Shown: piece by piece, positions 1-64,000 of the stretch
How positions within the stretch are numbered: position 1 is the first letter of the stretch
Layout: every line of letters begins with the position of its first letter
Origin: Flavobacteriaceae bacterium
GTDB taxonomy: Bacteria > Bacteroidota > Bacteroidia > Flavobacteriales > Flavobacteriaceae
Direction: 5' to 3'
DNA: 64,000 nucleotides
Assembly (NCBI GenBank): GCA_029938265.1
Contig: JAOZVI010000002.1
Coordinates: 1,945-65,944 of the forward strand
Translations under genes and position numbers: made by a program
The notes under the pieces: generated by a model
What the model saw: only the letters and a program-made list of their open reading frames with translations
What the model was told of the DNA's origin: nothing
Databases searched by the model: none

Positions 1-1103
1 GAAGGTCCGCCAATATCAGATAAATATCCCTTAAAATCAGGCATTTTTGTAACAGCATCTACTTCTTTTAAAATAGACTCTTTACTCCTGCTGGCAATAA
101 ATTTTCCCTGATGTGCAGAAATGGTACAAAAACTACAACCTCCAAAACATCCTCTGTGAATATTAATAGAGAATTTGATCATTTCAAAAGCAGGTATCGG
201 ACCTCTCTTTTTATATTTTGGATGTGGCAAACGGGTAAATGGAAGATCAAAAGCAAAATCGATCTCTTCTTCGGTCATCGTAGGAAATGGCGGATTTATC
301 ACTAAGGTAGTATTTCCAACCCTTTGTATAATTCTTCTACCAAAAACCTTATTTGATTCCTGTTCAATTATTTTAAAGTTAGATGCGAAGGTTTTTTTAT
401 CTTTTAAACAAGCTTTATGTGATTTGATCTCTACATCCTCCCAATTTCTATTTTTAGGGATTTTTTCAAATTCATCCAATAAATAGGCTGTTTGTTTAAT
501 CGTTTTTATCGAATTAAAAGGCACTCCTTTTTGCAAAAGCGTAACCAGTTCCCGTAAAGGTTGCTCTCCCATACCATACACCAAAAGATCAGCATTTGAA
601 TCCGTAAGAATATTTGGCTTTAATTGATCGCTCCAATAATCATAATGAGTAACTCTTCTAAGTGAAGCTTCAATTCCGCCAAGAACAACAGGAATATCAG
701 GAAATTTTTCTTTCAATATTTTGGCATAAACCGTAGCTGCATAATCCGGCCTAAAACCTTTATCGCCATTTGGTGTATATGCATCTTTATCTCTCTGTCT
801 TTTGCTTGCGGTATAATTACTGATCATTGAATCCATTGCACCGGCAGTAACCGCAAAAAACAAATTTGGTTTGCCAAGTTTTTCAAAATCCTGTAAATTA
901 TCATTTACATTTGGCTGAGGAACAATTGCAACTCGCAGACCGTAACTCTCCAGGATCCTTCCCAAAACAGCAGGACCAAAAGCAGGATGATCTACATAAG
1001 CATCTCCACTAAAGATGATTACATCTAAGCTATCCCATCCTCTAATTTTAACTTCTTTATTGGTTGTTGGAAGCCAATCGGAAAGTTGATGTTCTTGTTG
1101 CAT
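1..1103 (-). CDS. YgiQ-family (UPF0313) radical SAM protein, N-terminal part. The C-terminus lies beyond the left window edge.
   Basis: Manual translation of the minus strand from the ATG at 1103-1101 gives MQQEHQLSDWLPTTNKEVKIRGWDSLDVIIFSGDAYVDHPAFG... The frame stays open to position 1. A CxxxCxxC radical-SAM motif (HRGCFGGCSFCT) is present near 130-165. The gene is absent from the ORF track because it runs off the edge. Confidence 0.8.
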   Translation of the reverse strand, partial: MQQEHQLSDWLPTTNKEVKIRGWDSLDVIIFSGDAYVDHPAFGPAVLGRILESYGLRVAIVPQPNVNDNLQDFEKLGKPNLFFAVTAGAMDSMISNYTASKRQRDKDAYTPNGDKGFRPDYAATVYAKILKEKFPDIPVVLGGIEASLRRVTHYDYWSDQLKPNILTDSNADLLVYGMGEQPLRELVTLLQKGVPFNSIKTIKQTAYLLDEFEKIPKNRNWEDVEIKSHKACLKDKKTFASNFKIIEQESNKVFGRRIIQRVGNTTLVINPPFPTMTEEEIDFAFDLPFTRLPHPKYKKRGPIPAFEMIKFSINIHRGCFGGCSFCTISAHQGKFIASRSKESILKEVDAVTKMPDFKGYLSDIGGP

Positions 1104-1275
1104 AAAGCAAAAATAAGGTTTATTTAATGATTTTTTAATCAAGTATTGTGTCTATAATATTTGTATGATAGAATTATAGAATAGATTACTATTATTTTAA
1201 CACAATTTTAATAATCAAAATTTAAACCTTTTAATATATCTATTGTCATAATACCAAACATAAAATTTATAAAAA

Positions 1276-1761
1276 ATGAAATATTTATTTAGTTTATTAT
1301 TAGTAGGAATGTCATTCATTACAATCGCTCAAAACAGGGATGGTAATATGAGAGGCAATTATAACATGATGGGTAATAACAGTTTTACACCTGAACAATA
1401 TGCCGAGTTACAAACAAAAAGATTGACTTTGGCGTTGGAACTAACATCTGCTCAACAAAAACAGGTTCTTGAAATGAATAAAAAAAGAGCAGTTGAACTT
1501 AAGAAAAATAGAGAATCCATTTTAGCAAATAGAGAAAGTGGAAAAACTATGTCTTCTGATGAGCGATTTAAAATGATGAATAATCGATTAGATCAAACAA
1601 TTGCTATGCAAAACTCGTTGAAAAAAATTCTTAACAATGATCAATATGAACAATGGAAAGCTACAAAACAACAGAGAAACATGGGATTTAATAATTCTAA
1701 TGGACATAATAATTATAAAGGACACAAAGGTGGATCACATAACAAAATGAGAAATAGATAG
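1276..1761 (+). CDS. Secreted small protein with an LTxxQ-type (Spy/CpxP-like) motif
   Basis: N-terminal signal peptide MKYLFSLLLVGMSFITIAQ. LTSAQQKQVLEMNKK motif. Helical, K/Q/N-rich composition. Confidence 0.5.
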   Translation: MKYLFSLLLVGMSFITIAQNRDGNMRGNYNMMGNNSFTPEQYAELQTKRLTLALELTSAQQKQVLEMNKKRAVELKKNRESILANRESGKTMSSDERFKMMNNRLDQTIAMQNSLKKILNNDQYEQWKATKQQRNMGFNNSNGHNNYKGHKGGSHNKMRNR

Positions 1762-1782
1762 TTGTTAGTTTTGGTTAATTAA

Positions 1783-1818
1783 AAGGTTGTTTAAAAAGAT
1801 TTAAACAGCCTTTTTTAT
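1783..1818 (+). terminator. Rho-independent terminator between convergent genes
   Basis: 13-bp stem AAGGTTGTTTAAA / TTTAAACAGCCTT with one U-G wobble that is valid only on the plus strand. 4-nt loop, then a T6 run. Confidence 0.6.
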
Positions 1819-1831
1819 TTATCTAAAATTC

Positions 1832-2671
1832 TTATTTAGAAACTATTAATCTTTGTCCAATATTGATCTCATTTGATGAAAGATCGTTCATTTGTTTCAA
1901 TTTTTCTACAGTAGTTCTATTATTTTTAGCAATTGAATACAAAGTATCTCCGGTAGAAACAATAACAGTTTTATCAGATATTGTGGTTTCTTCAGTTCTT
2001 ACATTAAAAGTATTTGTCTTTGCATAACCTTTCTTTTTTAAAACCAGATCATCATATTTATGAAGATGATAATCTTCGATTAGATCAATAAGTTTATGCG
2101 AATATTTCCTGTCAGTTGCATAACCAGCTTTTTTTAAGCCTTTTGCCCAGGCTTTATAATTGTCAGGTTTTAAATCAAACAATGACGAATATCTGCCTCT
2201 CGAAGTCAAAAATAAAGAATGATCATGAAAAGAACCTTCCGGGTCTTCATATTTTCTAAAACACTCTCTTTTTTTATCATCGTCATAGCGCACTTTTTTT
2301 CCGTTCCAATCTTTATGACATTTTATTCCAAAATGGTTATTTGATCTTCTTGAAAGTTCGCTTCTACCACTACCCGATTCTAAGATTCCCTGTGCTAATG
2401 TGATACTTGCCGGTATTTTATGAACTACCATTTTATCGATGGCAACCTCTTTATAATCGTCAATATAATTAAGTGTATGTTGATTTAAATTCTCCCCGTG
2501 TTTTTTATTAAATTCGTTAAATACTTTATCACTATGCGCATATAAAGCTTGTTCTTTTTTTATTTTTTCTTCTTTTTTAGAATTTGAAGAAGCTGCTTTT
2601 TTTGAGCTGCTACAACTGGCAAAAAAAACCATAAATAAGATCAATGTCGATAATAAAACTCTTTGCATCAT
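1832..2671 (-). CDS. Glucosaminidase (mannosyl-glycoprotein endo-beta-N-acetylglucosaminidase family) lipoprotein with a C-terminal LysM domain
   Basis: Lipobox FFASCSS. ITLAQGILESGSGRSELSRRSNNHFGIK glucosaminidase motif. C-terminal TGDTLYSIAKNN...INIGQRL LysM. ATGA overlap with the upstream gene. Confidence 0.75.
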   Translation of the reverse strand: MMQRVLLSTLILFMVFFASCSSSKKAASSNSKKEEKIKKEQALYAHSDKVFNEFNKKHGENLNQHTLNYIDDYKEVAIDKMVVHKIPASITLAQGILESGSGRSELSRRSNNHFGIKCHKDWNGKKVRYDDDKKRECFRKYEDPEGSFHDHSLFLTSRGRYSSLFDLKPDNYKAWAKGLKKAGYATDRKYSHKLIDLIEDYHLHKYDDLVLKKKGYAKTNTFNVRTEETTISDKTVIVSTGDTLYSIAKNNRTTVEKLKQMNDLSSNEINIGQRLIVSK

Positions 2672-3591
2672 TCAATAATTAATGGTAAATCTTTTTGTTT
2701 TAAACGAGTATTCATTCCGTTAATTCCTTGCAAGCCACCCGTATGAATTGCCAGAATCTTTGTTCCTTCCTTAAAATATCCTTTTTTTATCAGATCAACA
2801 ATACCAAACATCATTTTACCGGTATAGATCGGATCTAAAGGTATTTTGGTTTCTTCTTTAAAGGTATTGATAAAATTAATCAAATCGCTGTTAACTTTAC
2901 CAAAACCACCAAAATGGTAATCAGATATTAAACTCCAATTTTTATTTTGTATTGTGTATTTTTCAATTTCTTTTCTTAAAAAATCACCTTTTAAGGCCGG
3001 AAAACCTAAAACCTTTTGATGTTCTTTAGCCGAATTAATCAATCCAGCAATAGTTCCACCTGTTCCAATCGCACTAGAAATTACATCAAATTTTTCATCT
3101 TTTTGCTTTAAAATTTCCTCGCAACCTTTAATAGCAAGCTCATTGGTACCTCCCTCAGGAACTAAATAGAAGTCTCCAAACTCTTTATGCAGATTATCAA
3201 TAAAACTATCTGCATGTTTTAGTCTGTAATCACTTCTTGAAACAAATTTAAATTGCATTCCATGTTCTCTGGCAATTTGCAAAGTACGATTGTGTTTTAA
3301 GACTTCTTCAAGATTCTCATCGAGTTCATCACCCCTAATAATTCCAATCGTTTTAAAATCAAATTTTTTTCCTGAGAAAGCTACAGCGCTGATATGATTT
3401 GAAAATGCACCGCCAAAAGTTAATAAAGTATCCTTTTTTTCTTCTTTAGCTTTTGATAAATTGTATTTTAATTTTCGGTATTTATTACCTGAAATAAAAG
3501 GATGTATCTGATCTTCTCTTTTCATATAAAGAGAAATATCATAATTTTCAAATTCTTTTAAAATTACAGATTGATTTATTATCTCTTTCAC
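2668..3591 (-). CDS. PLP-dependent 1-aminocyclopropane-1-carboxylate deaminase / D-cysteine desulfhydrase family protein
   Basis: GNKYRKLKYNL with the PLP lysine context, GGAFSNHI and GTGGT motifs. About 307 aa, typical of the family. Confidence 0.75.
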   Translation of the reverse strand: MKEIINQSVILKEFENYDISLYMKREDQIHPFISGNKYRKLKYNLSKAKEEKKDTLLTFGGAFSNHISAVAFSGKKFDFKTIGIIRGDELDENLEEVLKHNRTLQIAREHGMQFKFVSRSDYRLKHADSFIDNLHKEFGDFYLVPEGGTNELAIKGCEEILKQKDEKFDVISSAIGTGGTIAGLINSAKEHQKVLGFPALKGDFLRKEIEKYTIQNKNWSLISDYHFGGFGKVNSDLINFINTFKEETKIPLDPIYTGKMMFGIVDLIKKGYFKEGTKILAIHTGGLQGINGMNTRLKQKDLPLIIE

Positions 3592-3606
3592 CTTATGATC
3601 ACTTAC

Positions 3607-3954
3607 TTAATAATACTTTAAAAAACTCCAAAATTTTCGTTTGCGAAGATAAGTAAGATTTTTTTCATTTCTATAGGCCTCTTTTTCAAAGCTTATATGA
3701 TAATAAGCACTCATAAAATCCTTATACTTAACCAGATTAATACTAAATTCTAATAAATACCAAATAAAATATATAAACCACAACATTTCAATTTGTTGCC
3801 TTAAATGTATCTTTTCATGATTGATAATTACTTTATTATCTTTTAAATTCTTATTTTTCAATATAATAAAAGGCCAAATAGTTAGAGCGTTAAAACTTGA
3901 AAGAAAAAAATATTTAGAAAATATAAACATCAAATTAAATTTATAAAATTGCAA
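3607..3954 (-). CDS. Small membrane protein with an HExxH motif (putative minimal metalloprotease-like protein)
   Basis: 115 aa with hydrophobic segments. HEKIH followed by downstream glutamates (FEKEAY). Confidence 0.45.
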   Translation of the reverse strand: MQFYKFNLMFIFSKYFFLSSFNALTIWPFIILKNKNLKDNKVIINHEKIHLRQQIEMLWFIYFIWYLLEFSINLVKYKDFMSAYYHISFEKEAYRNEKNLTYLRKRKFWSFLKYY

Positions 3955-3973
3955 AAAACAAATACATTTGCAT

Positions 3974-4132
3974 ATGCAATTTAAAAATAATAATCTAGAA
4001 TCAGAAAATTTTTATTATTCAAAAGATGGTTATAAAGTATTTACCGAAAAATTCCATTTAGAAAGAGGTTATTGCTGTAAAAATAATTGCAAACATTGTC
4101 CATATGGATTTAATCCTGCAAAAGATCTTTAA
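3974..4132 (+). CDS. Small cysteine-rich protein (52 aa), DUF5522-like
   Basis: Manual translation: MQFKNNNLESENFYYSKDGYKVFTEKFHLERGYCCKNNCKHCPYGFNPAKDL. The CC-x3-C-x2-C motif and the YxxFTEKxHLxRGYCC context match a Bacteroidota small-protein family as I recall it. It falls below the length cutoff of the ORF track. Confidence 0.65.
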   Translation: MQFKNNNLESENFYYSKDGYKVFTEKFHLERGYCCKNNCKHCPYGFNPAKDL

Positions 4133-4144
4133 AATTAAATAATT

Positions 4145-6199
4145 ATGAATTCATTTCAACAACAAATCACACAAGGAATTCCGGATATATTACCGAATCT
4201 AAAACCCTATAATAAAAGTTTAAATCACGCTCCCAAGCGAAAAGATATATTAAACACAGCCGAAAAAGAGCTGGCTATTCGAAATGCATTGAGATATTTT
4301 GATAAAGAGCATCATTTGGTTTTGGCAAAAGAATTTGCTGATGAATTGAACAAATACGGTAGAATTTATATGTACAGATTTATACCAGATTATGAAATAT
4401 ACGCCCGTCCAATTGATGCATATCCGGGTAAAAGCAATCAGGCAAAAGCCATTATGCATATGATTCAAAATAATTTGAATTTTTCTGTGGCTCAACATCC
4501 TCATGAATTGATAACCTATGGTGGTAATGGTGCTGTTTTTCAAAACTGGGCACAGTATCTATTGACCATGAAGTATTTGTCCGAAATGAATGATGAACAA
4601 ACTTTGGTGATGTATTCCGGACATCCAATGGGTTTATTTCCTTCACATAAAAATGCGCCGAGGGTAGTTGTTACCAATGGTATGATGATTCCAAATTACT
4701 CTAAACAAGACGACTGGGAAAAATTCAATGCCTTGGGAGTTACCCAATATGGACAAATGACAGCGGGTAGTTTTATGTATATCGGTCCGCAAGGAATTGT
4801 ACACGGTACAACGATAACCGTTCTAAATGCAGGAAGGAAAATTGCAAAAAATGGTGAGAATCTGGCAGGTAAGATTTTTTTAACTTCTGGTTTAGGAGGC
4901 ATGAGTGGTGCACAGCCAAAAGCTGGAAATATTGCAGGCTGCATTACTGTTTGTGCCGAAATAAATCCTAAAGCCGTTTACACTAGACATTCGCAAAATT
5001 GGGTTGACGAAGTTATTGAAGATCTGGATGAGCTTGTACAAAGGGTTAAAAAAGCTAAAAATAATAAAGAAATCGTTTCCATTGCCTATCAGGGAAATAT
5101 TGTAGATGTATGGGAAAAATTTGATATAGAAGATGTTTATATCGATTTAGGAAGTGATCAAACTTCTCTGCATAATCCTTGGGCTGGGGGATATTATCCT
5201 GTTGGTTACAGTCTTGAAGAAGCAAATGAAATGATGACAAACAATCCTGAGAAATTTAAGGAAAAAGTTCAGGAATCACTACGTCGTCAAACGGATGCTA
5301 TCAACAAACATACAGCAAAAGGCACTTACTTTTTTGATTATGGAAATGCATTTTTACTAGAGGCTTCGCGTGCAGGTGCAGATATATTTTTAAAATCACC
5401 AACTTTTCAAAATCGCAAAAACCCTCCAATTTCAAGAGGAGCAATTGGTGTTAATGAATTTGCCTATGCATCCTATGTTGAAGATATCATGGGACCCATG
5501 TGCTTTGATTTTGGTTTTGGGCCTTTTAGATGGGTTTGCGCTTCCGGTGACCCAAAAGACCTGGCTAAAACAGATCAGATTGCTACCGAAGTTTTAAATG
5601 ATTTGATGAAAAATTCTCCTGCTGAAATTCAGCAGCAAATGAATGATAATATTCAATGGATAAAAGGCGCTCAGGAAAATAAATTAGTTGTAGGCTCACA
5701 AGCAAGGATCTTATACGCTGATGCCGTTGGAAGAATTAAGATTGCCGAAGCTTTTAATCTTGCCATTAAGAATGGTGAATTATCGGCACCTGTTGTTTTG
5801 GGTAGGGATCATCATGATGTATCCGGCACAGATTCTCCTTATCGGGAAACCGCTAATATTTACGATGGATCACAATTTACAGCCGATATGGCTATTCATA
5901 ATGTTATAGGCGATAGCTTTAGAGGTGCAACCTGGGTTTCTATTCATAATGGCGGTGGAGTTGGATGGGGAGAAGTTATCAATGGGGGCTTTGGTATGGT
6001 TCTTGATGGTACTGAGGAAGCAAGCAAACGATTAAAATCAATGCTATTTTGGGATGTTAACAATGGAATTAGCAGACGAAGCTGGGCTCGCAATAAAGGT
6101 GCTGTAAATACAGCAAAACGAGCTATGAAGATGGAACCAAATTTAAAAATTACGATACCCAACACTGTTGATAATACATTGCTTGAAAATTTATTCTAA
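4145..6199 (+). CDS. hutU: Urocanate hydratase (long Bacteroidota form)
   Basis: ELITYGGNGAVFQNWAQY, GQMTAGSFMYIGPQGIVHGT, GLGGMSGAQPKA and GPFRWVCASGDP motifs. Confidence 0.9.
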   Translation: MNSFQQQITQGIPDILPNLKPYNKSLNHAPKRKDILNTAEKELAIRNALRYFDKEHHLVLAKEFADELNKYGRIYMYRFIPDYEIYARPIDAYPGKSNQAKAIMHMIQNNLNFSVAQHPHELITYGGNGAVFQNWAQYLLTMKYLSEMNDEQTLVMYSGHPMGLFPSHKNAPRVVVTNGMMIPNYSKQDDWEKFNALGVTQYGQMTAGSFMYIGPQGIVHGTTITVLNAGRKIAKNGENLAGKIFLTSGLGGMSGAQPKAGNIAGCITVCAEINPKAVYTRHSQNWVDEVIEDLDELVQRVKKAKNNKEIVSIAYQGNIVDVWEKFDIEDVYIDLGSDQTSLHNPWAGGYYPVGYSLEEANEMMTNNPEKFKEKVQESLRRQTDAINKHTAKGTYFFDYGNAFLLEASRAGADIFLKSPTFQNRKNPPISRGAIGVNEFAYASYVEDIMGPMCFDFGFGPFRWVCASGDPKDLAKTDQIATEVLNDLMKNSPAEIQQQMNDNIQWIKGAQENKLVVGSQARILYADAVGRIKIAEAFNLAIKNGELSAPVVLGRDHHDVSGTDSPYRETANIYDGSQFTADMAIHNVIGDSFRGATWVSIHNGGGVGWGEVINGGFGMVLDGTEEASKRLKSMLFWDVNNGISRRSWARNKGAVNTAKRAMKMEPNLKITIPNTVDNTLLENLF

Positions 6200-6209
6200 A
6201 TTTAAGGTT

Positions 6210-6782
6210 ATGAGATTCTTTAAAGTATTTCCAATTTTATTATTTTTTTTGATTGCCTCATGTTCATCAGTTAATGTTAACTCAGACTACGAAAAGAATA
6301 CTGATTTTTCTAATTATAAATCTTATGCTTTTTATAAAAAAGGAATCGATAAAGTTGAAATTTCTGATCTGGATAAGCGTAGAATACTAAGGGCAATAGA
6401 AGCCGAAATGCTAGCTAAAGGATTTGTTAAATCAGAAGATCCGGATCTGTTGGTTAGTATCTTTACTAAATCTCGTGAAAAAATTGATGTTTATAATAAT
6501 AATTATTATGGCTGGTACCCATGGTATTACGGCTATGGCTATGGTTATGGCGGCTATGGAATGGGATATGGCTTTGGTTATAACAATGTTTCATCTTCAA
6601 CAGAAGGAACGCTTTTTATTGACCTGATCGATGCACATAAAAAAGAACTTGCCTGGCAAGGTATGGGAACAGGAATACTTTCAAAGACTAAAAGTATAGA
6701 AAAAAAAGAAGCAAGGATCAGTGAATTCGTATCTAAGATAATGATACAATACCCACCAGTAATTGATGAATCAAAAAAATAA
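6210..6782 (+). CDS. DUF4136-like lipoprotein with an internal Gly/Tyr-rich segment
   Basis: Start moved to the ATG at 6210, giving MRFFKVFPILLFFLIASCSS (lipobox). The track ORF begins 42 nt upstream, inside the hutU 3' end. Confidence 0.6.
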   Translation: MRFFKVFPILLFFLIASCSSVNVNSDYEKNTDFSNYKSYAFYKKGIDKVEISDLDKRRILRAIEAEMLAKGFVKSEDPDLLVSIFTKSREKIDVYNNNYYGWYPWYYGYGYGYGGYGMGYGFGYNNVSSSTEGTLFIDLIDAHKKELAWQGMGTGILSKTKSIEKKEARISEFVSKIMIQYPPVIDESKK

Positions 6783-6789
6783 GGTGTCT

Positions 6790-8706
6790 TTATAGCACTT
6801 CAAGTTTGTTATGTATTTCTTCCCACTGCTCCATTAATTCATCAACTTGGGTTTTCTTTGCCTGATAATTATTAAAAAAATCTTTATCAGAAGAAACTTT
6901 TTCAAAATTTTCATATATTTCAGCATCGTCATTTAATATATGTTTTTCTAATATTGAAATTTTAGATTCAATTTTATTCAATTTATTCTGTAGTTGTTTT
7001 TTTTGTTTTAACTCCAGATAACTTTTTTTACCCCCTGAATTCTTTTTTTTATCAATCTCATTTTCTTTTAGTGTACGCATCTCTACTTCACGCATATCAT
7101 CAAGATCATGTTGTTCTAGAAAATAGTTAATGTCACCCAAATACTCTTTAATATTTCCATCTTTAAATGAATAAACTTTTTCTGTTAGATTTTGTAAGAA
7201 ATCTCTATCATGAGATACTAAGATCAAGGTTCCTTCAAATTGCTGTAAAGCTTTTTTTAATACATTTTTTGATGCTATATCTAAATGATTGGTTGGCTCA
7301 TCCATTATTAGAACATTAAAAGGTGCCAGCAACATTTTACATAGAGCCAGGCGATTTCTTTCACCTCCAGAAAGAACCTTCACTTTTTTTTCAACATCAT
7401 CTCCCCTAAACAAAAATGAACCAAGCATATCTCTTACTTTAATTCTGTTGGAGTCATTAGCAGCTTCCTCCATAGTTTGCAAAACAGTAAGGTCACCTTC
7501 TAAATAATCTACCTGATTTTGAGCAAAATATCCTATTTGAACATTATGTCCTAGTTTTAATTTTCCATCAAAATCAATGTCACCAACAATCATTTTAGCC
7601 AAGGTAGATTTTCCTTGTCCATTTTGACCGATAAAAGCAATTTTACTATTCCGTTCAATTAAAAGATTTACATTTTCTAAAACCTGATTATCTCCATAAT
7701 TTTTAGCAACATTTTCAGCTTCTATCACAACTTTACCAGGTACTATAGATACCGGGAAACGTACATTCATAACAGCATTATCTTCAACATCAACTTCTAT
7801 CCGTTCTACTCTGTTTAATTTTTTAATTAATGATTGAGCCATTGATGCTTTATTAGCCTTAGCCCTAAATTTTTCGATTAGTTGTTCGGTTTGTTTGATT
7901 TCTTTTTCCTGATTTTTTTGGGATTGTAATTGTTTTTCTGTAATCTCTTTTCTCAAGAGTAGATATTCGGAGTAAGGCTTTTTGAAATTATAAATTTTCC
8001 CTAAAGAAATTTCAATCGTGCTATTGGTTACATTGTCCAAAAACATTTTATCATGTGACACCATCATTATAGCGCCGTTGAAGTTTTTTAAAAAATTTTC
8101 AAACCAAATAATTGATTCTATATCCAAATGATTGGTTGGTTCATCTAATAATAATATATCATGATTTTGTAAAAGTAATTTTGCCAATTCAATTCTCATC
8201 CTCCAACCTCCTGAAAATATGTTGGTAGGCATATTAAAATCTTTTGACTGAAAACCTAAACCCTGTAGTATCCTTTCGGTTTCTCCTTGATAATTATAAC
8301 CGCCTATCAATTCATAACGGTGTGATAAATCATCTAATTTATGCATCAGATCATGATAATATTCACTTTCATAATCCGTTCTTTCAGCCAACTCAATATT
8401 AATTTCCTCCAATTCTTTTTCAATAGTTTTAATCTCTTTAAAAGCTTCATAGGCTTCTTCTAAAACTGTTCTACCTTCCTCAAAATCAATATCCTGCTTT
8501 AAAAAACCAATACTGATATCTTTTTCAATAGCAATGCTTCCTTTATCATATTCCTGCTCACCGGAAATTATTTTTAACAAAGTAGTTTTCCCGGCTCCGT
8601 TTTTACCAACTAAACCAATTCTATTACCGACATTCAATTTAAATGTTATACCCGAGAACAGATCTTCTCCGGAAAAAGAAACCGTTAAATCATGAATATT
8701 TAGCAT
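6790..8706 (-). CDS. ABC-F family ATPase (two ABC domains, C-terminal coiled coil)
   Basis: Two Walker A motifs (GKNGAGKTT, GQNGQGKST). Two LSGG signatures (FSGGWRMR, LSGGERNR). No transmembrane domains. Confidence 0.9.
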   Translation of the reverse strand: MLNIHDLTVSFSGEDLFSGITFKLNVGNRIGLVGKNGAGKTTLLKIISGEQEYDKGSIAIEKDISIGFLKQDIDFEEGRTVLEEAYEAFKEIKTIEKELEEINIELAERTDYESEYYHDLMHKLDDLSHRYELIGGYNYQGETERILQGLGFQSKDFNMPTNIFSGGWRMRIELAKLLLQNHDILLLDEPTNHLDIESIIWFENFLKNFNGAIMMVSHDKMFLDNVTNSTIEISLGKIYNFKKPYSEYLLLRKEITEKQLQSQKNQEKEIKQTEQLIEKFRAKANKASMAQSLIKKLNRVERIEVDVEDNAVMNVRFPVSIVPGKVVIEAENVAKNYGDNQVLENVNLLIERNSKIAFIGQNGQGKSTLAKMIVGDIDFDGKLKLGHNVQIGYFAQNQVDYLEGDLTVLQTMEEAANDSNRIKVRDMLGSFLFRGDDVEKKVKVLSGGERNRLALCKMLLAPFNVLIMDEPTNHLDIASKNVLKKALQQFEGTLILVSHDRDFLQNLTEKVYSFKDGNIKEYLGDINYFLEQHDLDDMREVEMRTLKENEIDKKKNSGGKKSYLELKQKKQLQNKLNKIESKISILEKHILNDDAEIYENFEKVSSDKDFFNNYQAKKTQVDELMEQWEEIHNKLEVL

Positions 8707-8875
8707 AAAGGCAGTTTTATTAATTTGTAAAATTTATAGTTTACAAATTTATGATAATTTATGTTTTTTCCTATTCTTAAATTATATACAGAGCAAACAC
8801 ATTTAAAAAATTATAATGATGTATTTGACCCAAATTTTTTAAGTTAAATATACATGATTTTTCAATAAGAATTTT

Positions 8876-8910
8876 CCAAAAAAAAAAACTCCTGCCAAAA
8901 AGCAGGAGTT
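8876..8910 (-). terminator. Rho-independent terminator downstream of gldN
   Basis: 9-bp stem AACTCCTGC / GCAGGAGTT, followed on the minus strand by a run of about 11 T. Confidence 0.7.
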
Positions 8911-8931
8911 CTATTTTATATTTAGAATGGA

Positions 8932-9825
8932 TTAATAATTCCACATATCTAATTCTTTATTTCTGATATCTTCCTTAAGCTTCTCGGATTCTAACACTTG
9001 AAAAAGAGAATTTCCTTTGATATATTCAGAAACATCACGGTTGGCATAAATATTTTCTTCTCGATAAATTATGGCATTAAAACGTCGTGCATTCAATAAA
9101 TGATCAAATGATAATGGATATGCTGAATTTTTCTGATTGAACACTTTCATATCAAAAGTTGTATAGCGAGCACCAGGGTACCATACCCAAAACAGATCTA
9201 CCATATCATCTTCTCCACCTTCACCATCAATAAAGTTAACATCGGGTGCGACAGGTGAAATACCTAATAAGCGGTATTTTAATTCACCTTGACGTTTGTC
9301 AAAATACCAAACACCTTTTACTTTAAAACCTTGAATATCAGCTGAAGTAATATCTCTTCTATCAATATATTCATCTGTTAATTCTTCACCGGCATTTAAT
9401 CTTTCAATACCTGCATTAGAAGTATCAATTCTGGATAAACGTGCACTAATATCTTTTAAAGTTAGTTTATCTTCAAAATATGAATCATCATAAACATCTA
9501 TTACTTCACCGTTTTTAATACCTCTTAACAAAGTATCGAAAAGAGATCGACGGTCTGAACTAATGTTACTGGTATCTACCGGATAGTAATATGGCATATT
9601 AATCTTTTCATTAAGATCAACATATTCCCATACTACCTTCGACCATAAGATATCTCTATCATCAATGTATCCATATGGTAACGGACGATCATTGTCGGCA
9701 GCTAATTGTTCTGGCGTTTTCATCCCAATTTGTTCTGGGATTTTAGCATTTAACAAGTTAGCCTGAGCGCTTACATACCCTGTTGATAAAAGGGTGATTG
9801 CTATTATTAAACTTCTTAATTTCAT
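8932..9825 (-). CDS. gldN: Gliding motility / T9SS protein GldN (PorN)
   Basis: Signal peptide. Last gene of the gldKLMN order. Sequence is typical of GldN (PYGYIDDRDILWSKVVWEYVDL). Confidence 0.85.
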   Translation of the reverse strand: MKLRSLIIAITLLSTGYVSAQANLLNAKIPEQIGMKTPEQLAADNDRPLPYGYIDDRDILWSKVVWEYVDLNEKINMPYYYPVDTSNISSDRRSLFDTLLRGIKNGEVIDVYDDSYFEDKLTLKDISARLSRIDTSNAGIERLNAGEELTDEYIDRRDITSADIQGFKVKGVWYFDKRQGELKYRLLGISPVAPDVNFIDGEGGEDDMVDLFWVWYPGARYTTFDMKVFNQKNSAYPLSFDHLLNARRFNAIIYREENIYANRDVSEYIKGNSLFQVLESEKLKEDIRNKELDMWNY

Positions 9826-9836
9826 AACTATTTTGT

Positions 9837-11381
9837 TTAATTTGTTATTTCAATATTTACTGGCGATGCATTTTTTAGATAATAACCTGAGTTACCTACT
9901 AATTTTTGCTTAAGATCAAATATTACTACTACATCTCCTCTTCTTGCTCTTTGCAATACTCTAATTGCAGCAGCATTAAATTTATTACCTTTTACAATTA
10001 CTGTTGGTTGACCCGGAACTTTTACACTAAATCCGTTGGTATTGATCTTAAGATCGAATACGAAATCGGGCAACACAGAACTGATCGTAGCTTTTTGTAA
10101 AGTACTTTTTGGCATTTTGATCATACCATACTCACCTCTTACTGCAGCTACCGATGCAGGAATATCTCTAATTCTAAATTTTTTGTTAGAACTAATTGAG
10201 GTACCATCAGGTAATTTAGCAGTCACATTAATTTTAACTTCTCTCCCTTTACCCGGATTCATCATATATTTACCTACACCCTTCACTTTTTTCAAACCAG
10301 GTGCAATAGCTTTCACTAAATTATCGGCAACACCAGGAACAGAAATTGTCATAGGATTTGCAACACCTCTATATACCACATTCATTTTATCTGCAGATAT
10401 TACTGCATCATTTGATTTTGCAACAACAGCATAAGATGTTTCAATTGGAATTTCAATAAGTTTACCATCTTCTTTAAAGATAAACTTACCTTTTATTATA
10501 TTTTCACCCACGTTACCAGCAGGGAAATCTAATATAGCTCCACCATCTTTAATATTAGTAATTTCTCTACCATTAACGATAACTTTTTCTGGTCTTAAAG
10601 TTGCATCGTACCTACCCAAAACAATTTTTCCCTGAAAATTACTACCTTGTATCGTAGCTGAAGTTTTAGGTATTAATATTGTGTTATAATTGCTCATTGA
10701 TACATCACTGGTCAACTGACCTTGTAACATTGCTGCTAAAACTTCAGATTCAGTGGTTTTAATATCAGCTTGAATTTGAGTTAATTTGGTCAACGAAGCT
10801 ACTAAAGGAAATCCTTTGTAGTTATAATCTAACCAAAAACGTTCTAGACCTTCTCTATCATTAACTTTTTCAGTTGAAAAACGATTCATAACATCAGAAC
10901 CGATATTTTTAAACTCACTACCTAAAGTTGAGCCTATCTGGGTGCTATAATTATTCATATTATCTAAAAATAATTGGCCTCCTTCTTTATAAACACCATC
11001 ATCACCTTTAAAAAACAGATTATCTAAGAAAGTACCTTTATCCATTGTTTCATAATCTGTCGGATCATCAACTGTGGCTTTCATTTCTTCCTTTAAATTC
11101 TCGATATAATTATAATAATCATCTGATAATTTTTTGATCTTATCAGCTTTTGCTTTTTCATCAGCGTATTTCTCTTTTTGCTCAACAGCTTTAAGAGATA
11201 GATTTTCGTATGAATTCTTGTTTCTGACGGTAGCTGCTTCGTTAGATGAAACCAGTTTTTGATCCATCAAACCAAACGCTTGTAATACTTCTTTTGACAT
11301 GTTCATTGCTAACATCGCAATGAATACCAAGTACATCAGGTTAATCATTTTCTGCCTTGGTGATAATTTGCCTCCTGCCAT
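9837..11381 (-). CDS. gldM: Gliding motility / T9SS protein GldM (PorM)
   Basis: N-terminus MAGGKLSPRQKMINLMYLVFIAMLAMN is the hallmark GldM transmembrane helix. Confidence 0.9.
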   Translation of the reverse strand: MAGGKLSPRQKMINLMYLVFIAMLAMNMSKEVLQAFGLMDQKLVSSNEAATVRNKNSYENLSLKAVEQKEKYADEKAKADKIKKLSDDYYNYIENLKEEMKATVDDPTDYETMDKGTFLDNLFFKGDDGVYKEGGQLFLDNMNNYSTQIGSTLGSEFKNIGSDVMNRFSTEKVNDREGLERFWLDYNYKGFPLVASLTKLTQIQADIKTTESEVLAAMLQGQLTSDVSMSNYNTILIPKTSATIQGSNFQGKIVLGRYDATLRPEKVIVNGREITNIKDGGAILDFPAGNVGENIIKGKFIFKEDGKLIEIPIETSYAVVAKSNDAVISADKMNVVYRGVANPMTISVPGVADNLVKAIAPGLKKVKGVGKYMMNPGKGREVKINVTAKLPDGTSISSNKKFRIRDIPASVAAVRGEYGMIKMPKSTLQKATISSVLPDFVFDLKINTNGFSVKVPGQPTVIVKGNKFNAAAIRVLQRARRGDVVVIFDLKQKLVGNSGYYLKNASPVNIEITN

Positions 11382-11431
11382 TCTTAATTAGTTTTTGGGG
11401 TTAATAATAAATTTAAATAAACACTTACTAA

Positions 11432-12061
11432 TTAAGCATCTCTATTTGACATAGCAGACAACATACCGCCATAAACACCATTCAATGATGATAAATTTGT
11501 AGCCAATGATTCCATTTGTTCTTTTAAACGTTCTGCGTTTTCAATGGTTTCGTCATTTAATTCAGATTGACGTTGTGCGCTATCCATTTGCACTTTATAC
11601 AAACTATTTAATGATTCCATTTGACTGGCCGCTACGGCTAACTGTTCGCTATAACGATTTGTAGCTGTTATAGAATCGGCTGCTGGTGCAATATTTTCAG
11701 CTGCTCCGGCAAAATTTTGAATACCTTCGGCCAACCTTGCCATCTTATCAGAATCAAGATTTGCCTGTTGTAGCATATCGTCTAATTTTTGTGAAAGTAA
11801 ACTCTCAGTATTTTGCAATTCTTGTTGAGCTGCTTCTTCACCAACTAATTCGGGATAAACTTTTGTCCAATCATATTCATCATCTACAGGTTCAAAAGCC
11901 GACAGTGCAAATACTGCTGCCTCAACGATCATACCAATAGTCAAGATCAATGTTCCATTAGGCCAGTGTGCAATTTTAAAAAGTGCTCCTATAATTACTA
12001 CTGAGGCTCCTAGACCGTAAGCCATATTAAACATTTTCTTTTTGCTATTTGATTGTGCCAT
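11432..12061 (-). CDS. gldL: Gliding motility / T9SS protein GldL (PorL)
   Basis: FNMAYGLGASVVIIGALFKIAHWPNG, two transmembrane helices and a coiled cytoplasmic tail. Confidence 0.9.
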   Translation of the reverse strand: MAQSNSKKKMFNMAYGLGASVVIIGALFKIAHWPNGTLILTIGMIVEAAVFALSAFEPVDDEYDWTKVYPELVGEEAAQQELQNTESLLSQKLDDMLQQANLDSDKMARLAEGIQNFAGAAENIAPAADSITATNRYSEQLAVAASQMESLNSLYKVQMDSAQRQSELNDETIENAERLKEQMESLATNLSSLNGVYGGMLSAMSNRDA

Positions 12062-12104
12062 AATTTTAAATTTTGAATGTTGTTTATTGATTAATTATTT
12101 ATTT

Positions 12105-13505
12105 TTATTTTTTTGCTTTCATTTTGGTTCCCATGTAATCTTGTACAGTTCTAAATCCAACGTAACTTCTTGCAGAATCTGCATACTCATAATCTCGAGT
12201 TCCAACTTCTAAGAAATATGCTACATCTTTCCATGAACCTCCTCTAATTACTTTACGTTTATTAAGCTCATCTTCTACATTTGGATTAATAGTAGAACCT
12301 AAATAATAGGATGATGGGTTATAAGCTGTATTTGTCCATTCTGAGACATTACCTGACATATTGTATAATCCGTAATCATTAGCATTATATGATTTTGCTT
12401 CTACTGTATAAAGTGCTCCATCAGCTGCATAGTTACCTCTTTCAGGTTTAAAGTTGGCTAAGAAACAGCCTCTGTCTGTAGTTGTATAAGGACCACCCCA
12501 AGGATATTTAGCATATTCTAAACCACCTCTGGCTGCGTATTCCCATTCTGCTTCTGTAGGTAATCTAAATCTTGGCTCTCTTCCTGAACTTTTCTTTTTT
12601 CCTGCTAAATAATTATTTCTCTTCTCTGTTCTAAAGTTACAAAAAGCTTTGGCTTGTTTCCAACTTACACCAACTACTGGATATGCATCATATGCCTGGT
12701 GCCAGAAATAATCTTGATGCATAGGATCATTATAAGAGTAGTTAAAGTCTTTTACCCAAACTGCAGTATCAGGATATATTTGAATTACATCTTTCTTTAA
12801 AAAATCTTTTAATGAACCTCTACCTCTTGCTGCTGCTTCATTATCCAAAGTAACAAAAGTATATTTTAATTTTCTTGTATCCAATTGCCTTCTTAAACTA
12901 ACTGACTCATCAACCGGTAAATACATACTATCCATTGCTTCTGCATAATATTGATCAGGAAATTCATTTTGATTCCAGATCAATTCAACATCCCAATTTA
13001 AATAACGCCCTTCGGTTGGAGAATTTACATCACCCAAACTTCCGTAATTATCCATCATATATTTATAATAAGCATTTTCAGTACTATCTGCTTCTTTAAA
13101 CCTATATTTATCAATACCGCTCATATCACCTTTCTGTTGTTCGTCAGGAGCACTTCCACCTATACTTGCCTCTTCGGCTAATATTGCCAATTTGGTTCTT
13201 AAAATAGAATCTCTAACTCTAAAAACAAACTCACGATATTCACTATTGGTAATTTCTGTCTCATCCATATAATATGGTCTTACAGTTACAGTTCTCGGAG
13301 GTGCACTAAATGAACCGGCAACATCTTCATCTTCTTTACCCATTGTAAAAGAACCTCCCGGTATGAGTACCATACCAAATGGTTTCTCAGGGAAAAACTT
13401 TTTCTTTGCCTGAATTCCTGTTAATTGCCCCTGATCGTTACCCGATTTACAACTAAATAATAATGTAGTTGCTGCAAGTACCAATAATAACGTTAACTTT
13501 TTCAT
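12105..13505 (-). CDS. gldK: Gliding motility / T9SS lipoprotein GldK (PorK), FGE-sulfatase (SUMF1) fold
   Basis: Lipobox LLFSC. GGSFTMG, RLPTEAEWEYAARGG and RGGSW motifs. Confidence 0.9.
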   Translation of the reverse strand: MKKLTLLLVLAATTLLFSCKSGNDQGQLTGIQAKKKFFPEKPFGMVLIPGGSFTMGKEDEDVAGSFSAPPRTVTVRPYYMDETEITNSEYREFVFRVRDSILRTKLAILAEEASIGGSAPDEQQKGDMSGIDKYRFKEADSTENAYYKYMMDNYGSLGDVNSPTEGRYLNWDVELIWNQNEFPDQYYAEAMDSMYLPVDESVSLRRQLDTRKLKYTFVTLDNEAAARGRGSLKDFLKKDVIQIYPDTAVWVKDFNYSYNDPMHQDYFWHQAYDAYPVVGVSWKQAKAFCNFRTEKRNNYLAGKKKSSGREPRFRLPTEAEWEYAARGGLEYAKYPWGGPYTTTDRGCFLANFKPERGNYAADGALYTVEAKSYNANDYGLYNMSGNVSEWTNTAYNPSSYYLGSTINPNVEDELNKRKVIRGGSWKDVAYFLEVGTRDYEYADSARSYVGFRTVQDYMGTKMKAKK

Positions 13506-13646
13506 AATTTTACTTTTTTTCTACTGTAACTTGGAATTGTTTTTATTTACTGTTTCTTTATTAAAACTCAAGTTTTCAATTAGAAATTTTCTTGAATCTT
13601 ATAGGTTTGCACTTTAAGAACGATAAAAAAAAGCCTTTAGTGTGTT

Positions 13647-14804
13647 TTAATTTAATTTTCTAAAAGTTTTTAGCCACCTTTCCGGATATATCTGATCATT
13701 TGCTGTCAAATAATCTCTATAAGCACATGGTATTAACGTAGTTTTCTTTATTTTATTATGAGTATATGCTATTTCCATCCACCATCTTTCACTCCTGTCA
13801 CTTTTATAAAAGTTAATAGTATCATCCTCAATAAGTACTATAAACTTTTGATATTCATTTTTAGATAAAAACGGATTTTCTTCTATCCTGTAATTAAATC
13901 CTTCAATAAAATACCAGATCATTTGAGCAACCAGATGTGCCGATTGTTCTCTCTCATCGTATTTGGCATTGTATTCATAAATTCCAAAAGAAGAATTTTT
14001 AATACTGATACCTGCATATCTTGCAATAGCACAGATCTGTTCACCATAAAAACCATTAGGAGTAGCATTATTATTTGCTGGTGCATCAGCCTTTCTTACG
14101 GCACCCAGGTCAATACTAACAATATCAGCATCTCTAAAAATGGGTTCAACCAAACCTATATCATTTGCAACTTCTCCCAACCTATAGGCGTCAAAATATA
14201 ATTGATCAACCAGATCAATTTCTTCTTGTGAATTAAAAAAAGTCTGAAAACCAATATTGCTAAAATTAAATAAGTTATTAGGTTTTTCCATAACTATCTT
14301 GTGTAAATAGTTTTGAGAATTAATTGTATCCTCCAACTCACCCAGATCAAATCTATTATCAACAACTGCTAGATTTACCGTTTTGTCTAAATGATCAAAA
14401 GCGCGATAATTAGCATAAGTAATATCCTGACTACCACCAATAATAATAGGTGTAATATTTTTTTTAATTAAAAAAGAGAGAATTTCTTTAACAGCAAAAT
14501 AAGTATCTTCAACCGTTTCACCTTTTGGGATATTACCTAGATCAACAATATTTGAAAACCAATTGCCCGGAAACATTTGGTACAAATATTTCCTAATGTT
14601 CTCAAATGATTTTCCAGTTCCCAGATTATCAACTGCATTTCTTCCTTCAAGTACACCAAGAATTGCAATTTGAACATTTTCAAGGTCAGGAACGCCGTTT
14701 TGTTTTGTATGGATCTTAATATTTTTACCTAAAGACAAATCTGAAATTAAAGCAGTATGCGCTACTGCAATTTCTTCAACAGGAACTAATAAGTCTAAAC
14801 TCAT
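13647..14804 (-). CDS. Arginase / formimidoylglutamase family protein
   Basis: GGSQD, VDNRFDL and SIDLGAVR motifs, consistent with the ureohydrolase fold. The metal-ligand set was not fully verified. Confidence 0.65.
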   Translation of the reverse strand: MSLDLLVPVEEIAVAHTALISDLSLGKNIKIHTKQNGVPDLENVQIAILGVLEGRNAVDNLGTGKSFENIRKYLYQMFPGNWFSNIVDLGNIPKGETVEDTYFAVKEILSFLIKKNITPIIIGGSQDITYANYRAFDHLDKTVNLAVVDNRFDLGELEDTINSQNYLHKIVMEKPNNLFNFSNIGFQTFFNSQEEIDLVDQLYFDAYRLGEVANDIGLVEPIFRDADIVSIDLGAVRKADAPANNNATPNGFYGEQICAIARYAGISIKNSSFGIYEYNAKYDEREQSAHLVAQMIWYFIEGFNYRIEENPFLSKNEYQKFIVLIEDDTINFYKSDRSERWWMEIAYTHNKIKKTTLIPCAYRDYLTANDQIYPERWLKTFRKLN

Positions 14805-14852
14805 AAATTTACATCAAAAATACTACGTTAAAACTAACGTAAATTAAAACAT

Positions 14853-17336
14853 TTATTTTTTTCTTGTTTTCCTTTTTGTTGTTTTCTTTTTCGGTGCATT
14901 TTTAGCAATGATCTCTTTAACTTCTTCCAAAGTTAATTTAGGAGCATCTATGGTTTTTGGTATTTCAATTTTGATTTTACCCTTTAATATATTATGTCTT
15001 CCCCAACGGGCTTTTTCTACTCTGATTCCTTCTTCCTCCCAGTTGTGAACAACTTTATCAATTTCTTTTTGTTTTTTTACCTCAATCAATTCAACAATAT
15101 CATCATAAGTTAAATTATCAAAATCATATTTTCTATTAACATTGATAAACATATTGTTCCATTTGATAAAAGGACCAAATCTACCTACTCCTTTTTGTAC
15201 GGGTAAATTCTCATATTCGGCTATTGGAGCATCTGCTTTTTGTTTTGCTACAATCAATTCAATTGCTCTATCCATATCAACCGACATTGGATTCTCCCCT
15301 TTATCTAATGACACAAACATCTTGCCAAACCTTATAAACGGACCAAATCTTCCATTTGAAACCACTACTTCTTCTTTTTCATACTCTCCTAAGGTTTTTG
15401 GTAACTGAAACAGATCCAATGCTTCTTCAAAAGTAATATTACTAATGGTTTGATTACCCTGTAAACTTGCAAACTTTGGTTTTTCCTCATCGGCAGTTTC
15501 GCCAATTTGAATCATGGCACCAAACCTACCTAACCTTGCGTAAACATTTTTACCGGTTTCAGGATGTTCACCTAGTAATCTTTCTCCTTTAGCTCTTTCA
15601 GCATTTATAGATACATCTTCAACATTATGATGAAATTCTTTGTAAAAATCTTTGATCATTTCTTCCCAATGTCCTTTACCGTTGGCAATATCATCAAATT
15701 CTTGTTCTACTTTAGCAGTGAAACCATAATCTAAAACACCTGAAAAATTAGCCACTAAAAAATCATTTACTATTTTACCGATATCTGTAGGAATTAATTT
15801 TCCTTTATCAGCACCCACTTTTTCAGTTAAAATAGTAGATCTTACTTCATTATCTTCTAGTTTTATTTGTGTATAATTTCTATCAACCCCTTCAATCATT
15901 CCTTTTTCAACATACGCTCTATTCTGAATAGTTGAAATGGTAGGCGCATAAGTTGAAGGTCGTCCAATACCTAATTCTTCTAAATGTTTAACCAAAGACG
16001 CCTCAGTATATCTGTAAGGCGATTTAGTGTAACGTTGTGTTGCTGTTATATAATTATTGTTAAGAATCTCTCCTATTGTTAATTTTGGCAACATTCCTTC
16101 TTGTTCATCTTCTTCATTATCCAAACCTTCGATATATACTTTTAAAAAGCCATCAAATTTAATTACTTCACCATTTGCAGTAAAGATCTTACTATTTTTA
16201 TCATTATTTATCCTAACATTTGTACGCTCTAGCTGAGCATCACTCATTTGAGAAGCAACAGTTCGTTTCCAGATTAGTTTATACAATCTATCTTGATCAA
16301 AATCAACATTAACACTTGGCATATCAATATTAGAAGGACGAATCGCTTCATGAGCTTCCTGAGCCCCTTTTGACTTATTTGTATAATTTCTTGGCTTACT
16401 GTATGATTCGCCATAAGAACTAATAATTTTTTCACGGGCAGCATTTTTTGCTTCATCTGAAAGGTTAACACTATCAGTTCTCATATAAGTAATCAATCCT
16501 GCTTCATATAATCGCTGGGCAATTATCATAGTTTTGGCTACAGGAAACGATAATTTTCTTGATGCCTCTTGTTGCAATGTTGAAGTTGTAAAAGGGGCTG
16601 CAGGTGATTTTTTTGCCGGTTTGATATTGATATCTTCAATCGAAAAAATTGCATTCTTACAAGATTCTAAAAATTGCTGTGCTTCTTCAAGTGTAACAAA
16701 ATTCTTAGGTAATTTTGCCTTAAATCTTTGATTCTTATTATTAACAAATTCGGCAACAACCCTGTAAGACGCTATCGGTTTAAAATTTTCAATTCCTCTT
16801 TCACGTTCAACGATCAACCTTACAGCTACTGATTGTACCCTGCCGGCAGATAAACCACTCTTTACCTTTCTCCATAGTACCGGTGATAATTCATAACCTA
16901 CAAGCCTGTCTAAAACCCTGCGAGCCTGTTGCGCATTAACCAAATTATAATCTATTGCTCTTGGATTTTCAACAGCTTTTAGAATTGCTTTCTTAGTAAT
17001 TTCATGAAATACAATTCGTTTGGTCTTATCTTCTTTTAATTTAAGTTGTTCAAATAAATGCCAGGAAATAGCTTCTCCTTCACGGTCTTCATCACTGGCT
17101 AACCATACCATTTCCGCTTTTTTTGATAGATCTTTTAGTTTTTTTACAACTGATTTCTTATCGGGAGAAACAACGTATTTTGGTTTAAAATCACCTTCTA
17201 CATCTACGCCTAACTCTTTGGAAGGCAGATCAGCTATATGACCAAAACTCGATTCAACCTGAAAATCTTTTCCTAAATATTTCTCTAAAGTTTTGGCTTT
17301 TGCCGGTGACTCAACGATTACTAGATTCTTTGCCAT
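14853..17336 (-). CDS. topA: DNA topoisomerase I
   Basis: TOPRIM N-terminus LVIVESPAKAKT. DEDREGEAI. Active-site region ITYMRTDS. C-terminal repeats and a basic tail. Confidence 0.95.
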   Translation of the reverse strand: MAKNLVIVESPAKAKTLEKYLGKDFQVESSFGHIADLPSKELGVDVEGDFKPKYVVSPDKKSVVKKLKDLSKKAEMVWLASDEDREGEAISWHLFEQLKLKEDKTKRIVFHEITKKAILKAVENPRAIDYNLVNAQQARRVLDRLVGYELSPVLWRKVKSGLSAGRVQSVAVRLIVERERGIENFKPIASYRVVAEFVNNKNQRFKAKLPKNFVTLEEAQQFLESCKNAIFSIEDINIKPAKKSPAAPFTTSTLQQEASRKLSFPVAKTMIIAQRLYEAGLITYMRTDSVNLSDEAKNAAREKIISSYGESYSKPRNYTNKSKGAQEAHEAIRPSNIDMPSVNVDFDQDRLYKLIWKRTVASQMSDAQLERTNVRINNDKNSKIFTANGEVIKFDGFLKVYIEGLDNEEDEQEGMLPKLTIGEILNNNYITATQRYTKSPYRYTEASLVKHLEELGIGRPSTYAPTISTIQNRAYVEKGMIEGVDRNYTQIKLEDNEVRSTILTEKVGADKGKLIPTDIGKIVNDFLVANFSGVLDYGFTAKVEQEFDDIANGKGHWEEMIKDFYKEFHHNVEDVSINAERAKGERLLGEHPETGKNVYARLGRFGAMIQIGETADEEKPKFASLQGNQTISNITFEEALDLFQLPKTLGEYEKEEVVVSNGRFGPFIRFGKMFVSLDKGENPMSVDMDRAIELIVAKQKADAPIAEYENLPVQKGVGRFGPFIKWNNMFINVNRKYDFDNLTYDDIVELIEVKKQKEIDKVVHNWEEEGIRVEKARWGRHNILKGKIKIEIPKTIDAPKLTLEEVKEIIAKNAPKKKTTKRKTRKK

Positions 17337-17411
17337 ATCAACACTTTTGGTTTAAATATTCTTATAAATAAAAACTTATCATTATCTATAATAATATCAT
17401 TTTTGAGATTG

Positions 17412-17441
17412 CAAAAGTAAATGTTTTTTTTTAATACCAAA
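17412..17441 (-). promoter_or_regulatory. Candidate Bacteroidota-type promoter for topA (-33 TTTG, -7 TACTTTTG)
   Basis: On the minus strand, TTTG at 17441-17438 and TACTTTTG at 17419-17412, 18 nt apart, about 75 nt upstream of the topA ATG. This matches the TTTG / TAnnTTTG consensus described for Bacteroidota. Confidence 0.35.
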
Positions 17442-17643
17442 TTTTATGTATTAAAAATCGCTATAAGTTTATTGAAAATATTGATTATATTCTGAAGGTA
17501 ATGATTTTAAATGGCAAATTTCAATATCTTTAAAAAACAATTCAACTGCTTCACTTTGTAACTGAATCTTTATTTGTTTTGAGGGTATAGATCTTCCAAC
17601 TTTAATCAATCACAACTTTTAGAGTATCATTAAAATTTTATCC

Positions 17644-17875
17644 TTAAAAAGAAAAACCACTTTTTGAAAAGTGGTTTTATAATAAAAATTTCTTGAAACC
17701 AACTATCCTCGAGGTAGAACCATCGAGGTATTTCGCTGGTTTCATACCCAATCAAGTTGGGCACGAGTCTTTGACATAAATGTCAAAAACCGAAATTTAT
17801 TATTTAGATCCCCTTCGGGGATGACATTTTATAGGAAACCCCGGGGCATGCCCCGAGGAATTCTTTTCGATTAAG
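17644..17875 (-). ncRNA. Candidate structured RNA (unclassified): five GC-rich hairpin units plus an intrinsic terminator. Either a 3' UTR of the LVIVD gene or an independent sRNA.
   Basis: Helices (plus-strand coordinates): 17839-17858, 17808-17822, 17770-17787, 17747-17761, 17695-17743 (containing 17707-17728), and terminator 17653-17678 with a U-tract on the minus strand. Two helices gain G-U pairs only when read on the minus strand. Local GC is clearly above its surroundings. Confidence 0.4.
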
Positions 17876-17880
17876 AAGTT

Positions 17881-19128
17881 TTAATTCAGATAAAATTGAC
17901 TTAATAAATTAATCCCATTATCTGTATATGTATATTGATATAACACATCTTCACCAATCATTAACAAATGATCTTCTAGAGGAATAACATCATAAGTAAT
18001 TATATTGTCAAAATAATTAACTAGTTGAATATCCTCAACATTGGTTTTGTCATAAACTTTTAATCCTGAACTGCCATCACATATAAAAAGTAGATCATTT
18101 TTAATCCCCAAACCATAAGGATTATCCATAGAGTATGATTTTGTAAGTTTTGGACTGTTCAAATCGGTTATATCAACAATTTGAAGACTACTATCTATTG
18201 CACCACAAGAATTACCTGCTCGCAATGTTATATAGGCATATTTTTCATCGACTACAACAGGGTCGCAAGCTGTTCCGTGTTGAAATTCTGAAACGAATTG
18301 AGGATTGGCAGGTGATTCAATATCATATATGAACATACCACTCATACTTCCTAAAAACAGATGATTCCCCCTGTTAAATATAGTTTCTATATCAAATCCG
18401 GCAAAAATAGAGCTTAGCTGTTGCGGATTTTCAAGCTTATCAATATTAAATATATTTATACTGTGGCTATCTACTGCATATAAATAATCATCAACAATTT
18501 TAAACCTCGCCAAAGATCCTCCTTGTCCAACGGAAGCATTTGTCTCTGCAAAAGCAACAATGTCCGTAAATCTTGTTTTTAAATGTTCAATTTCTTCAAT
18601 TCTCCTTCTTTCTTCACTTACCTTCCATCCAACAATAATCTCATTATTATTAGGCGTTTGATCTCCATAATCAACAACCATATCTTCAATAAAAGGCATG
18701 ATAACATACGAAGGAAAAACATCTTTTAATCTGGCTACTTCTCTAATATTATGAATATCCGAAATATCAAAAATGACCAGATCCATTAAACTATCAGCAT
18801 ACAAATAATCACCTTTGATCTCCATATCTTTGTTTGCTTCAATCTTAATAAATGCTATTTTTTTAGGGTTTTCAGGGTTTGAGTTATCAATGACATGTAT
18901 TCCATTTTCAATATCATTTACCAATACTAGATCATTATATACATATATTTTTCCTGATTCAATAATTGGTATTGGAGAAGTAACTTTTACCGAAGATCTT
19001 AAAGCCTCTTTGGTCATATACTTTGGCGTAGCAACATTTACTATAACATAGTCGCTATCATTATCATTATCACAAGATTGCAATACTAAAAATAACATTG
19101 TCAGTACTAAAAATAATTTTGTTTTCAT
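17881..19128 (-). CDS. LVIVD-repeat beta-propeller lipoprotein
   Basis: Lipobox LVLQSC. Repeated hydrophobic-D motifs (LVLVND, LVIFDISD, LQIVDITD, LKVYD). Confidence 0.65.
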   Translation of the reverse strand: MKTKLFLVLTMLFLVLQSCDNDNDSDYVIVNVATPKYMTKEALRSSVKVTSPIPIIESGKIYVYNDLVLVNDIENGIHVIDNSNPENPKKIAFIKIEANKDMEIKGDYLYADSLMDLVIFDISDIHNIREVARLKDVFPSYVIMPFIEDMVVDYGDQTPNNNEIIVGWKVSEERRRIEEIEHLKTRFTDIVAFAETNASVGQGGSLARFKIVDDYLYAVDSHSINIFNIDKLENPQQLSSIFAGFDIETIFNRGNHLFLGSMSGMFIYDIESPANPQFVSEFQHGTACDPVVVDEKYAYITLRAGNSCGAIDSSLQIVDITDLNSPKLTKSYSMDNPYGLGIKNDLLFICDGSSGLKVYDKTNVEDIQLVNYFDNIITYDVIPLEDHLLMIGEDVLYQYTYTDNGINLLSQFYLN

Positions 19129-19255
19129 ATCTTTCTTATAACAAATATATATTATTATAGATACTTATATTGTAAAAAGGTTGCGAAAATTAAATATGCC
19201 AAAATGTCATAATAACAAATTATTGATTGTATGTTTGCAATCCTAAAAGATTAGA

Positions 19256-20689
19256 ATGTCGAGTAATCATATTATAGAAGAAAAAAAACAAGGACAAGCT
19301 TTGGTTACTGAAATAAATAACAATAACAAAAAGAAGTTATTTATCGAGAGTTATGGCTGCCAGATGAATTTAAATGACAGCGAAATAGTTGCTTCAATCT
19401 TATCAAAAGAAGGATATAATACAACTCAAATTCTTGAAGAAGCCGATATGGTTTTGGTAAATACCTGCTCCATTCGTGAAAAAGCTGAGCAAACTGTTCG
19501 AAAAAGATTGCAAAAATACAACAGTGTAAAAAAAATAAATCCCGAAATGAAAATTGGTGTTTTGGGTTGCATGGCAGAACGACTTAAAAGTAAATTTTTA
19601 GAAGAAGAAAAAATGGTGAATATGGTGGTTGGCCCTGATGCCTACAGAGATCTGCCAAATTTGGTAAAAACTGTAGAAGATGGTAAAGATGCTGTAAATG
19701 TAATTCTATCAAAAGAAGAAACTTATGCCGATATTTCACCCGTAAGATTAAACAGTAATGGTGTAACTGCATTTGTTTCAATTACAAGAGGTTGTGACAA
19801 TATGTGCACATTTTGTGTTGTTCCGTTTACACGGGGAAGAGAAAGAAGTCGTGATCCTAAAAGTATTATTGATGAAGTTAAAGATCTTTGGGAAAATGGG
19901 TTTAAAGAAGTAACGCTTTTAGGCCAAAATGTTGACTCGTATCTTTGGTACGGAGGTGGTTTAAAAAAAGATTTTGATAAGGCTTCTGAAATTGCTCGTG
20001 CTACAGCTATTGATTTTGCAAAATTATTAGAATTGGTTGCTTTGGCAGAACCAAAAATGAGAATACGATTTGCTACTTCCAACCCGCAAGATATGAGTTT
20101 AGATGTCATCCGATCTATGGCAAAATATGATAATATTTGTAAATACATACATCTTCCGGTACAAACCGGTAGCACCAGAATGTTAGAAAGAATGAACAGG
20201 CAGCATACCCGTAAAGAATATTTAGAATTGATCGATAATATTAGAAATATTATACCTGATTGTGCCATTTCTCAGGATATGATCGCTGGTTTTTCAGGAG
20301 AAACAGAAGAAGATCATCAAGAAACCTTATCGCTTATGGAGCATGTTAAATACGATTTTGGATTTATGTTTGCTTATTCTGAAAGACCGGGAACCCCTGC
20401 TGCAAAAAGAATGGAAGATGATGTGCCTTTAGAAATAAAAAAAAGAAGATTGGCAGATATCATCGCATTGCAACAAAAACACGGATTATACCGAATGGAA
20501 CAATTTGTTGGAAAAACAGTTGAAGTTTTGATCGAAGGAAATTCAAAAAAATCAGATCTTCACTGGAAGGGAAGAAACTCTCAAAATGCTATGGTTGTTT
20601 TTCCAAAAGGAAATGAAAAAATCGGAGATCTTGTAAATGTTAAAGTGAATGATTGTACATCGGCCACTTTAATTGGATCTAGGCTATAG
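19256..20689 (+). CDS. miaB: tRNA-i6A37 methylthiotransferase MiaB
   Basis: UPF0004 N-terminal Cys motifs (YGCQMN, NTCSIRE). Radical SAM CDNMCTFC. C-terminal TRAM domain. Confidence 0.9.
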   Translation: MSSNHIIEEKKQGQALVTEINNNNKKKLFIESYGCQMNLNDSEIVASILSKEGYNTTQILEEADMVLVNTCSIREKAEQTVRKRLQKYNSVKKINPEMKIGVLGCMAERLKSKFLEEEKMVNMVVGPDAYRDLPNLVKTVEDGKDAVNVILSKEETYADISPVRLNSNGVTAFVSITRGCDNMCTFCVVPFTRGRERSRDPKSIIDEVKDLWENGFKEVTLLGQNVDSYLWYGGGLKKDFDKASEIARATAIDFAKLLELVALAEPKMRIRFATSNPQDMSLDVIRSMAKYDNICKYIHLPVQTGSTRMLERMNRQHTRKEYLELIDNIRNIIPDCAISQDMIAGFSGETEEDHQETLSLMEHVKYDFGFMFAYSERPGTPAAKRMEDDVPLEIKKRRLADIIALQQKHGLYRMEQFVGKTVEVLIEGNSKKSDLHWKGRNSQNAMVVFPKGNEKIGDLVNVKVNDCTSATLIGSRL

Positions 20690-20725
20690 CAAAAGGCTAT
20701 ACTTGATAAAATAAATATCGGATTT

Positions 20726-20774
20726 CCGACTTCGGACTTCCAACTTAACACTTAAAACTTAATACTTAAAACTT
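20726..20774 (+). repeat. Seven tandem heptads NNNACTT
   Basis: Read directly: ccgACTT cggACTT ccaACTT aacACTT aaaACTT aatACTT aaaACTT. The array ends 6 nt before the TTG start at 20781. Confidence 0.85.
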
Positions 20775-20780
20775 ATACTA

Positions 20781-22019
20781 TTGGAATCACTACAAACCAT
20801 CAAACAAAGATTTGGAATTATAGGTAACAGTCCGCATTTAAACATTGCATTAGAAAAAGCGATCAGAGTTGCACCGACTGATATTTCGGTATTGGTTACT
20901 GGTGAAAGTGGTGTTGGTAAAGAAAATATCCCAAAAATAATTCATCAATTATCACACAGAAAACACAATAAATATATTGCTGTTAACTGTGGAGCTATTC
21001 CTGAAGGAACAATTGACAGTGAACTTTTTGGTCATGAAAAAGGTTCATTTACCGGCGCTACTCAAAGCCGAAAAGGTTATTTTGAAGTTACCGATGGTGG
21101 TACAATTTTTTTAGATGAAGTTGGGGAATTACCTCTTTCAACTCAAGTGCGTTTGTTGCGAGTTTTAGAAACCGGAGAATTTATAAAAGTTGGGTCCTCT
21201 AAAGTCCAAAAAACCGATGTAAGAATTGTTGCCGCTACTAATATCAATATGCTTGATGCCATTCAAAAAGGAAAATTCAGAGAAGATCTTTATTATAGGT
21301 TAAGTACAGTAGAGATCTACATACCGCCTCTAAGAGAACGTCAGGAAGATATACATTTATTATTCAGAAAATTTGCATCAGATTTTGCCTTAAAATACAA
21401 AATGCCTACTTTAAGATTAGATGAAAAAGGTATAGAGACTTTGAAAAATTTTCCCTGGAAAGGTAATATCCGTCAATTAAAAAATATTACCGAACAAATT
21501 TCAGTAATTGAACAAAACCGTAATCTAAATAATGAAGTCTTAAAATCATACTTACCTGATGTTAGCCATAATCTACCTGCTTTGATAAAAGATAGTGTTT
21601 CGTCAAGTGATTTTGCAAATGAACGTGAAATATTATACAAAGTTTTATTTGATATGCGAAATGACATCAATGATCTTAAAAAATTAACTCAAGACCTGAT
21701 CAAAGGTGGTGATAAAAGGCAAACTACAGAAAACACTCAATTAATAATTGATAAATTATACGAAGAACAAGATAGTATTAGAAATAACGAACTGGAAATA
21801 ATTGCGCCAAATCAAAATGAAACTTTTAATAGTCCACCACAAGTAGCTGATTATGAAGATGCCGAAACTGTAGAAGCCACTATTTCTTTACAAGAAAAAG
21901 AATACGAAATGATTAAAAAATCATTAGAACGTAATAAAGGCAAACGCAAATTAGCAGCTAAGGAATTAGGGATCTCTGAAAGAACATTATACAGAAAAAT
22001 AAAACAATATGATTTGTAA
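20781..22019 (+). CDS. Sigma-54-dependent transcriptional activator (AAA+ domain plus C-terminal Fis-type HTH, no N-terminal receiver or sensor domain)
   Basis: Walker A GESGVGKE. GAFTGA-like loop GSFTGA. ELGISERTLYRKIKQY HTH. TTG start. The AAA+ domain begins about 10 residues from the N-terminus. Confidence 0.85.
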   Translation: MESLQTIKQRFGIIGNSPHLNIALEKAIRVAPTDISVLVTGESGVGKENIPKIIHQLSHRKHNKYIAVNCGAIPEGTIDSELFGHEKGSFTGATQSRKGYFEVTDGGTIFLDEVGELPLSTQVRLLRVLETGEFIKVGSSKVQKTDVRIVAATNINMLDAIQKGKFREDLYYRLSTVEIYIPPLRERQEDIHLLFRKFASDFALKYKMPTLRLDEKGIETLKNFPWKGNIRQLKNITEQISVIEQNRNLNNEVLKSYLPDVSHNLPALIKDSVSSSDFANEREILYKVLFDMRNDINDLKKLTQDLIKGGDKRQTTENTQLIIDKLYEEQDSIRNNELEIIAPNQNETFNSPPQVADYEDAETVEATISLQEKEYEMIKKSLERNKGKRKLAAKELGISERTLYRKIKQYDL

Positions 22020-22084
22020 TTCTAATTGTTTCATTGTTAATTTGTTTATTATTATTACATAATTAATTTTTTAATTCTTATAAT

Positions 22085-22588
22085 TTGAAAAAATATTTTT
22101 ACATTTTTACTTTTATTGCTTTAATTTTATCACAAAGTTGCGGTGTTTATTCTTTCACAGGAGGAAGTACAGGTAATGCTGAAACAATTCAAATTAATTA
22201 TTTTCCTAACAACGCAAGGCAGGTAGAACCTTCTTTAAGTCAAAAATTTACAATAGCCTTACAAGATCGATTCTTAAGGCAAACCAATTTAAAACTAACA
22301 AATTCGGGTGGCGATTTACTTTTTGAAGGTGAAATAACACAATATAGAATAATTCCTATTGCAGCAACAGCACAACAAACGGCAGCCCAAAATCGCCTGA
22401 CCATCGCAGTTAGAGTTAATTTTTACAATAGGTTAGTTGAAGAAGATAATTTTGAGCAAACTTTTTCTTTTTATAGTGATTATGATGCAAATTTACAATT
22501 AACAGGAAGCGTCCTTGAAAATGCATATTTTGAAATTTTTGAGAGACTTACACAAGACATTTACAATGCATCAGTCGCAAAATGGTAA
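22085..22588 (+). CDS. lptE: LptE-like LPS-assembly lipoprotein
   Basis: Lipobox LILSQSCG. Size and conserved position next to the sigma-54 activator and secG, as in other Flavobacteriia (recollection). TTG start. Confidence 0.55.
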   Translation: MKKYFYIFTFIALILSQSCGVYSFTGGSTGNAETIQINYFPNNARQVEPSLSQKFTIALQDRFLRQTNLKLTNSGGDLLFEGEITQYRIIPIAATAQQTAAQNRLTIAVRVNFYNRLVEEDNFEQTFSFYSDYDANLQLTGSVLENAYFEIFERLTQDIYNASVAKW

Positions 22589-22613
22589 ATATATTTTATA
22601 AATAAGCTTTTAA

Positions 22614-23366
22614 ATGAATCTGATAGAATTTTCTGAAATATTAAAACATCCAAATCTAATTTCAAAAGAGGAAAATGAATCTATTGAAAGTATCATTAAA
22701 GAGTTTCCTTATTTTCAAGCTGCCAAAGTGATTTACTTGAGTAGTTTAAATAAACAACATAGTTTTAAATACAATAATTTTTTAAAAAAAACAGCTGCAT
22801 ACACGACAGATAGGAGTATCCTATTTGATTTTATTACTACTGAAGAATTTGAGATTGTAAATTTTATTTCTAAAGACAATGATAATTTAAAAGAAATTGA
22901 AATTATTGATCATGAAATTATTGAAAAAACTAAAGATCGGCCCAAAGCAACTGACAATATCACACTTCCAATAGGTAAACCTTTTCAGTTTAAAACCAAA
23001 GACACTTTTTCATTTAATGAATGGCTAAAATTAACAAGTGTTAATCCTATAGAAAGGGGAGCTACAAAAAGTCTGATACAAGAAATAAAGCCAGATAAAC
23101 ATTCCAATCTCATTGAAAAATTTATTGCTTCAAATCCGAAAATAAAACCTGTCAAAGTAGATGAGAAATCAAACTTTGCTTATGAAAGTATTTTAGAAAA
23201 TGAAAGTTTGATGACGGAAACCCTGGCACATGTTTATTTAGAACAAAAAAAATATGAAAAAGCAATAACAGCTTTTAATATTTTAAGTTTGAAATATCCG
23301 GAAAAAAGTAGTTTCTTTGCAAACCAAATTATTGAAATAAAAAGAATACAACAAAATAAATCCTAA
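22614..23366 (+). CDS. Hypothetical protein with a TPR-like C-terminus
   Basis: Uninterrupted ORF in a conserved position. C-terminal LAHVYLEQKKYEKAITAFNILSLKYPEK resembles a TPR unit. Confidence 0.5.
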   Translation: MNLIEFSEILKHPNLISKEENESIESIIKEFPYFQAAKVIYLSSLNKQHSFKYNNFLKKTAAYTTDRSILFDFITTEEFEIVNFISKDNDNLKEIEIIDHEIIEKTKDRPKATDNITLPIGKPFQFKTKDTFSFNEWLKLTSVNPIERGATKSLIQEIKPDKHSNLIEKFIASNPKIKPVKVDEKSNFAYESILENESLMTETLAHVYLEQKKYEKAITAFNILSLKYPEKSSFFANQIIEIKRIQQNKS

Positions 23367-23369
23367 ATT

Positions 23370-23714
23370 ATGTCATATACATTATTTTTAATATTGATTT
23401 TTATTGTAGCGATATTGCTAATCTTGATCATCATGGTTCAAAATCCAAAAGGAGGAGGTTTATCTTCATCATTTGGTGGTAGTGCACAAAACATGGGCGG
23501 CGTTCAAAATACTACTGATTTTTTGGATAAAAGTACATGGACACTTGCAACTATTTTACTGGCTTTGATATTACTATCAAATTTTGCCATTCCAAGAAAC
23601 TACGCAGCAGATACAAAATCTGAAACTGAAAATATCGTAAATGAAAGAGATGCTACTTTTGACACACCACCAGCAACTTTAGACACTTCATCTCCTTCTG
23701 ACAGCGCAAATTAA
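23370..23714 (+). CDS. secG: Preprotein translocase subunit SecG
   Basis: LLILIIMVQNPKGGGLSSSFGG hallmark and a second transmembrane helix. Confidence 0.8.
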   Translation: MSYTLFLILIFIVAILLILIIMVQNPKGGGLSSSFGGSAQNMGGVQNTTDFLDKSTWTLATILLALILLSNFAIPRNYAADTKSETENIVNERDATFDTPPATLDTSSPSDSAN

Positions 23715-23737
23715 TCAACAACAAATATTTAATTAAA

Positions 23738-23770
23738 ATGCCAACGTAATGACACGTTGGCATTTTTTTT
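23738..23770 (+). terminator. Rho-independent terminator after secG
   Basis: 10-bp stem ATGCCAACGT / ACGTTGGCAT, 6-nt loop, T8 run. Confidence 0.75.
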
Positions 23771-23794
23771 AAAATTTTGTCAGCTATTTAAGAA

Positions 23795-23810
23795 TGGCAA
23801 AATATTTGCT
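23795..23810 (+). promoter_or_regulatory. Candidate sigma-54 (-24/-12) promoter upstream of groES. It could instead be part of a sigma-A -7 box.
   Basis: TGGCAA-AATAT-TTGCT against the consensus TGGCAC-N5-TTGCW. GG-to-GC spacing is exactly canonical. The motif lies 35 nt upstream of the groES ATG. Confidence 0.3.
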
Positions 23811-23844
23811 TATTTCATTACTCAATAACATAAAACTATAACAA

Positions 23845-24123
23845 ATGAACAAAATTAATATCACACCTCTTGCAGACAGGGTTGTAATTGAACCTACTAT
23901 AGCTGAAACTCAAACAGCATCAGGTCTTTATATTCCTGATTCAGCAAAAGAAAAACCTCAGCATGGCAAAGTAGTTGCAGTTGGGAAAGGAACACAAGAT
24001 CAACCTACAACTGTAAAGGTTGGCGATACTGTTCTATATGGTAAATTCGCAGGTACCGAGTTAAAATTTGACGGTATCGATTATCTTATTATGAACGAGA
24101 GTGAAATCTTGGCAATAATATAA
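23845..24123 (+). CDS. groES: Co-chaperonin GroES
   Basis: [12 protein letters not shown]...[21 protein letters not shown], 92 aa. Confidence 0.95.
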
Positions 24124-24174
24124 GACAATCAAAAAAATAAGAAAAATAAAATATAAACTATAAAAATTTAAATT

Positions 24175-25812
24175 ATGGCAAAAGATATAATTTTTGATAT
24201 TGAATCACGTGATGGATTAAAACGTGGCGTTGATGCATTAGCAAATGCTGTTAAAGTAACACTGGGTCCAAAAGGAAGAAACGTAGTTATTGGTAAAGCC
24301 TTTGGCGGACCACAAATTACAAAAGATGGTGTTTCGGTTGCAAAAGAAATTGAATTAGAAGATCCATTAGAAAACATGGGTGCTCAAATGGTAAAAGAAG
24401 TAGCTTCAAAAACAAGTGATCTTGCCGGTGACGGAACAACTACTGCCACTGTTTTAGCTCAGGCGATTGTAAAAGAAGGATTAAAAAATGTAGCTGCCGG
24501 AGCAAATCCATTAGACTTAAAAAGAGGAATCGACAAAGCCGTTTCAGCTATAATAACCGATTTGAATAAACAATCACAAGTTGTAGGAAGTAAAATTGAT
24601 AAAATCAAACAAGTTGCAACCGTATCAGCAAATAATGATACATCTGTTGGAGACCTAATATCTCAGGCTTTCAATAAAGTTGGAAAAGAAGGTGTTATTA
24701 CCGTTGAAGAGGCCAAAGGAACTGAAACTTATGTTGATATCGTTGAAGGTATGCAATTTGACAGAGGGTATTTATCTCCTTATTTTATAACTGATTCTGA
24801 AAAAATGATCACTGATCTTGAATCACCTTATATTTTGCTTTATGATAAAAAGATCTCTACTATGAAAGATCTGTTACCGTTATTAGAACCTGTTGCTCAA
24901 ACTGGCAAACCTCTTTTAATTATTGCGGAAGATGTTGATGGTGAAGCATTAGCAACTTTAGTAGTAAATAAATTAAGGGGTTCTTTAAAAATTGCTGCTG
25001 TTAAAGCTCCAGGTTTTGGTGATAGAAGAAAAGCAATGCTTGAAGATGTAGCAATCTTAACAGGTGGTACTGTGATTTCAGAAGAAAGAGGATTTACTTT
25101 AGAAAATGCCACTATAGATATGTTAGGAACTGCCGAAAGAATTACCATTGACAAAGACAATACAACTATTGTAAATGGCGCTGGTAAAAATGAAGACATC
25201 AAAGGTAGGGTTAAGCAAATAAAATCTCAAATTGAAACTACTACATCTGATTACGATAAAGAAAAACTACAAGAACGTCTGGCTAAATTAGCTGGAGGTG
25301 TTGCTGTCTTATATGTTGGTGCAGCTAGTGAAGTTGAAATGAAAGAGAAAAAAGATAGAGTTGAAGATGCTTTACACGCAACTCGTGCTGCCGTTGAAGA
25401 AGGAATTGTAGCCGGTGGTGGTGTGGCTTTGATAAGAACAAAAAATTCTTTAGAGAAATTGACCTCAGATAACTTAGACGAATTGACAGGAATTCAAATT
25501 GTATCGAGAGCAGTTGAAGAACCATTACGTCAAATTGTTGAAAATGCGGGTCATGAAGGTTCGGTTGTTGCTTCTAAAGTATTAGAAGGAAAAAAAGATT
25601 TTGGTTTTGATGCAAAATCTGGTGAATACACAAACCTTTTAAAAGCTGGTATTATCGATCCTAAAAAAGTTACAAGAATCGCAATGGAAAATGCGGCTTC
25701 TGTAGCAGGAATGATCTTAACTACCGAGTGTGCTTTGGTTGATATTAAAGAAGATACTCCAATGCCTCCAATGCCTCCAATGGGTGGTGGTGGAATGCCG
25801 GGCATGATGTAA
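24175..25812 (+). CDS. groEL: Chaperonin GroEL
   Basis: MAKDIIFD...[12 protein letters not shown]...GGGMPGMM C-terminal tail. Confidence 0.97.
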
Positions 25813-25860
25813 TCATATAAATCCCCGTGGGTTTTTGATAATTATCATTGTAAAAAAATT

Positions 25861-25892
25861 AAAGCCGCTTTGAAAATTCAAAGCGGCTTTTT
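25861..25892 (+). terminator. Rho-independent terminator after groEL
   Basis: 13-bp stem AAAGCCGCTTTGA / TCAAAGCGGCTTT, 4-nt loop, T-run. Confidence 0.8.
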
Positions 25893-25947
25893 CTATAATT
25901 TATTATTTTTTTATTGACTTAGACAATAGGTTTATAGTTTTCTTGCA

Positions 25948-26616
25948 TTAAGTAGTTAAAGCATCAATAAGAAATTTTTTTAATGGTAAAGCAGCATTAT
26001 TATATTCTAATATAATATCTATCAGATCATCACCTGTAATTTTATTTGGAGATAAATTTGCTAAGTGATACCATTGCTTGTTAAATAAAAGCGGTTGATC
26101 TTTAGCTGATTCTAAAAATTCTTTGGATAATCTTTTATGTTTATTTCCTTGAATTTCACCAAACTTTTGTTTAAAATCTTTGTTTAAAATTATTTTTGAA
26201 AATACTTCAGTATTGCCTACAATATGCTGGCGAATTTTTTGAACTTGTTTCGTGTCAGGCATATAAACACCTCCATAAATACCTAATTTTTCTGGGCCCA
26301 ACTCTATGTATAAACCGGGATAACTTTTATCTTTTCTACCTGTTTTTGAAATAATTGCTGAATTATTTAATTTGTAGGGTGTCTTATCTTTTGAAAAACG
26401 AATATCACGATTAATTCTAAAAATGGCTTCTTTTGGTTCTATCTGAACTTCAGGATCTTGTTTTGAAACTTCATCGATCAAATCAGAAATGAAAATTTTA
26501 AAAGGCTCCCTTACAGTATTTTCATAACGCTTACGGTTTTTATCAAACCAATCTTTGTTGTTATTTGATGCTAATTCTTTAAAAAAATTCAAGTAATCTT
26601 TGGTAAAATATTTCAT
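25948..26616 (-). CDS. DUF2461 (TIGR02453) family protein
   Basis: FFKELASNNNKDWFDKNRKRYE...RINRDIRFSKDKTPYK pattern typical of the family. Confidence 0.7.
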   Translation of the reverse strand: MKYFTKDYLNFFKELASNNNKDWFDKNRKRYENTVREPFKIFISDLIDEVSKQDPEVQIEPKEAIFRINRDIRFSKDKTPYKLNNSAIISKTGRKDKSYPGLYIELGPEKLGIYGGVYMPDTKQVQKIRQHIVGNTEVFSKIILNKDFKQKFGEIQGNKHKRLSKEFLESAKDQPLLFNKQWYHLANLSPNKITGDDLIDIILEYNNAALPLKKFLIDALTT

Positions 26617-26749
26617 TCTTAGATCTTTATATTTCCAAAACTACAAAAATTCAGAAGAATGAAAAATATACATTCAATTCATCCAGATTTAAAAAACCAA
26701 AAAGACATTATTTTCCCCTAATTATCTCAATATCAATGCCGATATATTT

Positions 26750-28582
26750 TTATTTAAATGTGTATTTTAAACTAAACATCACATTTCTCCCGGGCATAGG
26801 CACTAAATTTGTTTCAGTGTATTCTGCATTAAAAATATTATTTAAAATTGTAGCAAATTCTATATCTTTATAATTAGCAGTTAATTTTACGTCAAAAATA
26901 TTATAACTTGAACCATCAGGTCTTTCTACAAATCTATAAGTAATATTTTGACGTAAGAATGAAACAAATTGTGAATCATATCCTGCAATTACCTGATGCT
27001 TAATAGTATTTAACGAATATCTAGAAAAATTAAAATCACTATCAATCATATCATCTTTTAAAAAAGTATAAGCCAGATTAACGTATTGAGAAAAATTCTT
27101 TGTTTTAAACTTATACTTTATAGAAGTTTCAATTCCTGTTGTATTAACTTTTTGAATATTTTCAGCTTGCCATTTATCCTCCTCTTTTTCTTTAACATAA
27201 TCGATCAGATCATCAGAAGATCTATAAAATACATTTAATTCTCCTGACAATTTATTATCGTTAAACTTTATTCCTAATTCTTGTGCTAATGCACTCTCAG
27301 CTTTTAAATTCTCATTTCCTATTGTAGTTGGGCTACTGTAATACTGATCGGTATAAGTTGGGATTCGATAAGTATATCCAATATTGCCATAGAGTTTAAA
27401 ATTATTATTAATTTGATAACCCAGATCTATTCCTGGAAAGGCGTGAAATTTAAAATCAGAGTAATAAGAAAAAGCTATTCCTGGAGTTATATCAAATTTT
27501 TCATTAAAAAAAACAAACCTATGTTCAATAAAACTCGTAAACATCAATCTGTTATGATCTCCCAGATTATTACTGGTTATAAATACTTCTGCCAGATCAA
27601 CTCCAATTCCTGTTTTTCCAAATTTTGAATCACAAGACAGATCTAATGCAACACCAACTTTATTTGTAATGTGTAAGTTTCTGTAAATCTCTGGTTTACC
27701 TCTAACAAATTCATACATATCTTGTCCCCTTTTCCAATAGATCTTAGGTCTATAAACAAAGTTGTTTTTTGAAACATTAGATGAAATGCCAACTAAACTT
27801 GACTGAGTTTCTTCATATTGATCTTTAAAATCAGGACTGGCATAAAATCCATTAGCACCGAATTTACGCTCTAAAAAAGTAGCAATTATATCAATTGGAT
27901 TTCGCTGTGTATTGAACCTGCTTTTAACAAATATATTTTGATTTTTAAAATCGGTATTATACCTGTAGCCATTTGATGCATTTCGAGAATAATGAACTTG
28001 GTGTGATGAATTATTTTGATTTAAAGTCCCTGTTAATTCTACTGCATTTTGATCAAATGAACCGTATGCGATCTTACCTGTTAAAACATTTTGAACTTTA
28101 GTTTTTGTAACAATATTAATTGCACCCGTAAAAGCATTTTGACCAAATATTCTAGCTGCCGGACCTTTGATTATTTCAATTCGCTCAATGTTTTCTAATG
28201 GAATCATCATATTCATGGTGTGATGTCCGGTTTGAGGATTCTCAGTTTTAAAACCGTCAACTAAAACCAAGGTCTGATCAAAACTACCTCCGCGAATATA
28301 CAAGTCCGATTGCATCCCATCCACACCTCTTCTTCTTATATCAACACCGCTGATATGCTGCAATAAGTCAGCTAAATTCGACGCTGTACTATTTTGTATT
28401 TCATCTGGTGTAATAATTTGAATTGTTCTGGAATTTTGACTTAAAAATAGATCGATCCTACTCGATTTAACAATAATCTCATTTAAATTTTCAACTTTTG
28501 TTTCTTGCGAAAAAACCATATTAAAACTAAAAAGAATCACTAACCATTGAACAGTTACTGGTATTATTCGATTTTTACCCAT
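26750..28582 (-). CDS. TonB-dependent receptor (small, about 610 aa)
   Basis: Start moved to the ATG at 28582, giving MGKNRIIPVTVQWLVILFSFNMVFSQ (signal peptide). Plug-domain motifs (DIRRRG, LVLVDG). The C-terminal ...SLKYTFK ends in an aromatic residue near the terminus. Confidence 0.85.
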   Translation of the reverse strand: MGKNRIIPVTVQWLVILFSFNMVFSQETKVENLNEIIVKSSRIDLFLSQNSRTIQIITPDEIQNSTASNLADLLQHISGVDIRRRGVDGMQSDLYIRGGSFDQTLVLVDGFKTENPQTGHHTMNMMIPLENIERIEIIKGPAARIFGQNAFTGAINIVTKTKVQNVLTGKIAYGSFDQNAVELTGTLNQNNSSHQVHYSRNASNGYRYNTDFKNQNIFVKSRFNTQRNPIDIIATFLERKFGANGFYASPDFKDQYEETQSSLVGISSNVSKNNFVYRPKIYWKRGQDMYEFVRGKPEIYRNLHITNKVGVALDLSCDSKFGKTGIGVDLAEVFITSNNLGDHNRLMFTSFIEHRFVFFNEKFDITPGIAFSYYSDFKFHAFPGIDLGYQINNNFKLYGNIGYTYRIPTYTDQYYSSPTTIGNENLKAESALAQELGIKFNDNKLSGELNVFYRSSDDLIDYVKEKEEDKWQAENIQKVNTTGIETSIKYKFKTKNFSQYVNLAYTFLKDDMIDSDFNFSRYSLNTIKHQVIAGYDSQFVSFLRQNITYRFVERPDGSSYNIFDVKLTANYKDIEFATILNNIFNAEYTETNLVPMPGRNVMFSLKYTFK

Positions 28583-29711
28583 AACCCAATCTTTCATCAC
28601 TATCAGATTTAAAGATGTAGTTTCCATGAACAATACTTATGCTTAAAAATATTCCGAAATAGGTTATAAACAACAGGTCCATTACAGAAACTAATGACCA
28701 TTGAGAAAAAAATCCAGGAAAAATTAAAAATATTTCAGATAAAACAACTGAAACAGCATACAAGATCCATATACTTAAATAAATTCTTTTTTCTAAGAAT
28801 ACCCAAATAAAAGGTACGTACAGTCCTAAAAATAAAAAATGAAGCCATGCTACTAGAACAAAACGGTTATTTACAACAAGATCTGTAAAAAATGGAAAAG
28901 TACCTACAATATTAATAATTGCCACGGTTAAGATCAAATAGTAAATATTTCTCAGGTTTCTATTCAATTTGATAAACGAAGCCCGAAATCCAAAAAGTAT
29001 TGCAAATACTAAAGTTGAACCCAAACCACCAAAAAACTTAATTAGCCAGTGGTTAAAGTTATAATCAAGTGAATGTGCATATAATAAGATCAGACCAAAA
29101 ACCAGAACAAAAACATGCTTTTTAGTTATAATCAATTTGACCTTGTTAGCCATCAAGGCAACTATCCAGATAAAATAAACACCATAAAATTGAAAATGCA
29201 AATAAAAGAAAATTGCCTGCCTGTACCAGGGTGACTCCTTCATATCAAGAACCATCAAAGGGCCTAAAGCATAAGGACCTAAAGAAGACAAAAAATGAAA
29301 AAAGATTCCAAATTTTACAAGAAGAGTTATTGATTTGTTTCCTTCTAACCGTTTCCATAACCTAACAAGTAAAATATAACTAATACATAAGTGTAAAGTT
29401 GAAAATAATATTGAATAGAAAGCATAACCCTGAAGTATAAATGCAACGATCATTATTGCCATACAAATCTGCATAGCAACATAATACCTAAAGGAAACCT
29501 TATCTATGGATTTGACAAAATTTATCCAAACTAAAATCAATAAAGCATTAAAGATAAATCCCAGTAACATAACATGCGAATGTGCATGCAAAACATTTTT
29601 AAAAGGAAATGCTATAATTGAACCAGTGTATGCATACCGCAAAACCAATCCAATAAAAGCGCCTAATATGCCAAATGATAAAGGATATATCCAAAGTTTT
29701 TTTGGAAACAT
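28575..29711 (-). CDS. Polytopic membrane protein with conserved His motifs, function unknown
   Basis: About 12 hydrophobic segments. HAHSHVMLLGF, YLHFQFYG and WLHFLFLG motifs. Its stop overlaps the receptor start (ATGGGTAA). Confidence 0.6.
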   Translation of the reverse strand: MFPKKLWIYPLSFGILGAFIGLVLRYAYTGSIIAFPFKNVLHAHSHVMLLGFIFNALLILVWINFVKSIDKVSFRYYVAMQICMAIMIVAFILQGYAFYSILFSTLHLCISYILLVRLWKRLEGNKSITLLVKFGIFFHFLSSLGPYALGPLMVLDMKESPWYRQAIFFYLHFQFYGVYFIWIVALMANKVKLIITKKHVFVLVFGLILLYAHSLDYNFNHWLIKFFGGLGSTLVFAILFGFRASFIKLNRNLRNIYYLILTVAIINIVGTFPFFTDLVVNNRFVLVAWLHFLFLGLYVPFIWVFLEKRIYLSIWILYAVSVVLSEIFLIFPGFFSQWSLVSVMDLLFITYFGIFLSISIVHGNYIFKSDSDERLGYG

Positions 29712-29720
29712 TGATCACAA

Positions 29721-29750
29721 AATTAAAAACGCTGAATATTATTCAGCGTT
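29721..29750 (-). terminator. Hairpin/terminator after the DUF3467 gene
   Basis: 10-bp stem AACGCTGAAT / ATTCAGCGTT, 3-nt loop, then TTTTAATT on the minus strand. Confidence 0.5.
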
Positions 29751-29764
29751 AATTAATTAAATTG

Positions 29765-30073
29765 TTAAGCTTTTCCGGTAGGACCGAAATTCAACGGAAT
29801 AGGTGGCTGCTCATAATCTTTAATTTTACCATGGGCATTTTCAAATCTATTTACATTTTCAGAAAGCGCTTTCATCAAACGTTTTGCATGCTGTGGCGTT
29901 AAGATAATTCTAGATTTTACCCTTGCCTTTGGTGTTCCAGGCATAACATTAATAAAATCAACAATAAACTCAGAAACAGAATGATTGATGATTGCTAAAT
30001 TGGCATAAGTACCTTCAGCAATTTTTTCATCTAATTCGATATTTAATTGGTTTTTATTTTCCTCTTTATTCAT
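29765..30073 (-). CDS. DUF3467 domain protein (conserved downstream of rpoC in Bacteroidota)
   Basis: GTYANLAIINHSVSEFIVDFINVMPG...ILTPQHAKRL pattern. Position immediately after rpoC. Confidence 0.7.
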   Translation of the reverse strand: MNKEENKNQLNIELDEKIAEGTYANLAIINHSVSEFIVDFINVMPGTPKARVKSRIILTPQHAKRLMKALSENVNRFENAHGKIKDYEQPPIPLNFGPTGKA

Positions 30074-30084
30074 CTTTTCTATGT

Positions 30085-30118
30085 AAAAAATCAGCCAAAG
30101 TTGATTTACTTTGGCTAA
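30085..30118 (-). terminator. Rho-independent terminator after rpoC
   Basis: Stem TAGCCAAAG / CTTTGGCTGA, 10 bp on the minus strand including one G-U pair, then T6. Confidence 0.65.
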
Positions 30119-30124
30119 TAGATT

Positions 30125-33100
30125 TTATAATTCAGATTCAACTTCAATGGTAATATCATCTTTGTTTCCAACAATAATATGATCATATGACCTCATTCCA
30201 GTACCTGCAGGAATTCGTTTTCCTACAATTACATTTTCTTTCAATCCTCTTAAGTAATCTTCTTTACCACTAACTGCAGCTTCATTTAAAACCTTAGTTG
30301 TTTCCTGGAAAGAAGCAGCTGAAATAAATGATTTTGTTTGAAGTGATGCTCTGGTAATACCCTGCAATATCGGTTCTGCTGTAGCAGGAATTGCATCTCT
30401 TCCAATCACCAAATTTTTATCGTTTCGACGTAAAATTGAATTTTCATCTCTTAATTCTCGCGCAGAAATAATTTGTCCTGCTTTTAAAATTCCAGAATCT
30501 CCAGCTTCTTCAACAATTTTCAATCCGTAAATATCATCATTAACTTCAATAAAATCATTTTTATGCACCAATTGATTCTCTAAGAAATTAGTATCTCCAG
30601 AATCAACGATCTTAACTTTACGCATCATCTGACGAACAATTACTTCAAAATGTTTGTCATTAATTTTTACACCTTGTAAACGATAAACCTCTTGAATTTC
30701 ATTTACCAAATACTCTTGTACTTTAGCTGGGCCTTGAATATTCAATATGTCCTCAGGAGTTATTGATCCATCAGATAAAGGCATACCGGCTTTAACAAAA
30801 TCATTTTCCTGTACTAATATTTGATTCGATAGTTTTACTAAATATTTTTTTACATCACCAAATTTTGATTCAACAATGATCTCACGATTACCACGCTTAA
30901 TTTTTCCAAATGTAACAACACCGTCAATTGCAGAAACAACAGAAGGGTTTGAAGGATTTCTAGCTTCAAAAAGTTCAGTTACACGGGGTAAACCACCAGT
31001 AATATCACTTGCTTTACCTGTTTTACGTGGAATTTTAACTAGAATCTTGCCAGCTTCAATTTTTTCGCCATTATCAACTAATAAGTGAGATCCAACTGGC
31101 AAACTATAAGATTGAAGTGTCTCTCCTTTACTATTTGTAATTAATAAAATTGGCGCAATTTTTCTTCTTTTTGAATCAGAGATTACCTTTTCTTTAAATC
31201 CGGTTTGCTCATCTATTTCAACTTTAAAAGTAACGCCCTCTTCAATATCTTCAAAAACAACTTTACCTTCAAACTCTGAAACAATAACACCATTATATGG
31301 ATCCCATTGACAAATTACATCTCCTTTTTTAATTGAACTCTTATTTTTGATAAGAATATGAGAACCATAAGGGACGTTATTTGAACTTAGCGTAATACCA
31401 GTTTTCTTATCAATAATTTTAATCTCAGTAGTACGAGAAATTACAATATTAACTTCATTACCTTCAGTATCTTTTCCTTTTACAGTTTTAAGATCATCTA
31501 TAGAAACTTTTCCAGGGAATGAAGCGGTCATTTTATTTTCTTCCGAAATGTTACCGGCAATACCACCAACGTGGAATGTACGAAGCGTTAACTGTGTACC
31601 CGGCTCACCAATAGATTGAGCAGCAATTACACCAACAGCTTCTCCTCTCTGCACCATTTTGTTAGTTGATAAATTGTTACCATAACATTTAGCGCAAATA
31701 CCTTTTTTAGCTTCACAAGTTAAAGCAGATCTTACTTCAACGTATTCAATAGGAGATTTATCAATAATTTCAACAATTTCTTCACTAAATACTCCTCCTG
31801 AATTAATGATCAAATCATCAGTATCTGGGTGGTAAACATCATGTAAAGAAACTCTACCTAAAATTCTTTCTCCTAATGATTCAACTATTTCATCATTCTT
31901 TTTAAGCGGATGAACTTCTAGTCCTCTTAAAGTACCACAATCACTTTCATTTACGATAACATCCTGAGCAACGTCAACCAAACGACGCGTTAAATAACCT
32001 GCATCAGCTGTTTTTAAGGCGGTATCTGCCAAACCTTTACGTGCACCGTGAGTTGAGATAAAATACTCCAAAATTGATAATCCTTCTTTAAAGTTAGATA
32101 AAATTGGATTTTCAATGATCTCTCCACCACCGGCTGATGATTTTTTAGGTTTTGCCATCAAACCACGCATACCGGTTAACTGACGAATTTGCTCTTTAGA
32201 TCCCCTTGCACCTGAATCTAACATCATATAAACTGAGTTAAACCCTTGTTTATCTTCACGCAAGCGTTTCATTGAAAGCTCAGTTAATCTATTATTTGTT
32301 GAACTCCAAACATCAATAACTTGATTATAACGTTCTTTATTGGTTAACATACCCATATTATAACTGGCCATAATCGAATCAACCTGTGTATTTGCAGCTG
32401 ATATCATATCATCTTTTTCTCCAGGTATAATGATATCCCCCAAACTAAAAGATAACCCTCCTTGGAAGGCAAATTTATAGCCCATATTTTTTATGGAATC
32501 CAAAAAACTACCGGTAGTTGGTACATCAGTTACTTTTAATATGTTTCCAATAATATCTCGTAAAGATCTCTTGGTAAGCACTTCATTGATATATCCGGCT
32601 TCTTCCGGCACTACTTCATTAAATAATACTCTTCCAACTGTAGTCTCAATAATTTTTGTGACAATTTCTCCATTTTCATCAAGATCTTTAGCTCTTACCT
32701 TAACCGATGCATTTAGATCAACTTTCTTTTCATTAAAAGCAATCTTCACTTCTTCAAGCGAATAAAAAGTTGTTCCTTCTCCTTTAACCTTGTAATCTTC
32801 AGTCGATTTACGCTCTTTGGTCATATAATACAATCCTAAAACCATATCTTGAGAAGGTACAGTAATTGGCGAACCATTTGCAGGATTAAGAATATTGTGT
32901 GAAGCCAACATCAGTAATTGTGACTCTAATATTGCTTCTGGGCCTAAAGGTAAATGTACTGCCATTTGATCACCATCAAAATCGGCGTTAAATGCTGTAC
33001 ACACCAATGGATGCAATTGTATTGCTTTTCCTTCAATCAATTTTGGTTGAAAAGCCTGAATACCTAAGCGGTGAAGCGTAGGTGCACGGTTTAATAATAT

Positions 33101-34411
33101 TGGGTGACCTTTTAAAACATTTTCTAAAATATCCCAAACAACAGGTTCTCTTTTATCAATTATCTTTTTTGCAGATTTTACTGTTTTTACAATACCTCTT
33201 TCAATAAGTTTTCTTATGACAAAGGGCTTGTATAATTCAGCAGCCATATCTTTTGGAATCCCACATTCGAATAATTTCAACTCTGGTCCCACAACAATTA
33301 CAGAACGAGCAGAATAATCAACACGTTTACCTAAAAGATTTTGACGAAATCTACCTTGTTTACCTTTTAAGGAATCGGATAATGATTTTAATGGACGGTT
33401 AGATTCCGTTTTAACTGCAGAAGATTTACGTGTATTATCAAACAATGAATCTACAGATTCTTGAAGCATACGTTTTTCATTTCGTAAAATAACTTCAGGA
33501 GCCTTGATCTCAACCAATCTTTTTAATCGGTTATTTCTAATAATTACCCTTCTGTAAAGGTCATTTAGATCAGACGTAGCAAATCTACCTCCATCTAATG
33601 GAACCAATGGTCGTAATTCAGGTGGGATAACCGGAACAACTTTCATGATCATCCATTCTGGTCTATTTTCTTTTCTGGTATTTGCATCTCTAAAAAATTC
33701 TACAACGTTCAAGCGTTTTAACGCTTCCATTTTTCGTTGTTTAGAAGTTTCAGTATTGGCTTTATGCCTTAGTTGATAGGATAATTCATCAAGATCAATT
33801 CTTGACAGCAATTCTATCAAACATTCAGCACCCATTTTTGCAATAAATTTATCCGGATCAGAATCATCTAAATATTGATTTTCCTGTGGTAGGGTCTCTA
33901 AAATATCTAGATATTCTTCCTCAGTTAAAAAATCCATTTTTTGCAATGGTTCATCTTCAATATTTTTTGCTATACCTGGTTGAATTACTACGTAACGTTC
34001 GTAGTAAATGATCATATCTAATTTTTTTGATGGTAAACCCAATAGGTATCCCATTTTGTTTGGTAATGATCTGAAATACCAAATATGTGCAACAGGTACA
34101 ACCAAATTGATATGCCCTACTCTATCTCTACGGACTTTCTTTTCAGTAACTTCAACTCCACAACGATCACAAATAATGCCTTTATAGCGAATTCTTTTAT
34201 ATTTACCGCAAGCACATTCATAATCTTTTACAGGACCAAAAATACGTTCACAAAACAAACCATCTCTCTCAGGTTTATGCGTTCGATAATTGATAGTTTC
34301 AGGTTTTAAAACTTCACCTCTTGATGCCTCAAGAATAATTTCAGGTGATGATAAACCTATAGTTATTTTATTGAATTTTTTTACGGTATATTTATCTTTT
34401 TGTCTTGCCAT
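30125..34411 (-). CDS. rpoC: DNA-directed RNA polymerase subunit beta prime
   Basis: NADFDGDQM catalytic motif and zinc-binding CxC...CxxC near the N-terminus. 1428 aa. Confidence 0.98.
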
Positions 34412-34486
34412 GATAATGGTAAAGAATTTATTTTTTATGATGAACAGTAAGAAATTTTCTAGTTCCTTACTTACAATTAATTACTA

Positions 34487-37400
34487 TTATTCCTCTAACC
34501 TAACGTCTAAGCCTAATCCTTTCAATTCGTGCATTAACACATTAAAAGATTCTGGTAATCCCGGTTCAGGCATTGGTTCTCCTTTAACGATTGCTTCATA
34601 TGTTTTAGCCCTTCCCATAACATCATCTGATTTTACGGTTAAGATCTCTCTTAATGTAGCTGAAGCTCCATAAGCTTCAAGAGCCCAAACTTCCATTTCA
34701 CCAAAACGTTGACCACCAAATTGAGCTTTACCTCCAAGTGGTTGTTGTGTAATTAATGAATAAGGTCCTATTGAACGTGCATGCATTTTATCTTCAATCA
34801 TATGACCTAGTTTAATCATATAGATCACACCAACAGTTGCTGCTTGATCAAATCTTTCTCCAGTTCCACCATCATACAGGTAAGTATGTCCAAATTCTGG
34901 TATTCCACCTTCTTTGGTTAGATCAGTAATTTGATCGATATTGGCACCATCAAAGATTGGTGTAGCATAGGTATTCCCTAATTTTTGTCCTGCCCAACCA
35001 AGTACAGTTTCATATATTTGTCCGATATTCATACGTGATGGTACACCAAGTGGATTTAACACGATATCAACAGGAGTTCCATCTTCTAAGAAAGGCATAT
35101 CCTCCTGACGAACAATTCTGGCAACAATACCTTTATTACCATGTCTTCCTGCCATTTTATCTCCTACTTTTAATTTACGTTTTTTTGCAACGTAGATCTT
35201 AGCCAGTTTTAAAATCCCTTTTGGTAGTTCATCACCAATACTTATTGCAAACTTCTTACGACGTAACGAACCCTGCAGATCACTTAATTTGATCTTATAA
35301 TTATGAATTAGTTGATTGACTAATTCATTTAGATTTTTATCAGTTGTCCAAATACCTTTTGTTAAATGTTCAAAATCCATAACAGAGTTTAACATTTTTA
35401 AGGTGAATTTTTTCCCTTTAGGTAATATCTCTTCACCTAAATCATTTTGAACACCCTGAGATGTTTTACCATTTATTAATGTAAATAATTTTTCAACAAG
35501 TTGACTTCTTAAATCTTCAAATTTTGAAACAAATTCAGCATCAAAATTAGCAATTTCTTCTTTTTCCTTAATTCGCTTAGCTTTATCCTTAACGATCCTT
35601 TGAAATAATTTTTTATCAATTACAACACCTCTTAAAGAAGGTGATGCTTTTAAAGAAGCATCTTTAACGTCACCCGCATTATCACCAAAAATAGCACGTA
35701 AAAGTTTCTCTTCAGGAGTAGGATCTGATTCACCTTTTGGAGTAATTTTACCTATTAAAATATCTCCGGGTTTTATTTCGGCACCAATTCTGATCATTCC
35801 GTTTTCGTCTAGATCTTTAGTCGCTTCTTCACTAACATTCGGTATATCAGCTGTAAGCTCTTCAGCACCTAATTTTGTATCTCTAACTTCTAATGAATAT
35901 TCATCAATGTGTATAGATGTAAATATATCCTGACGAACAACTTTTTCAGATATCACAATTGCATCCTCAAAGTTGTATCCTTTCCATGGCATAAATGCCA
36001 CTTTCATATTTATTCCTAAAGCTAATTCACCATTTTGAGTAGCATATCCTTCACATAAAACCTGACCTTTGGTTACTCTATCACCCTTTTTAACAATAGG
36101 ATGTAAATTAATCGCTGTTCCCTGATTTGTTTTTCTAAACTTAATCAGCTTATATGATTTGGTATCACCTTCAAAACTAACAATTCGTTCATTTTCAGAA
36201 CGTTCATATTCAATTTCAATTCTATTTGAATCAACATAGGTTACAACACCTTCTCCTTCAGCATTAATCAAGATACGTGAATCTTTCGCTACCCTTCTTT
36301 CTAAACCTGTACCAACAATTGGTGCTTCGGGTTTCATTAAAGGTACTGCCTGCCTCATCATATTAGATCCCATCAAAGCACGGTTTGCATCATCGTGTTC
36401 CAAGAAAGGAATCAAAGATGCAGAAATTGATGCAATTTGATTAGGTGAAATATCCATATAATCAATATCATCATTAGGAACAACAGGATAATCAGCTCCC
36501 TCACGGGCAACCACTTTTTCGAGAACAATTTTACCTGTGGTATCAAGTTCTAAATTAGATTGTGCGATCTTCATTCCCTCTTCTTCTTCAGCACTTAAAT
36601 AAATTGGATCTTTTTTAACATCGATCTTACCTTCATTAACTTTGCGGTAAGGAGTTTCAATAAAACCTAAATTATTAACTTTAGCATAAACTGCCAACGA
36701 AGATATTAAACCAATATTTGGACCTTCAGGTGTTTCAATCGGACATAAACGACCGTAGTGCGTAAAGTGAACGTCACGTACCTCAAAACCAGCTCTTTCA
36801 CGTGATAAACCTCCAGGTCCTAAGGCAGATAATCTACGCTTATGTGTAATCTCAGCTAATGGATTTGTTTGATCCATGAATTGAGATAATTGATTGGTTC
36901 CAAAAAATGAATTAATTACAGAAGACAATGTTTTGGCATTAATAAGATCAATTGGCGTAAACACCTCATTATCACGTACATTCATACGTTCACGAATGGT
37001 TCTTGCCATTCTGGCTAAACCAACACCAAACTGACTTGCTAATTGTTCTCCAACAGTTCTAACACGACGATTTGATAAATGGTCAATATCATCAACTTCA
37101 GCTTTAGAATTAACTAAATTGATCAAGTTCTTAACAATTGTGATAATATCAATTTGTGTTAAAACTCTTTGATCTATATCAATATCTAAGCCTAACTTTT
37201 TATTCATTCTATAACGTCCAACTTCTCCAAGATTGTAACGTTGGTCAGAGAAAAATAATTTATTGATTACACCTTTAGCAGTTTCATAATCAGGCGGTTC
37301 AGCATTTCTTAACTGACGATAAATATGTTCAACTGCTTCTTTTTCAGAGTTAGTTGGATCTTTCTGTAATGTATTATGGATAATTGCATAATCACCAGAT

Positions 37401-38302
37401 TCATTATCAATTTTATGTAATAAAATGGTTTTAGAACCCGAATTAATTATCTCTTCAATATGTTCTTTTTCAAGAACTGTATCTCTATCTAATACAATTT
37501 CATTCCGTTCTATTGAAATTACTTCTCCTGTATCCTCATCAACAAAATCTTCAAACCAAGTTTTTAAAACTCTTGCTGCAAGTTTTCTTCCCAAAACTTT
37601 TTTAAGGCCACTTTTTGAAACCTTGATCTCTTCTGCAAGATCAAATATTTCGAGAATATCTTTATCTCTTTCATAACCAATTGCTCTAAACAATGTAGTT
37701 ACGGGTAATTTTTTCTTTCTATCAATATAAGCGAACATCACCTGATTGATATCAGTTGCAAATTCAATCCAAGAACCTTTAAAAGGAATTACTCTTGCTG
37801 AATATAATTTTGTGCCATTTGCATGGAATGATTGTCCGAAGAAAACTCCGGGTGACCTGTGTAATTGAGAAACAATAACTCTTTCTGCGCCGTTTATAAC
37901 AAAGGTTCCACTATGCGTCATATAAGGAATCGTGCCCAAATAAACGTCTTGTACAATAGTTTCGAAATCTTCATGTTCAGGGTCAGTACAGTATAATTTT
38001 AATCGAGCTTTAAGCGGAACGCTATAAGTTAACCCTCTTTCAATACATTCTAAAATTGAGTATCTTGGTGGGTCAACGAAATAATCTAAAAATTCTAAAA
38101 CAAAATTGTTTCTGGTATCTGATATTGGAAAATTATCCATGAAAGTTTTAAATAAACCTTCATTGCTTCTTTCATCCGATTTAGTTTCTAACTGAAAAAA
38201 ATCTTGAAATGATTTTATTTGAATATCCAAAAAATCAGGATAATCTGTAAACAATTTAGTTGTTGAGAAGTTTATTCTTTGGTTACTTAGTTTCGTTGCC
38301 AA
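34487..38302 (-). CDS. rpoB: DNA-directed RNA polymerase subunit beta
   Basis: Typical RpoB motifs throughout ([26 protein letters not shown]). Apparent TTG start at 38302-38300. Confidence 0.98.
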
Positions 38303-38344
38303 TGGAGAAAAATTTAAATTAAAAATAAGAACGAATATATATGC

Positions 38345-38388
38345 AAAATGGTTTAGGTCAATGGAGTTTAACTCTAAAGACCTAAACC
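38345..38388 (-). terminator. Intercistronic hairpin between rplL and rpoB (attenuator-like)
   Basis: 10-bp stem GGTTTAGGTC / GACCTAAACC with an inner 4-bp extension, followed on the minus strand by ATTTTG. Confidence 0.45.
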
Positions 38389-38412
38389 TTAAATGTTTAG
38401 CGGAGCTTTAAA

Positions 38413-38787
38413 TTATTTAAGCTCAACTTCAGCTCCAGCTTCTTCTAATGAATTTTTAAGACCTTCAGCTTCATCTTTAGAAATACCTTCTTTGATTGGT
38501 GCCGGTGCACTATCAACAACTCCTTTTGCTTCTTTAAGACCTAAACCTGTTAATTCTTTAACTAGTTTAACAACTGCAAGTTTAGATTGACCTGCTGCTT
38601 TAAGAATTACATCAAATTCAGTTTGCTCTGCTGCTGCCTCATCACCTCCAGCTGCTGGCCCTGCTACAGCAACTGCTGCTGCTGCTGGCTCTATACCATA
38701 TTCATCTTTTAATATATTTGCCAATTCATTAACTTCTTTTACAGTTAAGTTAACTAATTGTTCTGCGAAATCTTTTAAATCTGCCAT
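38413..38787 (-). CDS. rplL: 50S ribosomal protein L7/L12
   Basis: Ala-rich hinge and the C-terminal [15 protein letters not shown] motif. Confidence 0.97.
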
Positions 38788-38835
38788 TTTCTTTCGTTTT
38801 TAAAAATTTTTATTATTTATAGTTTTAGTGTGTGT

Positions 38836-39354
38836 TTACTCTTTATCTGATAATGTCTTGATTATACCTGACAATTTATTACCACCTGATTGCAATGCTG
38901 AAATAACATTCTTAGCTGGTGATTGTAAAATTGTGATAACATCTCCAATCAATTCTTCTTTCGATTTAATGCTAACAAGTACGTCTAATAACTCATCGCC
39001 AACATAAATAGATTCTTCAATAAAGGCTCCTTTTAATATTGGTCTTTTAGATTTTTTTCTAAAATCTTTAATAACCTTAGCGGGAGCATTTCCTGTTTCA
39101 GATGTCATCAGAGAGGTATTACCTTTTAATGTTAAAGATAATTCTCCAAAATCTTTATCAGATTTTTCCATTGCTTTTTCAAGCAAGGTATTTTTAACAA
39201 CTGCCAATTTTACGTTAGCTTTAAAACATGCTCTACGTAAGTTTGAAGTACTTTTAGCATCTAAACCTGAAATATCGGCCAGATAGATAACATTACTTTT
39301 TGTTAATTTGCCAGTCAACTCTTCTATTACTTGTGCTTTATCTTCTCTTTTCAT
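38836..39354 (-). CDS. rplJ: 50S ribosomal protein L10
   Basis: Start moved to the internal Met (MKREDKAQVIEEL), which gives the usual size of about 172 aa and removes the overlap with rplA. Confidence 0.9.
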   Translation of the reverse strand: MKREDKAQVIEELTGKLTKSNVIYLADISGLDAKSTSNLRRACFKANVKLAVVKNTLLEKAMEKSDKDFGELSLTLKGNTSLMTSETGNAPAKVIKDFRKKSKRPILKGAFIEESIYVGDELLDVLVSIKSKEELIGDVITILQSPAKNVISALQSGGNKLSGIIKTLSDKE

Positions 39355-39373
39355 AATTAGAATATTTAACTGA

Positions 39374-40063
39374 TTAAAATATTTTTGCATCTATTTCAAC
39401 ACTGGGACTCATAGTACTTGACATATATATGCTTTTAATATAAGTTCCTTTAACAGTTGCAGGTTTCAATTTATTGATAGTTTGGATTAATTCATTAGCA
39501 TTATCTGCAATTTTATCAGCATCAAATGATGCTTTACCTACCACTGCATGAATAATACCTTTTTTATCAACCTTAAAATCAATTTTACCACCTTTAACAT
39601 CTTTTACTGCTTTTGCAACATCCATAGTTACTGTACCTGTTTTTGGGTTAGGCATTAAACCTCTAGGGCCTAAAATTCTACCTAAAGGACCTAATTTTCC
39701 CATAACACTTGGCATTGTAACTATAACATCAACATCAGTCCATCCTTCCTTAATTTTTTGAAGGTACTCGTCTAATCCTACGTAATCTGCACCGGCTTCT
39801 TTTGCATCAGCTTCTTTATCTGGTGTAACCAATGCTAAGACTTTAACGTCTTTACCTGTACCGTGAGGTAAGGTAACAACACCTCTTACCATTTGATTAG
39901 CTTTACGCGGATCAACACCTAAACGCACTGCAATATCAATAGTTGCATCAAATTTTACGTTGGTGATCTCTTTAATTAAAGTAGAGGCATCTATTAATGT
40001 ATAAGCAACATTAGCATCAACTTTAGCTTTAGCTTCTTTCTGTTTTTTTGTCAATTTTGCCAT
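39374..40063 (-). CDS. rplA: 50S ribosomal protein L1
   Basis: [11 protein letters not shown]...[11 protein letters not shown] motifs. Confidence 0.97.
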
Positions 40064-40064
40064 C

Positions 40065-40511
40065 TTATACTTTTTTAACAGGAGCTTTTCCTTTTATTTT
40101 AATACCCATAGAACGTGCGGTTCCGGCAATCATTATCATAGCAGATTCAACTTGAAATGCATTTAAATCTACCATTTTATCTTCAGCAATCTTTCTAACC
40201 TGATCCCAAGTAACTGTTGCCACTTTTTTACGATTAGGTTCTCCAGATCCTTTTTTTAATTTTGCCGCTTCTAACAATTGAACTGCCGCAGGAGGAGTTT
40301 TAACTGCAAAGTCGAATGATTTATCTTTGTAAACATTAATTACAACAGGTAAAACTTTTCCGGCTTTATCTTGAGTTCTTGCATTAAATTGCTTGCAAAA
40401 CTCCATGATGTTCACTCCAGCAGCACCCAATGCAGGCCCAACAGGTGGTGAAGGATTTGCTGCACCTCCACGTACTTGTAACTTAACTACCTTACTAACT
40501 TCTTTTGCCAT
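40065..40511 (-). CDS. rplK: 50S ribosomal protein L11
   Basis: [20 protein letters not shown] motif. Confidence 0.97.
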
Positions 40512-40574
40512 TTTTAAATCTTATTAACGATAAACAATTTGGAAGCTTAGTTTATCTTTTATTTAGTGTAACAG

Positions 40575-41126
40575 TTATGATATTCTTTCAACTTGCATAT
40601 AGTTTAATTCTAATGGTGTTTTACGACCAAAGATCTTAACCATAACTTCAAGTTTTCTTTTTTCTTCATTAATTTTTTCAATAACACCATCAAATCCATT
40701 AAAAGGTCCGTCAATAACTTTAACAGTTTCTCCTTTAATAAATGGAATAGCAACATTTTCATTTTGTAATGCTAACTCATCAACTGTACCTAGCATTCTA
40801 TTCACTTCTGATTTCCTTAGAGGAACTGGATCACCTCCTTTGGTTTCACCTAAAAAACCAATTACGCCAGTAACTGATTTGATAATGTGAGGAACTTCTC
40901 CACTCAAATTTGCTTCAACCATTATATAACCAGGAAAATATACTTTTTCTTTATGGTATTTTTTTCCATTGCGAATTTGAATAACTTTTTCAGTAGGAAC
41001 CAAAACTTGTTTTACATAATCTGATAAACCCAATCGAGAAATTTCATTTTCGATATAGGTTTTAATTTTATTTTCCTGACCTCCAATTGCCCTAACGGCA
41101 TACCATTTCATTACTGTATCAGACAT
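40575..41126 (-). CDS. nusG: Transcription termination/antitermination factor NusG
   Basis: KWYAVRAIGGQENK NGN domain. KOW motif GETVKVIDGPFNGFDGVI. Confidence 0.95.
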   Translation of the reverse strand: MSDTVMKWYAVRAIGGQENKIKTYIENEISRLGLSDYVKQVLVPTEKVIQIRNGKKYHKEKVYFPGYIMVEANLSGEVPHIIKSVTGVIGFLGETKGGDPVPLRKSEVNRMLGTVDELALQNENVAIPFIKGETVKVIDGPFNGFDGVIEKINEEKRKLEVMVKIFGRKTPLELNYMQVERIS

Positions 41127-41139
41127 ATTTAATTATGTT

Positions 41140-41325
41140 TTAGTTGAAAAGATTAAAATATTGATCTAATACCTTTTGGAAAAATTTATCAACAAGGAAC
41201 ACTGCTACTGCAAAAATCACGGTAAAAATAGCTACAACAACAGTTGTTTGTTGTGCTTCTGACCATGACATCCATGTCACATTTGTTTTTAGCTCTTTAA
41301 ATGAATCTTTTATATAATCTACCAT
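41140..41325 (-). CDS. secE: Preprotein translocase subunit SecE
   Basis: 61 aa with a single transmembrane helix, positioned between tRNA-Trp and nusG. Confidence 0.85.
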   Translation of the reverse strand: MVDYIKDSFKELKTNVTWMSWSEAQQTTVVVAIFTVIFAVAVFLVDKFFQKVLDQYFNLFN

Positions 41326-41343
41326 ACCCTTAAGTTATTTATG

Positions 41344-41416
41344 CACGGGTGGAGAGGCTCGAACTCCCGACACCTGGTTTTGGAGACCAGTGCTCTACCA
41401 ACTGAGCTACACCCGT
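41344..41416 (-). tRNA. tRNA-Trp (anticodon CCA)
   Basis: Manual cloverleaf: acceptor ACGGGTG/CACCCGT, anticodon loop CTCCAAA, T-loop TTCGAGC. Confidence 0.9.
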
Positions 41417-41583
41417 TTATTATTTTAATACTCCATTAATTTTTCGGGTTTAACTTCCTTACAAATCATATTTACTTTTAAACTGATTTAAAAATAATTG
41501 ATGGAATATTTTGGTGTTTTACTTTTAGTAAGCTCCTTAATAAAAAAATTAAGAATCTTTAAAAAAATGCTTTTTAGTTTATG

Positions 41584-41619
41584 TCAATAAAGGTATCCGT
41601 CAAAAAAGACGGACACCTT
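41584..41619 (-). terminator. Rho-independent terminator after tuf
   Basis: 12-bp stem (AAGGTGTCCGTC / GACGGATACCTT on the minus strand, with one G-U pair valid only on the minus strand), then TTTATT. Confidence 0.65.
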
Positions 41620-41649
41620 TTATTATACATAAAATATTTTCAACATTTT

Positions 41650-42837
41650 TTAGTCTAAAATCTCAGTTACCTGACCAGCTCCTACTGTTCTACCACCCTC
41701 ACGGATTGCAAAACGTAAACCAATGTTCAAGGCAATTGCTTGATGTAAATCAACTTTGATCGTTAAATTATCACCCGGCATTACCATTTCAACACCTTCT
41801 GGTAAATTAATTGTACCAGTAACGTCTGTAGTTCTTACATAGAACTGTGGACGGTAATTTTTATGGAATGGAGTATGACGACCACCTTCTTCTTTTTTCA
41901 AGATATAAACCTCTGCTTTAAATTTTGCATGAGGAGTAATTGAGCCCGGTTTACAAATAACCATACCTCTTTTGATTTCATCTTTATCTATCCCTCTCAA
42001 TAATATTCCAACGTTATCACCAGCTTCACCTCTATCTAAAATTTTACGGAACATTTCAACACCTGTTACAGTTGATGTCAATTTTTCTGCACCCATACCT
42101 ATAATCTCTACAGAATCACCGGTATTAGCAACACCCATTTCAATACGACCAGTAGCTACAGTACCACGACCAGTAATCGAGAATACATCTTCAACAGGCA
42201 TTAAAAAATCTTTATCAACATCTCTTTTAGGTAACTCAATCCATGCATCAACAGCATCCATCAATTCCATTATCGTTTCTTCCCATTTTGCTTCACCATT
42301 TAAAGCACCTAAAGCAGAACCTTGAATTACTGGTGAATTATCTCCATCATATTCGTAGAAAGACAATAATTCTCTTATTTCCATTTCTACTAATTCTAAT
42401 AATTCTTCATCATCTACCATATCTACCTTATTCATATACACAACCATTCTAGGAATACCAACCTGGCGACCTAATAAGATGTGTTCACGAGTTTGAGGCA
42501 TTGGTCCGTCAGTCGCAGCAACCACTAAAATTGCACCGTCCATTTGAGCAGCACCAGTTACCATGTTCTTTACATAATCCGCGTGACCTGGACAGTCAAC
42601 GTGAGCATAGTGACGATTTTCAGTTGCATACTCAACGTGAGCAGTATTAATAGTAATACCTCTTTCTTTTTCCTCAGGAGCATTATCGATTTGGTCAAAA
42701 CCTTTAACTTCAGAAAGACCTTTTTTAGCTAATACTGTTGTAATTGCAGCTGTTAAAGTAGTTTTACCGTGGTCAACATGCCCAATAGTACCGATGTTTA
42801 AATGCGGCTTGGAGCGATCAAATTTTTCTTTTGCCAT
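41650..42837 (-). CDS. tuf: Elongation factor Tu
   Basis: [33 protein letters not shown]... Confidence 0.98.
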
Positions 42838-43011
42838 GATTGTTAAATTTTATCTTAGTTATTTAATAGTGTTTAATTTATTTGAAATTTTCTTAATTGT
42901 ATTTAGAAATGAAATAAATTATTTTTAATTTCGTTCTTTTATACAAATCAATCTAATTTCAATTGTCTTTTTATTTGATTTGTCAATTGTTTTAATCTAA
43001 ATACAACAAGA

Positions 43012-43083
43012 GCCAATGACGGGATTTGAACCCGTGACCTCTTCCTTACCAAGGAAACGCTCTACCCCTGAGCTACACCGGCT
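43012..43083 (-). tRNA. tRNA-Thr (anticodon GGT)
   Basis: Manual cloverleaf: acceptor GCCGGTG/CATTGGC (two G-U pairs), anticodon loop TTGGTAA, T-loop TTCAAAT. Confidence 0.85.
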
Positions 43084-43216
43084 TTTGCTTAATTGGATCA
43101 AACCGGACTCCTCATTTTTTACTTTTGCACCCATGTACAAAATTACCTGGGACAGGTTTTACTCTTACAACTTAATCTTTCTATCATATTTTCATCATAA
43201 TATGTTGTAAAAAATG

Positions 43217-43289
43217 AGCGGGAGACCGGGCTCGAACCGGCGACAATCAGCTTGGAAGGCTGAAGCTCTACCAACTGAGCTACTCCCGC
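43217..43289 (-). tRNA. tRNA-Gly (anticodon TCC)
   Basis: Acceptor GCGGGAG/CTCCCGC, anticodon loop CTTCCAA, T-loop TTCGAGC. Confidence 0.9.
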
Positions 43290-43317
43290 ATTGTTTTGAA
43301 ATATATAAAATATATTG

Positions 43318-43398
43318 TGGGGAGAGAAGGATTCGAACCTTCGAAGGTTGCCCAACAGAGTTACAGTCTGTCCTCGTTGACCGCTTGAGTATCTCCCC
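43318..43398 (-). tRNA. tRNA-Tyr (anticodon GTA), class II with a long variable arm
   Basis: Acceptor GGGGAGA/TCTCCCC, anticodon loop CTGTAAC, 12-nt variable region, T-loop TTCGAAT. 81 nt. Confidence 0.9.
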
Positions 43399-43425
43399 AA
43401 TATATTTATTTTTTTTCAAAGAACG

Positions 43426-43499
43426 AGCCGATAGAGGGACTCGAACCCACGACCTGCTGATTACAAATCAGCTGCTCTAGCCAGCTGAGCTACATCGGC
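43426..43499 (-). tRNA. tRNA-Thr (anticodon TGT)
   Basis: Acceptor GCCGATG/TATCGGC, anticodon loop TTTGTAA, T-loop TTCGAGT. One mismatch in the T stem. Confidence 0.85.
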
Positions 43500-43556
43500 T
43501 TTTGAATTATTGTTTTAATAATTAAGAATATAAGGAATTATTTACCTTTATCGCAT

Positions 43557-43588
43557 AAAAAAACAAACCGTTTTTTTCTAACGGTTTG
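43557..43588 (-). terminator. Rho-independent terminator after hpf
   Basis: 8-bp stem CAAACCGT / ACGGTTTG, 9-nt loop, T7 on the minus strand. Confidence 0.65.
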
Positions 43589-43645
43589 CAAATGTAAATA
43601 GTTTTATTTTTTCTACAAAACTTTTTCTATATATATTTTAAAAAA

Positions 43646-43942
43646 TTATGCTTTTTGCTTTTCTTTTCTTTTTAATAACTGCCTTTTTAATGAATCTACT
43701 GCTGTACTTATCCCTTCTTCAAATGTTTTACTGTGTTTTTTAACTACCACATCATTTCCTGGTATCATTATTCTTAGATCAGAAATCTTATTTTCTTTTT
43801 CTTTTGTTTTCTGAACCTTTAAAAAAACTTCTGCACCTAAGATATTGTCATTAAACTTCTCTAAACTCTCAACTTTCTTTTCTACAAAATTCATCAAGTC
43901 TTTGTCAATATTAAAATTGACTGATTGAACAGATACTTTCAT
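43646..43942 (-). CDS. hpf: Ribosome hibernation factor (short HPF/RaiA family)
   Basis: 98 aa. MKVSVQSVNFNIDKDLMNFVEKKVESLEKF... is typical of the sigma-54 modulation / S30EA family. Confidence 0.85.
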   Translation of the reverse strand: MKVSVQSVNFNIDKDLMNFVEKKVESLEKFNDNILGAEVFLKVQKTKEKENKISDLRIMIPGNDVVVKKHSKTFEEGISTAVDSLKRQLLKRKEKQKA

Positions 43943-43944
43943 AT

Positions 43945-44838
43945 TTATTGGTTGTTTTTATTGCTCCTTGGGTGAGCTCGGTTATACATTTGTTTTATTG
44001 TTTTTAAGCTATTATGTGTATAAACTTGTGTTGAAGCTAAGCTCGAATGCCCAAGTAATTCCTTCACCGAGTTTAGATCAGCACCTTCATTTAATAAATG
44101 TGTTGCAAAAGAATGCCTGATCATATGTGGGCTTTTTTTAACCTTTGATGACACTTTACTAAAATACTCATTTATTACTCTATAAACAAGTGTTGGATAC
44201 AATTTTTTTCCTTTCTTTGTGATAAATAAATTATCAACTTCCGTTTTTAATTTACTTCTCAATAATAGATATTCCTGAACCGTAACGTTTATAGAATTTA
44301 ACAACGGAATATACCTTTCTTTATTTCTTTTACCTAACACTTTAACAATCCCTTTTGAAATATCAATGTCTGATATTTTTAAATCGATCAATTCTGCTCT
44401 TCTCATGCCTGTTGAATAAAATAATTCAACCATTAGCTTATTTCTTACAGTTTCAAAATCTTTATTGTTTTGAAATTTTTTAATTACTTCATTAATTTCA
44501 TCCGTTGTAAAAGGAATATTAACTTCTTTTGCAACTTTTAACGCTTTGTGTTTTTGTAATGGATTATATTTTATTTGCTTGGTTTTTAATAAAAAATTAT
44601 AAAACGATTTTAAAGAACTTATTTTACGGTTTATTGAACGATTTGAGATATTTGAGTTAACCATACTAACTATCCAGCTCCGTATATAGGTATAGGATAT
44701 ATTCTCAATATCCTTTTGGTCAAAATGTTCAACACAGAAATTTTGAAAAATCTCAATATCATTTCTATAAGCAACAAGCGTGTGAGAAGAGTATTTTTTC
44801 TCGTGTTCCAAGTATGCGATAAAAGCAGAAATACTCAA
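43945..44838 (-). CDS. Tyrosine recombinase, XerC/XerD family
   Basis: N-terminal SAM-like domain. Catalytic residues in context: GMRRAEL, HMIRHSFATHLL, LLGHSSLASTQVYTH. Confidence 0.85.
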   Translation of the reverse strand: MSISAFIAYLEHEKKYSSHTLVAYRNDIEIFQNFCVEHFDQKDIENISYTYIRSWIVSMVNSNISNRSINRKISSLKSFYNFLLKTKQIKYNPLQKHKALKVAKEVNIPFTTDEINEVIKKFQNNKDFETVRNKLMVELFYSTGMRRAELIDLKISDIDISKGIVKVLGKRNKERYIPLLNSINVTVQEYLLLRSKLKTEVDNLFITKKGKKLYPTLVYRVINEYFSKVSSKVKKSPHMIRHSFATHLLNEGADLNSVKELLGHSSLASTQVYTHNSLKTIKQMYNRAHPRSNKNNQ

Positions 44839-44944
44839 ATTATTTTACTTTAAAACTGTAGATAAATCTGAAAAATATTATTTACTACTAAACATATCCC
44901 TCCTAACAAATCTACAAAAAATATATCAAATCAAGATTGTGTAA

Positions 44945-44977
44945 AATAAAAAATCCGTTAGTTCTACACCAACGGAT
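44945..44977 (-). terminator. Rho-independent terminator after rpsU
   Basis: 7-bp stem ATCCGTT / AACGGAT, 11-nt loop, TTTTTAT on the minus strand. Confidence 0.5.
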
Positions 44978-45002
44978 CTTAATATTTAATCAAATTACCA
45001 GT

Positions 45003-45200
45003 TTAACCTTTTTCTTCGTTGGTTCTAATATTTTGAATATATTTTGCTTTAAGCAATTGCTGTCTTTTAGTAACAGAAGGCTTGTTAAATTGTTTGCGCT
45101 CACGAAGCTGTTTCATTGTCTTTGTGCGGTCAAACTTCCTTTTAAAACGTTTTAACGCTCTATCTATATTTTCTCCATCCTTTACAGGTATAATTAACAT
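45003..45200 (-). CDS. rpsU: 30S ribosomal protein S21 (bS21)
   Basis: MLIIPVKDGENIDRALKRFKRKFDRTKTMKQLRERKQF... Confidence 0.95.
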   Translation of the reverse strand: MLIIPVKDGENIDRALKRFKRKFDRTKTMKQLRERKQFNKPSVTKRQQLLKAKYIQNIRTNEEKG

Positions 45201-45207
45201 AAAGAGG

Positions 45208-45217
45208 CACCTCCTTT
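45208..45217 (-). promoter_or_regulatory. Strong Shine-Dalgarno element AAAGGAGGTG upstream of rpsU
   Basis: The minus strand reads ATGAAAGGAGGTGCCTCTTTATG. There is a 9-nt spacer between GGAGG and the rpsU ATG. The other gene starts I inspected (tuf, groEL, groES, rpoB) have no SD. Confidence 0.75.
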
Positions 45218-45322
45218 CATAAATTCTTTTTTAAGTTATTAATTTCGGGATGCAAATATACAAAGAAAACCATTATATAATATTTTTATTTCAGTTATTT
45301 TTAAATAGTCTATATTTGACTC

Positions 45323-46336
45323 ATGAGGCTGTTATTTAGATTATTTTTATACTTATTCCTTTTTATAATCATATTCGTTGTAGGATTCTATTTTTGGGCT
45401 TCTTCTCCAAACTTTCCAAAATCTGATTATGCCCAAGTTAAGGTAAATCAATTTACACCTCTAATTACTAATGACTCTATTTATAGTATTATTACATACA
45501 ATATTGGTTATTTAAGTGGAATGACAAATAATCTTCCAATAAAAAACTCCAAATCTTTTTATGATGACAATCTTAAACTTGTAAAGTCACAATACAAAAA
45601 ATTAAATGCTGATATACTTACTTTTCAAGAAATTGATTTTGCCTCAAAACGATCTTATGATGTTAACCAACAAGATGAAATTGCAACTTTAGGTTATAAT
45701 CATGTTGCACAAGCTATAAATTGGGATAAAAAATATTTGCCTTTTCCTGAATTTCCAATATCCATGCATTATGGTAAAATTTTATCAGGGCAATCTGTTT
45801 TAAGTAAATTTAAAATAATAGATCAAGAAAGAATTGAATTAGAAAGGAATACAACCAATCCATTTTATTACGATAGATTTTATATCGATAGATTGGCACA
45901 AATTGTAAAAATTCAAATCAAAAATAAAATAGTAATTATTATTAATGTACATTTGGAAGCTTATCATTCTGAAACAAGATTGAAGCAAACTAAAAAGATC
46001 ATTGAAATATTTAATCAATACAATAAAGAATTTCCTACTCTTTTGATAGGTGATTTTAACAGCGATATTAAAAATGAAAATGCAAGTATTAACTTACTAT
46101 TAAACATTCCAAAAACAGGAAATGCAGTTTTTGATAAAAAATATCCAAAAACATTTGATTCAGAAAAACCAACAGAAAGATTAGATTATATCTTTTATAA
46201 TACTGATTTTATAGAATTTATTGATGGAAGAGTGCTTACTGAATTTAATCAAGCCTCTGATCATTTACCCTTATTAATGAAATTTAAATTTAAAAAACAT
46301 GGAAGAATTACAAACTCAAAAATTAAAACCCCTTAG
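45323..46336 (+). CDS. Endonuclease/exonuclease/phosphatase (EEP) family protein with an N-terminal membrane anchor
   Basis: ILTFQEIDF, VHLEAY, GDFNS and ASDHLPL motifs. Confidence 0.8.
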   Translation: MRLLFRLFLYLFLFIIIFVVGFYFWASSPNFPKSDYAQVKVNQFTPLITNDSIYSIITYNIGYLSGMTNNLPIKNSKSFYDDNLKLVKSQYKKLNADILTFQEIDFASKRSYDVNQQDEIATLGYNHVAQAINWDKKYLPFPEFPISMHYGKILSGQSVLSKFKIIDQERIELERNTTNPFYYDRFYIDRLAQIVKIQIKNKIVIIINVHLEAYHSETRLKQTKKIIEIFNQYNKEFPTLLIGDFNSDIKNENASINLLLNIPKTGNAVFDKKYPKTFDSEKPTERLDYIFYNTDFIEFIDGRVLTEFNQASDHLPLLMKFKFKKHGRITNSKIKTP

Positions 46337-46553
46337 CGTACAAGAATGGGCTTTAACAATTTTTATCTCCGGCTTACCAATAGTTGGCCTTATCATGCTA
46401 TTGATCTGGGCTTTTAGTGATGACACAAATATCCATAAAAAAAATTGGGCTAAAGGAAGCCTTTTAATTATGATTATATTTATTGCTTTATTTTTTGTTT
46501 TTATATTCATTTTTGGAGGAATGGCATTAATTTCAAATATGTTTAATAACTAA
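46299..46553 (+). CDS. Small membrane protein (two transmembrane segments), hypothetical
   Basis: 84-aa ORF with two long hydrophobic segments. It overlaps the EEP gene 3' end by 38 nt in another frame. Confidence 0.45.
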   Translation: MEELQTQKLKPLSVQEWALTIFISGLPIVGLIMLLIWAFSDDTNIHKKNWAKGSLLIMIIFIALFFVFIFIFGGMALISNMFNN

Positions 46554-46567
46554 GCTGCTAAAACAGA

Positions 46568-46626
46568 TCATCAAAGATTTCATTTAATGAACTCAAATGA
46601 GTTCATTAAATCTTTGGTGATTTTTT
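46568..46626 (+). terminator. Long imperfect hairpin followed by a T-run (terminator)
   Basis: Inner 12-bp stem TTTAATGAACTC / GAGTTCATTAAA. Outer 11-bp stem TCATCAAAGAT / ATCTTTGGTGA (one G-U pair). Then T6. Confidence 0.7.
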
Positions 46627-46729
46627 AATCCCGGAATCTTTTTTAATATTCTTAGTTTTTGTTTATGCGATTACAACCATTGGTAAACCAGGAAAAATAT
46701 CAACTAAATTTTTTAAAAAATTTTGTGTT

Positions 46730-47233
46730 TTAAATAGGGTCTTTACAAATTATTATTTCATCTAAATTAACAGCTGTTTTATTAAAAAATGTATAACTCT
46801 CTATAGGTAGACCTCCGGCAGTAAAAATCCTTGCCAATCTAAGAGATTTTTCTTCTATTGTGAATATCCAAGTCTCAAAATCATCTTCTTCAAGGATTAT
46901 TTTAAGCACCAAACTATCTTTAGAATTTTCAAGAATTTGAAACTGAACTGTAGAAATATCCAAATAACAAAAACAATCTTCCTCCAGATAATTTACCCAA
47001 ATTTCAATAGGTAAATCATAATTATCATTTAATTTATAGTATAAAAGACTATATTCAACACCATTTTCAAAATGAATATGTTTCCATTTTATTTCTGCAT
47101 TACATTCTAAAAAAGTTGTACACAAAGTTTCTATTTCGTCATTATTATCTAAATTACAATTGGCAAAAGAAAACGTGACTATAAGTAAAATGAAGAGGTA
47201 ATAACAGCTGTTTTTATTGAACAAAAGTTTCAT
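46730..47233 (-). CDS. Hypothetical lipoprotein
   Basis: Signal/lipobox FSFANC. Acidic, Cys-containing, 167 aa. No recognisable family. Confidence 0.5.
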   Translation of the reverse strand: MKLLFNKNSCYYLFILLIVTFSFANCNLDNNDEIETLCTTFLECNAEIKWKHIHFENGVEYSLLYYKLNDNYDLPIEIWVNYLEEDCFCYLDISTVQFQILENSKDSLVLKIILEEDDFETWIFTIEEKSLRLARIFTAGGLPIESYTFFNKTAVNLDEIIICKDPI

Positions 47234-47349
47234 GATACAAACATTTAATGATAAGCATAAAGTTTATAGCATTAATATTTAACAAACAATGACGCTCATC
47301 AATAAAAAGAATGATTCTCGTCAACTTTTATCCAAATTTATTATAAAAA

Positions 47350-49698
47350 TCAATTTTTCTTTTTGCTAAATATCCTTTTAAAGAATGAATCTTTATTTTT
47401 CTTTTTAGCTTTCCGTGAAGCTTTTTTAGAGGCTTTTTCTACAGTTGTTCTGTTCTTTTTAAAAATGCCTTCAAAGAACTTTTCGAAATCAGAATCTTCT
47501 TTATAATCTTCACAAAATAAGGCATCTGTAAGATCATCGGGCAAGGTTGGAAATACTTTTGAATATTTTCTTTTTAGTTTTGAGTTTTTTTGAACTTTTT
47601 GGAGTGTTTTCGCAACCAATGGTAAAGCCAGAGTACTACCTGATCCATTTGTGCCCGAACTAAAATGAACACTTGGCAAAGATGCCCCAACCCTGGTCAC
47701 CAATAATAATTTTGGATTGTAGGCTATAAACCAGGCATCAGCATAATCTTGAGAAGTCCCGGTTTTACCTGCCAGAGGTAGAGTAACTCCGTAAATATTA
47801 TGCATTGATTTTCCGGTTCCTTCAATGATTGCTTTTTGTAAAACAGCATTCATTAATTGTGTGGTTTGTTTGTTTAAAACTTCATTTTCAGGCTGAACAT
47901 ATTCATTTTGATATAATACTTTACCATTTGCTGTTTTAATTGAAGTTATCAACTGTGGTGTGATACTTTTACCGCCATTTGCAAAAATAGCATAAGCTAT
48001 TGCCAATTCATAAATACTGGCACTAGCAGTTCCCAAAGCTATTGATGGTTTATTTACTAATTCCTGACTAAAACCCAAATTCTCCCATGTGTTTTCAAGA
48101 TCTTTAAAAGGTGTTTGTAGAAATAGATTTACCGTTGGAATATTCATTGATTTGGCTAAAGCTGCAGCAACCGAATATTTTCCACCTGTTGATTTATTGT
48201 AATTTTGAGGTGTCCAGTTATCAAAATCCGTTAATACTATTGAGTCATTTTCTAAATACTGACAAGGCATTACACCATTTTCAAAAGCTGTAGCGTACAA
48301 AATGGGTTTAAAAGTAGATGCCACCTGACGCTGGGCAAAGATCTGATCGTAGGGCTGCGTACGAAAATCAATTCCTCCCACCCATATTTTAACACTTCCG
48401 GTTTCTGGATCAATCGCTAAATACCCTGCATGTAACATTGTAAGTTCATTCTTAATACTATCTCTTATCGATATTGAATCAGTATGAAAACCTTCCCAGG
48501 AAAATATTTCACGGTTTTTTTTGATGTCTGCTTCATTTGTTAGCTTTAGTTTTTCAAGCTTGCTAACCACTAATTGTTCTAATTCCTTCTTATAAACACC
48601 CCTTTTATACTGATTCCTCAAGCGCTTTTGCATTTTCTTTAAATGACTTTTATAAGCCGTTAAAGCATAGTTTTGCATGGTAAAATTTAAAGATGTAGTA
48701 ATTATTAAACCGCTTTTGCGAATATTATAAATTGTATCTAATCTTTTGTTAATCGTTTTTAAAATTTCGTTTACTTCTTTTTTAACCTGTACCAAAAAGT
48801 AGTTAGCAGGTCCTTCAGATTCCAAATTGGCATAATCAAGTTTTAAAGGTGTTTTTTTGATAGAATCAGAAACATGCTCACTCAAATAATTGTATTTTTC
48901 CATCTGATCCAAAACAATATTTCTTCGTCGTAGAGCATGATCAGGATATAATCTCGGATTATAATAAGTATTTGCTTTTAACAATCCCACTAAAACCGCA
49001 GCTTCCTCAATCTCAAGATCTTTGGTGCTTTTATTAAAAAAACGTCTTGAGGCAGCTTCAATTCCCTTAACATTTTCTCCAAAAGGAACAGTATTTAGAT
49101 ATAGGGTTAAAATATCATTTTTGCTGTAAATACGCTCCAGCCGATTGGCTAATATTATTTCTTTGGTTTTATTAATTGGCATACTTAACGGGCCAAATTT
49201 ACTACGTCCAAACATGTTTTTTGCCAGTTGCTGTGTAATAGTGCTTCCACCACCTGAGCTTTTTTTCTGCAATAGAATTGTTTTGAATAACACTCTTATT
49301 AAACTGCGGGAATCAACGCCTTCATGTTCAAAATATCGAGCATCTTCGGTGGCAATCAAAGCATTTATCAAGTGTTTAGGTAACTGATCATAAGAAATAT
49401 TTGTCCGGTTTTCTGCAAAAATTTTACCAATGATCTCTCCCTCCTCTGCTAAAACCAAAGAAGCAGTTTCATTTTTAAAATTCTTTAACTCATTAACAGA
49501 GTACAGATGCCCAAAAACATCATAGTAAATTGCTGCAAAAAGTAATCCTAACAAGAAAATCAGGAGAACAAAAAGTTTCCATACTATTTTAAAAAGTCTT
49601 TTCAATATTGAGAAATAATAATAACATTTAAACCATGAAAAATACTTGAGGAGAATATAAAAAAGAACCCTTAAAAGAGTTCTTTTAATTATATGCAA
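47350..49698 (-). CDS. Penicillin-binding protein 1A (bifunctional transglycosylase/transpeptidase)
   Basis: GT51 motifs EDARYFEHEGVD, GGSTITQQLAKN and RKTKE-like. Transpeptidase SxxK (ASTFK) and KTGTS. Confidence 0.9.
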   Translation of the reverse strand: MHIIKRTLLRVLFYILLKYFSWFKCYYYFSILKRLFKIVWKLFVLLIFLLGLLFAAIYYDVFGHLYSVNELKNFKNETASLVLAEEGEIIGKIFAENRTNISYDQLPKHLINALIATEDARYFEHEGVDSRSLIRVLFKTILLQKKSSGGGSTITQQLAKNMFGRSKFGPLSMPINKTKEIILANRLERIYSKNDILTLYLNTVPFGENVKGIEAASRRFFNKSTKDLEIEEAAVLVGLLKANTYYNPRLYPDHALRRRNIVLDQMEKYNYLSEHVSDSIKKTPLKLDYANLESEGPANYFLVQVKKEVNEILKTINKRLDTIYNIRKSGLIITTSLNFTMQNYALTAYKSHLKKMQKRLRNQYKRGVYKKELEQLVVSKLEKLKLTNEADIKKNREIFSWEGFHTDSISIRDSIKNELTMLHAGYLAIDPETGSVKIWVGGIDFRTQPYDQIFAQRQVASTFKPILYATAFENGVMPCQYLENDSIVLTDFDNWTPQNYNKSTGGKYSVAAALAKSMNIPTVNLFLQTPFKDLENTWENLGFSQELVNKPSIALGTASASIYELAIAYAIFANGGKSITPQLITSIKTANGKVLYQNEYVQPENEVLNKQTTQLMNAVLQKAIIEGTGKSMHNIYGVTLPLAGKTGTSQDYADAWFIAYNPKLLLVTRVGASLPSVHFSSGTNGSGSTLALPLVAKTLQKVQKNSKLKRKYSKVFPTLPDDLTDALFCEDYKEDSDFEKFFEGIFKKNRTTVEKASKKASRKAKKKNKDSFFKRIFSKKKN

Positions 49699-49709
49699 TT
49701 ATAACAAAA

Positions 49710-51014
49710 TTATTTACTTTTTTCTAACTGACGTTGAATTTTTTTGATAGCATTTTCAATTGATTTCTCAGGTTCAATTACATTGTAATCTCCCCAAAAT
49801 TCAGGATCAGAAAAACCGGAAGCTTTATCAGATAAAATAACATTTGATCTTAATCTTTCTTTATTCTTCAATTTAATATTCTCTGTATTTACCTCCCAAT
49901 CAGTTACAGCCATTTCAATGGTTATATAATACATTGAGTTAAATAATTTTTTATCCCAATCAATTTTAAATGCCAATTCAACCCGGCTATAACCATAATA
50001 CCATTTCCCGTCTTTTTCACGAAAATCAACCTGATAATTTGCAACAGTTGGTTCTACTTTAGCTTTATATGGCTTTTTCTTAACAAAATATTTACTCGCA
50101 CTTTCTTTACTTTCCAGATTTAAACTTATAACCGCTTTACTCAAAGCATAAGATTGTGCATCGATATATAATTTTCCATAAAATAAAGGGTACGGAATCC
50201 CTGCATACTGTCTAAAATTCAATACATAAGTAGGCCGGTTATTAATTATGATAGTTTTATCAAATGTAAATTTATAATTGTTAAAAATGTCCTCATTAAA
50301 AATGATTTTTTTGTTTTTAGCAATATCAAAATTCAATGCGTTATATGGTCCGCCCTGAAGTTTGATCAAAAGTGTATCGAGTCTTCTATAATCAGAGCTT
50401 TTTCTTGTCTGATTAAGTTTTATATAATCATTTGATACAGATTGATAGGGCTGCTTGTATATTTTAACAACTGCTTCTGATAAAGAAGCGTATTTCTTTC
50501 TCTTTTTAATTGATTCACGATAAAAAGCAGTCATTAAAACTGGATCTTCAAAATAATTATTTCGCATATTATCAATTACTTTATTTATTAAAAACTTTGG
50601 ATCTTTAGCTGTTACACTTACCTCTGAAAGTTTTTCAACAGATTCATCGAGTGCAATCACATTTTTTTTATTTGAAAAATCAACTAATGGAATGACTTTA
50701 TTATAATAACCCAAATAAGTTATTGTAACATTTTTATCCATTTCACTTTTAGGGACTTTCAATAAAAACTCACCATCAGAATTAGAAATTGTGGAAATAT
50801 TGGTTTCACTAACTGAAATATTTGCAAACTCTAATGGTTTTTTTGTTTTGCTGTTTTTAACTACTCCACTAAATTGAACAAATTCAGCGATGTCAGTTTG
50901 TTGAGCATTTGATAATGGAACTGTGTGTAAATATCCTATTACAATAAACCAAAATATGGCAACAGAAAAATATTTTTTACTGTTTTTGTGTCGTTTAGTT
51001 TTCATGTTATTCAA
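49710..51014 (-). CDS. Carboxypeptidase-regulatory-like domain protein
   Basis: The N-terminal segment FSGVVKNSKTKKPLEFANISV...SNSDGEFLLKV is typical of CarboxypepD_reg. The rest is unassigned. Confidence 0.55.
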   Translation of the reverse strand: MNNMKTKRHKNSKKYFSVAIFWFIVIGYLHTVPLSNAQQTDIAEFVQFSGVVKNSKTKKPLEFANISVSETNISTISNSDGEFLLKVPKSEMDKNVTITYLGYYNKVIPLVDFSNKKNVIALDESVEKLSEVSVTAKDPKFLINKVIDNMRNNYFEDPVLMTAFYRESIKKRKKYASLSEAVVKIYKQPYQSVSNDYIKLNQTRKSSDYRRLDTLLIKLQGGPYNALNFDIAKNKKIIFNEDIFNNYKFTFDKTIIINNRPTYVLNFRQYAGIPYPLFYGKLYIDAQSYALSKAVISLNLESKESASKYFVKKKPYKAKVEPTVANYQVDFREKDGKWYYGYSRVELAFKIDWDKKLFNSMYYITIEMAVTDWEVNTENIKLKNKERLRSNVILSDKASGFSDPEFWGDYNVIEPEKSIENAIKKIQRQLEKSK

Positions 51015-51151
51015 GAAATTAAATGAGTGATTTATTTGATTTTTTTACAATCACAAGATAGTGATTTACAAAAAAATAAAAAAGATATTTAACATTACAT
51101 TTTAAACGTTTAAAGTGCTTTTTCATGCGTATTGAAATGACCCATAAAAAT

Positions 51152-52027
51152 TTAATCAATTTTATAGATAATCGGATTAAAAGCTTTTGAAGCGATTATA
51201 ACTTTGTCTCCAATATTCAATTTTTTAGATTCATCGGCATCAGCTACAACTTTAATAATTTCTTTACCTATTAAAACGGTAATGATAAATATAAAATCTT
51301 GATTAACCATTGCCAGAATTTCACCGTGAAGTTGAAATTTTCCACTTACTTTATTATGTGTTAAAACCTTTGTTGGCAATCCTTGTTTGATTATTTTACC
51401 ATGATCTAACTCAATCAGATAATCTGACATTTTAATAATTTCAGAAATATCATGACTGATCAATATTGTTGTTAAATTAAACTCTCTATGTACTTGTAAA
51501 ATATACTGTTGTAATTTATTGCGAATTTCAAAGTCTAATGCAGATAATGGTTCGTCTAACATTAATATTTCTGGCTTTTGCACCAATGCTCTTGCTAAAG
51601 CCACGCGTTGCTTTTGTCCACCCGAAAGTGTGTCAGGTTTACGAAATTGTAAATCACCTAAGTCAACTATTTCAACTAGTTCTTTAACAAAACCATCATC
51701 TTTATTTTTTCCAAGGGCAAAATTTAGATTTTCCAAAACTGTCATATTAGGAAACAAAGCATATTCCTGAAATACAAAACCAATTTTTCTTTTTTGAGGT
51801 GGGACATTTATTTTTTTTTCGGTATCTAACCAAAAGATGTCATTTACTATTATCTTTCCCTGATCTGGATTCAGTAAACCAGCTAAAATTCTGAAAATTG
51901 TTGTTTTTCCCGCTCCTGATTTTCCATATAAAGTAACTAGCTGCCCTTTCTGAATTTCAAATACAACATCCAATTGCATGTCCCCAGACGCAGATTTTAA
52001 CCTTTTTTGTAATAATACCGAAATCAT
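51152..52027 (-). CDS. modC: Molybdate ABC transporter ATP-binding protein with a C-terminal TOBE domain
   Basis: Start moved to the ATG at 52027, giving an ATGA overlap with the modB stop. GKSGAGKTT, LSGGQKQRVALARAL and LLDEP motifs. Confidence 0.85.
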   Translation of the reverse strand: MISVLLQKRLKSASGDMQLDVVFEIQKGQLVTLYGKSGAGKTTIFRILAGLLNPDQGKIIVNDIFWLDTEKKINVPPQKRKIGFVFQEYALFPNMTVLENLNFALGKNKDDGFVKELVEIVDLGDLQFRKPDTLSGGQKQRVALARALVQKPEILMLDEPLSALDFEIRNKLQQYILQVHREFNLTTILISHDISEIIKMSDYLIELDHGKIIKQGLPTKVLTHNKVSGKFQLHGEILAMVNQDFIFIITVLIGKEIIKVVADADESKKLNIGDKVIIASKAFNPIIYKID

Positions 52028-52695
52028 TGCCAAAATCTTTTTAAATACCCACCATTAACTAAATAAACAAACAATAAGATCATAAAAGTAATCCCAAATA
52101 AAATAAGAGAGTACATATTGGCCACATCATAATTTAAAGTTTCTACTTCATCATAAATAGCTATTGATGCTACTTTTGTTTTTCCGGAAATATTTCCCCC
52201 AATCATTAAAACCACACCAAATTCTCCAATAGTATGTGCAAATGCTAAAATTATACCTGTTAATAAAGATGGGCGAATATTGGGTAATAAGACCTTAAAA
52301 AGTGTTGTGAATTTTGATTTCCCCATTACGTATGCAGCATCTTTAAGAGAAGTGGATAGGTTATTGAAACCTGATTGTATGGGATGCACCATAAAAGGTA
52401 AACTGTAAAATATTGATGCCAACACCAATCCTTCAAATGAAAAAACAAAACGTAAACCAAACCACTCGTCTAACCAATTTCCAAAAGCATTTGACGGACT
52501 AAAAGCAATTAACATATAAAAACCTAAAACTGTTGGTGGTAAAACCAAAGGCATACTAACCAAAGTTTCTATAACAGGTTTTATCCTTGATTTGGTGTAC
52601 GCCAACCAATATGCCAAAGGAATTGAAATTACCAACAACAATAATGTTGTGATAAGTGCTAATTTAAATGTTAAGATTAAAGGAGACCAATCCAT
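52024..52695 (-). CDS. modB: Molybdate ABC transporter permease
   Basis: Five to six transmembrane segments and an EAA-like loop (DAAYVMGKSKFTTLFKVLLP). Operon context. Confidence 0.85.
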   Translation of the reverse strand: MDWSPLILTFKLALITTLLLLVISIPLAYWLAYTKSRIKPVIETLVSMPLVLPPTVLGFYMLIAFSPSNAFGNWLDEWFGLRFVFSFEGLVLASIFYSLPFMVHPIQSGFNNLSTSLKDAAYVMGKSKFTTLFKVLLPNIRPSLLTGIILAFAHTIGEFGVVLMIGGNISGKTKVASIAIYDEVETLNYDVANMYSLILFGITFMILLFVYLVNGGYLKRFWQ

Positions 52696-53093
52696 TATTC
52701 AGATAGCATTAATTCATTGGTTTTTATCATTGCAGTAACCATTTTTCCTAACTGCAAATCTAATTGATTTACCGCATTTGTAGTGATGATCGAAGTAATA
52801 TTTCCAACAGATGTTTTTATGACCAATTTACTCAGTAATTTATCAGACTCAATTGATATAATCTCTCCATAGAATTTATTTTGCAAACTTATTGAGCAGT
52901 TAATTGCATTGGCAATGATCACTTCATTTTCTTTAAAAATAACCTTAACGGAATGGTTTGGTCTTAAATAAGATGATGTTTGAGGTGTATCAATTACAAT
53001 AGTTGTTAGCTTAATTTCTCCTGCTTTTAGTTTTACCAAAGACAATTCGCCATTCACATTAACCGACACTATTTTACCTTGAATTATATTCAT
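52695..53093 (-). CDS. Tandem TOBE (di-Mop, molbindin-like) molybdate-binding protein
   Basis: Two repeats of about 65 aa, each N.I.G.I..I.....S.V.L......L...IT......L.L..G..V.A.IK. Located between modA and modB, with a 1-nt TAATG overlap with modB. Confidence 0.7.
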   Translation of the reverse strand: MNIIQGKIVSVNVNGELSLVKLKAGEIKLTTIVIDTPQTSSYLRPNHSVKVIFKENEVIIANAINCSISLQNKFYGEIISIESDKLLSKLVIKTSVGNITSIITTNAVNQLDLQLGKMVTAMIKTNELMLSE

Positions 53094-53858
53094 TTAATCA
53101 TTTACTGAATAGCCAAAATTATTTAAAATTTCTTTACCTTTTGAAGAAATTAAAAATTCATTGAATTTTTTTGCTTTATGTAGTAGCTCTTTTCTGTTGA
53201 TCAGGATCACTATTCCCTGTGCAATGGGCGAATATAGATCAGGATCAATATCTATCCAATTATTATTGTCTTTAATTTTAGGTGCCATTACAACCGATTT
53301 TGCAGTAAACCCGATCTCAGCAACTCCTGAAGCAATAAATTGATTGGTTTGTGATACACTTTCTCCAAAAACTAATTTATTTTCAATTTTATGGTAGATA
53401 TCTTTATTGATCAAAACCTCTTTTGCAGAAAAACCATAAGGTGCCGTTTTGGGATTTGCCAAAGCAATATTCTTTATGTGTTTATCTTCTAAAATCTCAA
53501 ACGAAAGTTTAATATCCTTTCTCATAGTCCACATAACCAATTTACCATAAGCATAAATTTCTGGTTGTTTTAAAGTAAATCCCGATTTATACAATTCGTT
53601 TGGGTATTTCATATTTGCAGAAACAAAAATATCATAGGGGGCTCCTTCTTTAATTAGTGCAGTTAATTTTCCTGAAGAGCTGATCACCATTTCACAGGCA
53701 ATCTCAGTTTCCTTTTCAAAGGTTTGAATAATCTCTTTCATAGCAAACTGCATATTGGCCGCTGTTGCAATGGTTAATTTTGGTTGTTCATCTTTTTTAC
53801 AGGACAAAAAGAAAAAAATTAAAGAAAAAAAGATGAAGAATTTTTTAAAATAATTCAT
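53094..53858 (-). CDS. modA: Molybdate ABC transporter substrate-binding protein
   Basis: Lipobox FFLSC. IATAANMQFAM...SSSGKL...DIFVSAN...PYG pattern. Confidence 0.85.
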   Translation of the reverse strand: MNYFKKFFIFFSLIFFFLSCKKDEQPKLTIATAANMQFAMKEIIQTFEKETEIACEMVISSSGKLTALIKEGAPYDIFVSANMKYPNELYKSGFTLKQPEIYAYGKLVMWTMRKDIKLSFEILEDKHIKNIALANPKTAPYGFSAKEVLINKDIYHKIENKLVFGESVSQTNQFIASGVAEIGFTAKSVVMAPKIKDNNNWIDIDPDLYSPIAQGIVILINRKELLHKAKKFNEFLISSKGKEILNNFGYSVND

Positions 53859-53903
53859 ACAAAAACTTTGCTGATAATATTAATACAAGGATAAATTTCT
53901 GAC

Positions 53904-54587
53904 TTAATCTTCAGGTGATAAATATTTATAAACCAATCCGGCTAAAATTGCACCTAAAATTGGAGCTACCCAAAACAACCATAACTGATCCATTGCCCAT
54001 CCGCCAACAAAAAATGCCTGACTTGTACTACGCGCCGGATTAACTGAAGTATTGGTTACGGGAATACTAATCAAATGAATAAGGGTTAACGCTAATCCTA
54101 TTGCGATTCCAGCAAAACCAACAGGTGCTTTTGAATGTGTTGCACCCAAAATAACGATCAAAAACATAAAGGTCATTACAATCTCTGTCAATAAAGCTGC
54201 GAACATTCCATAACCTCCGGGAGAGTTTTCTCCATAACCATTGGCAGCGAAACCTCCTAATTCAAATCCTTCCTGACCCGTAGCAATAAAATATAAAATT
54301 GCTGCTCCTGCAATTCCACCTAAAACCTGAGAACCGATATATGGTAACAGATCTTTTTTATCAAAACGACCTCCAACCCACAAACCAACAGAAACTGCCG
54401 GATTAAAATGAGCACCGGAAATATGCCCTAAAGCATAAACCATAGTCAAAACAGTTAAACCAAAAGCAAAAGCAACACCAACGAAGCCAATACCCAAATC
54501 AGGAAATGATGCTGCAAAAACAGCGCTTCCACAACCGCCTAATACTAACCAAAGTGTACCGATAAATTCTGCAACTAATTTTTTCAT
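53904..54587 (-). CDS. aqpZ: Aquaporin Z
   Basis: Two NPA boxes (HFNPAVS, SVNPARS). [21 protein letters not shown]-terminus. Confidence 0.92.
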
Positions 54588-54786
54588 TTTTATTTTTTTA
54601 TATTAATATTAAACCTTTTTGTTTGATGATATTATCTTGATTAAGATCATGAAAAAAAAATCGATCCATTTCATAACTAAAGAATTAAGAAACACTTAAG
54701 TTGAAAAACTAAAACAGACACCTTCTCAAAAATACAACTAATTTGCTTAATTATCAGGGATTTGATATTTAATAACCTGAGTTTGA

Positions 54787-55848
54787 CTATTTGGTTCTTG
54801 CACGACTAATAAAGTACTTTTCAAATTTTTTATCATTTTCTAGAATCTTATAAAACTCAACTATAAATTTTTTAGCCTCAAAGAATTGATTTGGATCATA
54901 GAAGAATTCTTTTAAATTATCAATTGTAATAAATATTTGAGTTTTATAACCAATATATTCATCTCTCACTTCTTGTAGAAGTAACTCATCTCTTTTATAG
55001 CCTTTGTATAATCGTTGTGTAACCTCAGTAATTGATAGTGGTATATTTTGAATATTTGAAACAACCGCATAACTTGAATTTACAAGACCTGACATGTCAA
55101 AATCATATGGAATACTAATAAATTTATTATCGGTAAATAATAACTTTTCATTATGTTGGTATTTTAATGAGAAATCAGTGTTTCCAATTAAATATTGAAA
55201 AAATGAAATTTGTATGGCTGTAATAGTATCCAGATTCATGGGGTGGATCGCTTTATCAAACTCCTTACCATTAAAACGTTCAGCAACCTTATCAATATCT
55301 TCAATTAAGATTCCTTTTAACTCATGCTTCCTTTTCCGCTTACCCTTTTCTTCAATAAAATCAATATTTGCTAATCGTGTTTTGAAATGATAAGGTGAGA
55401 TAATTTCGTACAATTTGTAGGCCATATATTCCTTTACAATATAATCATCATTATATTTTTCTATCAAACATGGAAGAACAATTTTTAACTTTTTGTTTCC
55501 TTCGAATAAAGTTCCTTTTGTTGTCGATTTCTTCAATTTCAATTTTAGGGGAACAAAATAACAGTTTTCTCGTCTATAACTTCCTCGAGCCCTAAGTTTA
55601 ATCCTTATGGAATCCCATTCTACAGTTCCGTTTTCGTAAAATAGTGTTGATTTAATATATATACTGTCATTAGTGTTCTTTTTTATGTTTTTAATAGAGA
55701 ATTTTAGTTGAATTGAAAGCGGAAGCTGGTTTTGAAAAAGAGGAGTTATTTCTGCTAATTTTTTTTCACCAACATTGTTTTGGGAATAAGATAAATTAAC
55801 AAAAATCACTTGAAGTGAAAGAAAAATAAATAACATTTGTCTTTCCAT
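54787..55848 (-). CDS. Secreted hypothetical protein, possibly CotH-like
   Basis: Signal peptide. RARGSYRRENC...KLKLKK, IGNTD...HN and IPYDFDMSG resemble CotH kinase-fold motifs (recollection, unverified). Confidence 0.4.
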   Translation of the reverse strand: MERQMLFIFLSLQVIFVNLSYSQNNVGEKKLAEITPLFQNQLPLSIQLKFSIKNIKKNTNDSIYIKSTLFYENGTVEWDSIRIKLRARGSYRRENCYFVPLKLKLKKSTTKGTLFEGNKKLKIVLPCLIEKYNDDYIVKEYMAYKLYEIISPYHFKTRLANIDFIEEKGKRKRKHELKGILIEDIDKVAERFNGKEFDKAIHPMNLDTITAIQISFFQYLIGNTDFSLKYQHNEKLLFTDNKFISIPYDFDMSGLVNSSYAVVSNIQNIPLSITEVTQRLYKGYKRDELLLQEVRDEYIGYKTQIFITIDNLKEFFYDPNQFFEAKKFIVEFYKILENDKKFEKYFISRARTK

Positions 55849-55928
55849 ATCATGGCATTTATTTGTAATAAAATTAATGAATTATTTTAAATTAGATCAA
55901 TCTATTGCCATCAAAACTTCAAATAGTT

Positions 55929-56867
55929 TTAATCAAGATTAATAAACTTAAAAATTATATTTATTAACCCTTCTTTTAACGGGAGGTCAGGCTGACTATA
56001 AGTTTGAATATTTTTTTGTCTATCAATTTCAACTTCTTTCAAAATATGATTCATCCCTTCAATTATTTTTAACTCAGCTTTTGAATTTGCTTTCTTCAAT
56101 AATTCTGCTTCATCAACATTTACCTGAATGTCTGTAGTACCCTGAATAATCAAAATTGGTATTTTCAATTTTGCAATTTCTATTTGCGGATCGTATTTAA
56201 ACCATGAAATTATATACGGTTGTACACTTGGTCGAAATAAAGCATTTAACATTTGAGGAACCTCAGCAATCGTATCACCTTTTTCCAATTGATCAATAAT
56301 TGGTAGCGCAGCATCTAAAACAACTGGAGGTTGACCTGCTAATTGTGTTCTTAAAATATCTGCTGCCGGTCTCCCAACCCCTGCAATTGAAATAAATTTA
56401 TCAACATTGGTTTGTTGTAAAGCAATCATTCCAATTAATGATCCTTCACTATGTCCGATAACCACCACTTGATTAAACCTCTTATCTTTTTTTAATAATT
56501 CTACCCAATGCTTGGCATCATCAATATAATTTTCAAAACGCAAATCGCTTTCTTGCAAACCGGCATCTTTACTCTTAGCAATTCCTCGTTTATCATATCG
56601 TAAAGTTGCTATACCATTTTCTGATAGACCCGTGGCTATCATTTTCAAGGAATTATTCTTCATATAGGGATTATTACCATCCCTGTCAGTTGGTCCTGAA
56701 CCGGCAATGATCAAAGCTACTGGTACATTATTTTCTTTTTCGGGGAACAAAAGTGTACCTTCAATATTTCCTGTTTTGGTAGTTAGCGTAATGTTTTCTT
56801 CTTTTTGAGCATAAAGATGCATACTGAAAAATATAAAAACTAAAAAAACTATTATTTTATTTCCCAT
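55929..56867 (-). CDS. Alpha/beta hydrolase (secreted)
   Basis: Signal peptide. Nucleophile elbow GHSEG. Downstream D and H (GTTD, MNHIL). Confidence 0.75.
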   Translation of the reverse strand: MGNKIIVFLVFIFFSMHLYAQKEENITLTTKTGNIEGTLLFPEKENNVPVALIIAGSGPTDRDGNNPYMKNNSLKMIATGLSENGIATLRYDKRGIAKSKDAGLQESDLRFENYIDDAKHWVELLKKDKRFNQVVVIGHSEGSLIGMIALQQTNVDKFISIAGVGRPAADILRTQLAGQPPVVLDAALPIIDQLEKGDTIAEVPQMLNALFRPSVQPYIISWFKYDPQIEIAKLKIPILIIQGTTDIQVNVDEAELLKKANSKAELKIIEGMNHILKEVEIDRQKNIQTYSQPDLPLKEGLINIIFKFINLD

Positions 56868-57008
56868 GATCTTTCTAAGTATTTGAATGAAAAATAAAAG
56901 TAAAGGATTTTACTATAAAAACAAGAACTAAACACATAAAAAACATCTAAAGATATCATAATTTCAGGCATTTTTTTTGTAATTTGTAGTTTTTGAAACT
57001 TTCATACA

Positions 57009-58601
57009 ATGATACAATCTTATAAACAAAATCCTCAGTTACAAAAAAACTATGATACCATTATCATCGGATCAGGTATGGGCGGATTAACAACCGCTGC
57101 TTTATTAGCAAAAGAAGGTCAAAAAGTGCTTGTTTTAGAGCGTCATTACACCCCGGGAGGATTTACACATGTTTTTAAACGTAAAGATTACGAATGGGAT
57201 GTTGGTATACATTATATCGGTCAAATGCAAAACCCTAAAAGTTTATTGAAACAACTTTTTGATTATATTACTGACAAACAACTGCATTGGGAAGATATAG
57301 GAGAAGTTTATGATAAAATTATTATTGGCAATAGATCTTATGATCTTGTTAAGGGAGTCAAAAACTTCAAAGCTAAAATGAAATCATATTTTCCTGATGA
57401 AGAAGCCGCAATTGATAAATATATCAATACTATTTATGCTGCCTCTAAAACAATAAGAAATTTTCAAATTGACAAAGTGATACCACCTATAGCAAGTAAC
57501 TTAATTGGTAGTTTTTTGAGAAATCCACTTTATAAATATTCTGATAAAACTACCTATGAAGTATTGAGTTCTATTACAAAAAATGAAGAATTGATCAAAG
57601 TTTTAACAGGTCAATACGGCGACTTCGGATTACCCCCTAAAAAAAGTAGTTTTTTAATGCATGCACTTCTGGTTAGCCATTATTTTAACGGTGGCAGTTT
57701 TCCTATAGGCGGATCATCACAAATTGTAAAGACCCTAGAACCATTAATTGCTAAATCGGATGGTACCATTATCATCAATGCTGAAGTTGATAATGTTATC
57801 ATAAAAAAAAATACTGCCATAGGTGTAAAAATGACAGATGGTAAAACATTCTATGCAAAAAATATTGTTAGCAATACCGGTGTAATGCATACTTTTAATA
57901 AACTTTTACCCCAGGAAACCATTCATAAATATAAATTGAAAGAGAAACTTCAAAAAGTAGATCATTCAGTTTCGCATGTAGGTTTATATATTGGATTAAA
58001 AGGAACTACAGAAGAGCTTCAACTCCCAAAAAGTAATTATTGGATCTATCCTGACGACTGTGATCATGATACTTGCGTGGAAAGATATTTAAATGATATC
58101 AATAAACCTTTTCCTCTGATATTCATCTCATTTCCATCAGCAAAAGATCCCGACTGGCAGAATAGATATCCCGGACGGAGTACAATTGATATCGTTACTT
58201 TAGCACCCTATGATATGTTTAAAAAATGGGAAAGCACAAAATGGATGAAAAGAGGTCTTGATTATGAAGCTATTAAAGAAAATATATCTCAACGATTGCT
58301 CAATGAGCTTTACAAAAAATTACCACAAGTAAAAGGCAAAGTAGATTATTATGAATTGTCAACACCTCTTTCTACACAAAATTTTGTGAATTATGAAAAA
58401 GGAGAAATATATGGAATTGATCATAGCCCAAAACGTTTCCGACAGAAATTTTTAAGACCAAGAACACCGATAAAGAACTTTTATCTTACCGGACAAGACA
58501 TTGTTAGTTGTGGCATTGGAGGTGCTTTATTTTCCGGAGTTTTAACTGTTTCGGCTATGACCGGTACTAATGTTATAAAAAAGGTTTTAATGGAAAAGTA
58601 A
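57009..58601 (+). CDS. FAD/NAD(P)-dependent oxidoreductase of the phytoene desaturase / retinol saturase-like family
   Basis: N-terminal dinucleotide-binding motif IIIGSGMGGLTTAALLAKEGQKVLVLE. About 530 aa. C-terminal GQDIVSCGIGGAL. Confidence 0.75.
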   Translation: MIQSYKQNPQLQKNYDTIIIGSGMGGLTTAALLAKEGQKVLVLERHYTPGGFTHVFKRKDYEWDVGIHYIGQMQNPKSLLKQLFDYITDKQLHWEDIGEVYDKIIIGNRSYDLVKGVKNFKAKMKSYFPDEEAAIDKYINTIYAASKTIRNFQIDKVIPPIASNLIGSFLRNPLYKYSDKTTYEVLSSITKNEELIKVLTGQYGDFGLPPKKSSFLMHALLVSHYFNGGSFPIGGSSQIVKTLEPLIAKSDGTIIINAEVDNVIIKKNTAIGVKMTDGKTFYAKNIVSNTGVMHTFNKLLPQETIHKYKLKEKLQKVDHSVSHVGLYIGLKGTTEELQLPKSNYWIYPDDCDHDTCVERYLNDINKPFPLIFISFPSAKDPDWQNRYPGRSTIDIVTLAPYDMFKKWESTKWMKRGLDYEAIKENISQRLLNELYKKLPQVKGKVDYYELSTPLSTQNFVNYEKGEIYGIDHSPKRFRQKFLRPRTPIKNFYLTGQDIVSCGIGGALFSGVLTVSAMTGTNVIKKVLMEK

Positions 58602-58756
58602 ACTGAGAAAAAACCCTTCCGATCAATATGGGAATCAAAATTTTAATTTTCTTTTTTTATTACTGCCTTCTTATCAGATCTAAAGTGTAGATCCATTTGA
58701 GGAAATGGAATTTTGCTGATAAAAATTGTTTTAAAAAAACTACTTACAATTATTTT

Positions 58757-59587
58757 TTAAAGTAATTTAATCCCATCATTGTAAATATCTATAATCTTTT
58801 GTTTGTATAAATTTCCCAAACTTCTTTTAAAAGCCTTTTTGCTCAATCCTAATTGATGTTTAATATCATCCGGAGTACTTTTATCTGTCAATTCTAAAAA
58901 TCCTTCATTTTGTTTTAATGCTGTTAGAATAATTTCAGAATTTTTATCAATACTTTTTTTATACCCAATAGGCTCTAAAACAATATCAATTTTTCCATCT
59001 TCTCTTACTTGCTTTACATATCCTTTTATCTTGTCTCCGGGATTTAAATTCTTGTGAATATCAGATGTAAAGATCAATCCATTATATTTATTATTCACGA
59101 TCGCACTCATCCCAATGTCGTTCATTTTATACAATAAAAGATCTACTTCGTCTCCTTGTTTTATGCCTATATCATTATATACTAAGTACTTACTAATTTT
59201 ATTTGATCCAAACAATTTATTATTTTTCTCATCTTTCAGCATATATATAATATACCAATTTTCTTCTTTCATTCTTTCTTTTTGCTCATCATAAGGAATC
59301 ATCAGATCCTTTGGCAAACCCCAGTCCATAAAAGTTCCGTGTTTACTGATCTCTCTTACCTTTAAATAAGCAAATTCTCCTAATTGAATATTTGGTTTTA
59401 ATGTAGTTGCTACAATACGATCTTTGGCATCTTTATAAATAAAAACCTCTTTATCATCATCAATATTTAATTCTTCATTCACTAATGTTCTTGATAAAAA
59501 TACCTCATTCTTTTCTTCATCCTGAAGTTCGTAGCCATACTCAGTTTTCCTAACTACTTTAAGTTTATTTATTATTCCAATTTCCAT
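58757..59587 (-). CDS. S1-like RNA-binding protein (CvfB/YitL family)
   Basis: Repeated S1-like segments and a C-terminal winged-helix-like tail (LGLSKKAFKRSLGNLYKQKII). Confidence 0.7.
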   Translation of the reverse strand: MEIGIINKLKVVRKTEYGYELQDEEKNEVFLSRTLVNEELNIDDDKEVFIYKDAKDRIVATTLKPNIQLGEFAYLKVREISKHGTFMDWGLPKDLMIPYDEQKERMKEENWYIIYMLKDEKNNKLFGSNKISKYLVYNDIGIKQGDEVDLLLYKMNDIGMSAIVNNKYNGLIFTSDIHKNLNPGDKIKGYVKQVREDGKIDIVLEPIGYKKSIDKNSEIILTALKQNEGFLELTDKSTPDDIKHQLGLSKKAFKRSLGNLYKQKIIDIYNDGIKLL

Positions 59588-59601
59588 ATTTTCTAGTGAA
59601 A

Positions 59602-61506
59602 TTATCTCAATTTATAAGCATCAAATTTTTCTAAAGTATCCGGATTAACTACCTCTACTTCTATGTCTTTACCATTAACCTGAAATAATACTAAAGCATT
59701 TTGAGTAGAAAAACCTGTAACTTTATCTGTCCATGGAGTCTGATCCTGAGCGTAATAAGGAGCACCTGCGGCACCATTATTAATTTGATAAATTGTTCTG
59801 CTTAATTTAATCTTTTCCGGTATGTAATTTTCAGGGTAGATATTGGTTTCTGGTCCAATTTCAGTTCTGCAATAATTATGTTCATCACCGGTTAAAATAG
59901 CAATTACCTTAGTGCTTTTATTTACAAAAAGATCCAACAACTGGTCTCTTCTTTCAATAATTCCTTTATCAAGTGGTTTTCCTGCAACCCATGATCTGGG
60001 TCCATTTTTCCCATTATACCACATATCATCACCTACATGACCTCCATTGGGGAAAAAAGGTGTATGTTCAGTAATAAAAATATGATCAATATTTTTATCT
60101 TTTTCAAGCTTATGGATTGTTTCAGTAACCCAATTAAACTGATTGTCCATTATATAAGCGTGCAATCCTCCACTTGTAAATGGTATTAATCTACCTGAAG
60201 GCGCATAAAAATAATTTGAATTCATCACAACTACAGCAACGTTATCATAGGTGTAATAAAAAACATTTTCCTCATATGAAGGAAAATCAATTTTATTTGG
60301 ATCAGGATCATATTTTGCTCCATCCTCACTTGAAGGTCCGTTTTTTGGATTTACAAAATTATTTGCAAAAACAACTTCAGCCGACTCCGTTTCAAAAGGA
60401 AATCTATCAACATAAGCCCTGAAATTATTTTCTTTACCTTCAAAGATCTTACTTAAAGCTTCATGATTTCCCATACTTATATAAACAGGGAAATAATGTG
60501 TAAAAGGTTCAATTGCTCTTTTCCAGTTGGCATATTGCAAATTCATTTGATCTTTATCAGTTAAATATCCATTGATCAGATCTCCGGAAAATTGCATAAA
60601 ACTTATATTTTTATATTTTGCCAATGCCATGATCTTTTTCATGATATAAAAATTTACTCCATGAATATTTCTTTCTCCCCCTCCTTTACCATTTCTGGAA
60701 TCACTTGCATATGCAAATAAAAATGGTTTTCGTGCACCTGAATTATGTGCTGTTCTAAAACTGTAATCCTGAGTAATATTACCAACACTTACTATGTAGT
60801 TATACTCTTTATCAGCTGATAATCCTGTGATCTTGATCTCGTGATGTGTACCATTTTTAGAAGTATGATCTTTACCATCAATAGTAATTTTAACTATAGC
60901 GGACATATTTGTTTCAAGAGAAATTGTAGCTCCGTCAGCAGTTACTAAATTTATAAACGGACCTTCAATAATAGTGTTATCTACTTCAAAAATGCCATCT
61001 TTAAATAAAAAAGAAACTTTTCCATCATATAAAATATCACCCTTTTCATTGAGTACCCGATAACCAAGTGTTCCCATTCCACTCTTCTCCCATCCGATCA
61101 TATCGAATGTTCCTCTCATTGATTTAATATTAATATTGGTCATACCCTTACTAATTGTTGATAATTGCCTGAAATAAACTGGCATTGGGTGTTTTGAATC
61201 TCCATAAGGTATAAATCCGTAATATAAAAAACCACTAAAATCTGGAATTCCAAAATTAAATTTTATTCCTTTGGCAGTACCTGCCGGACTACCTTTTAGA
61301 TTAGTTAAAGTATAATCGGCTTTATGATCTCTCTCATAGTACCTTATACTGTCTTTTTCTATATAATACTTACCTTGTTCATCTTGATGAATATTGGTGT
61401 AAACCGAAGGAATATTAGTCTCTTTATTAATTTGACCAATTGTTTTGTAGGAAAAAAGTATTAAAATAAAAATACTTAAATACCTGGTTGTTAAGCTAAA
61501 TTTCAT
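59602..61506 (-). CDS. Secreted metallophosphoesterase (calcineurin-like)
   Basis: Signal peptide. GDLINGY, GNHE, TEH and GDEHNY motifs. Confidence 0.75.
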   Translation of the reverse strand: MKFSLTTRYLSIFILILFSYKTIGQINKETNIPSVYTNIHQDEQGKYYIEKDSIRYYERDHKADYTLTNLKGSPAGTAKGIKFNFGIPDFSGFLYYGFIPYGDSKHPMPVYFRQLSTISKGMTNINIKSMRGTFDMIGWEKSGMGTLGYRVLNEKGDILYDGKVSFLFKDGIFEVDNTIIEGPFINLVTADGATISLETNMSAIVKITIDGKDHTSKNGTHHEIKITGLSADKEYNYIVSVGNITQDYSFRTAHNSGARKPFLFAYASDSRNGKGGGERNIHGVNFYIMKKIMALAKYKNISFMQFSGDLINGYLTDKDQMNLQYANWKRAIEPFTHYFPVYISMGNHEALSKIFEGKENNFRAYVDRFPFETESAEVVFANNFVNPKNGPSSEDGAKYDPDPNKIDFPSYEENVFYYTYDNVAVVVMNSNYFYAPSGRLIPFTSGGLHAYIMDNQFNWVTETIHKLEKDKNIDHIFITEHTPFFPNGGHVGDDMWYNGKNGPRSWVAGKPLDKGIIERRDQLLDLFVNKSTKVIAILTGDEHNYCRTEIGPETNIYPENYIPEKIKLSRTIYQINNGAAGAPYYAQDQTPWTDKVTGFSTQNALVLFQVNGKDIEVEVVNPDTLEKFDAYKLR

Positions 61507-61541
61507 AATATTAATTTTAATGTAAATATATTTCTTTTTGT

Positions 61542-61952
61542 TTAAAAAGATTTAAAAACTCTGGCTAATGAAAATCCTGGTGCATCTACTTGCAGATCTA
61601 AAAAATACCCAAAGGGAGTTTGAGCAACTTCATATCCAACATTTTTTAATCTTTCTTCAACACTGTTAAAAATTCTTTGAGTTGTATCCGGATCGGCTTT
61701 ACTTTCAGACAAATGTGCAAATGAATGTAAAACTACTTTTTTTGAATTGTTTTTGCCACAAACCCATTTAATATTCTTTAATAGTTTTTTAGAAACTTCA
61801 GCCTCTCTTTCAATATCATTTTCTTCAACCTGAACAAAGGCTGTTTGCACATTCTCAAATGAGGCAGGAACATTATTTACTTCCGCCATTTCCAATGTTT
61901 TTAAAGTTGGCGTATAAGCAAATATTTTACAATAGATCAGTAATACTTTCAT
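61542..61952 (-). CDS. Stand-alone homologue of the archaeal ThrRS N-terminal editing domain (tRNA-Thr_ED, DTD-like fold)
   Basis: MKVLLIY... first strand, VVLHSFAHLSESKADP and TPFGYFLDLQVDAPGFSLARVF. These align by eye with the motifs I recall from the archaeal editing domain (..LLIH.., PFAHLSS, PFGYYK). Confidence 0.6.
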   Translation of the reverse strand: MKVLLIYCKIFAYTPTLKTLEMAEVNNVPASFENVQTAFVQVEENDIEREAEVSKKLLKNIKWVCGKNNSKKVVLHSFAHLSESKADPDTTQRIFNSVEERLKNVGYEVAQTPFGYFLDLQVDAPGFSLARVFKSF

Positions 61953-62068
61953 AGAATTAAGGTTTAAAATTTAGAGACTTTTATAAAAGACTCATTTAAT
62001 ACAAAATAAAGATAATACAACTATTCAAAGTATATTATCTTTATTTATAATTATTTAATAAAAAGTAT

Positions 62069-62407
62069 TTAATGGTCACATAAATTATCACCATCCTGTA
62101 GTTGATCAGCTAAATATTTTTCCACAAGCACTTCGGGTTTATCAGAATCAATTCCCATAAAAACTTCGATATTATTTTGGGTAAAAACATCCTTTGCTTT
62201 TCCACCCATACCTCCTGAAATAATCGTACTGACTCCTTTTTCAGCTAAAAACCGTGGATAAGTTCCCGGCTGATGAACAGGAGGGGTGAAAAATTCAACA
62301 TTTACTATTTTTTGATCTTCTGTCTCAACTACAGCAAATTGTTCACTATGACCAAAATGCTGACATAATTTTCCGTTGATTGTCGGAACTGCAAATAATT
62401 TTTTCAT
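62069..62407 (-). CDS. NifB/NifX/NafY-type (dinitrogenase FeMo-cofactor-binding family) small protein
   Basis: CQHFGHSEQFAVVE...FLAEKGVSTIISGGMGGKA...IEVF pattern, 112 aa. Confidence 0.75.
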   Translation of the reverse strand: MKKLFAVPTINGKLCQHFGHSEQFAVVETEDQKIVNVEFFTPPVHQPGTYPRFLAEKGVSTIISGGMGGKAKDVFTQNNIEVFMGIDSDKPEVLVEKYLADQLQDGDNLCDH

Positions 62408-62421
62408 TAATTTTAAATTAA

Positions 62422-62442
62422 ATATTTGTATTGTACAAATAT
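62422..62442. promoter_or_regulatory. 21-bp palindrome ATATTTGTA-TTG-TACAAATAT between the cupin and NifX-like genes
   Basis: Read directly: 9-bp perfect arms with a 3-nt centre. It fills most of the 36-nt intergenic gap. Confidence 0.35.
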
Positions 62443-62443
62443 C

Positions 62444-62767
62444 TTAATTCTTTTTAAAAGGATCCCAAAATATTAAAACTAATGCGCCATTTTCTGATTT
62501 AAAAGGTCCGTGCTCATCTCCAGAAGGAAAAATCTGATACGATCCAACAGGAAAAACTTCACCATCACTCATATATTCACCTTCTAACACAAAATGTTGC
62601 TCAGCAGTTATATGAGAATGTGAACCCATATGGAAACCTTTGGGTAATTTTAACAAAACCGTTTTACCATTTTCACCATCACGCAAGACTTTACTTTTTG
62701 TGCCTTTAGGGTAACCTTCAGCATCTTTCCAATTCAAATTTTCGAGTAAATTCATTTTTTTTCTCAT
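62444..62767 (-). CDS. Cupin domain protein
   Basis: GSHSHITAEQHFVLEGE ... GDEHGPF (two cupin motifs), 107 aa. Confidence 0.7.
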   Translation of the reverse strand: MRKKMNLLENLNWKDAEGYPKGTKSKVLRDGENGKTVLLKLPKGFHMGSHSHITAEQHFVLEGEYMSDGEVFPVGSYQIFPSGDEHGPFKSENGALVLIFWDPFKKN

Positions 62768-62805
62768 GATACATCTATTTATATTATACTTCCTTTTTAT
62801 CTTAT

Positions 62806-63246
62806 TTAATACTTCACCCTACAGCATTCTCCATGTCCAAAACCTCCGGCAAGATTCAATAAGTTCTTTGAATAACATTCCGGGCATTGGGTCATTGTCT
62901 CATTAACACTTAAATTATACATATGTCCACAATCAACACATTGAATAATATTTCTTCTAAAATGTATATTACCTCCATAAATTCTAAGCGACTTTCCATA
63001 AAAAATAAATTCTGCCATTTTCTTTCTAGATTTTTCTATCAATCTACTAAATGTAGGTCGGGATATTTCCATTTCTGCAGCAGCTTTCTCATGTGACATA
63101 CCTATAAGGTCAGCTAAACGTATCGCTTCAAACTCATCCAAATTAAGGATAATTTTTTCTGTGGATCTGTCTGATCTGCCAAACGGTCTAAACTCTGTAA
63201 AAAAAGGAGGCTGGTGTACAATTCTATTATTTTTTGGACGAGGCAT
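62806..63246 (-). CDS. DUF134 (UPF0251) family putative DNA-binding protein with a C-terminal Cys-rich extension
   Basis: MPRPKNNRIVHQPPFFTEFRPFG...LDEFEAIRLADLIGMSHEKAAAEMEISRPTFSRLIEKSRKK (sigma-70 region-4-like HTH), then CVDC...CPEC...ECC. Confidence 0.75.
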   Translation of the reverse strand: MPRPKNNRIVHQPPFFTEFRPFGRSDRSTEKIILNLDEFEAIRLADLIGMSHEKAAAEMEISRPTFSRLIEKSRKKMAEFIFYGKSLRIYGGNIHFRRNIIQCVDCGHMYNLSVNETMTQCPECYSKNLLNLAGGFGHGECCRVKY

Positions 63247-63275
63247 AACTGATTTTTACCATTAATACCTTAAAG

Positions 63276-63297
63276 ATAATGAACATATGTTCATTAT
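63276..63297. promoter_or_regulatory. Perfect 22-bp palindrome ATAATGAACAT|ATGTTCATTAT, a candidate operator upstream of the DUF134 gene
   Basis: Read directly. It lies 30 nt upstream of the DUF134 ATG and immediately downstream of a TATTTG -7-like hexamer on the minus strand. Confidence 0.45.
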
Positions 63298-63353
63298 GCA
63301 AATAATAATAAGAATTTTTTAAGAGCTTTATTATAGGAAAATAAAATAATGAT

Positions 63354-64000
63354 TTAATTTAGTTGATATGCCTTCCATTTTAGAGCAAAATCCTCATTGA
63401 TCAAAAAAGAGGCTTCTTTTTTATTTTCTGGATATGAATGAAAAGGATAGACCTCTTTTGTAGTATGATTACCCAACCAACCTGATTCTTCACTAATTGA
63501 TTGTGATTTAATTGATTTCTCATCCAATCTCTTATCCAAAGCAATTGAAAAGAAATCTCTTACCAATTGATCAGATCTACCTAAATTGCCATAATGATCA
63601 ACTTCAGGTTCTAATGCATAACACCATACTCCTCCCGCTACTCTGTTAGATAGTACCGCATTTTTGATGGCTTTATTTCGAAGTTGATTATCATACTCAC
63701 CAGCAAGCATTATACAAGGAATGCTTTTATTATTGACTGAAATATCATCAATATTACCACCTCTAATATTGGCAAATGCGATGACTCGATCTGGCTTAAA
63801 ATTTGAAAAATTAGTACTAAAAACTCCGCCTGCTGAATAACCTCTCATTACAAAAGGCAAATTACTAATATTTGAAAGATCATTTATTTCAGAAATCATT
63901 TCCAATGCTTTTACCAAAGCATCACCACTACCACCAGAAGCTTCAGCATAATAGGGAGATGAATCATCAAACGTTTTAAAATATACAGCCAAAATCGCCA
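63354..64000 (-). CDS. Alpha/beta hydrolase / esterase. The N-terminus lies beyond the right window edge.
   Basis: Nucleophile elbow GYSAGG. The frame remains open to position 64000. The TTG at 63992 used by the track is probably not the true start. Confidence 0.6.
   Translation of the reverse strand, partial: AILAVYFKTFDDSSPYYAEASGGSGDALVKALEMISEINDLSNISNLPFVMRGYSAGGVFSTNFSNFKPDRVIAFANIRGGNIDDISVNNKSIPCIMLAGEYDNQLRNKAIKNAVLSNRVAGGVWCYALEPEVDHYGNLGRSDQLVRDFFSIALDKRLDEKSIKSQSISEESGWLGNHTTKEVYPFHSYPENKKEASFLINEDFALKWKAYQLN

Follow-up and report, generated by a model that had tools for sequence, protein, structure and literature searches.

In Desulfovibrio, the orp operons encode the MinD-like proteins Orp3 and Orp4 with their two 4Fe-4S motifs, the NifX-like Orp8, and MrpORP, and their expression is controlled by a regulator that senses redox through an Fe-S cluster (PMC6345978, PMC8359166). 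MrpORP has a dimeric Di-Nase domain that houses a [3Fe-4S] cluster; in Desulfovibrio Orp8 homologues, the cluster is a Mo-Cu-sulfide one and is held non-covalently (PMC6345978). The tie of the ORP system to cell division is putative only. Another described relative of the locus reported here is the archaeal ThrRS editing domain, in which Tyr120, Lys121, and Glu134 are described as completely conserved; Lys121 places the catalytic water, and three archaeal domains were severely compromised by the K121M mutation (PMC4491819).

We analyzed a 64-kb stretch of flavobacterial DNA, called the window below, which contains a cluster of genes for a DUF134 protein, a cupin, a NifX-like protein, and a homologue of that editing domain (Table 1). 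The initial annotation had presented this cluster as the best candidate in the window for an undescribed system. Our analysis points not to a new free-standing system but to a slimmed-down derivative of an ORP-like gene set that is widespread. We consider it probable, though far from certain, that the cluster is an autoregulated operon, a reduced flavobacterial version of a DUF134/ORP-like regulon for Fe-S/metal-cluster handling and redox-stress protection.

Table 1. Coordinates of the cluster, its control elements, and the molybdate locus in the window
Feature	Position	Strand	Description
DUF134/UPF0251 gene	62806-63246	minus	146 aa; first gene; proposed autoregulator
Cupin_7 gene	62444-62767	minus	107 aa, single-domain
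NifX-like (Nitro_FeMo-Co) gene	62069-62407	minus	112 aa; type found directly after DUF134 in many loci
tRNA-Thr_ED gene	61542-61952	minus	136 aa; DTD-like fold; homologous to the N-terminal editing domain of archaeal ThrRS, here free-standing
A/U-rich hairpin	61997-62053	minus	within the 116 nt that separate the NifX-like and editing-homologue genes; inverted repeat, 21-nt arms, 86% complementary
Perfect palindrome ATAATGAACATATGTTCATTAT	63276-63297	none	22 bp, 11+11 nt; proposed operator
Palindrome core TGAACATATGTTCA	63280-63293	none	TGAACA-N2-TGTTCA
Presumed Bacteroidota-type promoter	63271-63302	minus	-33 TTTG at 63299-63302; -7 TATCTTTA at 63271-63278
Molybdate locus (ModA, TOBE protein, ModB, ModC)	51152-53858		7.7 kb from the cluster

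Layout of the cluster and its first three products

The initial annotation had read the cluster as four co-directional minus-strand genes, and the ORF coordinates agree, with intergenic gaps of 38, 36, and 116 nt in the 5' to 3' order of the cluster. Its four family assignments were likewise borne out by profile searches, all above the Pfam gathering cut-offs: DUF134 (PF02001) matched with 81.3 bits against a cut-off of 27 (E value of 7.9e-23), Cupin_7 with 53 against 27 (3.3e-14), Nitro_FeMo-Co (PF02579) with 68 against 26.3 (9.1e-19), and tRNA-Thr_ED (PF08915) with 134.7 against 30.2 (3e-39). GC content is flat at about 0.30 around the cluster, so that a recent horizontal insertion could be ruled out and the cluster is no recent insertion artefact. 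Folded as RNA, the hairpin upstream of the fourth gene reaches -20.8 kcal/mol (z = -3.8), and 0 of 200 shuffled sequences folded equally well. It is possibly a terminator or attenuator and may separate the fourth gene transcriptionally from the rest of the cluster. A search for Rfam families, including the Moco riboswitch, gave no match in 58 to 64 kb at E values up to 1. A co-directional Metallophos gene starts 35 nt past the fourth gene and is followed by a CvfB-like gene.

DUF134 is one of the low-numbered function-unknown families of Pfam, and a whole-word full-text literature search for DUF134/UPF0251 found no study of the protein itself. The window protein has a helix-turn-helix at its N terminus and a Cys-rich C-terminal module, composed of a CxxC...CPxC zinc ribbon and a GHGxCC motif. 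Residues 30 to 85 of the AF2 model are confident (block-mean pLDDT of 74 to 91), and in a structure search they superposed on ECF sigma region 4 and on a DeoR DNA-binding domain at 0.6 to 1.3 Å over 40 to 48 residues. The helix-turn-helix model fits sigma region 4 and DeoR domains in DNA-bound form. When the full-length structure was searched, no global match was obtained and the matches were confined to the helix-turn-helix; the C-terminal tail was modelled by AF2 with low confidence. Numbered directly from the window protein, residues C103, C106, C122, C125, H139, C142, and C143 were invariant among 30 homologues.

The NifX-like protein matched only the C-terminal Di-Nase domain of the NCBIfam MrpORP model (NF041136; 2.6e-33, model positions 266 to 365), its score of 115.8 lying far below the full-length cut-off of 450, and the two-domain architecture of that family was not found. 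The motifs HFGH[C/S]...PPxHxPG...GGMG...C[D/N]H are conserved in its family. The window copy has two cysteines only (C15 and C110) together with several conserved histidines, and in the flavobacterial copies a serine replaces the cysteine that most relatives have in the HFGHC motif. By analogy with the related MrpORP domain, this His/Cys-rich product would probably hold a small metal-sulfur cluster, of the Fe-S or another type.

The cupin harbors an HxH...E...H metal-site motif, with HSHITAEQH and GDEHGPF conserved in its homologues, and its product would form a metal site of the 3-His/1-Glu type. Like the cupin domain of the anti-sigma factor ChrR, it belongs to the Cupin_7 fold family and has a His/Glu metal motif. 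However, it has neither the N-terminal zinc anti-sigma domain nor the ECF sigma partner of ChrR, and it scored only 25.5 against the NCBIfam ChrR models, the cut-offs of which are 300 and 124.5 (the latter for TIGR02451).

The promoter palindrome and its recurrence

The perfect palindrome that the initial annotation had placed in the promoter region is 22 bp long and occurs once in the 64-kb window, against a chance expectation of 0.01 matches. It fills the 20-nt spacer between a -33 TTTG and a -7 TAnnTTTG, which correspond to the promoter consensus of Bacteroidetes. The same TTTG-N20-TAnnTTTG frame was found in five related loci (L032, L059, L064, L013, and L016). Upstream of the DUF134 gene, the core lies between TTTG and TAnnTTTG in all eight DUF134 loci inspected, and loci with the conserved core encode DUF134 proteins with an identity as low as about 63%. 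The core also precedes operons of the DUF5320-MinD/Fer4, cupin, NifX-MFS-editing-homologue, OYE, and peptide deformylase types. Across 79 related loci, we observed the exact core 8 times and the core with at most one mismatch 17 times, compared to 0 and 0.23 occurrences expected from Markov-1 simulations.

We also scanned metagenomes in an unbiased manner for the promoter plus core and recovered 74 contigs. The first gene downstream of the site was DUF134 in 45 of them, DUF5320 in 6, and a NifX-like gene in 2. Peptide deformylase followed the site in 5 (2 within 120 nt and 3 at 186 nt), and most of the remaining sites had their downstream side cut by contig ends. In 19 metagenome loci, a NifX-like gene came directly after DUF134. 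Conversely, no operator with up to two mismatches was present within 5 kb of the cupin/editing-homologue islands L171-L173, L011, L012, and L018. Because the core recurs before DUF134 genes in distant genomes as well as before other operons of the set, an autoregulated DUF134 regulon is indicated. Judging from sequence, the initial annotation's proposal that the module is autoregulated is plausible, the palindrome lying inside the promoter in 8/8 DUF134 loci and DUF134 coming first downstream in 45/74 metagenome matches. We propose DUF134 as the putative binder of the palindrome, an assignment made through adjacency alone.

An SOS origin of the palindrome was considered and excluded. Bacteroidetes LexA-like boxes read GGA-N5-TCC and CTAA-N5-TTAG (PMC8565304), and the palindrome is for this reason not SOS-controlled. 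The site could also be the operator of an unlinked regulator, for example a metal sensor of the SmtB/ArsR type, with DUF134 merely its first target gene. The TGAACA-N2-TGTTCA core with its A/T-rich 12-2-12 flanks does equal that of SmtB/ArsR boxes in the literature, for instance AATACCTGAACA-GA-TGTTCAAGTATT (PMC8790569), and an inverted-repeat core overlapping the promoter is a repressor-type layout shared with these systems. However, a phmmer scan of about 150 loci, with provisional query sequences as a caveat, detected no ArsR/SmtB homologue near any locus, and DUF134 is alone among DNA-binding proteins in being consistently beside the site; moreover, its helix-turn-helix is sigma-region-4-like and not a winged helix. 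Together with the exclusion of LexA, this makes control by an unlinked regulator quite unlikely in our judgment.

In our preferred reading, a DUF134 dimer would bind the palindrome through its sigma-region-4-like helix-turn-helix and block RNA polymerase. Its invariant C-terminal Cys6-His module would hold zinc and/or an Fe-S cluster, and the protein would come off the DNA when the redox state or the metal supply changes. Since the proposed operator is conserved, its promoter context clear, and the set of target operons defined, the function of DUF134 becomes directly testable.

The bacterial ThrRS editing-domain homologue

The AF2 model of the fourth product (pLDDT of 87) matched the P. abyssi and M. 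jannaschii editing domains (1y2q, 2hl1, and 4rrf) over its full length, with Foldseek TM scores of 0.83 to 0.86. The DTD-like fold is shared throughout with the archaeal domain, and the product has the same size, 136 aa, as the free-standing crenarchaeal editing domain of A. pernix, a Ser-tRNA(Thr) hydrolase. The SFAH motif, corresponding to the archaeal Phe81-Ala82 oxyanion-hole segment and His83, is kept; F78 and H80 hardly vary among 30 family members, and A79 is invariant in 30 closer homologues. In contrast, the archaeal Tyr120, Lys121, and Glu134 align with Phe117, Leu118, and Arg131 of this bacterial protein, and none of the 30 family members has a lysine at the archaeal 121 position. 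A further difference is that the bacterial homologue is located in redox/metal-cluster gene islands and not beside ThrRS. We also considered a metal site formed by His76 and His80 and dropped it. His76 aligns with Tyr79 of P. abyssi, a residue mutated in the design entries 4s0x, and its position is therefore probably buried.

A genome scan based on an alignment of 9 closer sequences gave at least 583 confirmed matches among species-representative genomes, and the free-standing bacterial family was not found in the literature searched. It is a sizeable family, and its member in the window has the archaeal fold but no Lys121. These homologues contradict the label "archaea-specific" and add to the DTD-like fold a branch that does without the lysine needed by the archaeal domains. 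The DTD-fold product, which traces back to the editing domain of archaeal ThrRS, probably keeps a pocket for a 3'-aminoacyl-adenosine-like ligand, and by its residues it would be unable to act exactly like the archaeal Ser-tRNA(Thr) editor.

Could this protein act on its own in translation quality control, deacylating aminoacyl-tRNAs in trans, with only a loose tie to the cluster? The full-length fold match and the retained (P/S)FAH oxyanion-hole motif would be in agreement with such a role, as would the upstream hairpin, which may set the fourth gene apart. In addition, a canonical D-Tyr-tRNA deacylase gene adjoins the editing homologue in three loci (L047, L058, and L077), and in 6 loci TrmO, which acts on tRNA(Thr) in E. 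coli, is encoded no more than 3 kb away. However, the lysine at position 121 is a leucine in the window protein and is absent from the 30 family members, and the genes most often found nearby encode an MFS transporter and a UbiE/CpaM-like methyltransferase (16 loci each), with NifX-like genes next in frequency. Furthermore, if up to two mismatches are allowed, 15 to 17 of the 78 loci carry the editing homologue in a co-directional run under an operator-like site. An independent deacylase thus seems unlikely to us. As to its partners in the cluster, the NifX-like and editing-homologue genes adjoin in L018 with a gap of 19 nt, and a cupin is found within 3 kb of the editing homologue on the same strand in 4 of the 78 loci, FeS_assembly_P proteins being excluded.

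ORP-like arrays and known systems

Genes of the four families are linked elsewhere, as a neighbourhood comparison showed. In the Bacteroidales MAG loci L032, L059, L063, and L064, they form one co-directional array per locus, in the order DUF134, DUF5320, (a small Fer4), a NifX-like gene, two MinD/ParA-Fer4 genes, a second NifX-like gene, a pyridine-nucleotide disulfide reductase, (cupin and OYE), the editing homologue, a methyltransferase, and onwards. The L063 array contains all four window families, at 58 to 64% identity, and the other three contain three of the four. Cupin homologues are also found inside operator-headed ORP-like operons (L113, L144, L106, and L090) and in ARMT1/CGGC/radical-SAM/ArsP_2 islands. 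The cupin island is present in the Lutibacter sp. assembly GCA_021647475.1, and chromosome OY762280.1 is an example of a complete genome with the set. Recurrent neighbours of the set are MinD-ferredoxin ATPases, FeS_assembly_P, a CoA-disulfide-reductase-like enzyme, an OYE flavoenzyme, and a radical SAM protein, and NifU_N, OsmC, and glutaredoxin occur in individual related loci. The neighbours are thus mainly Fe-S and redox-stress genes rather than molybdenum genes, and the full DUF134/ORP-like set is found in anaerobic Bacteroidota and their relatives. By tblastn, the 64-kb window contains no MinD-Fer4, DUF5320, or ARMT1 partners, and the role of the remnant may therefore differ from that of the full set.

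That four unrelated small genes were juxtaposed by chance is hardly credible. The exact gene order of DUF134, cupin, NifX-like, and editing homologue is seen in this species group only, prediction gave no terminator-like site, and unrelated genes continue the co-directional run, all of which would fit with chance. Against this, genes of these families occur together again in distant genomes, with a promoter/operator in common, and GC is flat. Taken with the operator data, synteny largely refutes chance.

The initial annotation had favored a module for a metal or metallocofactor, possibly molybdenum-related. The metal-cluster theme fits the neighbours; the molybdenum part does not, the partners being Fe-S/redox genes. 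A Mo/FeMo-cofactor module, in which the NifX-like protein binds a Mo-containing cluster and cooperates with the nearby molybdate uptake locus, would agree with the family name Nitro_FeMo-Co, with the Mo-Cu-sulfide cluster of Desulfovibrio Orp8 homologues (PMC6345978), and with the locus itself, which does lie at close to the 8 kb first given. However, the mod locus is not beside the NifX-like/editing-homologue pair in the flavobacterium L018, and no Mo, Moco, or nitrogenase/FeMo-co genes were present among the annotated recurrent neighbour families of about 150 related loci (78 + 74). Nitrogenase/FeMo-co biosynthesis families were likewise absent from the window ORFs scanned (46.7 to 64 kb), and no Moco riboswitch was detected in 58 to 64 kb. 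The best profile match of the NifX-like protein is a [3Fe-4S] binder, the MrpORP Di-Nase domain. On balance, we regard a molybdenum module as very improbable. The purpose of the operon would most likely be Fe-S/metal-cluster handling and protection in redox stress, and not molybdenum cofactor handling.

A broader view is conceivable, although we hold it to be on the unlikely side: DUF134 proteins with the Cys6-His module might be redox/metal-sensing repressors and the missing master regulators of non-Desulfovibrio ORP-type systems, acting at a TGAACA-TA-TGTTCA operator between -33 and -7, with a regulon that includes the hitherto unrecognised DTD-like branch, as a stress-regulated trans deacylase or adenosine-ligand hydrolase, and a peptide deformylase paralogue. 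If true, this would couple Fe-S/redox stress to quality control of protein synthesis.

Among known systems, the closest is the ORP cluster of Desulfovibrio vulgaris Hildenborough (orp3-4-5, orp7-8-9, and OrpR). Both have a small Orp8-like Nitro_FeMo-Co protein and a dedicated regulator, an Fe-S redox sensor in Desulfovibrio, and both are typical of anaerobes. Orp3/Orp4-type MinD/ParA ATPases with ferredoxin motifs are absent from the window and present in its related loci, namely the four Bacteroidales arrays and many metagenome loci. A four-gene flavobacterial remnant with ORP parts under another regulator narrows which parts can work alone. The C-terminal Di-Nase domain of MrpORP (Orp9) is the best curated profile match of the NifX-like protein, but the latter stands alone, with no P-loop NTPase domain attached. 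Unlike the D. vulgaris cluster, which relies on the sigma-54 enhancer-binding OrpR, the window has a DUF134 helix-turn-helix and a sigma-A-type -33/-7 promoter. It lacks MinD-Fer4 and Mrp/NBP35 genes and adds, in a flavobacterial host, a cupin and a ThrRS-editing-domain homologue.

Recurrence of the gene set in related loci

The initial annotation had described four co-directional minus-strand genes separated by gaps of 38, 36, and 116 nt, and we found ORFs in exactly this layout. Each Pfam match exceeded the gathering score taken as threshold, confirming the four family assignments (see table). The editing homologue, a free-standing relative of the archaeal ThrRS N-terminal editing domain, also gave a weak match to a P2-family phage capsid model (3.1e-4; 20.4 bits, cut-off 27), taken as spurious. 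The co-directional run extends past this gene into two further genes, common only to the closest relatives of the window's species. The ORF upstream of the promoter, which leaves the window, had no Pfam or NCBIfam match; its version in loci L001 to L009 encodes 313 aa (L numbers denote related loci from other genomes or metagenome contigs). Two features occupy the 116-nt spacer: a strong hairpin rich in A/U (folding energy -20.8 kcal/mol; z = -3.8) with U-rich sequence after it, and a second near-palindrome.

Features of the cluster and its surroundings in the window
Feature	Position	Strand	Details
Molybdate uptake set	51152-53858		complete: ModA-type binding protein, TOBE/molbindin, ModB, ModC
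MIP channel gene	53904-54587
Co-directional run past the editing homologue	58757-61506	-
Metallophos/purple-acid-phosphatase-like protein		-	634 aa; starts 35 nt after editing homologue
CvfB-like S1-domain protein		-	14 nt beyond Metallophos gene
Editing homologue	61542-61952	-	136 aa; tRNA-Thr_ED, E = 3e-39
Near-palindrome	61974-61993		GAGACTTTTAT/ATAAAAGACTC
Hairpin	61997-62053
NifX-like protein	62069-62407	-	112 aa; Nitro_FeMo-Co, E = 9.1e-19
Cupin	62444-62767	-	107 aa; Cupin_7, E = 3.3e-14
DUF134 protein	62806-63246	-	146 aa; DUF134, E = 7.9e-23
TAnnTTTG (-7)	63271-63278
Perfect palindrome	63276-63297		ATAATGAACATATGTTCATTAT; unique in window
TTTG (-33)	63299-63302
ORF upstream of promoter	63354-63992

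The same four genes were present in about 10 near-identical metagenome contigs and, with 99% identity, in a Flavobacteriia MAG (L017). In a second flavobacterial lineage (L018), just two of the genes remain, NifX-like and editing homologue, with 19 nt between them. Scanning an alignment of the editing homologue against one genome per species confirmed at least 583 relatives, the best 80 of which came mainly from anaerobic Bacteroidales MAGs, but also from Ignavibacteria, Chlorobiota, Calditrichia, and others. ORFs were then called and clustered, and neighbors on the same strand within 3 kb of the editing homologue were counted in 78 loci. These were NifX-like proteins (22 loci), UbiE/CpaM-like methyltransferases and MFS transporters (21 each), OYE-type flavoenzymes (10), radical SAM proteins (9), ARMT1/DUF89 and MinD/ParA-ferredoxin ATPases (7 each), TrmO and CGGC (6 each), FeS_assembly_P and ArsP_2 (5 each), and the window-type cupin (4). 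Four Bacteroidales loci (L032, L059, L063, and L064) share a long array of co-directional genes: DUF134, DUF5320, (small ferredoxin), NifX-like, two MinD/ParA-Fer4, NifX-like, CoA-disulfide-reductase-like, [cupin, OYE], editing homologue, methyltransferase, NifX-like, MBL, ARMT1, DUF4405, CGGC, CobA, and radical SAM. All four window families occur in L063, at 58 to 64% identity, and cupin homologues in three more genomes, one of them Lutibacter, lie among ARMT1, CGGC, radical SAM, ArsP_2, peptide deformylase, and OYE genes. The window cluster is thus a pared-down form of a recurrent set, no further members of which were found in the 64-kb window, and the initial proposal of a module is supported.

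Some Bacteroidales islands with the editing homologue additionally harbor a RACo-type reductive activator (L012, L023, L025, and L027; identified by Pfam in L012), others a CobA/BtuR adenosyltransferase (L020, L032, L063, and L090), and the top-scoring model for the commonest methyltransferase neighbor is CpaM ("corrinoid protein-associated"), with a score below the cut-off. Together, these neighbors hint at a corrinoid link. In L063, a window-type cupin and an FeS_assembly_P (DUF59) domain are encoded by a single ORF (5393-6034); the fusion may be genuine, or an artefact of the assembly or of a frameshift.

A palindrome within the promoter

The perfect palindrome reported in the promoter region was indeed found there. 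Its central inverted repeat, the core TGAACATATGTTCA, lies with at most one mismatch upstream of all eight DUF134 genes inspected. TTTG and TAnnTTTG flank it at a spacing of about 20 nt and match the -33 and -7 promoter elements of Bacteroidota. In other genomes, the core also precedes DUF5320-MinD/Fer4 operons (L075, L081, L083, and L094), NifX-MFS-editing-homologue operons (L043 and L044), the OYE gene of L073, and, with two sites, a cupin-headed operon in L090 whose last gene is the editing homologue. Across the 79 loci collected around the editing homologue, the exact core was observed 8 times and the core with up to one mismatch 17 times, against 0 and 0.23 expected from first-order Markov simulations. 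An independent scan with TTTGNATNATGAACATATGTTCA yielded 74 metagenome contigs, where the first gene downstream was DUF134 in 45, DUF5320 in 6, and NifX-like in 2, while 5 had peptide deformylase after the site (within 120 nt in 2, at 186 nt in 3); most of the others are truncated by contig ends. A NifX-like gene lies directly 3' of DUF134 in 19 of the metagenome contigs, and the order DUF134, cupin, NifX-like is confined to the window's species group. In 15 to 17 of 78 loci, an operator-like site (up to two mismatches) stands at the head of the co-directional run that includes the editing homologue, a lower bound since many contigs are short. The site does not occur everywhere: none was found within reach of six islands with cupin or editing homologues. 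We propose that this conserved palindrome serves as an operator embedded in the promoter.

DUF134 is the sole DNA-binding protein consistently beside the site. A helix-turn-helix is modelled with confidence and can be superposed on both the DeoR DNA-binding domain and sigma region 4 in its DNA-bound form, and a CxxC...CPxC zinc ribbon and a C-terminal GHGxCC are invariant in 30 homologues. As the site fills the promoter spacer, the classical position of a repressor, the most economical reading is that DUF134 represses its own operon. We therefore infer, in line with the initial annotation, an autoregulated module with DUF134 beside a conserved promoter-embedded palindrome. The binder might instead be an ArsR/SmtB-type regulator, as the core equals that of the SmtB/ArsR 12-2-12 boxes (PMC8790569). 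A search with approximate query sequences retrieved no ArsR/SmtB homologue in about 150 loci scanned. Bacteroidetes LexA-like boxes differ from the core (PMC8565304).

The same promoter/operator heads operons beginning with a peptide deformylase paralogue (L118, L151, L154, L167, and L168), followed by a CoA-disulfide-reductase/NADH-oxidase-like and a glyoxalase-like gene in L151 and L168 and by a DUF4405-like gene in L118 and L154; the L172 cupin island also contains a deformylase. Within DUF134 ORFs of L013, L032, L063, and L064, and more weakly L059, an operator-like TG[CT]GGACA[TA]ATGTTCA lies about 317 to 362 nt from the start and codes for the part of the zinc ribbon that reads CGHMF/CGQMF. 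The sequence could reflect codon constraint or a second site, and is not retained in the window DUF134, where the protein reads GHMY.

Predicted roles of the products

The editing homologue adopts the archaeal editing-domain fold over its full length (pLDDT 87, TM 0.83 to 0.86) and retains the FAH segment, which forms the oxyanion hole in the archaeal domain. Tyr120, Lys121, and Glu134 are replaced by Phe, Leu, and Arg; Lys is absent from the 121-equivalent position in all 30 bacterial family members compared. Since K121M severely compromises three archaeal domains (PMC4491819), the protein is probably not a plain archaeal-type Ser-tRNA(Thr) editor. DTD has Met at the Lys121 position, so deacylation is still possible with this fold. 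A tRNA-linked role may also be considered because dtd is adjacent in three loci and TrmO in several. The MFS and methyltransferase genes that are often found nearby point elsewhere. The canonical D-Tyr-tRNA deacylase gene dtd is next to or near the editing homologue in L047, L058, and L077 (also L073), placing two DTD-fold proteins side by side.

The NCBIfam match of the NifX-like protein (2.6e-33) is to MrpORP and is restricted to its C-terminal "Di-Nase" domain; MrpORP is the Mrp-Di-Nase protein of the Desulfovibrio orange-protein (ORP) set. Its family conserves HFGH[C/S], PPxHxPG, GGMG, and a C-terminal C[D/N]H, making a His/Cys-ligated metal or cluster likely. In flavobacterial copies, HFGHS replaces the widely conserved HFGHC and a Cys stands four residues upstream (LC[QA]HFGHS), which looks like a ligand shift. 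The cupin retains the metal motif HxH...E...H.

The metal-cluster theme agrees with the regulon neighbors, which, among the recurrent families annotated, are Fe-S and redox-stress genes and not Mo genes; for this reason we favor Fe-S/redox handling over the molybdenum involvement initially suggested. The molybdate uptake/molbindin locus noted near the cluster is present, adjoined by the MIP channel gene, and was not linked to the cluster genes in the other flavobacterial locus examined.

Comparison with the ORP system

In full-text literature searches, neither a functional study of DUF134 nor any article on tRNA-Thr_ED proteins of bacteria came up; the aaRS-editing literature examined places this domain in archaea only. 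The cluster does not belong, in the strict sense, to NifX/NafY, MrpORP, ChrR, or the archaeal editing domain. Among systems already studied, the ORP cluster of Desulfovibrio comes closest; in it, Orp3 and Orp4 are MinD-like with two 4Fe-4S motifs, Orp8 is NifX-like, and the MrpORP Di-Nase domain binds a [3Fe-4S] cluster (PMC6345978). Its expression is switched off as the redox potential rises, via an Fe-S-containing regulator (PMC6345978, PMC8359166). Unlike a Desulfovibrio-type ORP locus, the window cluster has neither MinD-Fer4 or Mrp genes nor sigma-54/OrpR control. In its working, it would resemble an ORP-type module that has been reduced and placed under another regulator.

Follow-up and report, generated by a model that had tools for sequence, protein, structure and literature searches.

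A free-standing homologue of the archaeal threonyl-tRNA synthetase editing domain in a Flavobacteriaceae bacterium lies on a separate branch with altered acyl-pocket residues

Introduction

What a free-standing copy of the archaeal threonyl-tRNA synthetase (ThrRS) editing domain might do in a bacterium is the question raised by a gene at 61542..61952, on the minus strand, of a 64,000-nucleotide stretch of DNA from a Flavobacteriaceae bacterium (the window). The gene encodes a protein of 136 amino acids, here called ThrED, with a DTD-like fold. A preliminary description, made from the letters of the window, considered such an archaeal-type module unexpected in a flavobacterium, and suggested a function other than tRNA deacylation, for example binding of a small molecule in the context of the neighboring NifX-like and cupin genes. 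To our knowledge, the characterized members of the DTD fold are all translation proofreaders.

The window itself is a modest object, adding one more family member, in an unusual host lineage and with a minimal version of the gene cluster. The branch to which ThrED belongs (termed 'HS-type' below) is of wider interest, since it has, without exception, the opposite charge at the site where the archaeal domain grips its substrate by the amino group. It also occurs commonly in sulfate reducers, in Bacteroidota from sediment, and in some archaea. Should this branch turn out to deacylate a new class of aberrant acyl-tRNAs, it would provide a quality-control step specific to anaerobic life, and should it be a ligand-binding part instead, it would offer a handle on the function of ORP-like gene clusters. 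Cultured carriers exist, so that direct testing is possible.

The archaeal domain has been described in considerable structural detail. Seven side chains lie within 6 Å of the scissile bond, namely Pro80, Phe81, Ala82, His83, Tyr120, Lys121 and, from the partner subunit, Glu134, and the protein meets the RNA, at the terminal adenosine (A76), through residues 117-120 (Ahmad et al., 2015). The catalytic group is the 2'-OH of A76 (Ahmad et al., 2015). Glu134 acts across the subunit boundary to hold the substrate's α-NH2, and Lys121 positions the catalytic water (Ahmad et al., 2015). Mutating Lys121 to Met severely compromised three archaeal domains because the catalytic water was displaced, the Y120A and E134A mutants retained both activity and specificity, and DTD naturally carries Met at the position of Lys121 (Ahmad et al., 2015). 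Specificity and catalysis were found to rest on main-chain atoms and on the 2'-OH of the tRNA (Ahmad et al., 2015). The archaeal editing domain by itself is able to act on whole tRNA, and U73 is the discriminator that it reportedly prefers.

Results and Discussion

ThrED is a free-standing homologue of the archaeal ThrRS editing domain

The ThrED protein starts with MKVLLIY and contains LHSFAHL at residues 75-81 (HSFAHLS at 76-82), TPFGYFL at 112-118 (PFGYFLDL at 113-120) and an arginine at 131, and the three motifs on which the preliminary description had based a whole-length likeness to the archaeal domain (MKVLLIY, FAHLS, and PFGY) are all present in the reading frame. When the protein was scanned against Pfam, it matched PF08915 (tRNA-Thr_ED) with an E value of 3e-39 and 134.7 bits, where the gathering cut-off is 30.2 bits, and the alignment ran from residue 1 to residue 135 of the protein, covering positions 1-136 of the 137 in the profile. 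The DTD family, PF02580 (Tyr_Deacylase), was not listed at E <= 0.1. A match to Phage_cap_P2 was dismissed as noise, being under cut-off at 20 bits. Among the NCBIfam models, those for archaeal ThrRS and for Ser-tRNA(Thr) hydrolase were matched in part, over the N-terminal portion only. With phmmer, ThrED found the ThrRS editing domain of Pyrococcus abyssi among PDB sequences at E ~1e-14, followed by those of M. jannaschii (3e-12) and A. pernix (~1e-3).

The structure of ThrED was predicted with AlphaFold2 from an alignment of 36 relatives, giving a model with a pLDDT of 95.5 and a pTM of 0.89. Foldseek superposed this model on the P. abyssi domain (1Y2Q) with a TM score of 0.94 and an rmsd of 1.5 Å at 32% identity, on 4RRF with a TM score of 0.92, and on DTD structures with TM scores of 0.6-0.7. 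The match to the P. abyssi domain is much closer than chance would give. Comparison of ThrED with its two closest orthologues, which are 84% and 79% identical, gave dN/dS values of 0.06 and 0.10, respectively. The gene is real and under strong purifying selection, and the original observation is therefore confirmed: ThrED is a free-standing homologue of the archaeal ThrRS editing domain, with the same fold.

The acyl pocket appears rewired across the HS-type branch

A search of 1.84 billion representative proteins with ThrED as the query returned 476 clusters at E <= 1e-3. The nearest clusters all comprised proteins of ~136 amino acids, and ThrRS-fused forms (570-640 amino acids) began at E ~1e-12, with ~30% identity. 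In a maximum-likelihood tree, fused and ThrRS-like sequences ('YP-type') were split from free-standing 'HS-type' sequences by a branch with an SH-aLRT value of 96. ThrED fell on the HS-type side, opposite the ThrRS-linked domains, and has the other marks of this type, being ~136 amino acids long, without an extra domain, and carrying the LHSFxHL motif and a basic residue at the Glu134 site. Net charge and pI did not separate HS-type from YP-type sequences.

Residues at the active site were tabulated for 17 YP/ThrRS-type and 49 HS-type sequences, using P. abyssi (Pab) numbering. Glu43, Asp46, Leu81 and the P-F-G loop are common to both branches, with P113, F114 and G115 of the window protein conserved in the HS-type sequences, and His83 is found in 17/17 YP-type and 48/49 HS-type sequences (His80 in the window protein). 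Other positions that are invariant or nearly so in the YP-type have been replaced. Pro80 (17/17) is Ser in 46/49 HS-type sequences, and Tyr120 (17/17) is Phe in 22, Ser in 12, Thr in 4 and Tyr in 1 (Phe117 in the window protein). Lys121, also present in all 17 YP-type sequences, becomes Leu in 20, Cys in 12 and Asn in 9, and is Lys in 0 of the 49 (Leu118 in the window protein). The residue at 134, Glu in 16/17 YP-type sequences, is Lys in 29 and Arg in 20 HS-type sequences, making the site basic in 49/49 (Arg131 in the window protein). The HS-type clade also has new residues of its own, Trp63 and Lys67 (47/49 each) and Thr112.

The preliminary description had given Y-K as the segment that follows PFGY in the archaeal domain, and had taken the F-L of the window protein for an altered site. 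Its account of the archaeal domain was accurate, with PFG[W/Y]-Y-K read in 17/17 ThrRS-type sequences compared with PFGY-F-L in ThrED, and the alteration (Tyr120 to Phe, Lys121 to Leu) is real and clade-wide, and is joined by the change of Glu134 to Arg. Of the active-site residues aligned, Lys121, Tyr120 and Glu134 are replaced, and His83 and the PFG loop are kept. Set beside the P. abyssi domain (PDB 1Y2Q, 2HL1, 3PD2-5), ThrED is alike in fold and length, and is conserved at His83, in the PFG loop and at the sites of Glu43 and Asp46. It differs in standing alone, with neither a synthetase nor an anticodon-binding domain attached, in its place on another branch of the tree, in having replacements at all of Lys121, Tyr120, Glu134, Tyr79 and Pro80, and in occurring in a host that edits with a bacterial N2 domain. 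With DTD (PF02580) it shares the superfold, the free-standing state and a non-polar residue at the position of Lys121 of the archaeal N-terminal domain (NTD), although it has no PF02580 match and its host has a separate canonical DTD gene.

These comparisons suggest that the acyl pocket has been systematically rewired throughout the HS-type clade on a kept adenosine-binding scaffold, the geometry of the pocket being that predicted by homology. The reversal of Glu to Lys or Arg is invariant, and must therefore have been selected. Since Glu134 holds the substrate's α-amino group, the reversal points to a substrate that lacks a free ammonium group, or that has an anionic or hydrogen bond-accepting group. 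Because the K121M mutation severely compromises three archaeal domains, the HS-type branch could be catalytically dead. On the other hand, DTD has Met at the Lys121 site and the 2'-OH of A76 is catalytic, and loss of the lysine alone is therefore no proof of lost deacylase activity. The preliminary description was thus right about the pocket, which is changed in the whole clade, but its step from the F-L segment to a function other than tRNA deacylation was overstated, since loss of Lys121 is by itself compatible with deacylation, given the Met of DTD and the activity of the Y120A and E134A mutants.

Residue 79, which is Tyr in 16/17 YP-type and His in 48/49 HS-type sequences, adjoins the pocket. 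According to the titles of PDB entries, design mutants alter residues 11, 42, 79 and 123 together, which suggests core packing for the residue at 79.

The host's canonical editing enzymes are in place

The assembled host genome (2.7 Mb in 255 contigs, 90% complete) contains one PF08915 gene. The host's ThrRS is a protein of 646 amino acids with TGS, tRNA_SAD editing region, catalytic core and anticodon domains, and the TGS and tRNA_SAD regions bear out the earlier expectation that a bacterial-type editing region would be found on the host's own ThrRS. A canonical DTD gene is also present (G000:C96). The canonical editing jobs are thus already covered in this host, by the N2 editing region of ThrRS and by DTD. 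Compensation for a ThrRS without editing was ruled out, since the host ThrRS keeps its editing region, and replacement of DTD by ThrED was ruled out because DTD was found in 9/9 carriers tested, which by record title come from at least six phyla. A link to SepRS and SepCysS in the host was likewise ruled out, as neither gene scored above cut-off in its genome. A search for fusions among relatives found one longer protein, of 267 amino acids, with no added Pfam domain, and domain fusion was dropped as a clue to function; among the relatives searched there was no fusion to a tRNA-handling protein or to an ORP component, and no anticodon-binding domain.

These results bear on the possibility that ThrED simply duplicates the host's own editing, as an ordinary trans-acting editor of Ser-tRNA(Thr) or of Gly- or D-aminoacyl-tRNA. 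Such a factor could in principle work with the altered pocket, since main-chain atoms and the tRNA 2'-OH carry specificity and catalysis in the archaeal domain, which keeps its activity and specificity with Y120A or E134A, and DTD functions with Met in place of Lys121; in addition, U73, the discriminator reportedly preferred by the archaeal domain, is present (by hand reading) in each of the two tRNA-Thr genes of the window. However, the severe effect of K121M in three archaeal domains, together with Lys in 0/49 clade members, the invariant reversal of Glu to Lys or Arg, the presence in the host of both a ThrRS with an N2 editing region and a canonical DTD, and the separation of the HS-type clade from all ThrRS-linked domains make ordinary trans-editing very unlikely.

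The family is widespread in anaerobes

The ThrED family comprises 3700 clusters at 90% identity, made up of proteins of similar length, some of which are named 'threonyl-tRNA synthetase editing domain-containing protein' by NCBI. Two strict peptide patterns identified ThrED in at least 566 species genomes, most of them Bacteroidota. Other carriers were labeled Chlorobiota/Ignavibacteria, Calditrichia, Aminicenantes, Cloacimonadota, Neomarinimicrobiota, Spirochaetes, Planctomycetia, Clostridia and Thermodesulfobacteriota, and the protein atlas added Binatota, Myxococcota and Nitrospirota. Among the datasets listed, the sources of the locus were DNA metagenomes, from hydrothermal vent and marine sediment, and included no RNA dataset. 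ThrED was found in 3/400 other genomes sampled from the host phylum (~1%), in 0/28 genomes sampled from the host family, and not in a same-genus genome. In the phylum of a Thermodesulfobacteriota carrier, 34/301 genomes (~11%) had a match. The family is therefore widespread in anaerobes, some archaea included, and unusual only for a Flavobacteriaceae-like host. The surprise expressed in the preliminary description was justified for this host family, but the family as a whole had been catalogued in 2017, and stand-alone copies, although scarce in the host phylum, are not rare.

That catalogue of free-standing 'tRNA-Thr-ED' proteins (Mukai et al., 2017; mBio 8:e00561-17, Text S1, Fig. S4 and data set) includes HS-type members with LHSFAHL or LHSFTHL, for example from Anaerophaga thermohalophila and Desulfobacterium autotrophicum and, among archaea, from Methanosphaerula palustris and a Thorarchaeote. 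Mukai et al. (2017) noted that the anticodon-binding domain is missing and that Glu135 (M. jannaschii numbering) is replaced, and proposed, from the Glu change alone, that the proteins hydrolyze aminoacyl- or hydroxyacyl-tRNA. Our observations differ from theirs in two respects. They described the other substrate-contacting residues as well conserved, whereas here Lys121, Tyr120 and Pro80 were also found to be replaced clade-wide, and their SepCysS-linked members are of the ThrRS-like type, whereas the host of ThrED has no SepRS or SepCysS above cut-off. A literature search found no paper characterizing the bacterial branch.

A proposed function for ThrED

The reading that we favor, to which we give slightly less than an even chance, is that ThrED may be a dimeric DTD-fold hydrolase of non-canonical acyl-tRNA, serving accessory damage control in anaerobes. 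The protein would act as a homodimer and would dock the 3'-terminal adenosine as the archaeal domain does, with hydrolysis being substrate-assisted, such that the ribose 2'-OH would activate a water molecule. The substrate would be an ester, whose acyl group would lack a free α-ammonium or would carry an anionic or hydrogen bond-accepting group, and would suit a pocket formed by Ser80, hydrophobic residues at 120-121, and Lys or Arg at 134 of the partner subunit. Hydroxyacyl-tRNA and acidic acyl-tRNA are candidate substrates, as is aminoacyl-tRNA that is N-blocked or aldehyde-modified; Ser-tRNA(Thr) would be an unlikely one, and the substrate is probably another. In the cell, ThrED might thus serve as an accessory clean-up deacylase of anaerobes, carried in the host genome in a small DUF134-cupin-NifX-like module.

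Several observations count for a hydrolase, namely the fold, the kept His83 and PFG loop, the separate branch, the coverage of canonical jobs by other enzymes, and the selection acting on the gene, to which can be added the independent proposal by Mukai et al. (2017) and the presence of other hydrolases in ThrED-bearing clusters, where genes for an ARMT1 damage-control phosphatase, an MBL-fold protein and a 4HBT thioesterase are found. Counting against it are a gene context that is not related to translation (MFS, UbiE-type methyltransferase, sirtuin, radical-SAM, NifX-like, and MinD-Fer4 genes), and the lack of an anticodon-binding domain or tRNA-handling fusion. A broader version of the same idea, possible though doubtful in our estimation, is that the DTD fold could have a fourth functional class, made up of the HS-type proteins and standing beside DTD, ATD and the archaeal ThrRS editing domain. 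Members of this class would deacylate acyl-tRNAs without a free α-ammonium (hydroxyacyl, and N-acylated or aldehyde-modified), would read the substrate through the invariant cross-subunit Lys or Arg, and would contribute to translation damage control in anaerobic bacteria and archaea, with genetic coupling to SAM methyltransferase and ORP-like modules.

ThrED has no obligatory partner gene

Gene neighborhoods were compared in 80 related loci of the FCB group, which were found with a 10-sequence alignment, are biased toward the query-like 'PFG-x-FL' subtype, and are not phylogenetically independent. At least one recurrent neighbor family is shared by 54/80 of these loci. An MFS permease gene lies immediately upstream and co-directional in 16/80, often overlapping the start of ThrED, and a gene for a UbiE-type SAM methyltransferase is immediately downstream and co-directional in 13/80, with immediate co-directional sirtuin genes in 5/80 and radical-SAM/wHTH genes in 6/80. 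The sole neighbor pointing to tRNA is a TrmO-like gene, located near ThrED in 9/80 loci. In a second set, of 30 Thermodesulfobacteriota loci, the order alpha/beta-hydrolase-ThrED-UbiE_MT-squalene/phytoene synthase was seen in 8/30. Thus, in the two locus sets examined, ThrED has no obligatory partner, and its commonest immediate neighbors are the MFS permease and the UbiE-type methyltransferase.

The recurrence of these two neighbors raised the possibility that ThrED hydrolyzes an adenosine ester of small-molecule kind, such as an aminoacyl- or acyl-nucleoside metabolite or antibiotic, together with the adjacent transporter and methyltransferase. Pairing with the methyltransferase in a second phylum, alongside the alpha/beta hydrolase and squalene/phytoene synthase, is consistent with such a role, as is the lack of a domain that binds the tRNA body. 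Against it, whole tRNA can be acted on by the isolated archaeal domain, and no small-molecule substrate of the DTD fold is known. Furthermore, neither the MFS transporter nor the methyltransferase adjoins ThrED in the window, and a close orthologue of the UbiE-type methyltransferase is missing from the host genome, so that we regard a small-molecule esterase as quite unlikely.

The remaining alternative takes up the suggestion of the preliminary description, and would make ThrED a non-catalytic ligand-binding or adaptor subunit of ORP-like metallocluster machinery, with the DTD-fold pocket re-used to bind an adenine nucleotide or cofactor, or else a partner protein. In locus L017, on a complete Bacteroidales chromosome, ThrED is located midway in a tightly packed one-strand string (DUF134-DUF5320-ferredoxin-NifX-MinD_Fer4-MinD_Fer4-NifX-Pyr_redox_2-ThrED-NifX-MBL-ARMT1-DUF4405-CGGC-CobA/BtuR), and in L038 it is embedded in a similar co-directional DUF134/NifX/MinD_Fer4 string. 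L035 has the order DUF134 ... Cupin_7 (106 amino acids)-ThrED-UbiE_MT-ArsP_2, and cupin genes are likewise found in L004 and in L037. Full ORP-like clusters with ThrED inside were found in L017, L035, L037 and L038, and DUF134 heads the large clusters in L017, L035 and L038. Counting the ORP-like set as NifX-like, MinD/CbiA-Fer4, CGGC, DUF5320 and a mixed Cupin_7/DUF59 group, at least one such gene was present in 28/80 loci. A binding role would also fit the loss of Lys121, which the archaeal domains need for activity, the new clade-specific surface residues Trp63 and Lys67, and the crystallization of P. falciparum DTD with ADP (PDB entry titles). However, 52/80 FCB-group loci have no ORP-like neighbor, none of the 30 Thermodesulfobacteriota loci has a labeled one within the 1.5 kb flanks covered, the relatives searched gave no fusion to an ORP component, and the invariant His83 and PFG loop are the substrate-contacting elements of the deacylase. 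A non-catalytic binder is therefore, in our view, unlikely. The proposed link to NifX-like and cupin genes holds to the extent that the same families recur in several Bacteroidales clusters, but not for the 52 loci that have none.

The window carries a small co-directional string

ThrED in the window is preceded by three genes, all on the minus strand. The first of this co-directional four-gene string encodes a DUF134 protein (62806..63246, 146 amino acids, Pfam E 8e-23), a presumed regulator that combines an HTH region with a zinc ribbon at its C terminus. It is followed by genes for a ChrR-like cupin (Cupin_7; 62444..62767, 107 amino acids, E 3e-14) and a NifX-like protein (Nitro_FeMo-Co; 62069..62407, 112 amino acids, E 9e-19), and then by ThrED. 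Downstream of ThrED, also on the minus strand, is a gene for a calcineurin-like metallophosphoesterase of 634 amino acids (59602..61506), and the gaps along the five genes are 38, 36, 116 and 35 bp. Membership of the metallophosphoesterase gene in the ThrED unit is doubtful, and no homologue of it was found near ThrED in the 80 related loci. The 116-bp spacer between the NifX-like gene and ThrED (61953..62068) is AT-rich. No convincing promoter or terminator was found, and scans for sigma-70 promoters, terminators and the TAnnTTTG motif of Bacteroidota did no better than chance and were uninformative.

These four genes resemble a reduced form of the more extensive Bacteroidales ORP-like clusters. 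The NifX-like protein matched NCBIfam MrpORP over positions 266-365 (E 2.6e-33), and is most like the C-terminal cluster-binding domain of MrpORP. Compared with the ORP clusters themselves (Desulfovibrio vulgaris Orp3/4/5/8/9, and MrpORP), the likeness lies in this NifX-like protein, which resembles the Di-Nase/NifX-like domain of MrpORP, and in the setting of Bacteroidales ThrED, which has for neighbors NifX-like proteins and MinD-like ATPases that bear ferredoxin motifs, the components reported for the Desulfovibrio ORP complex. The passages of the ORP paper that were consulted mention no ThrED-like member. Regulation of ORP is by sigma-54 and OrpR, in contrast to the window cluster, where DUF134 presumably takes this role. 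MinD-Fer4 ATPase genes are also absent from the window's cluster, none being found in the 56-64 kb region of the window or in the 5 kb past its end. In the host-family sample, NifX-like genes occurred in 1/60 genomes and DUF134 above cut-off in 2/60. These frequencies are as low as that of ThrED in the family, and still the three genes occur side by side in this module, an arrangement that would suit a ligand-binding ORP-like subunit.

The composition of the region is flat, with a GC content of 0.29-0.32, and a recent foreign island was rejected on this basis. The NifX-like gene is directly upstream of ThrED in the window and in L004 and L005, and outside the window such direct adjacency was seen, among the 80 related loci, only in the two closest relatives, which are Flavobacteriaceae MAGs. 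The gap between the two genes is 20-29 bp in these MAGs, compared with 116 bp in the window. In both MAGs an S9 peptidase gene follows downstream, and genes for PPK2 and a cupin are found on the upstream side. An S9 peptidase gene and an acetyltransferase gene are also located just past the end of the window, indicating that these loci represent one neighborhood that has been rearranged.

Genes around ThrED

The gene for the free-standing tRNA-Thr_ED protein (ThrED) is followed, 35 bp downstream, by a gene encoding a 634-aa calcineurin-like/purple-acid-type phosphoesterase that is predicted to be secreted (window 59602-61506, minus strand), and none of the 80 related loci has a homologue of this phosphoesterase close to ThrED. 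On the other side, the DUF134 protein (window 62806-63246, minus strand) carries a zinc-ribbon-like C-terminal segment at residues about 100-130, past its HTH region, as judged from weak matches to several Zn-ribbon families. The 212-aa ORF that is cut by the window end (window 63354-64000, minus strand) continues in the adjoining contig stretch (L121:299-1240) to a full length of 313 aa, and no Pfam family was found for it.

Related arrangements in other genomes

ThrED is absent from the DUF134/NifX-like cluster of another genome of the host's family (L084, G404:C1:2436000-2449000), where the gene order, on the minus strand at positions 4405-7077, is DUF134, two NifX-like genes, a 136-aa 4HBT thioesterase and an MBL-fold hydrolase. 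The slot occupied by ThrED in the window is filled there by a small acyl-(thio)ester hydrolase. Among 30 ThrED loci sampled from Thermodesulfobacteriota (L090-L119), 8 share a conserved four-gene order of alpha/beta hydrolase, ThrED, UbiE-type methyltransferase and squalene/phytoene synthase, and GNAT acetyltransferase genes adjoin in about three.

A sampling of genomes of a bacterial phylum gave weaker tRNA-Thr_ED matches (E about 1e-25) at G494:C1:1775727-1776143, G494:C1:1979586-1979975 and G533:C242:170-586. The open frames surrounding them span 655-1157 aa, and may represent bacterial copies of archaeal-type ThrRS or some other kind of fusion.

Other loci in the host genome

Outside the window, host contig C214 carries an MFS permease gene (L120:5281-6510) that ends 75 bp from the contig end. 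Its product is 84% identical to the MFS permease immediately preceding ThrED in one related locus (L052), and 41% identical to that of another (L009). The host genome assembly contains a single PF08915 gene, and the permease gene may mark a second, unassembled locus, or else a mis-binned contig.

The window also holds a tRNA-Thr(UGU)-Tyr-Gly-Thr(GGU) cluster of the usual type (43010-43499, minus strand). When acceptor stems were paired by hand, the discriminator read as U73 in the tRNA-Gly gene as well as in each of the two tRNA-Thr genes; the archaeal editing domain is reported to prefer this base.
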